64,000 bases of DNA from Eledone cirrhosa (taxonomy: Eukaryota). This document shows, piece by piece, positions 1 to 64,000 of the stretch (position 1 is its first letter; the number at the start of each line of letters is the position of its first letter). The notes beneath the pieces are model-generated. The model searched no databases. It saw only the letters and a program-made list of their open reading frames with translations, and had not been told where the DNA came from. A program made the translations under genes and the position numbers. The stretch covers positions 3,286,001 through 3,350,000 of the forward strand of contig OZ024755.1 in NCBI GenBank assembly GCA_964016885.1, written 5' to 3'.

Positions 1-110
1 CATAACCATTCTCTTACCTGTCCTATTATCTACCTATTTTAAACTTCTGTCTATGCTGCAACTGTTTTTTATGTCTAAATTCTCTGTTTTCATTGTTTGT
101 TTCTTCTCAG

Positions 111-266
111 GGTAAATTCCGTAGTATCAACCAACTATTAACTGACGTGTATGTACATGTTGGTAACAGTCTCTGTACTGATCTGAAACCACATGACACT
201 GCATTAATGTGTACACCACCTCCGACACCAAATGGTGTTGACAAGGAAGGCAACGCTCCTGTCGTA
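111..266 (+). CDS. MET-like exon: IPT/TIG domain segment ([10 protein letters not shown]...CTPPPTPNG...APVV)
   Basis: ttcttctcag acceptor, gtaagt donor at 267, 52 open codons with an IPT-like V.VG...C....L.C.PP pattern. Confidence 0.82.
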
Positions 267-2966
267 GTAAGTTACCTCTTCTTTTACTTTATAAACCATC
301 TTTCCAACAACAACCCTGAGCACCTGTGGTATACTGGTATAAACACTGGTATATTGGTATAAATACTGGTATACTGGGATAAACACTGGTATACTGGCAT
401 AAACACTGGTATATTGGTATAAATACTGGTATACTGGTATAAACACTGGTATACTGGCATAAACACTGGTATACTGGTATAAACAGTTATATTGGTGTAA
501 ACACTGGTATAAACTCTGCTATATTGGTATAAACACTGGTATACTGGTAAACACTGGTATACTGGTATAAACATCCACAAGATTATTAACCATCTTGCCA
601 ACAACAACCCTCAGCACCTTTTTAAATTCCATATATCCAACACCTATGAACATACAAAGTCAGAAAACATCACAGCTCCCGTGACTTTCAGAGACATTTT
701 TTCACATTCAGATTTGCTGAAGCATGGAACAAACTACCTGCATCAGTTGTTAGTTGCTAGGACGCTGCATCCTTCAAAACGTCTATACTTTCCGAAATTC
801 GCCAACACCACACCTGATATTTCCCCTCTACACACACGCACGTGTGTTTATGTCTGTGTGTATATCATGACTCATACACTGTTCACTTTCCTGACATTTG
901 TACATTATTCTATGTACTATATATGCACCTTTGATGAGTTGTAGTGCACCTGAGCACTGTGTGTACACAATAATTTTCATTATTATAAACCTCTTCTAAA
1001 CCAAACCCTTCTTACCCAACAACTTTTTATAACTCTTTTTAACAATTCATACTAAAGTCTAATTCCACAGAGACAGTATCGTCTAACTCAACATAGTATA
1101 GTCTAACTCGACAGTATCGTCTAACTCGACATAGTATAGTCTAACTTGACATAATATAGTCTAACTTGACATAATATAGTCTAACTTGACATAGTATAGT
1201 CTAATTCGACATAGACATAGTATAGTCTAACTCGATATAGTATAGTCTAACTCGAATTAGATTAGTTGAAGCAGGTCTCACTCTTACGTCTCAAGTTACT
1301 TCTGAGTTCTAAGAGGGAGACCCAAACCTCTAAGCCACACCAGACCTCCATACATTTTAATTGTGGGGTGAATCCATCATTTTGACATTTTGTTTTTCTC
1401 TTCTTCCTCTTTCAGCTCCATATCGGTCAGTACAAGTCAGACATTGGTTACCTAAGCTACTATGAAGAGCAGGAAGGGGAGCGACCCATAGCCCTTGGAA
1501 TAATCCTTGGTGTGGCCTTACCTATGTTGACCATTATCATCCTGTTGACAGTGTGTGTGGTGAGACGTCACATGAAACATGACCCTAGTGACAACTATAT
1601 TCCAGATGTGCTGAAGGACTATGAGGGCAAGAAAGAAAATGAGGAAACTATTGGAATGAACCACATGTCGGGTGGGACCATGGGTAGGTGCCTGTTATTG
1701 TGTGGGTGTCTACCATAGTGTGGGTGTTGATGTGTGTTATTGTGTGTGTGTGGGTGTAGTGTGTTGATGTGTAGGCGTCTGTTATTGTGTGTGTGTGTGT
1801 GTATGTTGATGTGTAGGTGTCTGCCATAGTGTGTCTGTGTGTGTTGATGTGTAGATGTCTGCCATAGTGTGTAGATGTCTGCCATAGTGTGTCTGTGTGT
1901 GTTGATGTGTGTGTGTTGATGTGTAGATGTCTGCCATAGTGTGTGTGTGTAGATGTCTGCCATAGTGTGTCTGTGTGTGTTGATGTGTGTGTGTAGATGT
2001 CTGCCATAGTGTGTGTGTGTAGGTGTCTGCCATAGTGTGTTGATGTGTAGATGTCTGCCATAGTGTGTGTGTGTTGATGTGTGTGTGTAGGTGTCTGCCA
2101 TAGTGTGTCTGAGTGTGTTGATGTGTGTGTGTAGATGTCTGCCATAGTGTGTGTGTAGGTGTCTGCCATAGTGTGTTTGTGTGTGTGTGTTGAAAACAAC
2201 ACAATGACTACACCAACCTAACAATTGAAGTCTTTACTCTAATAATTCAGTTAGAAGTTCACTAGTAAAGGTACTACACTATGTATGTATGTATGGCCCC
2301 TATAATTCCTGAGGAAGTTGTAGGACCCATACATAAAGATGCTGCCAATTTGTCATTGGTCATGTAATGGGATTAATTAAATTAGATAAATTAATTACAC
2401 CCTACCTTCACCCCAAATGTATCTATAACTCTGGATCTGAATTAGGAATTGGTGTTTATTGATTCTTGTGATTTCTTCTATTCATTTCATTTTATGTCCG
2501 CTTTTCCCTGCTTGCAAGGGTGGGACAGGAACTGATTCTGGCTTGATTTCTACAGCTTGATGCCCCTCCTAACACCAACCTCATTTACAGTGGGTGCTGG
2601 GTGCTTTTTAACTGTGGCACCTCCACGACCACTTTGCAGTGGAATGATAGGGACCCCAGTCCCTATCATCTCATTTCTACAGCTGAGTAAACTGGAGCAA
2701 TGTGAAATAAAGTGTCTTGCTCAAGGAAACAACACATCACTCGGTCTATTGTCTATTTCATTTTATTTTGGTCAGATTCTTCGCAGTACATCAGTGAACT
2801 GTTGGCCAGCTTTGATGATGAACAGGAAAGACAACAAATAACAGAACTACTTATTACACGGAATAAACTTGACATAGGAGAACTCCTTGGTAAAGGTAAG
2901 CATTAAAATAACTAAAACTTTAAAGGAATATTACCGGTTTGGCCTCCTGTGATTTTAATGAAATTT

Positions 2967-3012
<46 letters not shown>

Positions 3013-3095
3013 GTCTGTGTGTGTAAGTATGTATATATATATATGTATATATGTATATATATATAAATATATATATGTGTGTATATATATGTATA

Positions 3096-3186
<91 letters not shown>

Positions 3187-3352
3187 GTGTATATATATAT
3201 ATATGTATATATAAATGTGGTAAGGAACCAGGTGGACCATAACGCACCAAAGTACTCAATACTTAGGGTAGCAGAGTTGGTAATAGGAATGAGTAGAACC
3301 CCGACGGCTAATTCTGGACGGCTTGAGCTCAGCCGTCGGGGTCCTACTCGTT

Positions 3353-3402
<50 letters not shown>

Positions 3403-5059
3403 ATATTTATGTGTTCTGTGGTTTTAATGCTAGAAACTTGTTGAATGCAATGTTACATTTCTTTCTTATCAGGTAACTTTGGTGTAGCATACAAAGCCCA
3501 GTTTACTAAGTGTGACACTGAGCCACCTATGACTGTTGCTGTCAAGTCTTTACAAGGTAAATTAAATCTATAACAACTCTTACACCTGCAATATATATAT
3601 ACAGTTAAATTCCGGTATAACGAAATTCACGGGGTATAAAAAAATATTGTTGTAACGAAGAATTCTTTATAACAATATTGACCGAAAGAAATCGAGTATT
3701 TGTTTGTTATTACTCTGGGGATTGAAAAAACAATTTGTTATACTGAAAAATTTGTTATAATGGTATTCATTATAACGGAATATTACCTGTATCATCATTT
3801 AATTTCTGCTTTCCCTGCTAGCAAGGGTTTGACAGGTGTACATAGACCAAGTCAGTTCTGAAGAGGAGCTACTGATCTCCCAGACAAGTCAGGATATTAT
3901 TCATGTTACGAAGGGCATCCAGCTGTAGAAATCAAGCCAAAATCAGTTCTGTGTGAGCATGACATGGTCACCTGACCAGACATTTCCCACAACAGGACAA
4001 CTTGTTTAATCTATGCTAGTGTGTAAAAATGGACATAAAACGATGATGATGATGAGATATATATATATATATGTGTGTCTATATATGTCTGATCTTTCAG
4101 TCAACTCATCTATAGATCTATGGATCAATTTCTCTTAAATTGGTATCCTCTCCATTTTCATCTTTAAATCAACTCCACTGTGATCCCTGTATCAACTCCA
4201 CTGTGATCCCTGTATCAACTCCACTGTGATCCCTGTATCAACTTATTCTGTCATTTAATTGCTTAAATATATATTATCATCTATCCCTCGCTTTTCTCTA
4301 GCTTTAGATCAATATTCCATATTCTAATGTAATATTGGCTACTTTCTCTGATCCCTTCTCTTTCAGGTTCCAACACTGATCAGAAGGCGCTACAACAGTT
4401 TCTACGGGATTCACTGGTATTTAAGGAACTCCAACATAACAATGTTCTACCAATAATTGGGGTCTGTCTGACCATTAGTGATGACCCTGTAGTTATTGTA
4501 CCATATATGGAAACAATAGACCTTCGCACACACATTAGGGATTCCAGCAAAGTAAGTGACTATATATATATAAGACCCTCTTCCTGCTATTTCAAGTGTT
4601 AAACTAATATATTCCTTCCATATACTGTACCCCGTTTGTGTTATTATTTCTGTTTCCCTTTGACATATATATATATATATATATAAACATTAGGAAATTT
4701 GAAATTTCAAAATTTAGTTGCCCCAATGTAAATAACTATAATAATAGTTGATATATATAAGGGATTTTTTTCAACTATTATTATATTCATCTGCATTGGG
4801 AGAACTATATTTGATAATTGTTTTTATAATTTGATATATATGTTTTTATAATTTTTAAAATTAGTTTTGATGTACACATTTTTCCAACCTTTTATATATA
4901 TATATCTCACTCTGTTCCTCTTTTGCCAGTCGTTGTCAGTATGTACTCTACTGGACTACGGTCTCCAAGTGGCTGAAGGAATGACCTATTTATCTGAACT
5001 GAAGATCATCCACCACAATTTGTCTGCACGAAACTGTTTGTAAGTACAACTTTAAACAC

Positions 5060-5100
<41 letters not shown>

Positions 5101-7258
5101 ATTATGTAATAAACAACATAAGACAATTTTTCCATTTACTAAAGGTAAATGGAATAATTGACAGACGACCTCAACACAGATGTCTGAAATTCCTCATCAG
5201 AATAAAAATTTAACAGACGTAAGATAGTTCTGTAGCACATATAGAGCACTCTCCTTTCCTTTACTCTTCCTATGGAAATACTTCATATATATATAATTAT
5301 ATATATATACAATATTAACAAATGGAAACTATATTTATAAAACCATATTTATTTCATTATACATATTTCAAGGACACCAAGTTAAATTATGGTGTGCTTT
5401 CGTCAGACAAAATATAATATAGATCAGTTTTATAAATAAATATTGACATACCCTTTTCTCTCTTTCTCTCTCTCTCCTTCTTTTTCTTTCTCTGTAACCC
5501 AACGGTTTATTTTAAAAATAAAAATATCCAATACTATTAATAATATAAGTAAACAACTCCACTAACCGGGAGCTTCCAACAGTAATGGTTGCATTTTTTA
5601 AGGGTATGTTAATATTTATTTATAAAACTGATCTATATTATATTTTGTCTGACGAAAGCACACCATAATTTAACTTGGTGTCCTTGAAATATGTATCATG
5701 AAATAAATATGGCTTTATAAATATAGTTTCCATTTGTTAATATCGTATGTTTACTCCAAATACTTGTTGAGTGCTTTATATCAGTTATAAAAATATTTGC
5801 TTGTTGTATCCCAACAATTTAAATAGAACTTATATATATATATAAGAAATTAGTATATTTACCAACATATTTATACAGATGTATATTTACGCTAGTAACT
5901 TTGTGGTTTGATACAGAGAGATGTAGAACAATTATATAAAAGATGTAAAATAAGAAAATTATAGTAATAAAGTCATTTACTTAAATATAGGGAGACACAA
6001 AGCAGGCTTGAAAATTAGGTAGTAACATGTGCTTACGCCGTATTTGACTAAATAGAATTAGTTTGTTAGTTGGGATTTTTAAAAAAAACGTCTGAATGGA
6101 AAAAAGGATGAGTTTTGATGTACATGGGACACGAACCCACATCTTTGGTTTGACCACCAACCTTCCCCCGCCTCCCTCACAAACTCTCTCTAGTATCTGT
6201 CTTTCTGTCCACCAGGTTGTGTGATTATAAAACTGTGAAACTGACCGACATAGGTTTGACCAATGAACTCTTCAGCAAGGACTTCTACTTTACCGAGGAC
6301 CACACTGCTAAGTTACCAGTGAAATGGATGGCTCCAGAGAGTGTTGAACACTTTGTCTTCAGCATCCAAACCGATGTGGTAAGTTCCGTCCTTTACTTTG
6401 TTTTAGGTATCTTGGCCAAGGACAGGCTGGAACACCTTTTTACTTTCTCATTCTTGTTTGATCTCTCTATCTCCTTCTGCAGGGGTGGACAATTGTGAGT
6501 TCAATTCCCACATGTGGAATAAATCATGACATTTCTCAAACATGTAGTTCCAGCAATGTGAATGAAGGAACTTTGACATTGTTGCTGCTTCAACTGCAAT
6601 ACATATATATATAAACACAAACATATATATATGTCATCATCATCATCATCATCATCACCGTTTTACGTCCGTTCTTCCACGCTAGCATGGGTTAGACGAG
6701 TTGTCCTGTTGTGTGCAGCTGACCATGCCTTGCTCATACAGGAACTGATCTGGCTTGATTTCTACAGCTGGATGCCCTTCCTAACACCAACCTCATTTAC
6801 AGTGAGTGCTGGGTGCTTTTTCGTGGCGCCTACACATATGTATATATATATATATATAAACACAAACATATATATATGTATATATATCATCATCATCGTT
6901 TAACGTCCATGTTCCACGCTTGCATGGGTTTGGACCGGAGTTTTCCCACTTGAGGCAAGAGTGGTTGTCATTGCTCGCATAGGACTGTCTGGCGGGTTTT
7001 CTACGGCTGGATGCCCTCCCTAACACCAACCACATTTACAGTGTGGGGCTGGGAGGTTTTTACCGTGTTGCCTACACGGCCACATTACAGCGTGGACTGT
7101 GTGTTTTTTTGTCGTGACACCTACACGATCTCATTTGTTTCGGCCTGGATGTTGTGGCACCAACATAACTTTACATTGAAAGGGGCAGTGTGGATGGGGT
7201 GGGGGTGGTGGGACGGGGATATATATATAAATACAAACATATATATATAAACACAAAC

Positions 7259-7298
<40 letters not shown>

Positions 7299-8762
7299 AC
7301 AAACATATATATATATATGTATATATATATATGTATATATATATAAAAACACAAACATATATATGTATATATAAACACAAACATATATATACATAGAGAG
7401 AGAGAAGAAACCGTTTCGCGCCACAATCAAGATTTTACCTTTCTTTCTTTCTCTGTCTCTCTATAAACACGTGTGCTTCTCTCTACCTGTATGTGCCACT
7501 GTATGTGCCACTGTATGTGCCACTGTATGTGTCTGTATGTGTAGATGTATGTGATTTTATCTACATACTCTTCGTTATTCCAGTGGTCCTATGGAGTGGT
7601 TTTGTGGGAGCTGCTCACCCGTGGTGTGACACCTTATCCAGATGTGGTACCCTGGGATGTGCATAGCTACCTGCAGAGTGGACGACGTATGCAGAAGCCA
7701 AAACATTGCCCAGAATTCATGTAAGTACTAACACTACTACTACTACCACCACCACCACTACTCCACAACAGAGGTGTATATGAAAACATATACAATATGT
7801 CTATGTATAATATACATACCTAATCCCACTGTGAATCTGTTATGCTGTGATCATACAAATGTATTTCAGGATTGTTAATCCATCATTAGTGTTGTTACTT
7901 GGTACTAAGGTATAGAAGCTAATGCTTCATATATATATAGATTTTGCGAATAATGCATTTTTTATGATAGCATATTTGCATATAGTGCAAGCTTGATGAG
8001 ATAGTATTAATTAGTAGTAATATTATATTACACACACACACACACATATATATATATATGTTTACTCTGGGAGAAAACATATTAACTTATCGTACCATTG
8101 AGTGCTTTGTGACTGCCTCAAACAATTCGATTGGTATCTGGTATATTGCAACTACAACTATATATATATACAGAGATTTTGCTCAAGCTCCTTATGTTTA
8201 AGTTACTTGAGGTTGTATATATCCCTAAGGAACAATATTTTATCAACACATTAGTGATATGTATAAGATATTCTCTATATATGTGTGTATATAAGAAAAG
8301 TGTCAGGACTCTACCACCCGGTATCGAGTACTTTGGTGCGTTATGGTCCACCTGGTTACTTACCACCTTCGTTATATATATATGTGGATTAAAATTAAAT
8401 ATATTTTAATCATATTATACCATAAATCAGCCCAAATATGTTTTATACAGGCTAAAATGTGTATTTTGCAGAGCGTTATTTATTCAGTACTATTAAGAAC
8501 ATAGTAAACCAAAAAGTCTATACAATCTTTCTTTTATATTTTATTTTTAACTTATATTTTTGTCTTTCTCTTCTCCAGTTACCAACTGATGTTACGGTGC
8601 TGGCAGGAAGATCCTGATGACCGCCCTGCCTTCTCTGAGGTTTGCACTGCCCTTCGCAGTGTCTCCACCAACGACCCCTCTGTAACGGGGGATGAAGCTC
8701 AGCCCCTGAATGCAACCGTAGAATTTACCGGATCCACGGAATACCTCGAAGTCATCGAATAA
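111..8762 (+). CDS. MET: MET/RON (HGF receptor)-family receptor tyrosine kinase-like gene, 3' part (9 coding exons; 5' end outside window); probable pseudokinase
   Basis: Manually spliced exons 111-266, 1416-1683, 2776-2895, 3473-3556, 4367-4551, 4930-5039, 6216-6378, 7584-7720, 8579-8762. All are GT-AG with consistent phases and form one open frame: IPT-like segment, TM helix, [41 protein letters not shown]. The symbol denotes family, not proven orthology. Confidence 0.9.
325..572. repeat. Intronic minisatellite (aaacactggtatactggtat, ~20 bp unit)
   Basis: Visible tandem iteration. Confidence 0.9.
705..987 (+). mobile_element. 3' end of CR1/L2-like LINE (family also at ~32980-33240 + and ~51050-51105 -)
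   Basis: Encodes the [12 protein letters not shown]...SFK C-terminal motif typical of CR1-group ORF2; copies share the 3' UTR ttgtagtgcacctgagcactgt. Confidence 0.7.
1068..1265. repeat. Minisatellite (ctaactcgacatagtatagt, 20 bp unit)
   Basis: Visible tandem iteration. Confidence 0.9.
1416..1683 (+). CDS. MET-like exon: end of IPT (IGYLSY), transmembrane helix ([28 protein letters not shown]), juxtamembrane
   Basis: ctttcag acceptor; hydrophobic run followed by basic stop-transfer residues; gtaggt donor at 1684 (an alternative phase-1 GT exists at 1672). Confidence 0.85.
1700..2190. repeat. Compound GT-rich minisatellite (gtagatgtctgccatagt + (gt)n)
   Basis: Visible iteration; explains the His/Thr-rich spurious ORFs. 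Confidence 0.9.
2485..2745 (-). mobile_element. SINE family S2 copy (CORE-like domain plus RTE-type tail)
   Basis: Reverse complement of part of the full-length copy at 62858-63301. Confidence 0.75.
2776..2895 (+). CDS. MET-like exon: juxtamembrane to Gly-rich loop (...[10 protein letters not shown])
   Basis: gtcag acceptor, gtaagc donor, phase 1/1. Confidence 0.88.
3213..3356 (-). mobile_element. Palindromic (TA)n-inserted element, family A (half-hammerhead plus GAGTACT tail)
   Basis: ggtaaggaaccaggtggaccataacgcaccaaagtactcaatac followed by a hairpin, flanked by (TA)n; further copies at ~8296-8373, 9980-10170, 12722-12840, 22131-22227, 36977-37181, 57100-57256, 57632-57773. Confidence 0.8.
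3473..3556 (+). CDS. MET-like exon: GNFGVAYKA...VAVKSLQ (subdomains I-II)
   Basis: cttatcag acceptor, gtaaat donor; beta3 Lys retained. Confidence 0.9.
3602..3789. mobile_element. TA-flanked Tc1/pogo(Tigger)-type MITE
   Basis: Imperfect TIRs cagttaaattccggtataacg / cattataacggaatattacctg flanked by TA. Confidence 0.6.
4367..4551 (+). CDS. MET-like exon: alphaC to hinge ([25 protein letters not shown]...[13 protein letters not shown])
   Basis: tttcag acceptor, gtaagt donor. Confidence 0.9.
4930..5039 (+). CDS. MET-like exon: [25 protein letters not shown] (catalytic loop)
   Basis: ttgccag acceptor, gtaagt donor at 5040. Confidence 0.9.
5350..5414 (-). ncRNA. Type I hammerhead ribozyme motif (left arm of palindromic element)
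   Basis: Reverse complement reads tattttgt-CUGACGA-aagcacacca..tggtgtcctt-GAAA-tatgta-UA-atgaaata. Confidence 0.75.
5641..5705 (+). ncRNA. Type I hammerhead ribozyme motif (sense in MET-like intron)
   Basis: Stem I tattttgt/atgaaata (8 bp incl. GU), core CUGACGA 5649-5655, stem II aag-c-acacca/tggtgt-c-ctt, GAAA 5686-5689, minimal stem III, AUC cleavage triplet at 5695-5697. Confidence 0.8.
6216..6378 (+). CDS. MET-like exon: VKLTDIGL...[12 protein letters not shown]...TDV (activation segment)
   Basis: ccaccag acceptor, gtaagt donor; overlaps ORF 6217..6498. Confidence 0.92.
6634..7170 (-). mobile_element. Two S2-type SINE fragments with (CAT)n tails
   Basis: catcatc..gtttaacgtcc..catgggtt..ctggatgcccttcctaacaccaacc; related copies at ~3790-4055, 12435-12670, 14085-14210, 34950-35170, 36710-36940, 53245-53415. 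Confidence 0.75.
7584..7720 (+). CDS. MET-like exon: [21 protein letters not shown]...[13 protein letters not shown]
   Basis: attccag acceptor, gtaagt donor. Confidence 0.92.
8579..8762 (+). CDS. MET-like last coding exon: [20 protein letters not shown]...EYLEVIE*
   Basis: ctccag acceptor, TAA at 8760-8762, AATAAA near 8852. Confidence 0.9.
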
Positions 8763-10192
8763 TAATTGCTAAACAAAAACAAAAACATTTAAAAATGATA
8801 ATTAAAAAAAAACTATGTAAAAAAAAAAAAAATAATAATAATAATAATAGTAATAAAAACAATAAGACTCTCTCTGTGGGGGTGAGACCAGGTGTGAACT
8901 GGGTGGGGCAGGGGAGGAATTTGGTGGTAATGGAGGAGATGGTGTGGTAGTAGTAATAGTGAAGTAATTAAATAATTAAACAAGAAATTATTTTTTCACT
9001 AAGGAACAGTTTCTGTCCCTCCCCAAACAAAGCATATCCAACCTCTGTCCCCGAAAAAAACATACCTTCCCTCTGTCCGCAACAAACATACCCAACCTCT
9101 GTCCCCTTCCCCAACACACATACCCCACCTCTGCCCACAACTACCCCAAGTTCCTTCTCTCTCTCTTCTAGCTGCCACCACCCAACAACCACCTCTTACT
9201 TTCCAGCTAACCACTTCCACAAATAATACTTCTAGTCTTCCCCGGGGGGTGCAACGCTTCTGCCATTTTGTCTGAGGTGGGGCACAGCTTATATATATAT
9301 ATATACCACCCAGACTGGGGTGGAGGAGCACAGTTGAAATATCTTATCTTATCCATCATCCTTAGGCAAGACAACAGTCTCTGTTTCCCATCAAGTTTTG
9401 TAGGTCATCCTTGTCAATTCCAGTGACTTTTGCTAAGGTATCTTGGTATCTGAGCTTTCTCTCTTCTAATCACCCTTAGGTGAAACAGCAAGCACAACTT
9501 CACACCAACAGTCTCTGTTTCCCATCAAGGTTTGTAGGCCATCTTTGTCAATTCCAATATCTCTTGCTAAGGTATCCAGGTATCTGGGCTTTCTGACAGA
9601 TCAGATCTCCCACAAGAGGTCTAAAACCATATCATCTTTTGTGGTGGAACTGGTAACCAGCAAACCTTGAATGTTGTTCAATCAGTCAGGCACTTACTTT
9701 TGAAGTACACCTAGGCTCAGCTAAGATTTACATAGCACCTAGACCGTATGACAACCTCCTCCATTTTCCCCCCTATCGATGCAGACAATAAGGAGATAAC
9801 TTTGCCTTTCATTGTTTTACTAGTACAGACACCATTATCACGATGACAACTTGTACAATTATCACCACTACAAACCCCTCAAAGCTTCCTATATCAGTGC
9901 TAAATGTCGAGAGGGGGTTAGAACCAAATCACAGTTTGTCTTAGAACAAAACTGAAAATCCTTTATATATATATATAAATCAGAATGGATGCAGTAAAAG
10001 CCATTTAGGCCATTACTCACCAGAGTACTCGAAATTTGGGGTAGTAGAGTGGGTAATATGAAGGATTTGGGACCCCGATGGCAGAGCTCCTGCCGTTTCA
10101 GCAGCTAGTTTGGAACTAGCTGTTGAAATGGCAGGAGCTAAGCTGTCAGGATCCCAGCTCCTCCATCATATATATATTATTTAATTAGAAAG

Positions 10193-10380
10193 GGCGGTGA
10201 ATTGGCAGTATCGGTAGAGGGTTGGACGCCATGCTTTCTAGCATAGTTATGTCCCTTTACAGTCTGAGTTCAAATCCCGCCGAGGTTAAATTTGCCTTTC
10301 ATCCTTACGGGGTCGATAAAATAAAGTACCAGTAATGCACTGGTTAATTGCTGGCCTTGTGCCTAAAGTAGAAACAATTA
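10193..10380 (+). mobile_element. tRNA-derived SINE family S1 with 15-bp target-site duplication
   Basis: A/B-box-like tggcagtatcggtagag...gagttcaaatccc, central gcctttcatccttacggggtcgataaa, tail ggccttgtgcctaaagtagaaac; TSD tatttaattagaaag at 10178-10192 and 10379-10393. About 20 full or partial copies in the window (e.g. 10817-11000, 25843-26060, 30866-31060, 32268-32595, 41290-41478, 47788-48007, 58943-59130, 61180-61400). Confidence 0.85.
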
Positions 10381-10665
10381 TTTAATTAGAAAGTGAACAG
10401 CACAATATATTACTCCATTACCAAAGGTTTCTGGATCCCAGACAATATTAATACGTCTGGATCGGTCATCAGACAGAGATGCTGTGGATCTATAGCATCT
10501 CTGTCTGACAAACGATCCAGACGTATATTAATGTCGTCTGGGATCCAGAAACCTTTGGTAATGGAGTAATATATTGTGCTGTTCACTTTCTAATTAAATA
10601 GCTCTCTATTATACATAGAGCACTCTTTTTTCCTTTGCTTTTCCTTCGGAATTACCTAACATAGA
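10380..10665 (+). mobile_element. Palindromic hammerhead-bearing element (family B) with AGAGCACT tail
   Basis: ~105-bp inverted arms centred near 10488; homologous copy at 36457-36692. Confidence 0.8.
10413..10478 (-). ncRNA. Type I hammerhead ribozyme motif
   Basis: Reverse complement reads ctctgt-CUGAUGA-ccgatccagac..gtctgggatcca-GAAA-cctttgg-UA-atggag. The mirror copy at 10499-10566 (+) has a CUGACAA core. Confidence 0.75.
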
Positions 10666-12959
10666 ATATATATATGTTGTGCTAATAAATACATAAGGGA
10701 AAGGCATTAAGTGTTTGGCCTTCTTTGAACTTAGGACATTTCTTTACATCAAAGTCAAGATAACTTCGTCTTTCATTCTTTTACTAGTACAGATATTATT
10801 TTCACCATGACAAGAGCAGTGGATTGGCAGTATTGGTAGAGGGCTGGACACCATGCTTTGCAGCATAGAGTTACGTCCCTTTACGGTCTGGGTTCAAATC
10901 CCACCGAAGTTAAATTAGCCTTTCATCCTTACGAGGTCGATAAAATAAAGTACCAGTAATGTACTGCGTCATTGCGCCTAAAGTAGAAACAATTATTATC
11001 ACCATGACAACTTGTACCATTATCACCACTACAAATACAACTAGCATCACAATTACTACTACTACTACTACTACTATTACTAGTATTATCACCACTGCAA
11101 ACAACACTATCGTTAGGGCCCGGTTTATCAGGGACTGAATCAGGTGGAAACCCAGGGCATCCCTTATCAAATAGGGCCCCTTCTAGGAATAGCCATGGGC
11201 CCCCACCCAACCAAGGTCTAAATATGGCCCTGATTATCATCACAACTACTAGTACTATCTCCGGTACTACTACTACCACCACTACTACTACAGCAACCTC
11301 CACAGCCATCGCTGTTAACAAGCTTGAAAAGTAAAATAACTTGACACAAGTCTTAGGAAGTAAATGTATCTAATAACTTACCACACCACCGTCACTCCAC
11401 CACACCACCGTCACCACCACCATTCTTACCAAATATATTAATAGTGACCTACCAATTGACTACATTATTGGTCGTTAAATTGAGTGAATGGTAACTGGAC
11501 TTGACCACTGGTAGGGCAAGAATTAAGTCTGACCCTTACCTAAACCTTCCCACTAAAACCCAAACATTTATGAACTTATAAGCACACATACATGTATATA
11601 TATACAACATACATACAATATACACATACATGCATACATATTCACATTCATACTTACAAATATACATACATTCAACTCATATATATATATATATGCATTC
11701 TCACATCAGTACATATATGATGGCTGCCCCCTCGTTATCGAGTATGGCAATTGCATGATATAACATTATTAATAATTATCAATTAAGGCTATCGTGCAAT
11801 GCCTGTGTGTGAAGATTTTTTTTAAAGGGAGGAAAGACTGTGCACTGAGCCAATCCCACTCTCTGAACGACAGTAGCTATAACCTGAAAAGAAGAAAAGA
11901 TCAACATCATCAGTAACTAATGAGCCATACATACCTACATCCATACTTACAAATATACATACATTCAACTAATATATATATATACTCACATCCATTCATA
12001 CATATATACATACATTTAATATACACACAATGTAATTAGGACTCACTTATTTAAAGAGGAATAAGAATCAGAAACGAGACTGTGTGTTACCCCTTTTCTT
12101 GGGGCTACTAAACTTTTACTAAACGATGTCATGATAAAATCTTTTGTGTAAATTGTCTATTATTATTATTATTATTGGTGTTGTTTTTATTGTGTGCGTG
12201 TGTGTGTGTGGAGGGGGGGAGGGGAGCTGGATCGAAAGAGCATCGGAAAACGTGCTTTGATGTATAGTTACAGCCCTTTGTTATGAGTTAAAATCCCAAC
12301 GAGGTTAACTTTGTATTTCATCTATATGGGGTTGATAAAATAAAGTTCAAGTATTTATATATACAGGGGGTCCAAAAAAAATGTATACACACTTGAACAA
12401 CATTCTAATAAATATGTGTATACATGTGAGTTGATCATCATCATCATTGTTTAATGTCCATCTTCCATACTAGCATGGGTTGGACGGTGTTGTTCCATTT
12501 GAGGCAGGATTGGTCAAGAGACTGTGTCTCACTTGTGTAGAACTGTCCGTTACAATGTGGACTGGCTCCCTTTTTACCGTGTCTCCTACACGGCCACTTT
12601 ACAATGTGGACTGTGTGCTTTTTGTTGTGTCACCGACACAACCTCTTTACAGTGGACGGAGTAGCGTGTGTGAGGTGGGGTGTTTATATGAATATATATA
12701 CACAACGAAGAGGGTGTGATAAGATAGCAGGTGAACCAGAGTACTCAATACTTAGGGTAGTAGAGTTGGTAATAGGAAAAGTGTCAGGACCCCGACAGCT
12801 GAGTTCCGTCCGTTTCGACAGCTAGATCGGATCTTATATATATTTTTTTAAAAACAAACAAAATTTTAGCTATAAGTATGACTAATTTACTGAGGAATAT
12901 TATGGCGTATTAAATATAAATATGATAAATAAATGCATTATATATAATAAAATAAATAT

Positions 12960-13760
12960 AATATGGAAGTTGAAGGACCCCATAGCCAGTGACAAATTTA
13001 AAAGATTATTACTTGATGCCTTTGACAATAAGGAAGAGCAATTAGAGATATGCGACATAGAAGAACAGTGGCAATTCTTGAAAGTGAACCTGCTGAAAGC
13101 AACGGATGAAATCTGTCGCTGGAGCAGACCTATTGGCAGGAGGAGAGTAACAGTAAGGTAGAAGAGACAATCAAGGCCAAAAAGCAGGCTTGGAAAGTTT
13201 GGCAGGATGGGGGAAGTAGAGAGCACTATCAAGTAGCCAGGAGAAAAGCTAGGAGACAAGTGTACCTTGCAAAAAGGGAAGCAGAGGATAGAAAGTTCAA
13301 GCATGTTCTACAACGCGAGGACCAAATACGCGAGGTGTTCAGGATTGCTAGACAATGTGTCAAGGAAAACCGTGATATTGTCGGAGAGAAGTGTGTACGT
13401 AATGATAACGGTGTACTTGCACTCACTGATGCTGATAAGAAGATAGCCTGGAAGTGTCACTACGAGAGACTATTAAGTGAGGAGAATAAGTGGGAAAAAG
13501 ATAGTCTGCCCCAAATCGATCCAATAGAAGGCCCAGTGGTGCAAGTTAAAGGTAGTATAACAAGTAAGGCAATCAAAAATATGAAGACAGGTAAAGCACC
13601 TGGGCCTTCGGAGATAGTTGAAGGCATCTGGAATGGTGGGACATACTATGGTCACCCAAGTAATACAGAATGGGGTCATACCAAAAGACTGGCGTAGCAG
13701 CATCATCATTAACTGCTACAAGGGTAAAGGAGATGCTCTAGATAGAGGCATTAAGTTAAT
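12960..13760 (+). pseudogene. RTE-clade LINE fragment (duplicate of 23600-24420)
   Basis: Near-identical to 23600-24420, including the 5' flank; contains stops and small deletions. Confidence 0.85.
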
Positions 13761-14949
13761 GTCGCTAAAGTGAAGTCAAAAAAAAAAATAAGGATTGTTG
13801 AAGAGCAGGTGTGGAGTTTGGCTAGGGCACATAATATATAAAAATAATTTATATAAAACTAGCCAAATTACCAGTACCTTGCTGCATTTCACACATTGTA
13901 TTTTGTAAGAAAATAGTGATTGATTTTAAATCAGTGATATAATTTATGGAGAAAAAGTCTGTATTTCAATATTACTCAATCTAAAATGTAATGCATGAAA
14001 AACATTATTTTTTGGAATATATCAAATCTTATTCTGTTTCTTGTAAATAATTTTTTTCAAAATATCAATTCAAAACTTTTGTGAATCATCATCATCACCG
14101 TTTTACGTCCGTTCTTCCACGCTAGCATGGGTTAGACGGGTTGTCCTGTTGTGGGCAGTGTCTGGTCGGCTGACCAGGCCTTGCTCATACAGGAACTGAT
14201 TTGGCTTGTGAATACGCATCATATCTTGTCATTTAGCTATGGTTTAAATTTGATATAAATCGAAGGGAAAAAAGTTTCAGCGGGGGTTTGTGCCTCCGGG
14301 GAACTCTAATAGGGGGTTTAACCCCCATTTTATATATACAACTAGATATATTAAAATTATATTTATTTATTTATTTATATATACAATTAATAAAATATGT
14401 GTATAAATACATATATATGTATTAATAGTAATTATTTATTAATATAAATATATATACTATATATAAAATGGGAAGTATACAATCTAAAATGAATCGAACT
14501 CACGATCGTGAAGTCGCAATGACTTTAAATACTTTGCGCATGCGCACTGATGTCTACTTTTTTGCGCATGTGTAATTGGCCTAATTCTGTTTCGCAAAAA
14601 CAAAATGGCCGCTGGAACAATTTCTTTTTTTTCCAACCTGAATGAAAAACGTTAAAAACTTGGATTTTACTATTTATAAGGAGGTAAAGTAAAGTTTTAT
14701 TTCCTTCCATAAACGTCAACAATAATTATTGAAACGATAGTTTTGTTTAGCTACTGCAACATCTCCACGTAGTGTTGTATTTCAATGGTGCTCATTGTTA
14801 CGTGATAGATTGATCATGCTACCTTATCTTACGTTTCCAAAGCAATCCAGGGGAACAGACAGATATGATGTTGTCATTTCTTATGTCTGTGCAGTTGATT
14901 GTCAATCTGCCACTCCTAGTAAGCAGCAGAACCATTGAAGTATACCCTC

Positions 14950-16370
14950 ATGGCACACCAAAACCACCCTCCTCCATAGTTTCTCAATTCCAGGTGAGAG
15001 GGTGATTGAAGCAGTTTAAGGACGTATACTTCTCGTGGGAACCTCTACGGCCAGCTGCTTCTCTTAGGATCCTCTTGGTCAATGCCAGGTTGGAGAGGGA
15101 CATGAGCACTTTAAAGGCGTAAACATCTCGTACGATCCTCTACGGCCAGCTAAACCATAATCAGTGCCTACTTAGAGGGCGTAAACATCTCGTAGGATCC
15201 TCTACAGCCAGCTAAACCCTGGTCACTAAAACCACCCTCCTCCACAGTTGGTGAATTCCAGATGAGAAGGCGATTGAAGCACTTTAAGGGCGTAAACATC
15301 TCGTACGATCCTCTACGGCCAGCTAAACCATAATCAGTGCCTACTTAGAGGGCGTAAACATCTCGTAGGATCCTCTACAGCCAGCTAAACCCTGGTCACT
15401 AAAACCACCCTCCTCCACAGTTGGTGAATTCCAGATGAGAAGGCGATTGAAGCACTTTAAGGGCGTAAACATCTCGTACGATCCTCTACGGCCAGCTAAA
15501 CCATAATCAGTGCCTACTTAGAGGGCGTAAACATCTCGTAGGATCCTCTACAGCCAGCTAAACCCTGGTCACTAAAACCACCCTCCTCCACAGTTGGTGA
15601 ATTCCAGATGAGAAGGCGATTGAAGCACTTTAAGGGCGTAAACATCTCGTACGATCCTCTACGGCCAGCTAAACCATAATCAGTGCCTACTTAGAGGGCG
15701 TAAACATCTCGTAGGATCCTCTACAGCCAGCTAAACCCTGGTCACTAAAACCACCCTCCTCCACAGTTGGTGAATTCCAGATGAGAAGGCGATTGAAGCA
15801 CTTTAAGGGCGTAAACATCTCGTACGATCCTCTACGGCCAGCTAAACCATAATCAGTGCCTACTTAGAGGGCGTAAACATCTCGTAGGATCCTCTACAGC
15901 CAGCTAAACCCTGGTCACTAAAACCACCATCCTCCACAGTTGGTGAATTCCAGATGAGAAGGCGATTGAAGCACTTTAAGGGCGTAAACATCTCGTACGA
16001 TCCTCTACGGCCAGCTAAACCTTAGGTTAGATGGTGAAATAAACAGTTTAAGGCCGTATACTTCTTGTGGGATCCTCTACGGCCAGCTAAACCATGATCA
16101 GTGCTTGTTTAGAGGGTGTAAACATCTCGTAGGAACCTCTACAGCCAGCTAAACCCTCGTACGATAATCAGTGTCTGAAAGAAGCAGTTTTAGAATGCAT
16201 ACTTCCCATAGTATTTCCTACGGCCAGCTGAACCCTAGTCACTACAAGCTTAGAGGGCGAGAGAAGCATATACTTCACATAGTATCTCCTATGGCCAAAG
16301 AAGCAGTTTTATAGCGTATACGTCCCATAAGATGTCGTACGGCCAACATCAGGTAAGAAGGCGAAAGAAG
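14950..16370. repeat. 173-bp tandem repeat (about 5 near-perfect copies, 15109-16021) with degenerate flanks
   Basis: gggcgtaaacatctcgtacg recurs at 15288, 15461, 15634, 15807, 15980; each unit has an internal ~42-bp subrepeat. Confidence 0.95.
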
Positions 16371-16891
16371 CAAGTCAATAATGTTGCTGGACTGTCGTCT
16401 AAACGGAGGTAATATATATGTTACCAGCTTGACATAAGTATATTTATTTCCCTAAAAATTGTTCCGTATATACGTTCAAAATTACTTTATATATAGAAAC
16501 GGAATGAGTGAGATAACACACGGAATATATTTTGAGACGTGTTATCTCCCTTTCCGTTTCTATATTTTTTTTTAAAAAAGTAAATAAAATTTTACCTATA
16601 AATATATCTATTTTACTTAGTAGAATTGCGGCTTGTGCGTGGCGATGCGCGCAACGGCTCGGACGTCGTCGGCTACGTATGTATGTGTCGTTTCCATACT
16701 ATGTATCCCAAGTTCGAATCGTTGTGGTGTGCACGTGGCTACGGCGGCTGGGATGTTTGCAGGCTGGCTATATGCTGGCCTGCGTCCTAGACCACGATGA
16801 GAATCCGCCTTACCCCCTTTTGCTAAAAAATGTTAGAATTATCTCCCTTTATTTAACTCTTTTTTTTCAATTGACTTCCGGTTGTTTGAAA

Positions 16892-19190
16892 GAAAACATA
16901 CATTTCATATAGAATTTTTCTTCGACTTTTCAAAAACATACATTTCATATAGAATTTTTTTTCGACTTTTCAAAAACACTCATTTCATATAGAATTTTTT
17001 TTCGACTTTTCAAAATCATACATTTCATATAGAATTTTTTTTCGACTTTTCAAAATCATACATTTCATATAGAATTTTTTTTCGACTTTTCAAAAACACT
17101 CATTTCATATAGAATTTTTTTTCGACTTTTCAAAATCATACATTTCATATAGAATTTTTTTTCGACTTTTCAAAAACATACATTTCATATAGAATTTTTT
17201 TTCGACTTTTCAAAAACACTCATTTCATATAGAATTTTTTTTCGACTTTTCAAAATCATACATTTCATATAGAATTTTTTTTCGACTTTTCAAAAACATA
17301 CATTTCATATAGAATTTTTTTTCGACTTTTCAAAAACACTCATTTCATATAGAATTTTTTTTCGACTTTTCAAAAACATACATTTCATATAGAATTTTTT
17401 TTCGACTTTTCAAAAACATACATTTCATATAGAATTTTTTTTCGACTTTTCAAAAACATACATTTCATATAGAATTTTTTTTCGACTTTTCAAAAACATA
17501 CATTTCATATAGAATTTTTTTTCGACTTTTCAAAATCATACATTTCATATAGAATTTTTTTTCGACTTTTCAAAAACATACATTTCATATAGAATTTTTT
17601 TTCGACTTTTCAAAAACACTCATTTCATATAGAATTTTTTTTCGACTTTTCAAAAACATACATTTCATATAGAATTTTTTTTCGACTTTTCAAAAACATA
17701 CATTTCATATAGAATTTTTTTTCGACTTTTCAAAAACATACATTTCATATAGAATTTTTTTTCGACTTTTCAAAAACATACATTTCATATAGAATTTTTT
17801 TTCGACTTTTCAAAAACATACATTTCATATAGAATTTTTTTCGACTTTTCAAAAACACTCATTTCATATAGAATTTTTTTTCGACTTTTCAAAAACATAC
17901 ATTTCATATAGAATTTTTTTTCGACTTTTCAAAAACACTCATTTCATATAGAATTTTTTTTCGACTTTTCAAAAACATACATTTCATATAGAATTTTTTT
18001 TCGACTTTTCAAAAACACTCATTTCATATAGAATTTTTTTTCGACTTTTCAAAAACACTCATTTCATATAGAATTTTTTTTCGACTTTTCAAAAACATAC
18101 ATTTCATATAGAATTTTTTTTCGACTTTTCAAAAACATACATTTCATATAGAATTTTTTTTCGACTTTTCAAAAACACTCATTTCATATAGAATTTTTTT
18201 TCGACTTTTCAAAAACATACATTTCATATAGAATTTTTTTTCGACTTTTCAAAAACATACATTTCATATAGAATTTTTTTTCGACTTTTCAAAAACACTC
18301 ATTTCATATAGAATTTTTTTTCGACTTTTCAAAAACATACATTTCATATAGAATTTTTTTTCGACTTTTCAAAAACACTCATTTCATATAGAATTTTTTT
18401 TCGACTTTTCAAAAACACTCATTTCATATAGAATTTTTTTTCGACTTTTCAAAAACATACATTTCATATAGAATTTTTTTTCGACTTTTCAAAAACATAC
18501 ATTTCATATAGAATTTTTTTTCGACTTTTCAAAAACACTCATTTCATATAGAATTTTTTTTCGACTTTTCAAAAACATACATTTCATATAGAATTTTTTT
18601 TCGACTTTTCAAAAACATACATTTCATATAGAATTTTTTTTCGACTTTTCAAAAACACTCATTTCATATAGAATTTTTTTTCGACTTTTCAAAAACATAC
18701 ATTTCATATAGAATTTTTTTTCGACTTTTCAAAAACACTCATTTCATATAGAATTTTTTTTCGACTTTTCAAAAACATACATTTCATATAGAATTTTTTT
18801 TCGACTTTTCAAAAACACTCATTTCATATAGAATTTTTTTTCGACTTTTCAAAAACATACATTTCATATAGAATTTTTTTTCGACTTTTCAAAAACATAC
18901 ATTTCATATAGAATTTTTTTTCGACTTTTCAAAAACACTCATTTCATATAGAATTTTTTTTCGACTTTTCAAAAACATACATTTCATATAGAATTTTTTT
19001 TGACACTTTCAAAAACATACATTTCATATAGATTTTTTTTCGACTTTTAAAAAACATACATTTCATATAGAATTTTTTTTCGACTCTTCAAAAACATACA
19101 TTTCATATAGAATTTTTTTTTCGACTTTTCTAAAACATACATTTCATACAGAATTTTTTTTGACACATTCTAAAATACACATTTCATATA
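16892..19190. repeat. 40-bp tandem repeat array (~57 copies)
   Basis: caaaaacatacatttcatatagaattttttttcgactttt iterated. Confidence 0.97.
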
Positions 19191-19371
19191 GTTTCTTTTT
19201 TTAGACACTTCATTTAGTTTCTTTTTAGACACTTCATCTAGATTCTTAGTTTCTCTTCAGACACTTCATCTAGATTCTTAATTTCTTTTTAGACACTTCA
19301 TTTACATTCTTAATTTCTTTTAGACACTTCATTTAGATTCTTAGTTTCTTTTTTTTTTTAAAACACTGCTG

Positions 19372-19506
19372 AAGGGAGATAACTCTTACTTAGAAAGAGT
19401 TACCTCCCTTAATTCAAGGGAGACAACTCTTATTTAGAAAGAGTTACCTCCCTTAATTCTTGTTTCAAGGGAGATAACTCTTATTTAAAAACAGTTATCT
19501 CCCTTG
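19372..19506. repeat. Three tandem short palindromes aagggagataactct...agagttacctccctt
   Basis: Visible hairpin-forming units. Confidence 0.8.
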
Positions 19507-20267
19507 ATTCATAAGTTCAATCGCGGAGAGTCCACGCTAATTTTTTTTTTTACTTCAGTTCCTCGATCCAGGCATGAGTATCCTGATGTGGAGAAAAAAT
19601 ATTCTTAGCTTCTTTATTTAGAAACTTCATATACACTTTACGTTCTTTATAGTACGTTTTACTCGGTTTCTTGTAGACTCTTGATTTCTTTATTCATTTT
19701 TGGCAAAATAAACTGAATACAATTCGTATATAATATGTAAATTTTCTTTATTCATTTATGGCAAAATAAACGGAATACAATTCGTATATAATATGTAAAT
19801 TTTCTTTATTAGCAGAAACTACGCCATTCCCACGGCAAACAACACAGCATATGAACTTGAAGGCTGGACATCTGTAAAAAGAAATGAAAGTCATTTACAT
19901 ACGTTATCAATAAAAAGAATATTAAACTTTATAAAATTCATCCGATTTTGTCTTTTCTTATATATACATTTAAATAGAGGCAACTAAAAATGTATATGAA
20001 GTTTCTTAAAGAAAGTAAATAAGAATGTAGATGAAGTGTATGAAGAAGAATGTAAATGGTTACATAGAATAACAGTTACAGCGATATCGATCTGGTTAAT
20101 ATTTGATTACGATGATGATATCTAAAAAAACAACAGCAACAACTAAGAATGTAGACGAGTTTCTAAAGAAAGAAACTTCATCTACATTCTTAGTTTTTTT
20201 TTAGGAATGTAAATGAAGTGTTGAAAAGGAACAAAGAAAGTAAATAAACTTTCGTAAGAAGAAACTA

Positions 20268-21155
20268 AGAATGTAAATGGTTCAATGCTACGTGGGTTAA
20301 AGTAATATCGATCTAGTTAACACTGATCAACAGTTAACTGTTGAAAAGGAACAAAGAATGTAAATGGTTCAATGTTACGTGGGTTAAAGTAATATCGATC
20401 TAGTTAACACTGATCAACAGTTAATTGTTGAAAAAGAATGTAAATGGTTCAATGTTACGTGGGTTAAAGTAATATCGATCTAGTTAACACTGATCAACAG
20501 TTAATTGTTGAAAAGGAACAAAGAATGTAAATGGTTCAATGTTACGTGGGTTAAAGTAATATCGATCTAGTTAACACTGATCAACAGTTAATTGTTGAAA
20601 AAGAATGTAAATGGTTCAATGTTACGTGGGTTAAAGTAATATCGATCTAGTTAACACTGATCAACAGTTAACTGTTGAAAAGGAACAAAGAATGTAAATG
20701 GTTCAATGTTACGTGGGTTAAAGTAATATCGATCTAGTTAACACTGATCAACAGTTAATTGTTGAAAAAGAATGTAAATGGTTCAATGTTACGTGGGTTA
20801 AAGTAATATCGATCTAGTTAACACTGATCAACAGTTAATTGTTGAAAAAGAATGTAAATGGTTCAATGTTACGTGGGTTAAAGTAATATCGATCTAGTTA
20901 ACACTGATCAACAGTTAATTGTTGAAAAAGAATGTAAATGGTTCAATGTTACGTGGGTTAAAGTAATATCGATCTAGTTAACACTGATCAACAGTTAATT
21001 GTTGAAAAGGAACAAGGAATGTAAATGGTTCAATGTTACGTGGGTTAAAGTAATATCGATCTAGTTAACACTGATCAACAGTTAATTGTTGAAAAGGAAC
21101 AAAGAATGTAAATGGTTCAATGTTACGTGGGTTAAAGTGATATCGATCTAGTTAA
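20268..21155. repeat. 80/87-bp tandem repeat array (11 units)
   Basis: aagaatgtaaatggttcaatgttacgtggg...tcaacagttaattgttgaaa(aggaaca) iterated. Confidence 0.95.
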
Positions 21156-23599
21156 TCTTTGATTACGATGATGATATCTAAAAAAAATTCGTTCAAAACT
21201 TAAGTCGTCGGGCTTTACAATCGTGAGTTCGATTCTCAGACCGGACTTTGCGTTGTATTCTTGAACAAGACACTTTATTTCACGTTGCTCTAAATCACAG
21301 AAGCTGCTATGCTTCATTGGGTATGAAAGATAATAAAAATGTTGCTATATCTAGTGGCTTCTGTGAAGGAAAGGTATATTTCTTTTATGAGAAGGTTTAT
21401 ATATTTTTCTTAGTAGACAGTATATAGTAAAACCTATTTTTGTGTCTCAAGAATATTTGCTAGTGTTGACAAGGTTTACTATGCATTCAATAAAGAAAGA
21501 TCTACAGAATAATGTTTATAGAGAGAAATTTGAGTTATATTTCTTAGAAAGTATGTATATAGTGTCGACATGACTTAGTTTAGTTTCTTAGAAGAGGTAA
21601 CATTATTTGTATGTGTAGTTTTTATTTAAAAGAAAGCATGTGTCGAGAGGGTGAAGATGTTCCAGAAAGCCACATAAAATACCTCTTCACAGGAACACAA
21701 TATCCAAAGTGTGAGAGTTATTGACATAAAGTGTGTATTTAATAAAACGTAAGATACTTCGAGTGTAGAGCAAAGAAAACATTACATACCTCCATACACG
21801 GGAAAAGTAATATCCAAAATGAATTTTTTTCAAAGAACCGGAAGTCAATAAAAAAAGGGAAGAGTTCCATAAAGAGGAAGTAACTCTAAATAAAGGGAGA
21901 GCAAAAATGATTACTCGTGTGGTCCAGGACGCAGGCTAGCATATAACCAGCCTGTAAACAGTTCCGGCGTGCCCTCAATTCGATCTTCCGACACATAGAA
22001 TGGTCACGCCATACATAAGCAGGCGATGAAGTCCGAACCGCTACGCGTGTCGCTACGCGAAGCCATAATATTCCTCAGTAAATTAGTCATACTTATAGCT
22101 AAAATTTTGTTTGTTTTAAAAAAATATATATATAAGATCCGATCTAGCTGTCGAAATGGACGGAACTCAGCTGTCGGGGTCCTGACACTTTTCCTATTAC
22201 CAACTCTACTACCCTAAGTATTGAGTATATATATGAGTTGAATGTAGGTACGTATGTGTATATATATATATATATGAGTTGAATGTATGTATATTTGTAA
22301 GTATGGATGTAGGAATGTATGTATATATGTACGGCTCAGTAGTTACTGATGATGCTGTATTTAAAGCCATTGCGACTTCACGATCGTGAGTTCGATTCTT
22401 TTTAGATTGTATACTTCCCATTTTATATATAGTATATATATATTTATATTAATAATAAATAATTACTATATATATTAATACATACATATATACTACGTAT
22501 ATATTATAAATATGTATATAAATGTATTTTTTTAAATATATGTATTTATACACATATATTTTATTAAATATATATACATTTTATATATAAATTATTTGTA
22601 TATAAATATATATGAATAAACATATAAATCAAAGACTGTAAAACTACTTTATAAAAGCTAACACAATATTGTTAAACCTTCATATAGATCAAAGCCTATA
22701 GTTTAAGCTGTTTCTAGACTTTCGTGGGACATTACTCTCTCTGAATATCTAACACTTTAATTGTATCTCTCTTTTTTTGTCTCTCCCCCTCTAGATGTGT
22801 GTGTGTATATATTTGTGTGTGCGTGTGTAGTTTTTCGTGTGATTCAACCAATAAACATATTTCTTGTGTTCTAGATGTGCTCTTAGAGAATAGTAGACGA
22901 CCACACAACTCAAGCTCCCTATGTTCTTATTGAGGAAGTGTAGAAAGCTACAACCACTGTTGACAAGAAATGAAGCTGCCATGCATTGTTGGGTGTGAAA
23001 GAAATAGAGTATGACTAATAAAAATGTAGCTTTAGTTTCTTAAAATACATTACATACCTGTTTATATGAACAGAATATCCAAAATGATTGTTTTTCAAAG
23101 AACTGGAAATCAATTAAGAAAAGTGATTTCTTTCAAAAAAGAATTCCAAGTAGTCACGGCTACCAACAGAGCTGCAACAATTCAATCCAAACCACTAGGT
23201 GCATCGCCACGCAAAGCCGCAATACTACTCAGTAAATTAGTCATATTATAGGTAAATTTTTTTTTCTTTTTTAAATATAGAAATGGAAAGAAATATATTT
23301 CATGTTACCTCACTCTTATTCCGTTTCTATATATTCGTTTGTATTTTTTTTTCAATGGATAACCACTTACCTCTGTATAGAAGACAGTACTGCAACATTA
23401 GTTAACCATACGACATCCTAAGAGAGGGTCGTATGAGAAGATTATGCCCTTAACTGCTCCAATATACACCCGACCTAATTGAAGTACATCGTGAAAACCA
23501 TAAAAAATTTCTCAATTGTAATAAATATATTATATATAAGTATAAAAAAATATAAATATGATAAATAAATATATTATATATAATAAAATAAATATAATA

Positions 23600-25830
23600 T
23601 GGAAGTTGAAGGACCCCATAGCCAGTGACAAATTAAAAAGCTTATTACTTGATGCCTTTGACAATAAGGAAGAGCAATTATAGATGTGCGACATAGAGGA
23701 ACAGTGGCAATTCTTGAAAGTGAACCTGCTGAAAGCAACGGATGAAATCTGTGGCTGGAGCAGACCTATTGGCAGGAGGAGAGTAACAGTAAGGTAGAAG
23801 AGACAATCAAGGCCAAAAAGCAGGCTTGGAAAGTTTGGCAGGATGGGGGAAGTAGAGAGCACTATCAAGTAGCCAGGAGAAAAGCTAGGAGACAAGTGTA
23901 CCTTGCAAAAAGGGAAGCAGAGGATAGAAAGTTCAAGCATGTTCTACAACGTGAGGACCAAAAGCGCGAGGTGTTCAGGATTGCTAGACAATGTGTCAAG
24001 GAAAACCGTGATATTGTCGGAGAGAAGTGTGTACGTAATGATAACGGTGTACTTGCACTCACTGATGCTGATAAGAAGATAGCCTGGAAGTGTCACTACG
24101 AGAGACTATTAAGTGAGGAGAATAAGTGGGAAAAAGATAGTCTGCCCCAAATCGATCCAATAGAAGGCCCAGTGGTGCAAGTTAAAGGTAGTATAATAAG
24201 TAAGGCAATCAAAAATATGAAGACAGGCAAGGCAGCTGGGCCTTCGGAGATAGTTGCTGAGATGTTGAAGGCATCTGGAATGGTGGGACATACTATGGTC
24301 ACCCGTATAGTTAACCAAGTAATACAGAATGGGGTCATACCAAAAGACTGTAGCAGCATCATCATTAACTGCTACAAGGGTAAAGGAGATGCTCTAGATA
24401 GAGGAAACTATAGAGGCATTAAGTTAATTGACCAGGTCATGAAGGTCACAGAAAGAGTTATAGCGCAACTAATCAGAGAGCGAATTGATCTAGATGAAAT
24501 GCAATTTGGGTTTGTACCACAGACGCTCTATTCCTTGTACGACAACTACAAGAGAAGTACCTAGCTAAAAGTAAACCCCTCTACTTAGCTTTTGTAGACC
24601 TGGAAAAAGCCTTTGACAGAGTCCCCCGCTCCATTATCTGGTGGGCTCTTAGAAAACTAGGTGTAGATGAATGGCTTGTGAGAGTTATACAAGCTATGTA
24701 TAATGAAACAGTCAGTAAGGTTAGAATTAACAATGAATATTGTGAAGAATTTAGTGTAAAAGTTGGTGTTCACCTTAGCCCCCTCCTATTTATTATTGCC
24801 CTTCAGGCTATAACAGAGGAGTTCAAGACCGGCTGCCCATGGGAACTCCTGTACGCAGATGATCTAACGCTCATAGCTGAATCTATGGCTGAACTAGAAA
24901 AGAAATTCCAAACATGGAAGCATGGCCTAGAATCAAAAGGCCTTAAAGTTAACTTGTCTAAGACTAAAGTCCTAGTTTGTAGAAAGGAAAATAAGACACA
25001 GGTACCCTCAGGGAAATGGCCTTGATCAGTGTGTAGGAAAGGAGTAGGCAGAAATTCAATTTTATGTCCCAAATGCAAAGTATGGGTACATAAAAGATGT
25101 AGTGGGATCACAGGTAAACTATCTAAGAACGTAGACTTTATATGTGGCCAATGCTCAGGTGCGATAAGTAGCAAGTGCCCACAGGATACTAGCCCCTTCT
25201 ATTGCTCAGATGGTTCTATAGAAATAGTAGACACTTTCGTTACCTGGGCGACGAGTGTTCTGAAAGTACAGTAGCCAGAGTCAGAATGGGATGGAAAAAG
25301 TTCAGAGAGCTTATACCGCTGTAGGCCACAAAAGGTTTCTCTCTAAAAATGAAAGGCAGATTGTATGATGCTTGTATACAAACAGCAATGCTACATGGCA
25401 GTGAGACATGGGCATTGCGTGCAGAGGATCTGCGTAGACTGGAAAGGAACGAAGCATGCATGCTCCGTTGGATGTGTAATAGTAACATACATGAACGGCA
25501 AAGCATAAATGAACTAAGTGAGAAATTAGGAATAAGAGGGATCAGATGCTGTTTACTTGAGAGAAGACTATGTTGGTATGGCCACGTGATGCGCATGAAA
25601 GACAGCTGTATAAAAAAAGTGCAGGGCGATCAAAATTGATGGTAGTTACGGAGTAGGTAAACCCAGAAAAACCTGGGACGATCTGATAAATTTCGACCTT
25701 ACACACTTGCACCTCTCTAAGACAATGTCACTGGACCGAGATCTTTGGTGCTACGCAGTAATACAGAAGACCTGCTTTGCCTATGTACAAAGCGAAACCT
25801 ACAGCCAGTAGGCACCTCTTAACCAAATAT
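23600..25830 (+). mobile_element. 5'-truncated, decayed RTE-clade LINE (RT domain, Cys-rich segment, 3' UTR)
   Basis: ORFs 23896-24564, 24678-25025, 25029-25274, 25349-25639 give KAAGPS, NYRGIKL, QFGF, FVDLEKAFD, LSPLLF, YADD (24852-24863), LHGSETW, WYGHVMR; broken by stops and frameshifts. Confidence 0.92.
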
Positions 25831-26479
25831 AATATATGTAATGGTTTCTTACATAGGCACAAGGCCAGCAATTTTGGGGGAGGGTAAAGTCGATTTAAAT
25901 CGACCTCAGTGTGTAACTGGTACTTCATTTTATCGACCCCGTAAGGATGAAAGGCAAAGTCAACCTCGGCGGGATTTGAACTCAGAATGGCAAGGGCCGT
26001 AACTCTATGCGTCAAAGCATGGTGTCCTACCCTCTACCGATACTGCCAATCCACCACCTTTATATATAATATAATTGTTTCTACTTTTGGCACAAGGCCA
26101 GCAATTATCCCAGTGTATTACTGGTACTTTATTTTATCGACCCCGTAAGGATGAAAGGCAAAGTTAACCTCGGCGGGATAATATAATACAATTGTTTCTA
26201 CTTTAGGCACAATTCAGTTCATTACTGATTTGATAATATAATATAATAAACAGTAAATTGTAATAGTAATAATAAAAATACATCAATGTGTTTTTTTTCA
26301 GTTTTCTTTTTTTTTTAATGACCAATTTTCCATGTTTTACATAAATATGTAGGTGTGGCTAAATTAATCTGAAGATATAATATTAATTATAATTATAATG
26401 ATGATAATGATGGAAAATGAGTTCATATTTATAAAATAGGAACAAATCAATGTTAAAAGTTAAAATCAGAATTGTTTAA

Positions 26480-26643
26480 CCCTTTAGCATTTAAACCGGC
26501 CAGAATTCTTTCACCTCTTTCTGTTCAAACTGATGTTAACGTATTCTCAAAATAAATAATATCATAGATTTGATATTATGTGAGATAAAGCCATTACCGT
26601 GAAAATATAATAGTATATATAAATTAACGTAAATGCTAAAGGG
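26480..26643 (+). mobile_element. piggyBac-type MITE M1 (TTAA-flanked)
   Basis: TIR ccctttagcattt/aaatgctaaaggg with TTAA on both sides; copies at 34420-34648, 38532-38744, 51305-51512. Confidence 0.8.
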
Positions 26644-26647
26644 TTAA

Positions 26648-26859
26648 CCCTTTAGCATTTACGTTACTCTATATACACTATTGTATTTTCATGGTAATGG
26701 CTTTATCTTACATAATTATCTCAGATGATATCGAATCTACAAGATTTTGATGTTAGTCATTTTGAGAACAATACAGTATGAAAGGCCAGTTATAACTGGT
26801 TTGAACAGAAAGAGGTGAGAGAATTCTGGCCAGATATGGCTGGTTTAAATGATAAAGGG
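26648..26859 (-). mobile_element. piggyBac-type MITE M1, inverted, sharing the TTAA at 26644-26647 with the previous copy
   Basis: Reverse complement of the M1 consensus; TTAA at 26860-26863. Confidence 0.8.
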
Positions 26860-27049
26860 TTAAAGAAAAAAAGAATTCTTTTTTACATGCTGGGGCTTGG
26901 AGGGGGGCCGGGCCTCTATAAACATTCATTTTCTTACACGCATACATACACACACACACATGCATTAAAGATGACTGGAAAAAGTGGTAGAAGAATACTT
27001 TAAAAACTTCAAATTTTTTCTTTTGTTTTATTTTTTTTTTTTGCTTTAA

Positions 27050-27282
27050 CCCTTTTTGTTACCAATTTCTCATGAAATTGCCTGCCTATTTGTTTAAATA
27101 AATTTTTTTTTTAAATAATCAAAAATTTCAAGGAATTTAATAACATTCCTAAATCTCTCATAAGTTAACTAATGTTTTATTAGTTAACAAAAATTTCTTA
27201 AATAAAATTATGACAGAAGGTTTAAATAAAAGTATGAACACTTTAAATCAGGGCAGTTTCAGGCAGGTTGGTAGCAAAAGGG
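27050..27282. mobile_element. piggyBac-type MITE M2 (TTAA-flanked) abutting the ZNF stop codon
   Basis: TIRs ccctttttgttaccaa / ttggtagcaaaaggg; TTAA at 27046-27049 and 27283-27286; related pieces at ~31720-31935 and 32050-32260. Confidence 0.75.
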
Positions 27283-27695
27283 TTAATGTCTATAGCGTCT
27301 CTTCTTTGGAGCATTTAACGGGGTTGGTTTCAGAAGATCTGAGCCACGTGTAGCACTGTGGTTTGGCTCTATATGTTGCCCAAATGGCTGCATGCAGACA
27401 GCCCCGTGTTGTGGTATCTGGTGCTTTGGTACAGCTTGTTTGTCAACTGCTTGTCTGTAATATTCTGTCAAGGCTGGTCTCTTTTCTACATATCTCGAGC
27501 CCCTCCTGCCTCGCTTAATGACAGATATGATGTGGGGAGCCCTCTGGTCACTTTCATCGTCGCTTCCATTGTCCGATACGTCTGGGGCATTATTCCCATC
27601 ATCTTCCTCTTCTTCCTCCTCCTCCTCCTCATCTTCTTGGTCAGCTTCTTCGTCTCCTCCTTCTTCATCTTCCTCCTCTCCCTCTTCTTCGTATC

Positions 27696-27726
<31 letters not shown>

Positions 27727-29538
27727 TTCTTCTCCACTGACACTTTCCTCCACCATTTCCTCTCGTTCTCCATCATCGTTTTCCTGGTCATCTTCATAAC
27801 TTCCTTGAGAAGCTTCGGAATATACTCCGCTTCCTTCCTGCGTTGCTCCATCGACTGAGTTTTGTTCCACAGAACTGGAACTATATTCATAGGAGGACGT
27901 GGAACAATTTGGGCTTTCATTTCCTCCTTCTGCTTCCGTGTCCCTAGAAGATGACTGTCTAGCAGAGTAAGCTACATTGAAATTAGCCCCTTGAGGAACC
28001 ACCCTAGTAGATTTTCTGTAGCCATTGTTGTTCTGCTGTTGATTGTGTATGTCTTGAGTGGAGACAGTGGCCTGTTTCCTTACAGATCCTGATTTTGTTG
28101 CCTGACCTCTGCTCCGACCTCGACCCCTTCCACGACCTCGTCCGCGACCTTTCTCTCTCCCCCTACCTTGTTGTTTTTTCGCTTTCGAAGGCAAAGTCTC
28201 CTCTTGCTGTTCTTCTTTTATGTCTTGTGAAAAAGGCACATCACATGAATATGCAGCAGCCTGCTGGCTACGGGTTGATTCCAGTGCTGAGGGTGGTAAC
28301 AGTCCCTCTGCCACATGGATTTTTAAATGAGTACGGAGATATCCCGACCGAGAGAAAAGTTTCAGACAGTACTTACATTCATACGGTTTCTCACCGGAAT
28401 GGATACGAAGATGTGCTGTCAAAGAGTTGGATTGAGAGAATGTTTTCGAGCATTGTGGACAACTGTATGGTTTCTCACCTGTGTGTACTCGAAGATGTTT
28501 CGTCAAGTTACCCGACTGTGCAAATTTCTTTTGACAGAATTTACATATGAAAGGTTTTTCACCTGTATGAATTTTATAATGTTCAGTCAAGTGGCAAGAC
28601 TGTGCAAACAGTTTGTTACATAACTTGCACTGAAAGTTTTTGTCACCTGTGTGAACAGTCATGTGTATAGCCAGGTAATTAGCACGAGAAAAGGACTTCT
28701 CGCAGTGGTTACACTTGAACGGTTTCTCACCTGTGTGGATTCTGAGATGCACAGCTAAAGAATTTGATTGGGAAAATGACTTTGGGCACCGTTCACATTT
28801 AAACGGACGTTCTCCCGTGTGAACCCTCAGATGTTTAGTTAGATTTCCAGAATGAGCAAACTGTTTCTTGCAGTAATCGCAGCTGTATGGCTTCTCACCT
28901 GTGTGTATCTTCAGATGAGCTGACAAGTGGCTGGACTGCATGAAAGTTTTTTTGCATATGTGACATTGAAAGTTATGTTCACCTGTGTGAACTTTAAGGT
29001 GAGCAGTCAGAGTAACAGCTTGAGAAAAACCTTTCAGGCAAATTGGACATTGATAGGAATTCAAACCTTGTGAAAGAATAGTTGACAAGAATTGGGTGAA
29101 GTCTAAATTCTTCTTAGTGGAATTATACTTGGAGTGTCTTTTCAGGTGTTTTGTGAGATCACTTAAACTCTTGAATGTCTTGTTACAGATTAGGCATTCA
29201 TTGGATTTCTCACTCGAGTGTGTTTTCATGTGTTCATTCAGAAGTTTCCGTTGTGTAAATGTTTTCTGGCATTCGGAACATTCTAGCTCCTCTTTCACCT
29301 TTATTGGTTTGTTCTTAGCTGAAGACAGGCTTTTGTCTCGGATGTTCTCTTCCCCAAGATCCAGTAATGACATGTTTGGGACTGGGTGAGAAGTCGATGT
29401 CTTTTGGTGTATATTAGCATCAAAGGTTGGTGGTGGTGGTGGTGGTGGGTGTATGGAACCACCTGACACAGGAGGGGGGGTGTAATGAATGTTGGAGCCC
29501 CTTTGTTTGCTTGCTTTCTTAGAAGAATGTTTTGCCAT
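27283..29538 (-). CDS. C2H2 zinc-finger protein, 751 aa, 11 fingers, RG repeat and acidic tail; single coding exon
   Basis: Intact ORF with CxxC-x12-HxxxH fingers and TGEKP linkers; good Kozak context (accATGG); likely 5' UTR splice acceptor at 29944-29945. Confidence 0.95.
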
Positions 29539-32500
29539 GGTGCTTATAAATTTATTGTTGCAAGACTTATATTAAAAAACATGCATGTACTAAACATGGT
29601 CTTCTTACAGGTGCAACAAAAGAACAAAAATTCAAAACTGCTGCTATGGGTTCTTTGGTTTTGTTTAAAATTATTATTATTAGTAGTAGTATTACTATCA
29701 GAAAGCCCTAAATTTTAGTTTAAATGTTCAAAAAGTTATTCTTTGTGTGCGTTTCTCCAACAACTGCAATGTTTTCAAAGCTTCTGTCTCTGTATGTGTT
29801 GAACTCCAAACTAGGTTTAGTTCATTAAAACTGTAACAACAACAGCTGCAGCTAAGTCAGTCCAGATATTACTGCAACAAATTCCATGGCAGTATTTGAC
29901 ATCATTTCAGGGGATGGAAGATGGAAATCAGAGCAAGATGTGCCTGTGAAATATAATATAAAGATGGTAAAGATTTGTGTCTGAGAGGATAACGTTATTT
30001 ATATAGGGGTAATTGTTTGTATAACTTTGCCCACAAAACAATGTTGACAGATTTATGTTTAAAGTTCCAATAAATTATTTTTATAGCAATAATTAACATA
30101 GTTATGTAAAAAAAAATTGCTCTTGAGCTACATTTTATATTTTGTATACTAAAATTATTGGTATTTGTAGTTTCTGTGGTGAATAGGTCTTTTTATAGTA
30201 TAGGACTCTATGGCCAACCCTCCTCAACCTGGCTTAGGACAAGCTATGGCCCATTGACGTGAAGCTGGAGGAACCAGATGACTAGACTAAAATTAACGAT
30301 CTCACATCAATATCGTTATTCAAAGCATTTTACATGTGAATAAACAGACAGAAAAAAAATCAAATACGAGTTTTTATTTGTATTCCATAAATATTTTATT
30401 TCCCAAGATAAGAGATCTTTATTTAATGTAGGTCATTTTACAACATACCATTCAGATAAAACATGTTGGATTATCTTCCCTTTCTACACCTAGTCATCGT
30501 CTGCTTTGTATGTTGTATGGTGAGAAAACATTTGATAAATCTGGGAGAGGAGGTTGTTGTTGTTATTGTTTAGCCCTAGAGTTGATGGCAATGGTAGAGT
30601 AAAAGTACTTTCTACTGTGTGTGTAGAAGGAAAGAACTAATCTGCCAGATAGGACCAGGGAAACTATGTTACAATGTAAAAACCACCAGCCTCAGAGAGA
30701 GGACATCTTGAAGCTAGTCTTTAAAAAACTACCAAGACTAAAGGTGTAATATATTGTCTAGTATCTACCAACTATAAACAAAGTATTCCAATATATGGAG
30801 ACTATGAAAAGATTCAATAGAAACTTTTAACTATTTCATAGCCATTATTGTTTCTCTCTCTCAATGGTGGTGGATAGGCTGTAGCAGTAGAAGGTCGGAC
30901 GCCATGCTTTGCAGCATAGAGTTACAGCCCTTTACAGCCTGAGTTCAATTCCTGCCGAGGTCAACTTTGCCTTTCATCCTTACGGAGTCGATAAAATAAA
31001 GTACCAGTAATGTACTGGAATAATTGCTGGCCTTGTGCCAAAAGTAGAAACGTTATTATTGTTTCTCTCTCTCTCTCTGCACAAACGTATATATCGTTTT
31101 TGGTCTTAAACAAGTGAGGTTGACCAAACCTAAAACATCTCGAAGCCTATACCTGGTCACTCAACATGTAGCTAAAATATCCTTAAACTGACACCCATTA
31201 TCTCTTAGAAGCAGACGTGGGGGGGGGGGGTCTTCAAACACTCGATCTAGCTGGTCCTGTCAGAAGCAACCATCTCAAATTAATCCAGTTGGATCCCCAG
31301 GCAAGACCAGTTGAGCTTATGGATGTTATCCAACCATCTTGCTCGAGGTTTGCCCCTGGTTCTCCTGTTGGTTGGTTTTGCCAGTAAAATCTCTCGTGGA
31401 ATAGACACATTTGATTGAGGGAGATAACTCCTGATAAAAAAAACTGCATTTGAGATTTTTTTTATTATTATTAATAAAATAACCGATTTTGTACGAAACT
31501 GTTCCTGGTTTTACAATACAAAACTTTATTTTAAGGTGTTTATATTTCATCAATTCAGCAGGAATTCCAAGGTCTATACTTCTTTCTCATTTCTTTTCTC
31601 TCACTCTATCCTTCACAGGAAGAAATCAGATAAGAGTTGGAGATATAGACATTCCAGCCATAATTTAGACAGTGTACCTTGGACAATAGTATTCAATGTG
31701 TCTTTCTTTCTTGCTTCAACTGTTTAGATACTAAACACTTTCTGATTGTACGATATAAAACTGTTTGTTTTAAAATGATTATATTTATCTAAATGTTATT
31801 TAAGAACATTTACTGTTCCAAACACCAGATTAAGAATTAGAAAATTAGTTACTATATTATTAAATCCATCCAAATTCTTTATTTGAAAACCATTGGCAGT
31901 GTATTTCATTAGAAATATGGTAACAAAAAAGTTAAGAAAGATCGGGCGACCACATAGGCGCATCTTCATCTAATTTAGCTGATTGTACATCTCACCTAGT
32001 CAAAGAAGTTGAACTGTATATGATTGAGGATTAAACTACAGCTTAGTCTTAACCCTTTTGTTACCACATATCTAATGAAAGTTACTGCCAATTGATTTGA
32101 AATCATTTAAAAAATAGTCAAGAATTTGGAAGGGTTTAGTAATAAAAGCTTTCTCATTCTTTAAGCTGGTGCCTGGAATATAACTTAACCATTTTGATAC
32201 CAACTCACCTGAAACCTCCCAGATTATATAACGAAACTGTCCATTTTAAAATGTTCAAAATGATATAGTGTCGGTAGAGGGTCGGACGCCATGCTTTGAA
32301 GCATAGAGTTACCTCCCTTTACGATCTGAGTTCAAATCCCGCCGAGGTTAACTTTGTCTTTCATCCTTACGGGGTCGATAAAATAAAGTACCAGTAATGT
32401 ACTGGATGATTTGCTGGTCTTGTGCCAAAAGTAGAAACAATTATTATCTATCATAGTTACGTCCCTTTACAGTCTGAGTTCAACTCCCATCGAGGATAAT

Positions 32501-33709
32501 TTTGCCTTTCATGCTTACAGGGTCACTAAAATAAAGTACCAGTAATGTACTGGTTAATTGTTGGCCTTGTGCCAAAAGTAGAAACAATTATTTTATTTAA
32601 GTAATTTTTGTTAAATAATGTTTTAAACATCAGTAGTTTACTATTAAAAAAGTTACTTTATCAATAAATGACTGATAAGTTTCAAAAAGCCAGTACAATG
32701 TGATAGAAATATATAAAGGGCAAATGATGACAAATAAAACAAAAAAAAATTAATGTTTTACCCAGTATATTTCAGGGCTATAACCCTCTTTTCAAATGTG
32801 AAATGGAAATGGTTCAAAACAAAATCGAATGAGTGATGTGCCCTTAACTGGTCTACATGTCTGAAATATTACTTTATTAAATTCTACCATTTTTTTGTAT
32901 TATTTTCCAAATAAATTAAAACACTAATGAGTTAATAAAGGTTCTTACAGAGAGTATGATAGATTTGGTTTTCTTGCTCAGAGTTGCTGAAGCATGGAAC
33001 AAACTACCTGCATCAGTTGTTAGCTGTCGGGACACTGCATCCTTCAAAACATCCATGCTTCCGAAAATTCGCCAACACTACACCTGATATTCCCCTTCCA
33101 AACACACATGTGCATGTGTATATATCATGATTATACACTGTTCTCTTTCCTGACATTTGTAAATGATTCTATGTATTATACATGCACCTTTTATCAGTTG
33201 TAGTGCACCTGAGCATTGTACGCAATAATTTTCATAAATATATTTTCTGACTAGGTGAGGAGCGGTGTTTCTGTCATAAATAATTGACTGATTGCTCAAT
33301 TCATTCATTTACTTGGTACTACGTGCCTTCTAATTGAAACAATTGTAGAAATAATCGGTTTTAACTGAGTATCAATCTTGGATTTCCATTTTTTAAACCT
33401 AGTGGAGCCCATCTCCTCTCCAGGTCTGAATACAGCAGATTTCTTCCTGTGCAGGATAGAGTGAGAGAGGGGAAATGAGAAAGAGATATAGACCTTGGAA
33501 TTCCTTCTGAATTGATGAAATATAAACACCTTAAAATAAACAGTTTTGTATTGTAAAACCAGGAACAGTTTCATACAAAATCGGTTAAAAGGAAGGTAAA
33601 GGCAATATTAAGCAAAAGAGAATTCAATGTGAGATTGCAGATTACAATATTTATTTATTAGCTGGATATTCTTTCAATACATTACAGCTAATATGTGTGT
33701 GTGTATATA

Positions 33710-33905
33710 TAGGTGGATCCCTGGTGTATATCTGGAGGTGACCACAGTTAAAAAAGGTACTCAATACATTAGTAGATTATAGGCATCTTTATTTTATTGT
33801 AGAAAAGACTTCACTTTTACAGGACTAGAACGGTTTTCATTTGTAAGAAATCAGGACTTTCCTGGTGATTTTTTACAAATAAAACTGTTCTAGTCCTGTA
33901 GATTT
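33710..33905 (-). mobile_element. Palindromic element family C (degenerate hammerhead arms)
   Basis: ggaggtgaccacagt..aggtactcaatac plus inverted arms tacaggactagaac...gttctagtcctgta; same family as 56105-56240. Confidence 0.65.
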
Positions 33906-35261
33906 TAGAGAGAGAGATTTACAGTATTGATATTTTCAGTTTCAAATTTTGTCTTTGCCTTTCACCAATTTAAAAGGTTGATGAATGTTAGGTCAATAGG
34001 TCAGATTAATTGGGCAAGTTCTATTCTCTTCTCTCTCATCCACACACAGATAAATGCAGACATACATGAAGATATAGTGTTTTGTTCCTTTCATATTGTA
34101 TCAATCAAAGAAATCAATTAAACCCTACAGCAGAGTCAAGCATGGTAGTGAGTTGACAAGATCTGTAGGATGTCAAAATAAATACTTGGCAGTTTTTAGT
34201 TATGGTCCTTTATATTCAAAGTTGAAGTCCCTATCACAGTAGGTTTACTTTCATCCTTCCCAGAATATAAAATAAGTAACAGTTAGCTGCATGCCCTCAT
34301 GCGCTGCAAGCAGTGTGTTGAGATGGTGCTTATCCTGGTTTGTGTACTGGAACAGATAAGTATTGAGTACCAAGATAACAGACAGTTCCCCAACACAAAC
34401 ACACTTTGTACATCCTCATTTAACCATTTAGCATTTAAACCAGCCATATCCAGCCAGAACTCTCTCACCTCTTTCTCTTCAAACCAGCTGTAACTAGCTG
34501 TTCATACTTATGTTAAGGTATTTTTCTCAAAATAAATGATATCAAAATCTCGTAGATTTGATATTATGTTATATAATTATGTGAAATAAAGTGTTTACTG
34601 TAAAAATACAACAGTATATATAGAGTAATGCAAATGCTAAAGGGTTAACATGTTTTTCCTGCTAGCAAGGGTTGGATAGGTTGCCACAGACCAAGTCAAC
34701 ATTCTATATAAACTTGTACATCATTTAATGTCTCTTTTCTCTGCAAGCAAGAACTGGACAGGTCAGCATTCACTCTGAGACACTGACCTCTTAAGCAGCC
34801 TAGGAGGGCCACATCTCACATATGTTTCATTTCTGCACTCTACTTGATGTATTTTATCATTACAGCAGCACTAAAGGAGGTTGTAAAGTCTTTGACACAA
34901 CTGAAGTTCTCTACAGCTGGGGATGCCTTTCCTATCACCAAGGAGATGTGTATCATCATCGTCGTCACCATTTAACATCCATTTTTCCACACTAGCATGG
35001 ATTAGACGAGTTGTCTTGTTGTAAGATAGGCCAGGTCAGATGATCATATCTTGCTCATACAGAACTGTTTCTAGCTTGATTTCTAGGGCTGGATGCCCTT
35101 CCTCACACCATCCACACTTACATTAAGGACTGGATGCACCAAAACAATCACTTTACAGTGTGGGCTGAGCACTTATTGTGATATCACATATATAACATGT
35201 ATCATCATCATCATATAAATATATACAATATTACACTATAATATGTGTGTGTGTATATATG

Positions 35262-35303
<42 letters not shown>

Positions 35304-35970
35304 TGTGTGTGTATGTATGGTATTACATATCTAATGTAATATTATGTAATATCACACACATATATATCATATACAATTCCACTTCTGATACAATATCAAA
35401 ATTATCAATTCAATTGAATTACTATTAAGAAAATTTTGTTTTATTTATTTTTTTACTGTATTTATTTTGATGTTTCTCTTTATTTTGTTTTTCTCTCATT
35501 TTTATTTTTTTCTTGTTTTTAAAATGTACAAATAAATAATTAAGAAAGAAAACAGATAAATTATAATACAACCTGAAGTTAGAAGAGAAGGAGGGAGGGA
35601 ACAAAGGTGGATTCTTGGGGAGCAAGATTTTATTTAAAAAAAAAAAAAAAGGTTTGGTATAGACAGGTAGATAAGCTTATTGGCATGGGTTAAATGATGT
35701 CTAGGTAGTAGACAGGTAGATAAACTTATTGGCATGGGTTAAATGATGTCTAGGTAGTAGACAGGTAGATAAACTTATTGGCATGGGTTTACTGATGTTT
35801 GGGTAGTAGAGGACGTAAGAACAAGCTCTGATAATGGAGAATTAGTCGGTTCTGACACCCAAAATATGCCTAAGATACTTTAAAGTATTTTGAAGGCATG
35901 CAACTAATACCATATATATATATATGTATGTATATATATATATCTATACATACATACATACATACATACA

Positions 35971-36004
<34 letters not shown>

Positions 36005-36285
36005 ATGTTGTAGTTTGCTTGAAGCATTGTACCTAATATATAACGTTGAAAGAGATAGAAGGCTAAACAATGCAAAAGAAACAAAACAAAGATTACATCC
36101 AACATTTTATATATATATATATATATACATATATATACATATATACACCCTTGCAAGCAGGGAAAAGCGGACGTAAAATGATGATGAAAATGATGATGAT
36201 GACACGGCGATCCTAGATGAAATCTAATTGTCTGGCTCATTTTAATAATTATATATGTGTGTTGTGTATGTTTTTTACATATATA

Positions 36286-36338
36286 TAGCCTGAAGAACGA
36301 AGTAAAATCATCTTGCTTCATGAAACTCGGAGTACCTA
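36286..36338 (+). ncRNA. Type I hammerhead ribozyme motif
   Basis: tagc-CUGAAGA-acgaagtaa..ttgcttcat-GAAA-ctcggag-UA-ccta; follows (TA)n; one mismatch each in stems I and II. Confidence 0.65.
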
Positions 36339-36456
36339 GGAAGGTATACACCAGTTGGCCATGTATTTTATAGAATATAGTATATTTACCTCTATGATTA
36401 CATATTGAGGGGTCTTCCTTTAGTGATTACAACTACACACTCAATATATATATATA

Positions 36457-36692
36457 ATTAGAAAGTAAACAACATAATATAACTACTCTATTACCAAAAG
36501 TTTCAGGACCCTAGACAATATTAACATGTCTAGTTCGCTCATCAGCTAGACATATGTTAATATTGTCTAGAGTCCTAAAACTTTTGGTAATGGAGTAGTT
36601 TTATATTGTGTTGTTTACTTTCTAATTATATAGCTCTGTATTTTACATAGAGCACTCTTTTTTCCTTTGCTTTTTCTTCGGAAATACTTAAC
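36457..36692 (+). mobile_element. Palindromic hammerhead-bearing element family B, second copy
   Basis: Homologous to 10380-10665; minus-strand CUGAUGA (36539-36545)...GAAA-cttttgg-UA. Confidence 0.75.
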
Positions 36693-36938
36693 ATATATAT
36701 ATATATAAAAACACACAGTCCACACTGTAATGTGGCCTTGTAGGTGACATGGTAAAAGGTTCCCAGTTCCACACTGTAAATGTGGTTGGTGTTAGGAAGG
36801 GCATCCAGCCGTAGAAAACCTGTCAGATAGTCCTATATGAACGAGACACAGTCAACCGACCAACCTTACCTCAAGTGGGACAACTCACGTCTAACCCATG
36901 TTAGCGTGGAAGATGGACGTTAAACGATGATGATGATG

Positions 36939-36976
<38 letters not shown>

Positions 36977-37713
36977 CGAAGGAAATGTGGTAAGGAACCA
37001 GGTGGACCATAACGCACCAAAGTACTCAATACTTAGGGTAGTAGAGTGGGTAATAGGAACGGGTAGGACCCCGACGGCTGAGCTCAAGCCGTTTCGACGG
37101 TTAATTCTGGACTAATTCTGTAGTCCAGAATTAACCGTCGAAATGGCTTGAGCTCAGCCGTCGGGGTCCTACCCGTTCCTATATATATACATATATATGT
37201 GTGTGTGTTTGTGTGTGTGTGTATGTGTTATACAGTGTTTGTCATTATTCCCAGACCATGGTTTCATGTTATCATCCAGGGATTTATACACAGCAAGTAT
37301 GGCAATAGTTGAAACAGCAAATAACATTCCACTGACGATAGCTGTGACCAAAGACCTGAACAGGAACCAATGGGGTTGGAAGTAACTTTTACTGTCCTCG
37401 CTTTAAATCTACTTTGGTGCATCAGCTGCTTATTTCTATGTCAGCTATTTTGCACAAAATATGTTGGACCTTAGTTGGATGTTTCAATAATTAATGGAAC
37501 AGCCTACTCGTGAAATTAATATGTAGGTGGCTGAGCATTCTCCCAATGCACACATTTGAAATTGCAAGAGCTCAGCCACTGGGCAATGACTCCCTACTAC
37601 TATTACTACACACACACAGCCATATCTGTGTTGCTCTTTATATACATATATATGTATATAACTACACATATACAATTACAGACACACACACACACACACA
37701 TATATGCAATTAT

Positions 37714-37754
<41 letters not shown>

Positions 37755-38531
37755 GCCATATCTGTGTTGCTGTATATATATACATATACACATAACTATA
37801 AAAGTAGTTGACATTGTTTACTGACAGCCAAAAGAAAATTCAATAAATAAACAAACAATGTAACAAAAGAAAAGAATAAATTATAAAAGAAAAAAAAAAT
37901 CCCAAAACAAAAGAGAATGAATCTTGGAACATGAAGTAAGATATGTGAAGGCCATGTCCACCTTGGAATGATGTAAGTACTTGGTTGTATAGTATGAGGT
38001 AGACAACACAAAATATGAAGAAATAGTAATAATTATTATTATTATTATTATTATTATGAAGGGCAATGAGGCCGATTGGCAAAATCGGTAGAGCATCAGA
38101 CAACATCAGAATTAGAATCGATTGACAAGATCCCAGATCTCATTCGCTTACCAACCAGGGTGGAGCTTGTCAAATCGGACCAAGGAAGCAATGTTTCCAT
38201 TGGTTGATAAAGAAAGTACCAACCTATTACCAGTACAGCCCTCTCTCTCCCATGAACTGTAGCAATCTGACTATTCTAGAGGGTTAAAGGTCTTAGTGTT
38301 GTGACTATATTATATCTATGTCTGCACAACAACATGGGCACCTAAAAGTGAATGTGAGAGGACTGCAGTTGGCTGGGTCAATGGATTTGCTCTCCTTAGT
38401 AATGGGACACACTGTATGTAGGTTTAATGTTAGACCATTCGTTCTTGCCAATGACTCATAGGTTTAGTGAGGGAAAGAGTGATGCATTCCTTTTGCTCTA
38501 CAGAATAAAAGGGTAAAGATGACGGTCTTAA

Positions 38532-38744
38532 CCCTTTAGCATTTAAACCGGCCATATCTGGCCAGAATTCTCTCACCTCTTTCTGTTCAAACTGGCCACT
38601 CATACTGATGTTAAGGTATTTTTCTCAAAATAAATAACATAAAAATCTCAGATTCGATATTATGTGAGATAATTATGTAAGATAAAGCCTCTAGCACAAA
38701 AATACAATAGTATATATATATAGAGTAATGTAAATGCTAAAGGG
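38532..38744 (+). mobile_element. piggyBac-type MITE M1, full-length
   Basis: TTAA-ccctttagcattt ... aaatgctaaaggg-TTAA. Confidence 0.85.
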
Positions 38745-39299
38745 TTAAAGTAAGAGAGAGAAACCACCTCTGGGATGGGATGCCAGTCTATTGCAGGCAA
38801 CTGTTCCTGTGGGTAAAACTGTATTTGGCACTGCAAACCAACAAATCAATCAGTTTTATTCTTCATTTCAACGCATTTTACTTACAGCTAGGTGGAGATG
38901 GCCGGGAAAGCTACTTGTCTTTGTTGCAGACATATCACAGTAGTATTGGTTGAATGATATCTACTGACTACCACTTGTAGTATGGTAGCCTCTTAACGTT
39001 GCCACCTCTGCAGTCACTGTGAGGCCTATAAGTGCAGAGAAACACTTACATAGAAACAGCAGCAACATCATTAGCTCCTAAACATTGTGCTGAGATACAC
39101 ACCACCACCACATATAAATGCAGAGGATGAGCGAGTGTTGTTCTCCGGCTAAGTCCACCTTGTCCCTTTTCATTGTCTCTATCAACAGAACCTACAGGTG
39201 TACAAGAACAGACTGGGCAACAGAAAATAAACCCCGGCATAAGTTGTTGTGATTCTCCACTAGGTGGAGGCACTGTATATCTGGGACAATGGACCTATA

Positions 39300-39560
39300 A
39301 ATCTAAAGTCTGTCTCGAGCCAGGAGGCCGGTGCTTATCCCGGTTTCTGTGGCATTAAGCAACTGAGAATACAAGAGCCCCTCCCCACCGCACCCTCGTC
39401 AAGACACCAGTCCATCACAGTGTTAAACCCTCAGCTATTACTGGTACTCATTTTCAGCTGAGTATACTGGAGCAATGTGAAATGAAGTGTTTTGCTCAAG
39501 ACTATGACACACAGCCCAGTCCAGGAATTGAACCCAAGTCCAACACACCACTAGGCCACA
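39300..39560 (-). mobile_element. SINE (CORE-like segment with a different 3' body)
   Basis: ctggtactcattttcagctgag..ctggagcaatgtgaaatgaagtgttttgctcaag..ggaattgaaccc is the reverse of a tRNA-head/CORE-like SINE. Confidence 0.55.
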
Positions 39561-39791
39561 CACCTCTACCTGTGAATCAACACACCACTAGGCCACACAC
39601 CTCTACCTGTGAATCAACACACCACTAGGCCACACACCTCTACCTATGAATCCGACTTAATTATTCAACTGACCACCAATAAAGAAATTTCTATGTAGTT
39701 GCTCGACCTAGTAAGGAAAAAAATAGGATGGTCAAATATGGAAGGGCTTTGGTTCATCATGACTGACGTTTGAATAAACAATGGATGTTAA

Positions 39792-39824
<33 letters not shown>

Positions 39825-40590
39825 TCTACCTATATGCCCTATGACTGCTGTATCAATAAGAAGAATACAAGAATATAATGGACAGAAGAGAAAATGTAAC
39901 CTTTCCAAGCCCCTTTATATTTGAAATGAAAAATGATATCGACAGCTTACACCTATACAGGTTTAGCTGGCCTCATATGAGCCCTAAACCCCTTTTTGTT
40001 TGAAATGAAAAATGGTATTCACAGCTTACACCAATGCAGGTTTAGCAGGCCTCATACACAGTTATATCTCTTGGAGGAGGTGTTTTGGAGTGTCTTAATA
40101 ACAGAGACCCCTATGGAAGGCAACATGAAGTGTCTTACTCAAAAACGTCTGTGTATCTGGTCCAGGAATCGAGCCCACAACCTTATGACTGTGAGATGAA
40201 CAATCTAACTACTAGGCCATGGTAAATTCATGTGTAATGAGGAGAGGTTTATTCAAGTGTTTATAGTAGGAACCCTCTCCGAAATGTAAAAAAAACTTAC
40301 CTTTATTCACGGTACATAAACTAATCTTATTCTATAAATTCTATTAGCTGTAGGAAGGTGTATATGTATATATATATATATATATACACACACACCTATA
40401 TAAGCATACACATACATAGACAAGCACAAACACACACACATATGCATGAACAAATACATAACCGTGTATAGTAACATTCACAAATGTACCTACATATATG
40501 TATGTGTGGACTTATATTTCCATACACACTCATCTTTACACACACACACTCGTATTCATATACATACTGGATTGCTTTGCTACACATCTG

Positions 40591-40700
<110 letters not shown>

Positions 40701-42054
40701 GTTTTATACATCTGTGATGTTGAAAAAGATAAAAAGACACCAAATTTGAATAAATAATTTTTTTTTCTATTCCATCAATTTTTCAACAAGGAAAAAATAG
40801 TAATAAATAAAACTCTGGAAAAAAAAAAAAATGCAGCAATACATACATGTGCATGTATGTACGTGTGTGGTGTACATATATGTGTATGTATGTATAACTT
40901 AAAACAATACACCTTCCTTTTTCTTCACTGAACATACACAACACACTCACAGTCACAAGAAGACAAGGCTCAGTTAAACTGACCCCAATTTAACAGATCA
41001 AATAATAATGGTTTCTAATTTAGGCACAAGGCTAATAATTAAATTGACCCCGAGTGCGTTACTGGTACTTTATTCTATCGACCCTGTAAGGATGAAAGGC
41101 AAAGTTAACCTCGGTGGGATTTGAACTTAGAACTTTATAATACCAATGTTTCTTTAATTACACTATCAGAAATTGATGTCAAAATTACATATTTTATTAT
41201 AATTAATCTAAGGTGCAGTATCTCATTAAATAAAGTATTTGTTTGTTTTTATATTAAAAACAATACAAAACTGGCCTCACTTTAATTAAATAATTGTTTC
41301 TACTTTTGGCACAAGGCCAGCAATTACTCCAATGTGTTACTGGTACTTTATTTTATCGACCCCTTAAGGATGAAAGGTAAAGTTAACCTTGGCGGGATTA
41401 ACTCAGAACGTAAAGGGCCGTAACTCTATGCTGCAAAGCATAGCGTTCGACCCTCTACCGATATTGCCAATCCACCGCTCTAATGGAGTCGTATTAATGG
41501 ACACAATTTTCCCAGTAACAGTCCGTTAAATCGAGGATTCATTGCATGAGAACCTAATATAACTGTAACAAATACCTCGTGTTTTGTTTGTCCGTTTTTC
41601 AACTATATATATAAAACTGAATATCAGGTTACACATACAACCCCCCCCCCCCCCTAAACACACACATTATCTTGACACCATTACAGCAGAGTTACGTCCC
41701 TTACACGATTCTTCAGCGTTCAAGGTGGGTTATTTTTTTTCCTCTCGCACGCGATTATCTCCCCTGTTCGTTCCAACCGTTCTTAAATGTAAGTCAGAGT
41801 CAGCTAGGCAGAGCAACACATTTTGAGAATTAAGGGGTGAACTTAAAGGGTAAAGGCTGCCAAAAAGGAATGGACCTTAGAAACAAAAGAAAGATCACAG
41901 AATAATGCAACAGGTGAAACACAGTTCAAGCATGTAGTTCCAACATATTCCATAATGATGAGGAATTTGTAAACGTTTTTTGTTTCTTTTTCAAAGGATA
42001 GGATATGTTATTTTGTCACTTTTATATTTTCACATACACATTATATATATATAT

Positions 42055-42245
42055 GGTTGACGGCTGAGAGAAAACAGTACTCAATACCGAAGTAGAGTTT
42101 AAATATTCATTTTATTAAGGCTAAATAGTGAGTCTTGTTACTTTGGAATTTGCCTGTTTATCACAGGGTCATAATTTGTCTGATGACCCTGGATTAACAG
42201 AAGAAACTCCAGAGTAACAAGACTCACTATTTAGCCTTAATAAAA

Positions 42246-42252
<7 letters not shown>
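42055..42252 (-). mobile_element. Palindromic (TA)n-inserted element family D with hammerhead
   Basis: cagtactcaatac tail (antisense), ~70-bp inverted arms, (TA)n on both sides. Confidence 0.78.
42175..42221 (+). ncRNA. Type I hammerhead ribozyme motif
   Basis: tttgt-CUGAUGA-ccctg..cagaa-GAAA-ctccagag-UA-acaag. Confidence 0.7.
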
Positions 42253-42320
<68 letters not shown>

Positions 42321-42806
42321 TGTGTTTTTGGTTTGCAAAGTTTAATTTTAAATGATGACACAGCTTCACTATAACAATATTTTGTGTGTGTGTAGTTGTG
42401 TGTATAACACCAATATTGTGAGTGGTGAAAGCATATGTGGTTGTGTGGTTTGTGTGTGTGTGTGTGTGTTTGTGTACAAAAGATACAAAGATCAATGTTA
42501 GAGGGAGAGAAACGATATTCCTTTTCTTTGTTTGGTTTTTGGGGAGACAGGGATTTAAAGTATCATTTCAGAAAGATCAACAATGTGGGTGGGGAGGCAG
42601 GGAAAACACCGCTGCCCCAATCCCATGGTAGAAAATATTGTTTTATTTGTTATTCTTTTTCTTCTTTCCTTCCCATAAGCCATTTCAGAATTAATATCAC
42701 ATATATCTAAACTTCTCTCATTATACACGTACACACACTGTGTAAGTGGTCCACACCTGGTCGAAATTATAAAAAAAATAAAGAAGCCCTATAGCCCTAG
42801 ATGTTT

Positions 42807-44804
42807 TTAACCAAGGTTAAGTGGTGCAGGGGTCAAGAGTTCTGTATCTAAATTAGAATCTAGAGGTTTTTCAGTTGGAGTTAGTTCCATCACAGCCATC
42901 AGCTTCTCCTTGGAATAAGGTTTTTCACTTTTCGTTTTACTGCAATCTTTCTCAATTGAGTCGAGAGCATCTTCAATATCTTCCCGGCTACCTTCTCCAC
43001 TTCCTGGTGTCGGCTCAGTGTTAGACGTATTACCCATATTGGAAGTTAACCCTCCAAACGGACTGGCCATCATGTCTGACATTGTCATTAGAGCAGAACT
43101 GAACTCACTGCCACCCAGTGAAGGTGATGGTGGTAAGAGAGATAAAGAAGTTGGAAACAGCAATCCATTGTTATTTTGGTTTGTCACGCTCTCAGTCGTT
43201 GACGATTCAGTGTTGGTTGTGGTCTTGTTGAGTGGATTCACCGGTTGACCAGTGGTTGAATGAGCTTTCACATGTGTCCAGAGCTGGCTAGAACGGAGAA
43301 ATTCTTTGCCACAAAAATTGCACTTGAACATTCTTGTTGTGTTTGCCGGTGTGCAGCTACCAGCAACAATACCATGGCCACTACATCCATTTTTATCAAA
43401 AGGATTGCATTTGTTGGCCAAAGGCCCTATTACATCGACATTGATATCCACTACAGCCCCATGTTGTTGCCGTAGGTGAGTTGTCAAACTATAAGACTGG
43501 GAAAAGCATTTTTTACGGTCCTCAGGACAATAAGGACATTGGTACGGCCTCTCACCGGAATGAACTCTCATATGTTTTGTCAAGTTCCCAGACTGTGCAA
43601 ATGTTTTTTTGCATACTAAGCATGTATATGGTCTCTCTCCTGTGTGCACTTTGATATGTTCCTTTAAATGACTGGCCTGGGCAAATGTCTTTTTGCAATC
43701 TGTACACTTGTAATGTTTCTCTCGTGTATGAACAGTCATGTGTGTGGAGAGATAGTTAGCGCGAGAGAAGGTTTTCAAACAATATTGACATTCAAATGGT
43801 TTCTCTCCAGTGTGAATACGAAGATGAACAACTAGTGAGTTTGACTGAGAGAATGATTTTTGACAAAAATCACATTCATACGGACGCTCCCCAGTGTGAA
43901 TTCTCAAGTGCTTCGTCAAGTTGCCTGACAATGAGAAGGACTTTTGGCAGAAATCACATGTATAAGGTTTCTCTCCAGTATGAATCTTTAAGTGACCATT
44001 CAAATGCCCGCTTTGAGAAAATCGTTTTTGACAGAACTTGCATTCAAATGGCTTCTCTTCAGTGTGGACTCGCAGGTGAGTTATTAAATAACTGGTCCGT
44101 GAAAACAGTTTGAGACAGTAAGGGCATTCATATGGCTTTTCCTCAGTGTGAATTCGTAGATGAGATGACAGCGTGCCTGACTGGGAAAAGGATTTTTGAC
44201 AGTAACTACATACAAACGGTCTTTCTCCGGTGTGAGTTCTCAAGTGAATTGTCAAGTGACCACTCTGTGAAAACGTCTTGGGACAAAACTTACACTGGTA
44301 AGGCTTCACACCAGTGTGTGTCCGAAGGTGTTCATTAAAGTGACCAGAATGAGAAAAATGTTTCAAACAGAATTTACACTCAAACATTCCTGAACCACTG
44401 CCACTACTGCTTCTGTTGTTTTTATTGTTGTTGTTATCTTTTATGTTGTCTTGGTTGTCTTCACTACAACTATTAGTTGTGGCCTCATTTAATATAGTTG
44501 ATTGTTCCATTTTCCCATTGTTATTATTGTTGTTGTTGTTCATATTGTTACTGTTGTTATTATTGTTGTTATTGCTGCTACTGCTGCTGCTGCTGTTGTT
44601 GCTACTGCTGATATTGTTATTGTCATTAGTATTGGTAAATTCTTGGTTTTCAAAAAGAAAAGACTCAATGCCAGGAGATTTGGGGACACTAGCGAGAGCA
44701 TTACCATCTGCCTGGAATGGCATTGCTGCTGAGAGAACTGGCAGTTTTTCTACCGAATGTGTTAGCATCGATGGCAAAACTGGCAATTTTTCAACAGAAT
44801 GCAT
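42807..44804 (-). CDS. C2H2 zinc-finger protein, 665 aa, 12 fingers, poly-N/S N-terminus; single coding exon
   Basis: Intact ORF with TGEKP/TGERP linkers; in-frame stop just upstream of the ATG; possible 5' UTR acceptor at 44984-44985. Confidence 0.95.
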   Translation of the reverse strand: MHSVEKLPVLPSMLTHSVEKLPVLSAAMPFQADGNALASVPKSPGIESFLFENQEFTNTNDNNNISSSNNSSSSSSSNNNNNNNSNNMNNNNNNNNGKMEQSTILNEATTNSCSEDNQDNIKDNNNNKNNRSSSGSGSGMFECKFCLKHFSHSGHFNEHLRTHTGVKPYQCKFCPKTFSQSGHLTIHLRTHTGERPFVCSYCQKSFSQSGTLSSHLRIHTEEKPYECPYCLKLFSRTSYLITHLRVHTEEKPFECKFCQKRFSQSGHLNGHLKIHTGEKPYTCDFCQKSFSLSGNLTKHLRIHTGERPYECDFCQKSFSQSNSLVVHLRIHTGEKPFECQYCLKTFSRANYLSTHMTVHTREKHYKCTDCKKTFAQASHLKEHIKVHTGERPYTCLVCKKTFAQSGNLTKHMRVHSGERPYQCPYCPEDRKKCFSQSYSLTTHLRQQHGAVVDINVDVIGPLANKCNPFDKNGCSGHGIVAGSCTPANTTRMFKCNFCGKEFLRSSQLWTHVKAHSTTGQPVNPLNKTTTNTESSTTESVTNQNNNGLLFPTSLSLLPPSPSLGGSEFSSALMTMSDMMASPFGGLTSNMGNTSNTEPTPGSGEGSREDIEDALDSIEKDCSKTKSEKPYSKEKLMAVMELTPTEKPLDSNLDTELLTPAPLNLG

Positions 44805-45759
44805 CCTTTCTCATTAAATTTCAAAAGCCCCTTCTTCTTCCAGTGTTCAATGTATTTCAGTAGCAGGTGAAGGCTCTTATTTGACAATTCATTGCTCAGG
44901 AGGGTCCTTGGTATTTAGAGCTTTCAAGATATTTAGACATTTTATCAACTTTAACATTTCTATTTGGAGGTTAAAGAAAACACCTGAATTTGATATAAAT
45001 ACACATGGTAATAACATGAAGATTGTTAGAATAAGGGGTTTGTTTGTTTGTTTGTTTGTTTGATTTTCTGGATAGTAGAATGTTCTAACACATCACATGA
45101 GAAAGGAGAACAAACAATATAACAGTGATGAAAGCTAATGAAACTTTAAAGTTTTTTGAAAAGTTATTTCAAGTTCACCTTATTTCCCACTAATACATTA
45201 ACTTTCAGTTTCTTTATCATTAAAAGAAATCTCCTTGGATTGGATGCTTATAAGTATATAGCTTAGAGTACATTATATATATTTATATACACATAACTTC
45301 ACAGGATATTGGGCCAAAGTATATATATGTATATGTAATATATTTATATGTAACCTCACAAGTTAGGTTAGACCAAAAGTAAACACACACACACACAAAC
45401 ACCTATATATAACACACACAACTTTTAAAGAATTATCACAGATTATTTAAAACTATGAATATATATGTAACAAAATTCAAAAATAACTCACTAACATTTC
45501 AATAATAAAAAGAAATAATTTTTTTTTAAAATATAACAATGAAAAAATTATAGGGTGAAAGGAGAAAAAAAAATGAATAAAAAAATATTTTTCATTTTTT
45601 TTCTTTTCTTGTTTTAAAATGGGGGATAAAATGGCAGACGGGGTCCCTAAAAAACAACAACAAAACTGGAGATAAAATGAAAAAAAAAAAATCAAAGATA
45701 TAGGCACAGAAAATAAAATAGAAATGAAACCCCCATTACTACATATATATTAAATTATC

Positions 45760-45791
<32 letters not shown>

Positions 45792-46907
45792 TATTGTCTT
45801 CTCAGTGGTAAGAAAAATGAAATTATTATAAGGGTGGGAGGAGGAGGGTAAACGGTGGGGAGGAAATGGGGGTTGAGTATAATCAAAAGCTAAGAAGATG
45901 GTGGCTTAGAAAAAAAGTAGGGAGTTGGAGGTGATATTGAAGTTTGGTAGAAACACAGGAACAGAAATAGTGATAATTCTTGGAGAATAGTTCTGAAGAA
46001 TAGTTTTGACATTGGTAATGTCTTTGTTTGTATACATATATATATATATACATATATACACGCACATATATATATATATATATATATATGTGTGAGTATA
46101 TATTTGTGTATGTGTATATATATATATATGTTAGTATATATTTGTGTATGTATATATATATATAAGTGTGTATATGTATGTATATATTTATATATGTAAA
46201 TGTATATATATATATGTATGTGTATATATATATATATATTCAAGGAATACTTCTCCAAAACATGTTTAGATATCTGTCACATCATACACGTGTGAGTGCG
46301 CGTATGAAGGAAGTGAATGCATTTAATCACAGTTTGCAGTTGACACTATGATGACTGCACATTTCAATAACAGTGCAACTAGCTGGACATAAGTTCTTGC
46401 AGATGAAGGAAAGAGTTAATATGCAGCCAGCTCCCAGCTAAAACTTGCATCAGACATTCCAACAAGATGGCCAAGCAAAAGTCAATTATTTTTTTGTTCT
46501 CTTTTAATTAGGGTAGGGAATTTTCTTCTTTATGAAATAATCTTTTTAAAGTTTCATATTTGTGGCATCAGCAAATAAAATGCTCAGAATATCTGGCTTT
46601 TATTTTTTATTTTCTATTTTTTTTTTGTAGTTGGTTTTGTTATGTTTATATATATATTTTTTTTGTAAATATTCCTCAAGCCGCATTGGTGAGTTTTGTT
46701 TGTTTGTTTGTCGTATTTTTTTCCTCTTTTATATTTTGTTTGTTTAAATCAACCAATCAAACAGCAGCCACTGACCTGACCAACCAACCAGGAAGGAATT
46801 CCAACCTAAAACAAGACGAACATTAAAGTATTTCTACGTGGAAAAAAACATTATGTAAAGTTGCTATATATATATATATATATTATATATACACATATAT
46901 ATACATT

Positions 46908-46940
<33 letters not shown>

Positions 46941-47571
46941 CACATATATATACATTTATATATATATTTATATATACATATATATGTATATTTATATATA
47001 TATATATATGTATGTATATATATAGTTTTGGAGAGAAAAAATATTAACCTTTAGCGTGCTGCCAGCAACTGTTGTTACTGCATCAAAAATATATATATTT
47101 GTTATTATATTATGGGAGGATATTGTAGTTTGCTTGAAGCATTGTGGAAAGTATAGAAAGCAGGGTTTCAGAAGGCTACAACAGTGTAAAAAGGACATTA
47201 AATATATTCTTTTAAAATGATAACAAAGTTGTAGGAACATATTTCCTGGGAAATATTTAATTCAATTAAACATTATCATTAAATATTTCTACAGTACTAT
47301 TACAATAACTTTGTTATTGGTATTTTTAAAATTCAAAGTCCTATTTCCATTGTTGTAACCCTCAAAACATTCGTTTCTATTTATATTAAACTATATTGCC
47401 ATATATTAATGCAGTATTGTTATTTTATATTATAAAAATGTCTGTGCCCCTTTCTACTGCGCTTGATAATATAATATCTATTATCTTTTTATTTTCAAGT
47501 GATTAAGTTTTTTTTTTTAACAAGGCTGCAAAATTACTAATTACTATTAAAATAGAGGTGTATCTGTAAAA

Positions 47572-47612
<41 letters not shown>

Positions 47613-48043
47613 TATACACATAAACTTTATTAAGCCAGCACGCTAAAAATTAATAAAATAGATAATTTGTTACGTTTTGTTTTGTAATTGTTTTTTTAGT
47701 TGTTTTTTTAAATTAAATTAACACTGAATTAGGAAAAGAAATAATAAAGAGAAGAAATAAATAAATAGATAAATTAATAATAATAATAATGATTTCTAGT
47801 ATAGGCACAAGGCCAGTAATTTGGGGGGAGGGGAATGTCGATTAAATCGACCCCAGTGTATTACTGGTACTTTATTCTATTGACCCCATAAGGATGAAAG
47901 GCAAAGCTAACCTTGGTGGGATTAGAATTCATAAGGTAAAGAGCCGTAACTCTATGCCGCTAAGCATGTTGTCCAACGCTCTACCGATTCTGCCAATCCA
48001 CCGCCCTTATAATAATAATAATAACAATAACAACAACAACAAC

Positions 48044-48541
48044 GTGGCAATCCTCTGGGATTTCCCTGTGAACACCGACAGAACGATCAAGGCCAATAGA
48101 GCTGATATTGTGAAGAACCATAAAGAGAAAACATGTTTCTTAATTGACACCAGCATTCCATCAGATCGTAACATCTCAAAAGAGTTCTGAAAGATCAGTA
48201 AATATAAAGATCTGACAATTGAAATTGAGAAAATGTGGCACCTTAAAGCAGTGTTAGTCGGTGCACTTGGAATGATAAAAAAAGGGGAACTTAAAAATAT
48301 TTGGACCAGATACCTGGAAAGCCTTCTCTGCAAGAGATACAAAAAATAGTGCTGACTGGCACTATCCATGTACTAAGGGGACTATCAATTTAAATACTTG
48401 CAAAGACATTTACTGTTGTCTATGCCTTCATGGTATCATTTAGTTGTTAAATGTGTGTATTACCAATTTTTGCCTCTTCAGGTGTCAAGTTGACACTTGG
48501 CAAGATATTGGAAAGAAGCAGAATTCAAAGGAAGTTTCAAA
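48044..48541 (+). mobile_element. 3' fragment of an RLE-type non-LTR retrotransposon (R4/Dong-like)
   Basis: Translates to ILWDFPVNTDRTIKANRADIV...LIDTSIPSDRN...KISKYKDL..EIEKMW...VGALG (PD-(D/E)xK endonuclease region); flanked by (TAA)/(CAA) and (TGA) triplet repeats. Confidence 0.8.
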
Positions 48542-48772
48542 TAATGATGATGATGATGATTTCTAACATAGGTACAGGTTCACAACACTTAGGAAAGAGG
48601 GTATAGACAATTGAATTGACACCAGTACATCACTGGTACTTATATTATCAACTTCAGAACGATGAAGAGCAAAGTCAAAATCTGAAGGACTTGAGCTCAA
48701 AATGTAAAAATGACAAAAATAAATACAACAAAACATATTGTCTGGGACTCTACCAATTTTACTATCCACTGA

Positions 48773-48823
<51 letters not shown>

Positions 48824-50599
48824 CATGCGTGTATATATAGAAATGAAGAACCTCTCAATACATGAAATATAAAATATATAAATGTGCTGACAGAGTATAG
48901 AAGACAATGGCAATAAGTCCAAGATAATAAGGGCATCTGAATTAAATGGCTCACAGTAATCAACTATTCCAGTTCACCTATTTATATATAGCATGAGTAT
49001 CATCAACGTGGCCTTTTAATCCTGCTCGGGACTTGCCTATGGCCAGCAAAACCATGCATCGCAGAAAAATGTCACATATCAAGCGATGCCTGTGCTTGAA
49101 GCTTCTTTAAGTGAGGAAAGGCTTTGCACGGGGCCAATCCCACTCTCTGAACATCGAATGCATTTGCCCCAAAAGAAGAACTGGCAAACGAAGTCACAGG
49201 TTTGTGGAGCGAGAGACTCCTAGTCTTCATTAAGACATCTCTCTAGGCATCCAGCCAAAAACAATTCTACATGTGCAAGACACAGTCACCTAACCCGACT
49301 TGCCTCTAATGGGACAACCCGTCTAACCCATGCTAGCGTGGAAAATAGACGTTAAACGATGATGAAGATATATACACACACACACACACATAAATAAAGG
49401 CACAATGTGCGACAAGACTGCCCCCTTTAAATTACAGCTAAGTGAACTGGAGCAACGTGAAATAAAGTGACTTGCTTAAGGACACAACGTGCTGCCAGGA
49501 ATAGATCTTACGACTTTACGATCGTGAGCTTGAATACCCTAACCACAAAGCCACGCGCCTTCACAATACACACACACACAGTTCTAATAACTCAATAGAA
49601 TTAATGTTTACAATTTGACAAACTAGTGAAGGTGCAAGGACAATAACCAACACACACGTTATGACATGTTCTTACTGACGCTAAAATCACTTTCCAGTAG
49701 AGTGTCACAACTAACTTGAGAACGCTACCACTGAATTATCGCCCTTTAACGATCCTGTCACTAACTATATATTTACTGTGTATTTTATTTTACTTTCATT
49801 ATTGAATCATTCTTACAGAATGAAAATATAAACACAAATAATAAATACAATTAATTATTGCTAGGAACCTTATAAATATGATACACAAAAATATATAATC
49901 AAAGCGAGAGAAAAGACTCTTTTCAGAGTCGAGTGAGGGTTGAGTGATGGTTGAGTGAACATAGTCACCATTCCAGTTCAATGCAATGTAGCAGGCCTAA
50001 CACACCACCTGATCTAACATCAGTACCTGGTCCTTGGGTATTAAAAGCAGAGTTTATTTATAAGCAATCGTCCAGACCAGATTCCCGACACTCTCCTTAC
50101 CCTCAACAAGAACTGAGAGAGGCACTAAATCAGAGGTAGGTGACGTTTTAAAGTACCCCAGGGGTAAATTCTAAGTAAATAAACAACTGTAAGGGTGAAG
50201 CAATTATGCTGAGAAAAATTATGTTTATTTAATTTAACAAATTGATAAACATTCAACTTGAATTACTGTTTATATCTCAAGATTTATACCACAATTCCTC
50301 CATAAATTAAATAAATGGGAAATAAAATTGGATTGTGTTGGCAAATTAACAATGAATTTAAAAAAAAAAGAAGGGTTTTGATAGGTTTCAATTCAAATTT
50401 TAGTCCCTTTTTTTAAAGGATCCAATAGTTCTATTAATGTATTTTCCACATTAGTTCAGGGGAACAAGAATTATCAATTTGAATCGAAGAAACTCCAAAC
50501 AATAAATGTGTGTGCGCAAAAAGTAAACGAAAAAAACAACAGACAAAGTACAGTATATATATATATATTATAGTTTCATGCTTAACATAGTAGGAAAAG

Positions 50600-50634
50600 T
50601 CTTAATGTTTCGGACACTAGTCATTCATCAGAAA
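50600..50634 (-). ncRNA. Minimal Penelope-type hammerhead-like motif (degenerate)
   Basis: Reverse complement reads ttt-CUGAUGA-atgactagtgtcc-GAAA-cattaag, next to (TA)n. Confidence 0.45.
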
Positions 50635-50689
50635 TATATATGTATGTGTATGTATGCAGGATACCGTAGATAATAAGTCAAGAAAAACA

Positions 50690-50964
50690 AAGCTCAGTCT
50701 GTTACAAGAGAGCTTATTTAGTATATTTAAAATTTCATATACTTAACATGTATGTGCAAGCTTAGGTTTCAGGAACCAGTTATGGGCCCCCACTCTATAG
50801 TGGAGGTGTCATTTCAAAACTGGCCCCTCATCGGGCACCAGGATGTAATATAGTCCAGGAACCAGGTGAGAGGCCAGTTTTGAAACAGCTCCTCCACTAT
50901 AGAGTGGGGGCCATAACTGGACTCTGAAACCTAAGCTTGCACATAAATGTTAAGTATATGAAAT
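50690..50964 (-). mobile_element. Palindromic element family E with long-stem-II hammerhead-like fold
   Basis: ~105-bp inverted arms (50732-50838 vs ~50860-50963); reverse complement reads gtgc-CCGAUGA-ggggccagtt...aactggttcct-GAAA-cctaagc-UU-gcac. Confidence 0.6.
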
Positions 50965-52993
50965 ACACACACACAATATAAAAATGTAGCAAACAATGCA
51001 AATCTGTGAATTTGAGCATATAGTCATTAATGGTGTGGTAAAAGGAGTGTTTTTCATATTATTGTGTACAGTGCTCAGGTGAACTACAACTCATCAAAGG
51101 TGTATGTATAGTTTAGGTAGGGACCTTTTAAGGTTGGTGGTTTTGTTTCACAGAACCAGAACCAGTTTTGGCCAGGTTGGTATCAAATGGGTTAAATTGA
51201 TAATACCCAGTTAACTCTACATATGCAAACCAAAGATGGAATCTCTACCTGATCATTTGACCTGCTAGAAACTGAAGCCTAATCTCCTTCAAATCACACC
51301 ATAACCCTTTAGCATTTAAACTGGTCATATCCAGCTAGAATTGTCTCACCTTTTTCTGTTCAATCTAGCCGTAACCAGCTGCTCATACTGATGTTAAGGT
51401 ATTGTTCTCAAAATAAATAATATCAAAATCTCATAGATTTGATATTATGTGAGATAAGGCCTTTATCATGAAAATACAATAGTATATATAGAGTAATGTA
51501 AATGCTAAAGGGATAACGTTAAAAGAAAAAGAAACATTGTATAACTGTAAGTCTGAAAAAAGACAAAATAATTATATTTGTAACATCTGTTTGATGAGAG
51601 GTGAGAGGAGAGCTGTAATTAAATACCAACATATGTGTTGCTCATTGCCATAAGATATTCTATTGACCATCAAAATAATTACAAGAACTCTACTATTGTG
51701 TCAAGGGCACAACAACCTCTCTTGTGTTGGTTATTTACATGATAAACACACACAGTATACTCTGTATATTGGTTGGTGATAGGAAGGACATCCAGCTGTA
51801 GAACATCTGTCAAAACAAAAGGGTTGGGAGGACTCTTTATGTCAAGGATATGACAACCTCGCTAGTGTTGATGATTTACATGATAAACATATACATTACA
51901 TCCTGTATATTGGTTGGTGATAGGCAGGAGATCCAGCTGTAGAAAATCTGTCAAACTAGCCATGCAATCCTTGCAAACAGGGAAAAAAGAGAATTGATTG
52001 ATAAGATCTTAGACCTCATTCATTTACTGAGTGGGGGTGCAGTTCATCAAATCAGACCAAGGAAACGATGTTTCCATTGCTGATACTATCTACCAGTTGC
52101 AACTCCTGGCAAAGGAGCAACATGAAATAAAGTGTCTTGCTGAAGGACTTAACACATCGCCCAGTCAGGGAATCAAACTCAAAACCTCATGATTGTGAAT
52201 CCAATTCTCTAACCACCAAGCCATATGCCTACACAGGAAGCAGATAGCATTGTTGTTAAATAAAGGTTTCTGATTTAGGCACAAGGCCAACAATGTTGGT
52301 GTGGAGGGGAAGGTCGATGATTAAATCAACCTCAGTGCATTACTGGTACTTTATTTTATGATAACATTAATGCAGGAATAATCATCACATTTCTCTAGGT
52401 CATCAAACCTACACAAATTAATATATAAACACATACATTTACATAAACTAATATATATACACACACAAAAGTGGAAGGAGGATAAATTAGTCCATGGCAT
52501 CAGACTTACACACACATATATACACAATGAAAGGAAGGTAAATTAAATAAAAGCCAACATCATTGATTCCAATTAATAGATATATCTAGAGACAGGTAAA
52601 TACCACCCTTTTACCACCCCGGTGTGTTGGTAATGGGTAGTTCCTCGATCTTGTGCAGTAAATCTAGAACATTCCATCAATATTGGCAAAGAATTCAATA
52701 AAATCAATCGTTCTCTCTCCAGCATACACATATATATTCATACGCATTCACACACACACACATATATTCATATGCATTCACACACATATACAAGTACATA
52801 TGTATGCACACACAAATATGTCTACATATGTATAGGCACTTGTGTGTGTGTGTGTATCTATCTCTCTCTATATATATATATGCACACACACACACACACA
52901 CACACACTGTATATTTAGAGATAGAGAGAAAAGGTGGAAAGTGGTGAAAGGAAGAAAAGACAAAAATGGATGTGTGATGGAGAGAAAGAGAGA

Positions 52994-53037
<44 letters not shown>

Positions 53038-53414
53038 TATAGGAAGAACACTAATTCCCTTAACAGAACCCACCACCACCTCTCCCCTCTATATCTCTCT
53101 CATAGCTAAACACAAAATCAGAAAAAAAAATGTTGTACCGGGTTTTTCCATGATTATCTTTGCAATCTTAGTTTCCTATACAGAGAGAAGCAGAGCATAT
53201 ATAGACACAGGCAGACATACACACAGATACATATATATATATCATTATCATCACTGTTTAACGTCAATTTTCCATGCTTGCATGGGTTAGACAGGTTGTC
53301 CACGTCATGAGAGAAGCCTGGTCAGATTGACCACACCTTACTTTGCTTAGAAGGAACAGTAAATTTGGCTGGGATTTTTACAGCTGGATGCCCTTCCTAA
53401 CACCAACCACATTT

Positions 53415-53469
<55 letters not shown>

Positions 53470-53625
53470 CACATCATGAATGTGGCTTCATTCACTAAAC
53501 CATGGGAGCCCACTCTATCAAACAATATCCACAATCACATCTATCTATCTAAGCTCTTACCATACAAACATACATACATTCATATATACTCACCCAATGG
53601 CAAAAGCATCCCATCTCTTTCTAAT

Positions 53626-53656
<31 letters not shown>

Positions 53657-53788
53657 ATTATTTTTTTATTTGTTCATATCAATCACAGAGATGTGTGTGT
53701 GTGCATATATACACACACATATATAGAAGTGTTTTATATATATATATATTATATATATATATAATATATATATATATAATATATATAT

Positions 53789-53819
<31 letters not shown>

Positions 53820-54217
53820 ATATATATAAATATAATATATATATATATCATCACATTATCATATCTGAGATAAGAGAGTGGCAATGTATACATACATATA
53901 GGCCAAATACACCCCCACACCCGCTCTATACGATCAGCTATCTGTTCATATTGCTTGTATATATCCATATATATATCTATACATGTGTGTGTAAAGCACA
54001 TACACACATGCATATATATATGTATATACATATACATGTATAGAGCGATAGAGAGAGAGAGAGAGAGAGAGGGGAGAATTATAATGAAAGAGATATATGC
54101 ATAGATTAAGAGAGAATGTGGAAAGCTATTACTAGATTTGCATCATGAAACTCCATACTATAGACAAATACATTCATGTACACACCTGACATACATATAC
54201 ACACACACTTGTGTCTG

Positions 54218-54288
<71 letters not shown>

Positions 54289-55095
54289 CTTGTTCTAGCG
54301 TTATATCAGGTATTGGAATAGAGATAAAGCTGAAGTGAGTGTGGATGGGTGGATAACTAGATTATATCTCTGGTCGGGTGACAGTATGTATGTGAATGTC
54401 TACATACATTGTATGTGTGTGTGTGCGTGTGTGTATGATAGTTGCCCTGACATCTGTTTGTGTGTACGTGAGTATGTGTGTGTGTGTGATATACATTCTC
54501 TTTCCACCATTATATTGAGTAATGAAGTTGAGATAAAGCGATAGAGGAGGAAAATGTGTGTGTGTGTTTGCTATAGATAGATATATTTCTTTATTTGCTA
54601 TAGATAGATAGAAAGATAAACAGACTAAGGCAGGGAAAACGTGTGTGTATATGTGTATGTGTGTGTGTGTGCTATAGATAGATAGAAAGATAAACAGACT
54701 AGGGCAGGGAAAATGTGTGCGTGTGTGTGCTATAGATAGATAGAAAGATAAACAGACTAAGGCAGGGAAAATATGTGTTCGTGTGTATATATATATATAT
54801 ATATATGTGTGTATGTATGTGCGTGTGTTCGGTGTAATATAGGCAGTGTGTTGAAGTTGAGATAAGATGAGAGAGAAAGAAAGAGAGTGTGCTTGCTAGA
54901 CCAACAGATATAAAGACAGACACACTGACTCACTAACCGAGGGAGTGAGGTTGGCTGAAAAGAAAAATGAAAACTGTACGTTTGTATACACACACAACAT
55001 TATGTCGGCTATTGAAGTTATATATATATAACTCATTCACATCGTAGGTCGAATTTGCTTGCACACCGCCAGAGATTCGATTTTACTAAACCTCC

Positions 55096-55187
<92 letters not shown>

Positions 55188-55253
55188 GGGGTAGAAGAGA
55201 AAAATCTACGTTTGTATATACACACACTGAACGTTATATCGGTTATTGAAGTT

Positions 55254-55310
<57 letters not shown>

Positions 55311-55371
55311 GGAAGGAGAGAGGGTAAAAGAGAAAAATCTACGTTTGTATATACACTAACCGTTATATCGG

Positions 55372-55424
<53 letters not shown>

Positions 55425-55598
55425 AGAGAGAGAGAGAGAGGCAGACAGTGGTAGATAGAGAGAGATAGAGAAGATAGAAGAGAAAGAATGAAAGAGGTGA
55501 GAGTAGATAAGCAGGATAGGTAGGCAACATAGACTGAGACAGAAAGATGTGTGTGAATGTGTATGCTGACTATTAGTTTTACAGATAAACATATAAAA

Positions 55599-55637
<39 letters not shown>

Positions 55638-55992
55638 ATGAGCTGGTCTCTTATCGACATATCTATCAAGCTACCTTCTGAATACTGACAACTATAACGG
55701 TGATGATGATAACCGGAGTTATACCAAACCTACCAGGTACAGGAAGAGACACTAAGAGATAACGATCAAACACAAACATACATATATACACACATACATT
55801 ATATATATATATATATATATACATACACACTTCTCTTTCTCACTCAATGCTTGCCCTTCCCCATCGCACACATTGACACAGTGTGATCTATATGTTAACA
55901 CACATATACATATATATATATGTATATATACGCACACAGATCTTTAACGCAGGGAAGGAAACAAAGCACACACACACGTGTGTATATGTGTG

Positions 55993-56108
<116 letters not shown>

Positions 56109-56120
56109 TTAATATAGAAG

Positions 56121-56172
56121 AGATTCTACAGGACTAGAACTGTTTCATTCATTAGAAATCATCAGGAAACTG
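56121..56172 (-). ncRNA. Type I hammerhead ribozyme motif (family C element, 56105-56240)
   Basis: Reverse complement reads agtttc-CUGAUGA-tttctaatgaat-GAAA-cag-ttctagtc-ctg-UA-gaatct; stem III ACAG/CUGU; tail attgagtacc downstream; (TA)n on both sides. Confidence 0.7.
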
Positions 56173-56237
56173 TTATACTCTGCCATGTATTGAGTACCTT
56201 ACTTACTGTGGTTACCTCCGATTCAACCCGGAATAAC

Positions 56238-56285
<48 letters not shown>

Positions 56286-56328
56286 ATGTATATATATATA
56301 TTTAGTCTTCACATTTATTATTACTATG

Positions 56329-56359
<31 letters not shown>

Positions 56360-56482
56360 ATGTATATATATATATATATTTAGTCTTCACATTTATTATT
56401 ACTATATATATATATGTATATATATATATATGTGTGTGTGTATGTATATATATATATATTTAGTCTTCACATTTATTATTAC

Positions 56483-56541
<59 letters not shown>

Positions 56542-57055
56542 CTACCCACTCCAATACTTCTCTCTTCTCATACAAAGATCTAAGATACACCATACACGTA
56601 CGTGTGTGTATATATATAGCTTTGTTTCCCTTTCTTTCTCTGTATATGTAAATGTATAATGATGAGAATGTGTGGCATTGTTCAGTTTTCGTGTTATTTT
56701 GGAAGTACTTTTGAGGGATGTCTAGACATTCGATCTTTCATTAAGATACTGTCTTGATTGGAAAAATAGCAATAATAATAATAATAATAATTGTTTCTAC
56801 AGTTGGCACAAGGCCAGCAATTTGAAAGGAAGAGGGGAAAGTCGACTAAATCGACACCAGTACGTTACTGGTACTTTATTTTATCGACCCAGTAAGGATG
56901 TAATAATAATGATAGTAGTAGCAATAGTAGTGATTGTGGTGGTGATGGTCTCAGTTGAGAGTCAGAGAGTCCAGCAAAACATGAGGTCAGACAGGAGTAA
57001 AGGGAGCAAGGTGCGTGTAGGGGGGGGGGGGCGAGACAGAGAAGAGACATTAAAC

Positions 57056-57103
<48 letters not shown>

Positions 57104-57252
57104 GAGAAAGTAGGACTAGCCCAGAAATAGCCGTCGAAACGGCTTGAGCTCTGTCGTCGGGGTCATACTTTCTCCTATTACCCACTCTATTACCTTAAGT
57201 ATTGAGTACTCTGGTGCGTTATGGTCCATCTGGTTCCTTACCACAACTCCTT

Positions 57253-57308
<56 letters not shown>

Positions 57309-57883
57309 AAATAAATTCCAGACCAGACTAAACAAAAGCAAAACACAGTGGAAAAGTAAGCGTAGCAATGATGTTATCGGGTTTTCCAATCTTTGTCTTT
57401 CTCTCTGTATGTATGAGTGTGTGTGTGTGTATGCCTGTAGGTGTATGTATGTGTGTGGATACCTGCACCTGTATGTATGAGTGTGTGTGTGTGTGTGTAT
57501 GCCTGTAGGTATATGTATGTATGTGGATACCTGTACCTGTATGTATGAGTGTGTGTGTGTGTATGCCTGTAGGTATATGTATGTATGTGGATACCTGTAC
57601 CTGTATGTATGAATGTGTGCGTGTGTGTATATAGGAAAAAGTATAACTCCGACGGCAGAGCTCAAGCTGTCGAAACGGCTTGAGCTCTGCCGTCGGGGTC
57701 ATACTCTACTACCCTTAGTATTGAGTACTCTGGTGCGTTATGGTCCATCTGGTTCCTTACCACAACTCCTTCATATATATATATGCCGAGGTTAACTTTG
57801 CCTTTCATCCTTATGGGGTCGAAAAAATAAAGTACCAGTAATACACTTGGTTATTGCTGGCCTTGTGCCAAAAAAGTAGAAAG

Positions 57884-57912
<29 letters not shown>

Positions 57913-57915
<3 letters not shown>

Positions 57916-57987
57916 GGTGTCCCCCAAAAATGAACACACTTCAACAGCATTCTAATCAAGTGTGTATACATTTTTGGGGACACCCTG
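57913..57987. mobile_element. Short Tc1/mariner-type MITE
   Basis: TIR cagggtgtcccccaaaaat / atttttggggacaccctg-TA; partial copy at 12364-12425. Confidence 0.7.
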
Positions 57988-58551
57988 TATATATATATAT
58001 CAACAACATAACTATGACCACGAAATAGACAAAGACAACGGGTTTGCTTTCAAACACTAATACTACTGCTGACAGTCTTTTTCTAAACCCCTACCCCACT
58101 CAACAAACCCAGTCGGGGTTGGATTAAGACCAAATTCCACACAACTGAGATGTGGACTCGGAACGTAAATAAACGTTAACTAAATACTCCAAAGTATTAT
58201 TAAACGGAGACCCTTTTTCGGAGAAAGGGCACTCACCCTCGGTGGTCAGGATAAACGACCGTGGACTTAAGGGGCCCTCGATCGTCCCTTCTCCGAAGTA
58301 CTCCTGTAGGAGGACTAATTCACTACATACATACCGCACACACACACACACATATGTGTGTGTGTGTGTGTGTGTGTGTGCGTGCGTGCCGTATGTGTTT
58401 CAGAAGATCCCGTAAGGGTGAAAGCAGCTATTCTTTGCTTAAACTTTATCTGTTATTTTAATAAATATTTGCTCTAGGGTTCTAATATATTTGATATATA
58501 TTTATCCTTATCGAGCCCTCTTTGGATTTTAGTCTTCACATTTATTATTAT

Positions 58552-58587
<36 letters not shown>

Positions 58588-60199
58588 TATATACTTTTTT
58601 TTTCAATCATTAATCATCAATTGATACTCGTAAACCCAAACCCACACCCTCCATGTAACCTGTCCTTATTCATTATTATTATTATTATCATGTTCACCAT
58701 TTTATCGATTCTGCTATCGACCACCAGCCTTGGCACAAGGCCACAAATCTGTAGTGAAAGAGTTGTGTGGTTTTCGATTTAATCGGTACCCAATACCACT
58801 CAATTCAATTTATCGATTTCAGAAAGATGAAAGATATGCAAAGTCAATCCGGCGGGATTTGAACTTATAACGTAAATGGGCGGAACTAAAGACCGCAAGG
58901 CAGTCAAACAGCCACCCAACCAGCCTTTACAAGTCATATTATAATAATTGTTTCTACTTTTGGCACAAGGCCAGCAATACCCAGTATATTACTGATACTT
59001 TATTTTATCGACCCCGTAAGGATGAAAGGCAAAGTTAACCTCGGCGGAATTGAACTCAGACCATAAAGGGCCATAACTCTTTGCTGCAAAGCATGGCGTC
59101 CGACCCTCTACCGATACTGCCAATCCACTCAAATCATTATAATAATACAGATTTCTTACATTAACACAAAGCCATCATTGAGTGAATCAGCCGCAGAATA
59201 TAACTGGTACTAATATGTACAAAGAACCTAATAAAATGCCATTACAGTATTTGTTGTGACTGATTACGTTGAGTTCAAACCTCGCTTCAACATCAGCTTA
59301 ACTTTACATCCTTCTAGGATTGATATAATAAAATATCAATCAAATACTGGAGTTGATTTAATTAGTTTTATCCTTCCCCAAAGATTAGAAATCAATATTT
59401 TACAAAGAATGGATTTTGAAATGAGTTTTTTTTTCCATTCTAAAACATTTTATCGGAAACAGCAGGAATTGTAAACTCTGGCCCTATTATACCGAGAACG
59501 GCCATACACATTCAGAGAAGAGCTAACAATTGTTTCTACTTTTTGGCACAAGGCCAGCAATTACCCAGTACATTACTGGTACTTTATTTTATCGATCCCG
59601 TAAGAATGAACGGCAAAGTTAACTTCGACGGGATTTGAACTCAGACCGTAAAGGAACGTAACTATGCTGGACAGCAATACTAAAGATGTCATGTATGTTA
59701 CTCGGGTGTTTGCTCGACCTTCCAGAAACAGCAACCAAATCTCTCTGAAATAAACTGTTAAATGACGGGAAAGTGATAGATGGAATACCTGCAACCAAAG
59801 GTTTGCTCGATCAGGGTTGATTTAGGTTCAAACAAAAATAATAAGGACTAGAAATATGATGGTATGGAGAATAAAGACAACTGGGAGCTGGCTTTAACTT
59901 ACTCAAAACTGAAGGGTTGTGTGTGGTGGTGAAGGAAGCCGTGTTGTATTGTGTCCATATATGGGAATGGAAACCATAAAATAAAATAAGAATGAAAAAA
60001 AAAAGCAATCATAAAGCAATCGATAAAAAAAACTGAGAAATCGATCGAAACTGGATCATTATTTACATAAGCATAACGCAGAACTAGGAAGATTTGAGAG
60101 TGGTAAGGAAGGCGATGAGGTTGTAACTAAGGTACATTAAATTTAGTTGAACTATTCCAATTACACAATTAATTAATAATTAGTTAACTCTGAGTCGGT

Positions 60200-60810
60200 T
60201 TCGACAGGGTGTGTTCCAGTTGTTCGATCAACCGAACAGCATGCTCAAGAAATTAACGTGTAAGTGGCTGAGCATTCCAAGGACAGGTTGTATCCTTGAC
60301 GTAATCCTCAGAGAGATTCAGCGAGACACTGAGTGACAAAGCATCCCCCACCCCACTCATTGTATTAATGGTACTGTCCATCCGACGGGCTTCCAAACAG
60401 TTTCTGTCTACCTAACTTCACTAACAAGACATAGGTAGATCATTGAGTGAATCGGCCGCAGAATATAACTGGTACTAATATGTACAAAGAATCGTATAAA
60501 ATGCCATTACAGTATAGTTGTGGCTCATTACGTTGTCAGTTCAAACCTCGCCAACATCAACTTCACTTTACATCCTTAACGTAAACCTCAGGGAGATTCA
60601 GCGTGACACAGTGTGTGACAAGGCTAGCCCTCTTTGAATTACTGGTACAGTCCATCCGACGGGCTTCCAAACAGTTTCTGTCGACCCGATTTCACTCACA
60701 AGACATAGGTCGATCCGAGGCTATGGTAAACATTTGCCAAAGATATCATACAGTGGGATCGAACCCAGGGCCTAGTAGTTGTGAAGCGAACCCCTCAACC
60801 ATTCGGCCAG
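60200..60810 (-). mobile_element. SINE-like repeat family S3 (two partial, nested copies; related piece at ~37320-37600)
   Basis: Shared gaacagc.tgctc.tgaaattaa..tg.aagtggctgagcattc segment; reversed B-box-like ggatcgaaccc near 60757. Confidence 0.55.
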
Positions 60811-62857
60811 GCTGCATCCATCGTTGGTCAACCTAAATATGTAGAATTGAGTGAACCTCGCCACCTCATACACGAGGTTTCATCTGATGTGGAATTGAAC
60901 CCCAAATATCTTTGGGGTAAGAGTTCAAATACCGCAGCATCCAACCAGCTATCTTGTTTGATCCAACGTCGGATAAAACAAGGGATGGGCTAATATATGC
61001 AATTGTAAACCGAAACCCTAGACGAATATTCTACAATAACCCCCTAAACAATGTTTTCCCTCAGTAAAGAACTAACATCCATGAATTTTTCACATATGTA
61101 TCATCGATCGACAATGACACACGTGCACTTCAGTATTGTTTAATAAAATGGAAGTTCTCTGGTCATTATTTTACACAAATGGTGGTGGATTGGCAGTATC
61201 GGTAGAGAATCGGACGCCATGCTTTGCAGCATAGAGTTACGGCCCTTTACGGCCTGGGTTCAAATCCAGCCGAGGTTAACTGTGCCTTTCACTCTTAGAG
61301 AGTCGATAAAATAAAGCACCGGTAACGTACTGAGGTCGATTTAATCGACTTTCCCCTCCCTCCAAATTACTGGCCTTGTGCTTATATTAGAAACAATTAT
61401 TTTTCACATATGTATCATCTATCGACAATATGTCACAGATACACTTCAGTAATGTTTCATCCAGTGACCATTAATTCATATTACTGGTCCGCGGGATATA
61501 AATTTACAGGATGTTTACAACTATATTCACTATCTAGTGTGTTCTTTAAATACACAATAATTATTTAAAGAAGAGAACAGTTTACCAACAATAAAACTGA
61601 TACTGACCCTCGCCATCAACCAGTACTAGTATATTAGTATGGTATCGACCCTAACTCGTGAGGGATTCGTAGGGGTGCCATATTGACATACGATGTTTCT
61701 TAGGGCATTTTTAAAACCTGGCGGAGTTTAAACCAATATATAACTAGCCCTAAGCGTGATTTCTACAGGGGAAGGTGGAATCACATCTCGAACAACACAA
61801 TCACCCAACACATCTGTTGCCATCAAATCTAATCTCTAGAAAACAGGTGACGTGGTAAACTTGGTCAACTAAAAATCACAGTCAATTCATCCGTAGTGTA
61901 TTTAAAGAAATAACACATTAGATAATGAATGTAGTTGTAAACATTCCTGTGAAGCTATGCTGGTCACATCTGGAATGGGTCAAGGGAGGGTTTGGAGTTA
62001 AACTTCATTATCGTCATCTTCAACAAGAATAGGTTTCCATTTGTAGAAGCAAGACAGTAAACTAAGACGTTTGATTTCTCCCTAAAACAAGTCTAACACA
62101 GGACAGGAAGTCATTAGAGGCGGAGCACACGATTATATTAACAAAGCCCGGTATGATGAAAGACATATTTGAATGTAAAATATGTAACTAAAGAAAAAAA
62201 AAAGGACACATTAAATAATGTAGTCCAAGGTACATTAATCCGAAGTAATTATTGTTGGAATGCTTTTATAAAATTTAGTGCGAGATCACCCTTTCAGGGG
62301 CCTCCGCGGTGGGTATAAAGGAAAAACATTATTCTGAGACACTCATACAGTTGAAGCTAATGTTTGAAAACAGCGTGAACTCCGGTAAATGTACTCAGAA
62401 GCCAGGTAATGATGTTAACAGGAAGACGGAAAAACAATAACAGGTACTGAACCCTGGACTCAGCCCTATTGGGGTGGGAGTTCTAACTTTATTTGACAGC
62501 TTTTAAGGTGTGCGAACTTTCTAAGACATCTCAATTTTCGCCTGACATTTGTCGCCGTCTTCACTATCAGATCCTTTTAAAATTTGATATATTATAAAAT
62601 ATAACTATTTTATATGTTGATATATTAGTGGTGTTTCGGATACAAAAGGTCCTTGAGTAAATCTACAATTTATTTTTACTCAAAACTACCCCAAAAGTTA
62701 TTTTGGAGTAGTTTTGAGTTATCAACTCATTATGTTGTACTAATGGACCAGTGCTGTCAATAAAATAGCCATTAAATTGGTATTTAATTCCTGGAGTCCA
62801 GGACTGGTATGCTATGTATACCAGGATTACTAAATATATGGATATTTATATATAGTG

Positions 62858-63301
62858 AAGGCACATGGCTTAGTGGTTAGAGCATTTGGGCTTGCAATCG
62901 AAAGGTTGTCAGTTCAATTCTCAGACCGGATGATGTGTTATTTCCTTGAGCAAGACACTTTATTTCACATTGCTCCAATTTACTCAGCTGTAGAAATGAG
63001 ATGATAGGACTGGGGTCTATCATTCCACTGCAAAGTGGTCGTGGAGGTGCCACGGCAAAAAAGCACCCAGCCCACACTGTAAAGTGGACGTGTAGGCGCC
63101 ACGGAAAAAAAAAAGCACCCAGTACTCACTGTAAATGAAGTTGGTGTTAGGAAGGGCATCCAGCTGTAGAAATCTAGCCAGAATCAGTTCCAGTATGAGC
63201 AAGACAAGGTCAACCGACCGGACACTGCCCACAACAGGACATCTCGTCTAACCCATGCTAGCGTGGAAGAACAGACGAAAAATGGTGACGATGATGATGA
63301 T
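62858..63301 (+). mobile_element. Full-length tRNA-derived SINE S2 (tRNA head, CORE-like domain, RTE-type 3' end, (GAT)n tail)
   Basis: tggcttagtggttagagc (A box), gttcaattc (B box), ccttgagcaagacactttatttcac..ctcagctgtagaaatg, 3' ctaacccatgctagcgtggaa..gatgatgatga. Confidence 0.85.
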
Positions 63302-64000
63302 ATGGTCCCATAACTCCCGAGCTATTGGTAGGGCACCATATTGAGATATGGTGTTTCTGTGGGTTATTTTTTTAAACCTGGCGGTTTATACAGCAGAATT
63401 ATTCCAGAGAAAGGAAGTGAGAAATACGTATAGAGGAAGAATCGATCCCAGTACTAGACTGGTACTTTTTTACCGACCTTAAACGGATGAAAGGCAAAGT
63501 TGACCAAAGTTGGAACGAATACTTCAAAGCATTCTACCTGACGTTCTGACGACTCTGCCTATATGAACATTCATACAAACTGGGGAATTTACGAATTTCT
63601 GGTTTACATAAATGAAACCCTATAGTTTATGTTGTTTATTGGCAACTTAAGATAATAGATAATAGTATTTTAATAATTTATATATATGATATAATTACAT
63701 AAACATACAATATTAAATATAAGAATATATTTAGAGAAATAACTATTTACAAAGACAAATATGGTAGGATTAGAACCCAAAACCCAGTTAGTGTAGATTT
63801 TAAAGAGTTACAGACGGAGATATATAAATATAGATACACACGTGAGGTATAATTATAGTCGACAGCTTATTAAATAATAGTGGACTTCAAAATAAGGAAA
63901 TTCAGTGAGGCAAGCTCAACAGTTTGTTTACGTGTATAATGAATTATTGTCATATTATTTCCCTTCCTGCTGGTGTTAGTTATGTTATAGAAATGCTATA

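Follow-up and report, generated by a model that had tools for sequence, protein, structure and literature searches.

The window examined here, a 64,000-nucleotide stretch of the Eledone cirrhosa assembly GCA_964016885.1 (contig OZ024755.1, positions 3,286,001 to 3,350,000, forward strand), carries part of a receptor gene. The last nine exons are present, on the + strand from position 111 to 8762 (Table 1), and represent approximately the final 30% of the gene, from residue ~1132 of ~1599; the 5′ remainder lies upstream of the window. Spliced together the nine exons give a single open frame ending at a TAA codon, with every acceptor an AG and every donor a GT, which confirms the open exons and canonical splice sites described in the first-pass annotation of this DNA. 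The kinase exons measure 84, 185, 110, 163 and 137 nucleotides, sizes that we take to resemble those of human MET exons 16-20.

Elsewhere in the window there are two long single-ORF C2H2 zinc-finger genes, consistent with the known expansion of zinc-finger genes in cephalopods, and two near-identical, broken retroelement fragments.

Table 1. Positions of features in the window, numbered from its first nucleotide.
Position	Strand	Content	Support
111-266	+	Exon: final part of the plexin-type ectodomain's last IPT/TIG domain	Pfam; orthologue P0001, residue 1132 onwards
1416-1683	+	Exon: membrane-proximal linker, transmembrane helix (1488-1562) containing G-I-I-L-G, NYIP motif of the juxtamembrane region	
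2776-2895	+	Exon: juxtamembrane YIxELL helix, kinase start, start of GxGxxG	
3473-3556	+	Exon: end of Gly-rich loop, β3 VAVK with Lys (3544-3546) kept	
4367-4551	+	Exon: αC helix with Glu to Asp (4408-4410), hinge	Contig support
4571-4632		Very high-copy short repeat in the intron after the αC exon	
4930-5039	+	Exon: catalytic loop HHNLSARN	Contig support and splice join
6216-6378	+	Exon: DIG for DFG (6247-6255), activation loop with single Tyr (6286-6288), KWMAPE	
7584-7720	+	Exon: kinase C-lobe	
8579-8762	+	Last exon: remainder of C-lobe; tail, in which the EYLEV tyrosine (8742-8744) is conserved; TAA stop at 8760-8762	
13110-13697	+	Broken retroelement fragment	
23746-25025	+	Broken retroelement fragment	Reverse transcriptase match PF00078
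27283-29571	-	C2H2 zinc-finger gene, 762 aa stop to stop	
42807-44810	-	C2H2 zinc-finger gene, 667 aa stop to stop	

The spliced product is identical at 411 of 430 positions (95.6%) to proteins from Octopus bimaculoides, O. vulgaris and O. sinensis, and shares 89% identity with that of Argonauta. Pfam assigns Sema, PSI, TIG_plexin, TIG_2, TIG and tyrosine kinase domains to the octopus orthologues, which are ~1598 residues long. The extracellular region falls outside the window and, judged on these 95.6%-identical orthologues, is a complete plexin ectodomain (Sema, three PSI and six IPT). Residues 39-1169 align with residues 15-1177 of the plexin-A1 ectodomain (E 2.8e-151), and the alignments to plexins A2 and A4 are also continuous. 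The kinase domain (PF07714, E 3e-80) best matches MET by sequence and by fold. A complete plexin ectodomain joined to a MET-family kinase identifies the product as the octopus Met-LP, a single-pass receptor that is a paralogue of MET. This family, Met-like with a plexin ectodomain, is described in the excerpts of Junqueira Alves et al. 2019 (PMC6374515).

The earlier designation as a MET/RON-like receptor therefore holds for the kinase and not for the ectodomain. Orthology with MET or RON was rejected on account of the full plexin ectodomain, the separate clade discussed below and an AU test against joining the 17 Met-LP rows of our kinase tree with seven mollusc METs (p=0.004). The shortened Sema-PSI-4xIPT ectodomain of MET and RON is not that of this gene, and the Argonauta MET (P0163) lacks plexin TIG domains. 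Identity as a plexin was likewise rejected, the Ras-GAP and RBD domains (PF08337/PF20170) being absent from P0001-P0003 and present in the true plexins P0198 and P0222; the database name ‘plexin-A1/A4-like’ is misleading. Neither of the names under which the gene is filed, ‘plexin-A’ and ‘HGF receptor’, applies, and the annotation can now be corrected. A SLFHGxC signature, found in the Sema excerpt of Aplysia Met-LP1 given in PMC6374515, is present in 25 proteins of the clade and 0 of 318 others; a possible link to the Aplysia/Capitella Met-LP1 lineage is suggested by the motif in that excerpt and by grouping with one named annelid Met-LP in two trees. A search of the ESM Atlas returned generic tyrosine kinase clusters only.

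Within the ten-residue catalytic-loop stretch (5005-5034) the HRD motif is replaced by HHN (5011-5019, codons CAC CAC AAT). The catalytic aspartate is thus an asparagine (5017-5019) and the arginine a histidine, while the Mg-binding asparagine is kept (5032-5034). DFG reads DIG, and the αC aspartate, in the sequence FLRD, is aligned with the glutamate present in 43 of 43 METs. The GxGxxG motif, spread over 2889-3483, and VAVK (3535-3546) are both intact. The activation loop reads F-x-x-x-F-Y, leaving one of the three MET tyrosines, which we take to be the equivalent of Tyr1235. The motif changes, the intact GxGxxG and VAVK and the single activation-loop tyrosine had been listed by the first-pass annotation and are reproduced in the spliced translation.

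Motif loss alone might speak for an assembly error or a decaying pseudogene, but the contigs and orthologues allow us to regard that explanation as excluded. Genomic-type contigs from run X1 show no differences to the window over 4300-4590 and 4697-5055, and a 4793-nucleotide contig from run X4, comprising exons only, joins 4551 to 4930 (GT..AG, skipping 4552-4929) again with no differences, with the caveat that X1 may be the source of the assembly itself and X4 derives from the same study, such that this support is not fully independent. The X4 contig reaches 3942 nucleotides further upstream, where ~4020 would be expected to the start codon. Assembly error, which the annotation had named among the outcomes that would refute its reading, finds no support over the αC and catalytic-loop exons. 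Full-length open orthologues exist in cephalopods, gastropods and bivalves, and HHN and DIG, whose conservation in other cephalopods had been left for checking, are common to the orthologues of three Octopus species and Argonauta. Coverage in runs X5 and X6 is limited to an intronic repeat. The high-copy repeat at 4571-4632 (Table 1) is also found in the runs of two other organisms.

How far does the lesion extend? We scored 44 clade proteins after excluding isoform duplicates (P0005, P0007, P0008, P0010-P0012, P0014 and P0015) and kinase-less fragments; nine are transcripts, and P0049, P0051, P0080 and P0138, absent from the trees, were assigned by similarity. Asn occupies the catalytic position in 40 and Asp in two, and a further two are uncovered there. 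The αC glutamate is kept in seven of the 44. The HRD arginine position is occupied by Arg (19), Gly (17), His (5) or Ser (1), with two uncovered, and the DFG aspartate position by Asp (35), Glu (5) or Gly (4); the DFG phenylalanine is mostly Tyr (33). The two proteins that carry the catalytic Asp are from scallops and read GFG for DFG, and none of the 41 fully covered mollusc-clade proteins keeps both the HRD and DFG aspartates. The controls behave differently, with Lys, Glu, HRD and DFG kept in seven of seven other Met-LPs (two from Lingula, one each from Paralvinella, Glandiceps and Patiria, and two transcripts) and in 43 of 43 METs. The switch arginines and the tyrosines of the activation loop are mostly lost in the clade: the phospho-switch arginines and the first two tyrosines drift, as does the P+1 proline outside the cephalopods, which keep an LPVKW P+1 loop and one activation-loop tyrosine. 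Unionid mussels have lost both the β3 lysine and the DFG aspartate.

A pseudokinase is defined on sequence by loss of at least one of the β3 lysine, HRD aspartate and DFG aspartate. This describes the window, through its asparagine, and 41 of 41 covered clade proteins, each without the HRD or the DFG aspartate. The octopus Met-LP is very probably catalytically impaired, and the suggestion of a probable pseudokinase in Eledone is supported at the level of sequence and extends to gastropods and bivalves. Two side observations concern individual members. The Asp-bearing scallop Met-LPs (P0028 and P0030) are nested among Asn-bearing bivalves, which points to a probable reversion within a kinase that was dead beforehand. 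Babylonia areolata has a second, more degenerate Met-LP (P0051), in whose gene model the β3 strand and the end of the Gly loop are missing, although this may be a model error.

A maximum-likelihood kinase tree was calculated from 45 rows after the seven catalytic columns had been taken out. All 17 dead rows fall together in a single clade (support 100/99), the branching order of which matches the mollusc classes, and the sister group (98/95) is composed of Paralvinella and two further Met-LPs, all intact. The grouping recurs in an ectodomain tree (quick method, 35 rows), with support of 100 and 98. Since the dead clade is sister to intact, annelid-type Met-LPs the simplest reading of the trees is a single catalytic loss, likely near the mollusc stem, of a gene that would have been active in the mollusc-annelid ancestor; here the sister group amounts to one named annelid and two transcripts, and P0020 is the deepest dead row. 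The mollusc METs, Argonauta P0163 and Sepia P0269 among them, group in a distinct clade, and the phylogeny with MET that the annotation had proposed places the kinase in the MET family yet apart from them. An active paralogue, about which it had also asked, is available in the form of a separate active-type MET in Argonauta and Sepia, the two cephalopods for which one was retrieved, with none from a named Octopus species.

Other Met-LPs and MET-type receptors came to light. Lingula Met-LP was rejected as a sister orthologue, the ectodomain lying beside true plexin P0198 and the kinase outside the clade. The ectodomains of Lingula P0062 and P0063 adjoin P0198, and that of Patiria P0139 adjoins P0222, in each case a GAP-bearing plexin on short branches; the Lingula and starfish kinases are MET-type despite these plexin-near ectodomains. 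The sequences suggest further, fairly recent plexin-kinase fusions, unless there has been misassembly, and with the same proviso Lingula would add a third origin to the two already published. The hemichordate Glandiceps talaboti has a Met-LP with an intact kinase (P0137); hemichordates are not among the taxa in the excerpts of the protein list of PMC6374515. MET-type receptors with intact kinases are also present in chelicerates and a millipede (P0050, P0052, P0053 and P0075, from Tachypleus, Uloborus and Chamberlinius), which contrasts with the statement in the excerpts of PMC6374515 that Mets are not detectable in Ecdysozoa. One gene model of Branchiostoma belcheri (P0064) combines a MET-type kinase with integrin-alpha-type domains (PF01839 and PF08441), which may be a genuine fusion or an error of the model.

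The kinase is the best-conserved large domain of mollusc Met-LP. Constraint was gauged by domain-wise protein identity rather than by dN/dS. Argonauta and the cephalopod-clade protein P0003 share 78% identity in the kinase and 61-72% in blocks of the ectodomain. For the active MET kinase, Argonauta and Sepia share 85% identity, across a species split that may differ from that of Argonauta and P0003. The transmembrane helix is identical at 25 of 25 positions between Argonauta and either P0001 or P0003, and a G-x-x-x-G transmembrane motif occurs in 38 of 39 long clade proteins. An AlphaFold2 model of the cytoplasmic part of the Argonauta orthologue has a mean pLDDT of 88. The best fold matches are MET with ATP (3DKC, Z 37.6, rmsd 2.2 over 300 aligned residues) and RON with AMP-PNP (3PLS, Z 36.6, rmsd 2.1 over 294), in both cases with the tail included. 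Domain identity and the predicted fold, with its MET and RON matches, together indicate that the kinase domain is likely kept as a folded unit. Many inactive-state kinases are among the fold matches and were not taken as evidence of conformation.

The β3 lysine, catalytic-loop asparagine and DFG aspartate are all kept in the window and in 32 of 41 clade proteins, the other nine being without part of this trio. The Gly loop is also kept in the window, as in the HER3-type pattern of ATP/Mg binding. The β2 valine is an alanine in the window and is kept in 17 of 34 proteins, and the glycine after the hinge in 10 of 34. The first-pass annotation had called the receptor possibly ATP-binding; the conserved trio speaks for this and the drift of the β2 valine and post-hinge glycine against it, so that ATP binding by octopus Met-LP appears plausible but uncertain.

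Outside the activation loop, three tyrosines are widely kept among 37 clade proteins, namely those of NYIP (29), YIxELL (35) and the tail EYLEV (28). The tail tyrosine is absent from nine proteins and that of NYIP from eight; docking at these two positions is therefore not universal. Heterodont and unionid clams have lost the tail tyrosine and kept the kinase domain. The tail aligns with the annelid-type EPMYVN...EYLNPI, with the second tyrosine kept and the YVN site, presumably of Grb2 type, lost. The tail tyrosine maps ambiguously onto the tyrosines of MET. A likeness of YIxELL to the LD motifs of paxillin was dropped as the aspartate is missing.

What purpose might such a receptor serve? 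A selected, non-catalytic signalling role for Met-LP is probable. The best overall explanation, and one we judge moderately likely, is a co-receptor with impaired catalysis, in which another, active kinase would phosphorylate the cytoplasmic tyrosines; for trans-phosphorylation as the actual mechanism our confidence is only slightly better than even. A ligand, possibly a semaphorin, would cluster the ectodomain, and the strongly conserved transmembrane helix may aid pairing with itself or another receptor. A partner kinase, for which MET or a Src-type kinase are obvious candidates, would then phosphorylate the NYIP, YIxELL and EYLEV tyrosines, and the phosphotyrosines, or the surface of the folded pseudokinase, would recruit effectors. 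With the upstream YVN site of the annelid-type tail lost, the output would be expected to differ from that of the ancestral receptor. MET is the first candidate as partner because cephalopods retain it and because human MET is reported, in the excerpts of PMC11728269, to phosphorylate kinase-dead ErbB3 and Plexin-B1 in human cells. A complex prediction for the Argonauta Met-LP and MET kinases, run without alignments, scored 0.00 and speaks neither for nor against binding. The selected, HER3-like co-receptor or scaffold envisaged by the annotation is supported by the clade-wide lesions, the tree and the conservation of the kinase, with inactivity itself deduced from the sequence.

Three other explanations deserve consideration. 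The folded pseudokinase, ATP-bound or not, might act independently of phosphorylation as an allosteric or scaffold receptor that binds partners or toggles an active kinase, with the tyrosines serving a structural purpose. The conservation of the kinase over the other large domains suits this idea, as does the tail, which is predicted with high confidence to lie against the kinase as in MET 3DKC and could be buried, and so do the clams that drop the tail tyrosine and retain the domain. On the other hand, most lineages retain the tyrosines of the juxtamembrane region and the tail; we consider the scaffold unlikely. An inhibitory decoy would capture what a plexin or MET binds, whether ligand or partner, and dampen the signal, the cytoplasmic part serving only to stabilise or traffic the receptor. 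A complete plexin ectodomain that comes without a GAP domain or catalytic residues is compatible with this, and excerpts of PMC11728269 indicate that Plexin-B1 can inhibit MET through association. The kinase fold, nucleotide ligands and tyrosines are, however, too well kept for a pure decoy, which we regard as improbable.

More improbable still is an atypical kinase of low activity in which slow autophosphorylation constitutes the signal. The Gly loop, lysine, catalytic-loop asparagine and DFG aspartate are kept, cephalopods have in addition the LPVKW sequence and one activation-loop tyrosine, and weak activity is found despite such lesions in JAK2 JH2 and in HER3, which trans-autophosphorylates weakly in vitro (excerpts of PMC4718504). 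Against this, the unionids are without the lysine and DFG aspartate and the scallops without the DFG aspartate, so that a function conserved throughout the clade cannot be catalytic. Returning to the trans-phosphorylated co-receptor, a bolder form of the proposal is that molluscs, at their origin, converted an active fusion of plexin and MET into a HER3-like, semaphorin-sensing pseudokinase that recruits active MET, an unrecognised, phylum-wide class of pseudo-RTK. This is speculative, and we would not expect it to hold in full. If true, crosstalk from plexin to MET would be hard-wired in one conserved protein where vertebrates use separate chains.

The Met-LP family and receptor pseudokinases as a kind are known; that the mollusc Met-LP is a pseudokinase appears new, in that it was not found in the literature searched, for some of the searches among the matches listed. 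The tree-of-life survey of pseudokinases by Kwon et al. 2019 or the supplement of PMC6374515 could list such sequences as pseudokinases. Catalytic loss is unmentioned in the excerpts of the ‘Met-LP’ papers found, nor do the excerpts of two kinome papers, on oyster (PMC4883820) and on holozoan tyrosine kinases (PMC8662651), describe a mollusc Met-LP pseudokinase. Receptor pseudokinases are few and have been described mainly in vertebrates and flies, and here there is a candidate new subfamily that spans cephalopods, gastropods and bivalves. The intact annelid-type sister orthologues offer a natural before-and-after pair with which to study how a receptor kinase dies and what stays. The retained set is of interest, comprising the ATP ligands, transmembrane helix and docking tyrosines alongside lesions convergent on those of HER3, and, given its plexin ectodomain, the receptor may take part in cell guidance or adhesion.

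Comparison with known systems places the octopus gene among several receptors. The architecture is common to the Met-LPs published as RTKs (excerpts of PMC6374515), in the main text of which the words ‘pseudo’, ‘inactive’ and ‘dead’ are absent. Mollusc members lack the catalytic residues that annelid-type, brachiopod, hemichordate and starfish Met-LPs keep, and judging from these residues the published mollusc Met-LP ‘RTK’ is likely not a working kinase. HER3/ERBB3 displays the same lesions, with the αC glutamate lost and the HRD aspartate changed to asparagine, and binds ATP-Mg through the same retained β3 lysine, catalytic-loop asparagine and DFG aspartate, with weak autophosphorylation in vitro (excerpts of PMC4718504). 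HER3 and mollusc Met-LP are also alike in having an active relative in the same genomes. They differ in that octopus Met-LP is additionally changed at the HRD arginine and the DFG phenylalanine; they represent different RTK families with different ectodomains, and the resemblance is therefore convergent.

MET and RON are alike in kinase sequence and fold, but MET differs from octopus Met-LP in its shortened ectodomain and intact catalytic motifs, and the mollusc METs occupy their own clade. No RxK/RR furin-type site was seen in the six clade ectodomains checked. Class A plexins align over the full length of the ectodomain, and differ from Met-LP in their possession of Ras-GAP and RBD domains. 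PTK7/Off-track, RYK and ROR are also kinase-dead co-receptors, with ectodomains that presumably differ from that of Met-LP. Off-track has been linked to plexin signalling in the excerpts of PMC7203548, where direct binding between PlexA and Off-track is reported to be absent; in Met-LP the plexin ectodomain and the pseudokinase form one chain.

Follow-up and report, generated by a model that had tools for sequence, protein, structure and literature searches.

A Probable Penelope-Like Element Insertion as the Origin of Paired Hammerhead Motifs in a Kinase-Gene Intron of Eledone cirrhosa

The Host Gene and Its Intron

The window considered here, the whole stretch of 64,000 nucleotides that was analysed (Eledone cirrhosa, contig OZ024755.1, positions 3,286,001 to 3,350,000 of the forward strand), carries a kinase domain on its plus strand at 3535-8750. 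Its exons are open and spliced, and its translation keeps VAVK, with HHN standing in place of HRD and DIG in place of DFG. Set against HRD and DFG, the standard kinase motifs, the gene presumably resembles a MET-related receptor pseudokinase. MET-family chains predominate among the PDB matches of the kinase exons. No close paralogue of the host kinase was found, the best other match being 45% identical.

Two exons of the tyrosine-kinase domain bound the intron of interest: 4930-5039 (+), whose translation contains the catalytic loop HHNLSARN, and 6216-6378 (+), with DIG replacing DFG (PF07714, E = 2.1e-11). Both are found in a 4793-nt contig of run X4, which joins exons 4365-4551, 4930-5039 and 6216-6378 at GT..AG with 0 differing letters; exons outside 4360-6400 were inferred from a motif scan. 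Four runs, all in the form of contigs and from one study, were consulted, and X4 is treated as RNA because it contains this spliced contig. Since the exons are joined there, the kinase gene is evidently transcribed and spliced in E. cirrhosa, on the evidence of one contig from an animal that may or may not carry the insertion described below. The host intron occupies 5040-6215 (GT..AG) between the HHN and DIG exons, and the original prediction that a plus-strand hammerhead lies within the pre-mRNA between these exons is borne out by the spliced contig.

Older repeat material is also present nearby. The previous intron holds a repeat fragment at 4571-4631 (+); other copies of it, seen as loose ends, have a hammerhead-like core just upstream, which the fragment in this intron lacks. 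Adjoining the insertion on its left, 5110-5285 (-) is an older repeat remnant that resembles the element at 10.4 kb and retains CTGATGAG and helix II, with no GAAA box.

Anatomy of the Palindrome

The inverted-repeat arms originally reported at 5310-5455 and 5600-5748 are real: 5307-5455 and 5600-5748 align over 149 nt and are 97.3% complementary, with four mismatches (5610/5445, 5697/5358, 5713/5342 and 5744/5311). The RNA of 5300-5755 has a folding energy of -225.5 kcal/mol, whereas its shuffles average -64.9 (z = -36.8; 0 of 100 shuffles as stable). Read from the left, the sequence opens with a (TA)n tract at 5285-5309, the left flank of the insertion target; most family copies both start and end in (TA)n. 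An inverted, 5'-truncated pLTR copy without a tail follows at 5310-5455 (-), matching 5600-5748 and sharing its outer end with other inverted arms. Within it, antisense to the host pre-mRNA, is a type I hammerhead at 5350-5414 (-) with the family-type triplet AUA (A17 at 5358). A short T run marks the junction (5455/5456) between the inverted arm and the forward copy, 5456-5831 (+), a 5'-truncated copy of the 3' end of the element that comprises a CT-rich stretch, the pLTR and the tail and that matches copies L007, L012, L024 and L025. The forward copy contains a second type I hammerhead at 5641-5705 (+), sense to the pre-mRNA, with a predicted cut at 5697/5698, and the 83-nt "tail" of a Penelope-like element (PLE) at 5749-5831 (+), which is present on this arm only, measures about 88 nt in the family, and in long copies stands about 50 nt before the ORF start. 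A further (TA)n tract at 5832-5844 forms the right flank of the target.

The earlier delineation of the unit was sound as to the palindrome and fell short in ending it at 5748, as the element runs on to 5831. Similarly, the 144-nt "spacer" between the arms is not host DNA: according to longer copies, both this "loop" and the 83-nt tail beyond 5748 are element sequence. In one sample, three DNA-like runs have loose contig ends at 5748 and 5844 that lead into (TA)n. Both flanks of the insertion are (TA)n, and a target-site duplication would be inseparable from the tract. No empty-allele joint was present among the 15 of 47 joints listed for the four contig runs, and the summed contig depth over the element, a figure that is not a copy number, is about 10,000-fold or more above that of the exons. 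An ORF-bearing copy, L061, has a 5' pLTR that matches the window copy at 97.3% over 297 nt, which indicates a young insertion.

PLE-type palindromes recur elsewhere in the window and in the sampled dynein genes discussed below. Short palindromes of other repeat families lie at 10379-10600, 36451-36632 and 42100-42255. In each of them one hammerhead-like core is intact and its mirror copy is damaged or truncated; all three are likely PLE stubs. The palindrome at 50732-50964 (85% identity) has no intact core; a separate minus-strand hammerhead-like motif adjoins it at 50631.

The Hammerhead Motifs

The plus hammerhead is made up of stem I (5641-5648/5698-5705), CUGACGA (5649-5655), stem II (5656-5685), GAAA (5686-5689) and C17 at 5697, and the minus hammerhead (5414-5350) is identical to it except for the triplet; as first noted, this is AUA on the minus copy and AUC on the plus copy. 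In each, CUGACGA and GAAA are accompanied by a helix I of 8 bp, a helix II of 10 positions with a single C-C mismatch and a helix III of 2 bp, and the type I core (CUGANGA, GAAA, NUH) is present in both arms. NUC is a favourable cleavage triplet. Here AUC (C17) is private to the plus copy of the window, A occupying the position in 29 of 29 other top copies, a point that speaks against an inert motif. At the gathering threshold, Rfam returned 0 matches in the window and is therefore no test of these hammerhead variants.

Across all fetched loci the motif occurs in 59 distinct variants, which are related to one another and so represent few independent events. Helix II shows compensation at pair 6 (46 with C-G, 12 with U-A), pair 2 varies three ways (A-U in 50, G-U in 5, G-C in 4), and the helix I pairs are retained in 54-58 of the 59. 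Because changes in helices I and II keep pairing across the variants, the motif appears to have been maintained in the element lineage. The C-C mismatch in helix II is near-fixed (54/59), pair 10.1-11.1 is A-U in 57/59, and the helix III loop is fully palindromic in 5 variants.

Both hammerheads had been described as complete, which holds for their sequence and not for their fold, helix III being only 2 bp and unstable. In the monomer it is computed to form with P = 0.0007-0.0009 at a cost of 3.3 kcal/mol; the AUAUGUAU helix III is self-complementary, and its pairing with a second copy is computed at -2.2 kcal/mol. A stable monomer helix III with a G10.1-C11.1 pair is thus not what these motifs have (P < 0.001; A-U). 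Such instability lowers the prospects of an active monomer, not those of a PLE-type dimer hammerhead. In the window, the host pre-mRNA has a single sense hammerhead at the insertion. Among minimal hammerheads of metazoan PLEs, the only one to have been tested in isolation gave no detectable cleavage, and dimers gave low cleavage (PMC4209133). The Anolis PAc hammerhead is reported to cleave only with the element protein, and no RNA-seq reads were found to end at its site (PMC11167929). Judging from the computed folds and from these relatives, a lone sense hammerhead is likely to be near-inactive.

Copy Number and Antisense-First Geometry

One hammerhead 35-mer has 3560 exact matches in the genome (1821 forward, 1739 reverse), the reversed control having 0. 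Geometry was assessed in the first 100 of the 3560 matches, on contig C1, which correspond to 78 insertions, all of them fetched. Among these 100 matches, 22 neighbouring pairs lie within 5 kb, 18 being minus-then-plus, 1 plus-then-minus and 3 same-strand; close pairs on opposite strands are antisense-first in 18/19. An abutting inverted arm was found in at least 47 of the 78 insertions and a full antisense hammerhead in at least 33, both lower bounds for the sample because the arm finder missed some distant or very short arms. An alignment-free count places an antisense core upstream in 36/78, 29 of these within 1 kb. The requirement for an exact 35-mer favours double copies, and a hand correction from 15/33 gives about 35% genome-wide.

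With full antisense arms in 33/78 insertions and 18/19 opposite-strand pairs antisense-first, this geometry is the default of the family. The order of the arms, to which the original prediction had attached meaning, is uninformative, because a head-to-head palindrome reads antisense-first on either strand; the order is automatic for any such palindrome, which is here the normal insertion product. The arrangement is also already in print. Dual hammerheads on opposite strands, 100-700 bp apart, have been reported (PMC4209133), and three papers describe PLE insertions in which a 5'-truncated copy lies inverted and one end bears a tail (PMC8557442; PMC3846280; PMC8969392).

A Probable Hydra-Type Penelope-Like Element

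A search with one arm returned 1574 candidates, and the 40 that were scored are all 97-100% identical along the full arm. Nearly all of 30 loci from this search share a 3' end near the equivalent of window 5832-5844, running into (TA)n; their 5' ends are variable, and an inverted copy starting at (TA)n, at the equivalent of 5748, is often present. In three long copies, a common stretch of about 3 kb lies upstream and includes an ORF. Among twelve of the 150 listed ORF matches, chosen mainly for long open frames, three (L052, L053 and L054) have an ORF of 742-745 aa open from its ATG. These open frames lie at L052:2384-4609, at L054:2375-4600 and on the minus strand of L053, two of them between direct pLTRs. 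Direct copies of the pLTR flank the ORF in L052, L053 and L061, as expected of pLTRs derived from partial tandems, and the long copies are laid out as an inverted pLTR, a pLTR with hammerhead and tail, about 50 nt, the ATG, the ORF, about 1.7 kb of non-coding sequence and a pLTR. A (TA)n insertion preference and a canonical hammerhead core are likewise found in copies of the family.

The element ORF contains RWR (RSR in L053), DKT, YRDD, FLDVTL, CxCx5C, CxxC and CxH. By eye, its Hydra-type residues are RWR, DKT, CNCRNKSNC, CDLC and CRH, no CCHH being seen by the same means; a YVG...R..NH motif was also recognised by eye, with no direct Pfam match to GIY-YIG. Pfam, NCBIfam and PDB sequence searches with the ORF gave nothing significant. 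The Atlas clusters closest to it, with scores of 0.96-0.98, are annotated with HTH_animal, GIY-YIG or RVT_1, with RVT_1 in two of the listed rows and GIY-YIG in 31-50% of the members of several clusters. A PLE-type reverse transcriptase ORF (YRDD, DKT, FLDVTL) is thus present in the linked copies and absent from the truncated window copy. The motifs given for the Hydra clade are DKT, RW[RK], CxCx5C, CxxC and CxH, with which the element ORF agrees (PMC8557442), and motifs compared by eye together with the Atlas neighbours match an assignment to this clade. The cephalopod families in the supplement of PMC8557442 do not include this one. Its open ORFs suggest that it is young and possibly still active.

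We therefore read the palindrome, with a probability of about 90%, as one 5'-truncated insertion of a high-copy Hydra-type PLE in intronic (TA)n, its hammerheads being likely inert passengers of the pLTR and not a selected switch. Long, near-perfect inverted arms in AT-rich DNA would also be the look of a palindromic, non-autonomous DNA element of MITE-like kind, or of a local fold-back duplication unrelated to retrotransposition. The arms are unequal, however, their inner ends vary between copies while the outer ends are fixed at two sites, and in long copies the same sequence continues upstream into the reverse transcriptase ORF, which leaves such an origin hardly credible.

The One-Tail Rule and a Possible Mechanism of Insertion

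The state of the tail could be classified for 42 of the 47 arms, the five with unclear outer ends being omitted. It is present on the forward arm only in 18, on the inverted arm only in 22, on neither in 2 and on both in 0, such that exactly one arm bears a tail in 40/42 palindromes (p = 2e-10 against one half; 39/41 without the apparently duplicated locus L160/L161). This one-tail pattern has already been described qualitatively, and no earlier count of this kind was found in the cited portions of the literature. In the 34 palindromes with two full motifs, the arms share 14 non-majority letters, compared with a mean of 1.5 and a maximum of 5 in 2000 reshuffled pairings. At core position 7, both arms in the window have a C, which recurs in just two other fetched loci. 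Most junctions overlap by 0-6 nt.

Fold-back self-priming has been proposed for inverted PLE copies (PMC3846280). A simple fold-back of one cDNA is disfavoured here, as it would give two equal ends and 40/42 palindromes have unequal ones. Two priming events on one donor, at the two start sites demonstrated in vitro for PAc, fit better, because the tail is confined to one arm and the arms share rare variants. Specifically, we consider it possible, at slightly less than even odds, that a PLE protein acting as a dimer makes two copies of one donor RNA, starting at two fixed sites and primed in each case by one strand of the cut (TA)n, and that the cDNAs are joined head to head. On our preferred reading of the window copy, the element endonuclease would have cut both strands of the (TA)n target, and each DNA end would have primed reverse transcription, which would have begun at the tail end (~5836) in one case and at 5748 in the other; the two cDNAs would have stopped early and been joined head to head. 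Alternatively, the palindromes may arise when an endonuclease resolves an intermediate at staggered sites, a suggestion made in PMC8557442, and gene conversion may have acted on the arms afterwards.

The modest value of this analysis lies in the mechanism by which PLEs form head-to-head inverted copies, since counts of tails and of shared variants separate the proposed models. This active-looking family, which has intact ORFs and a tail of 83-88 nt, would allow the idea of two priming events to be tested directly in vitro. As a separate observation, the inner (5') ends of many short copies (L093-L170) cluster at the equivalents of 5559-5567, which suggests a transcription start or a reverse-transcriptase stop site.

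Predicted Masking and Possible Editing in the Host Transcript

The original prediction held that the antisense arm, being transcribed first, should sequester the ribozyme, and that palindromic copies may be tolerated in introns for this reason. As computed physics, sequestration stands: within 5310-5748, core base 5649 pairs with 5406 at P = 0.99997, stem II has a probability of about 1e-22, and a duplex of -76.6 kcal/mol is available once the transcript reaches 5640, ahead of the ribozyme core. As an explanation of tolerance it does not, because antisense-first palindromes are the normal products of PLE insertion. Masking likely buries something near-inactive as well, given that helix III has P < 0.001 in the monomer. 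In the tandem RNA of the element itself, the hammerhead would cut as a dimer via the AUAUGUAU helix III, perhaps with the element protein. In the host pre-mRNA, the one sense hammerhead would be near-inactive alone and also buried in the 149-bp duplex, which would be an ordinary intronic ADAR substrate, lost with the intron.

It is a known rule that double-stranded RNA formed by intronic repeats is a target of ADAR. That the long intronic duplex is such a substrate is plausible, and PLE palindromes probably give rise to double-stranded RNA within introns. Heavy editing is reported for palindromic repeats and for Penelope copies in a lizard, and hyper-editing is strong in octopus (PMC5625713); since such repeats are edited, editing at the window palindrome would be ordinary. 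The four contig runs list 0 A>G differences at the locus, though contigs drop rare variants and mix thousands of copies, and the count has no bearing on editing.

One might nevertheless envisage a regulatory switch, in which ADAR editing or a helicase opens the duplex and the sense hammerhead cuts the pre-mRNA, thereby tuning expression of the kinase gene. The sense copy does have an intact core and a private AUC, its cleavage base falls at one of only four mismatches in the duplex, and the strong hyper-editing in octopus would supply the trigger (PMC5625713). Against this, the insertion is young (97% identical to an ORF-bearing copy), the arms differ at two places in 5641-5739, just the average for the sample (69 in 34), and helix III is computed to be unstable even when freed. 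Editing would likely strike the core adenosines too, and no earlier report of an antisense-sequestered Penelope hammerhead was found among titles and abstract openings. On this balance, we consider such a switch very improbable. We know of no editing-gated intronic ribozyme, and gating, if true, would make this the first one known in an intron. Under the preferred reading as a PLE insertion, the regulatory significance of the palindrome is small, its structure being the usual look of such insertions.

Selection Within Genes

Masking could also matter in a weaker sense: the palindrome may be neutral in origin and selectively retained, sense intronic hammerheads being mildly harmful and antisense-masked copies surviving somewhat more often. 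The masking is thermodynamically complete by computation. Tandem hammerhead repeats are reported to be depleted from Xenopus introns, from which it follows that genic hammerheads can be selected against (bioRxiv 10.64898/2026.07.22.740005; the words antisense and orientation are absent from its text). Furthermore, a fast intronic ribozyme aborts splicing, but slower hammerhead cleavage left splicing intact (Fong 2009 and Dye 2006, Fong 2009, respectively, as cited in PMC2995048).

Dynein heavy-chain gene spans, defined without annotation by PF08393 and PF18199 matches on one strand, were used to examine whether sense hammerheads inside genes are biased toward having an antisense arm. The sample comprises parts of six of about 20 such spans, amounting to 798,000 bases in equal halves from the two strands. 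With a strict descriptor, 20 motifs were found, against 0 in the reversed sequence. Each of the 20 has homologues in further stretches that were fetched, and the unpaired ones numbered 5 sense and 5 antisense. A relaxed scan retained 29/117 core matches by homology to seeds. Here the unpaired motifs were 8 sense and 4 antisense at an arm cover below 0.3 (p = 0.39; sense share 0.35-0.90, 95%), and 10 sense and 5 antisense at an arm cover below 0.6. Paired sense motifs make up 7-9/17, near the family baseline of 33-36/78.

The predicted arm bias was accordingly not seen (5 vs 5 strict; 8 vs 4 relaxed) in what is a small test of 12-15 unpaired motifs from mixed PLE families and one gene family, with 4/8 unpaired sense motifs in one gene. 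Since unpaired sense copies are found and are undepleted, a sense hammerhead can persist in a gene span without an antisense arm, and within this small gene-span test the idea that the palindrome is tolerated thanks to its antisense arm gains no support. Moderate selection against unpaired sense hammerheads may exist; with unpaired sense motifs undepleted and the paired share at the family baseline, selective retention of the window palindrome is nevertheless improbable. The same dynein spans (L178-L257) contain at least 5 related hammerhead types with a common helix I and AUAUGUAU-like helix III and differing helix II, at a density of about 1 motif per 28 kb.

Comparison With Known Systems

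The motif recalls the intronic HDV-like ribozyme of CPEB3 in that a ribozyme motif lies on the sense strand of an intron. The CPEB3 ribozyme is single-copy, conserved and active as a monomer, whereas the window motif belongs to a young insertion, one of thousands of copies, and by prediction would have no activity by itself. A non-LTR retrozyme was also considered and rejected, as it needs head-to-tail hammerhead units; the window motifs are head to head, with no second sense copy.

There is a close likeness to Hydra-1_Obim and the Hydra clade (Craig et al. 2021, PMC8557442), with a single ORF containing reverse transcriptase and C-terminal endonuclease motifs, a hammerhead near the 3' end, (TA)n targets and inverted 5'-truncated copies. 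The window family differs in its length from ORF start to 3' end (about 4 kb vs "generally <3 kb"), in its clear pLTRs, unlike the clade as described, and in its tail (83-88 nt vs 30-40). Two 7-residue motifs of its ORF occur 0 times in the supplement of that paper, and its hammerhead is unlike the one listed there (PMC8557442). By sequence comparison, the window element is likely a different family from the published ones of the Hydra clade.

The hammerheads themselves resemble the minimal and short-helix-III type I PLE hammerheads of Cervera and de la Pena 2014 (PMC4209133) in their location in pLTRs, their long helix II, their short near-palindromic helix III and their occurrence in mostly truncated copies. 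They depart from these in an 8-bp helix I, a near-fixed C-C mismatch in helix II, and an A-U pair at 10.1-11.1, where G-C is described as "highly conserved" (PMC4209133).

With regard to insertion, a close counterpart is the Poseidon PAc element of Anolis (Frangieh et al. 2024, PMC11167929), in which two fixed 3' ends likewise bound a tail and the targets are AT-rich. PAc cuts and extends both strands of its target (PMC11167929). Its two start sites lie at least 111 nt inside the ORF, whereas both ends in the window family are upstream of the ATG and close with AT-like letters leading on into the (TA)n target.
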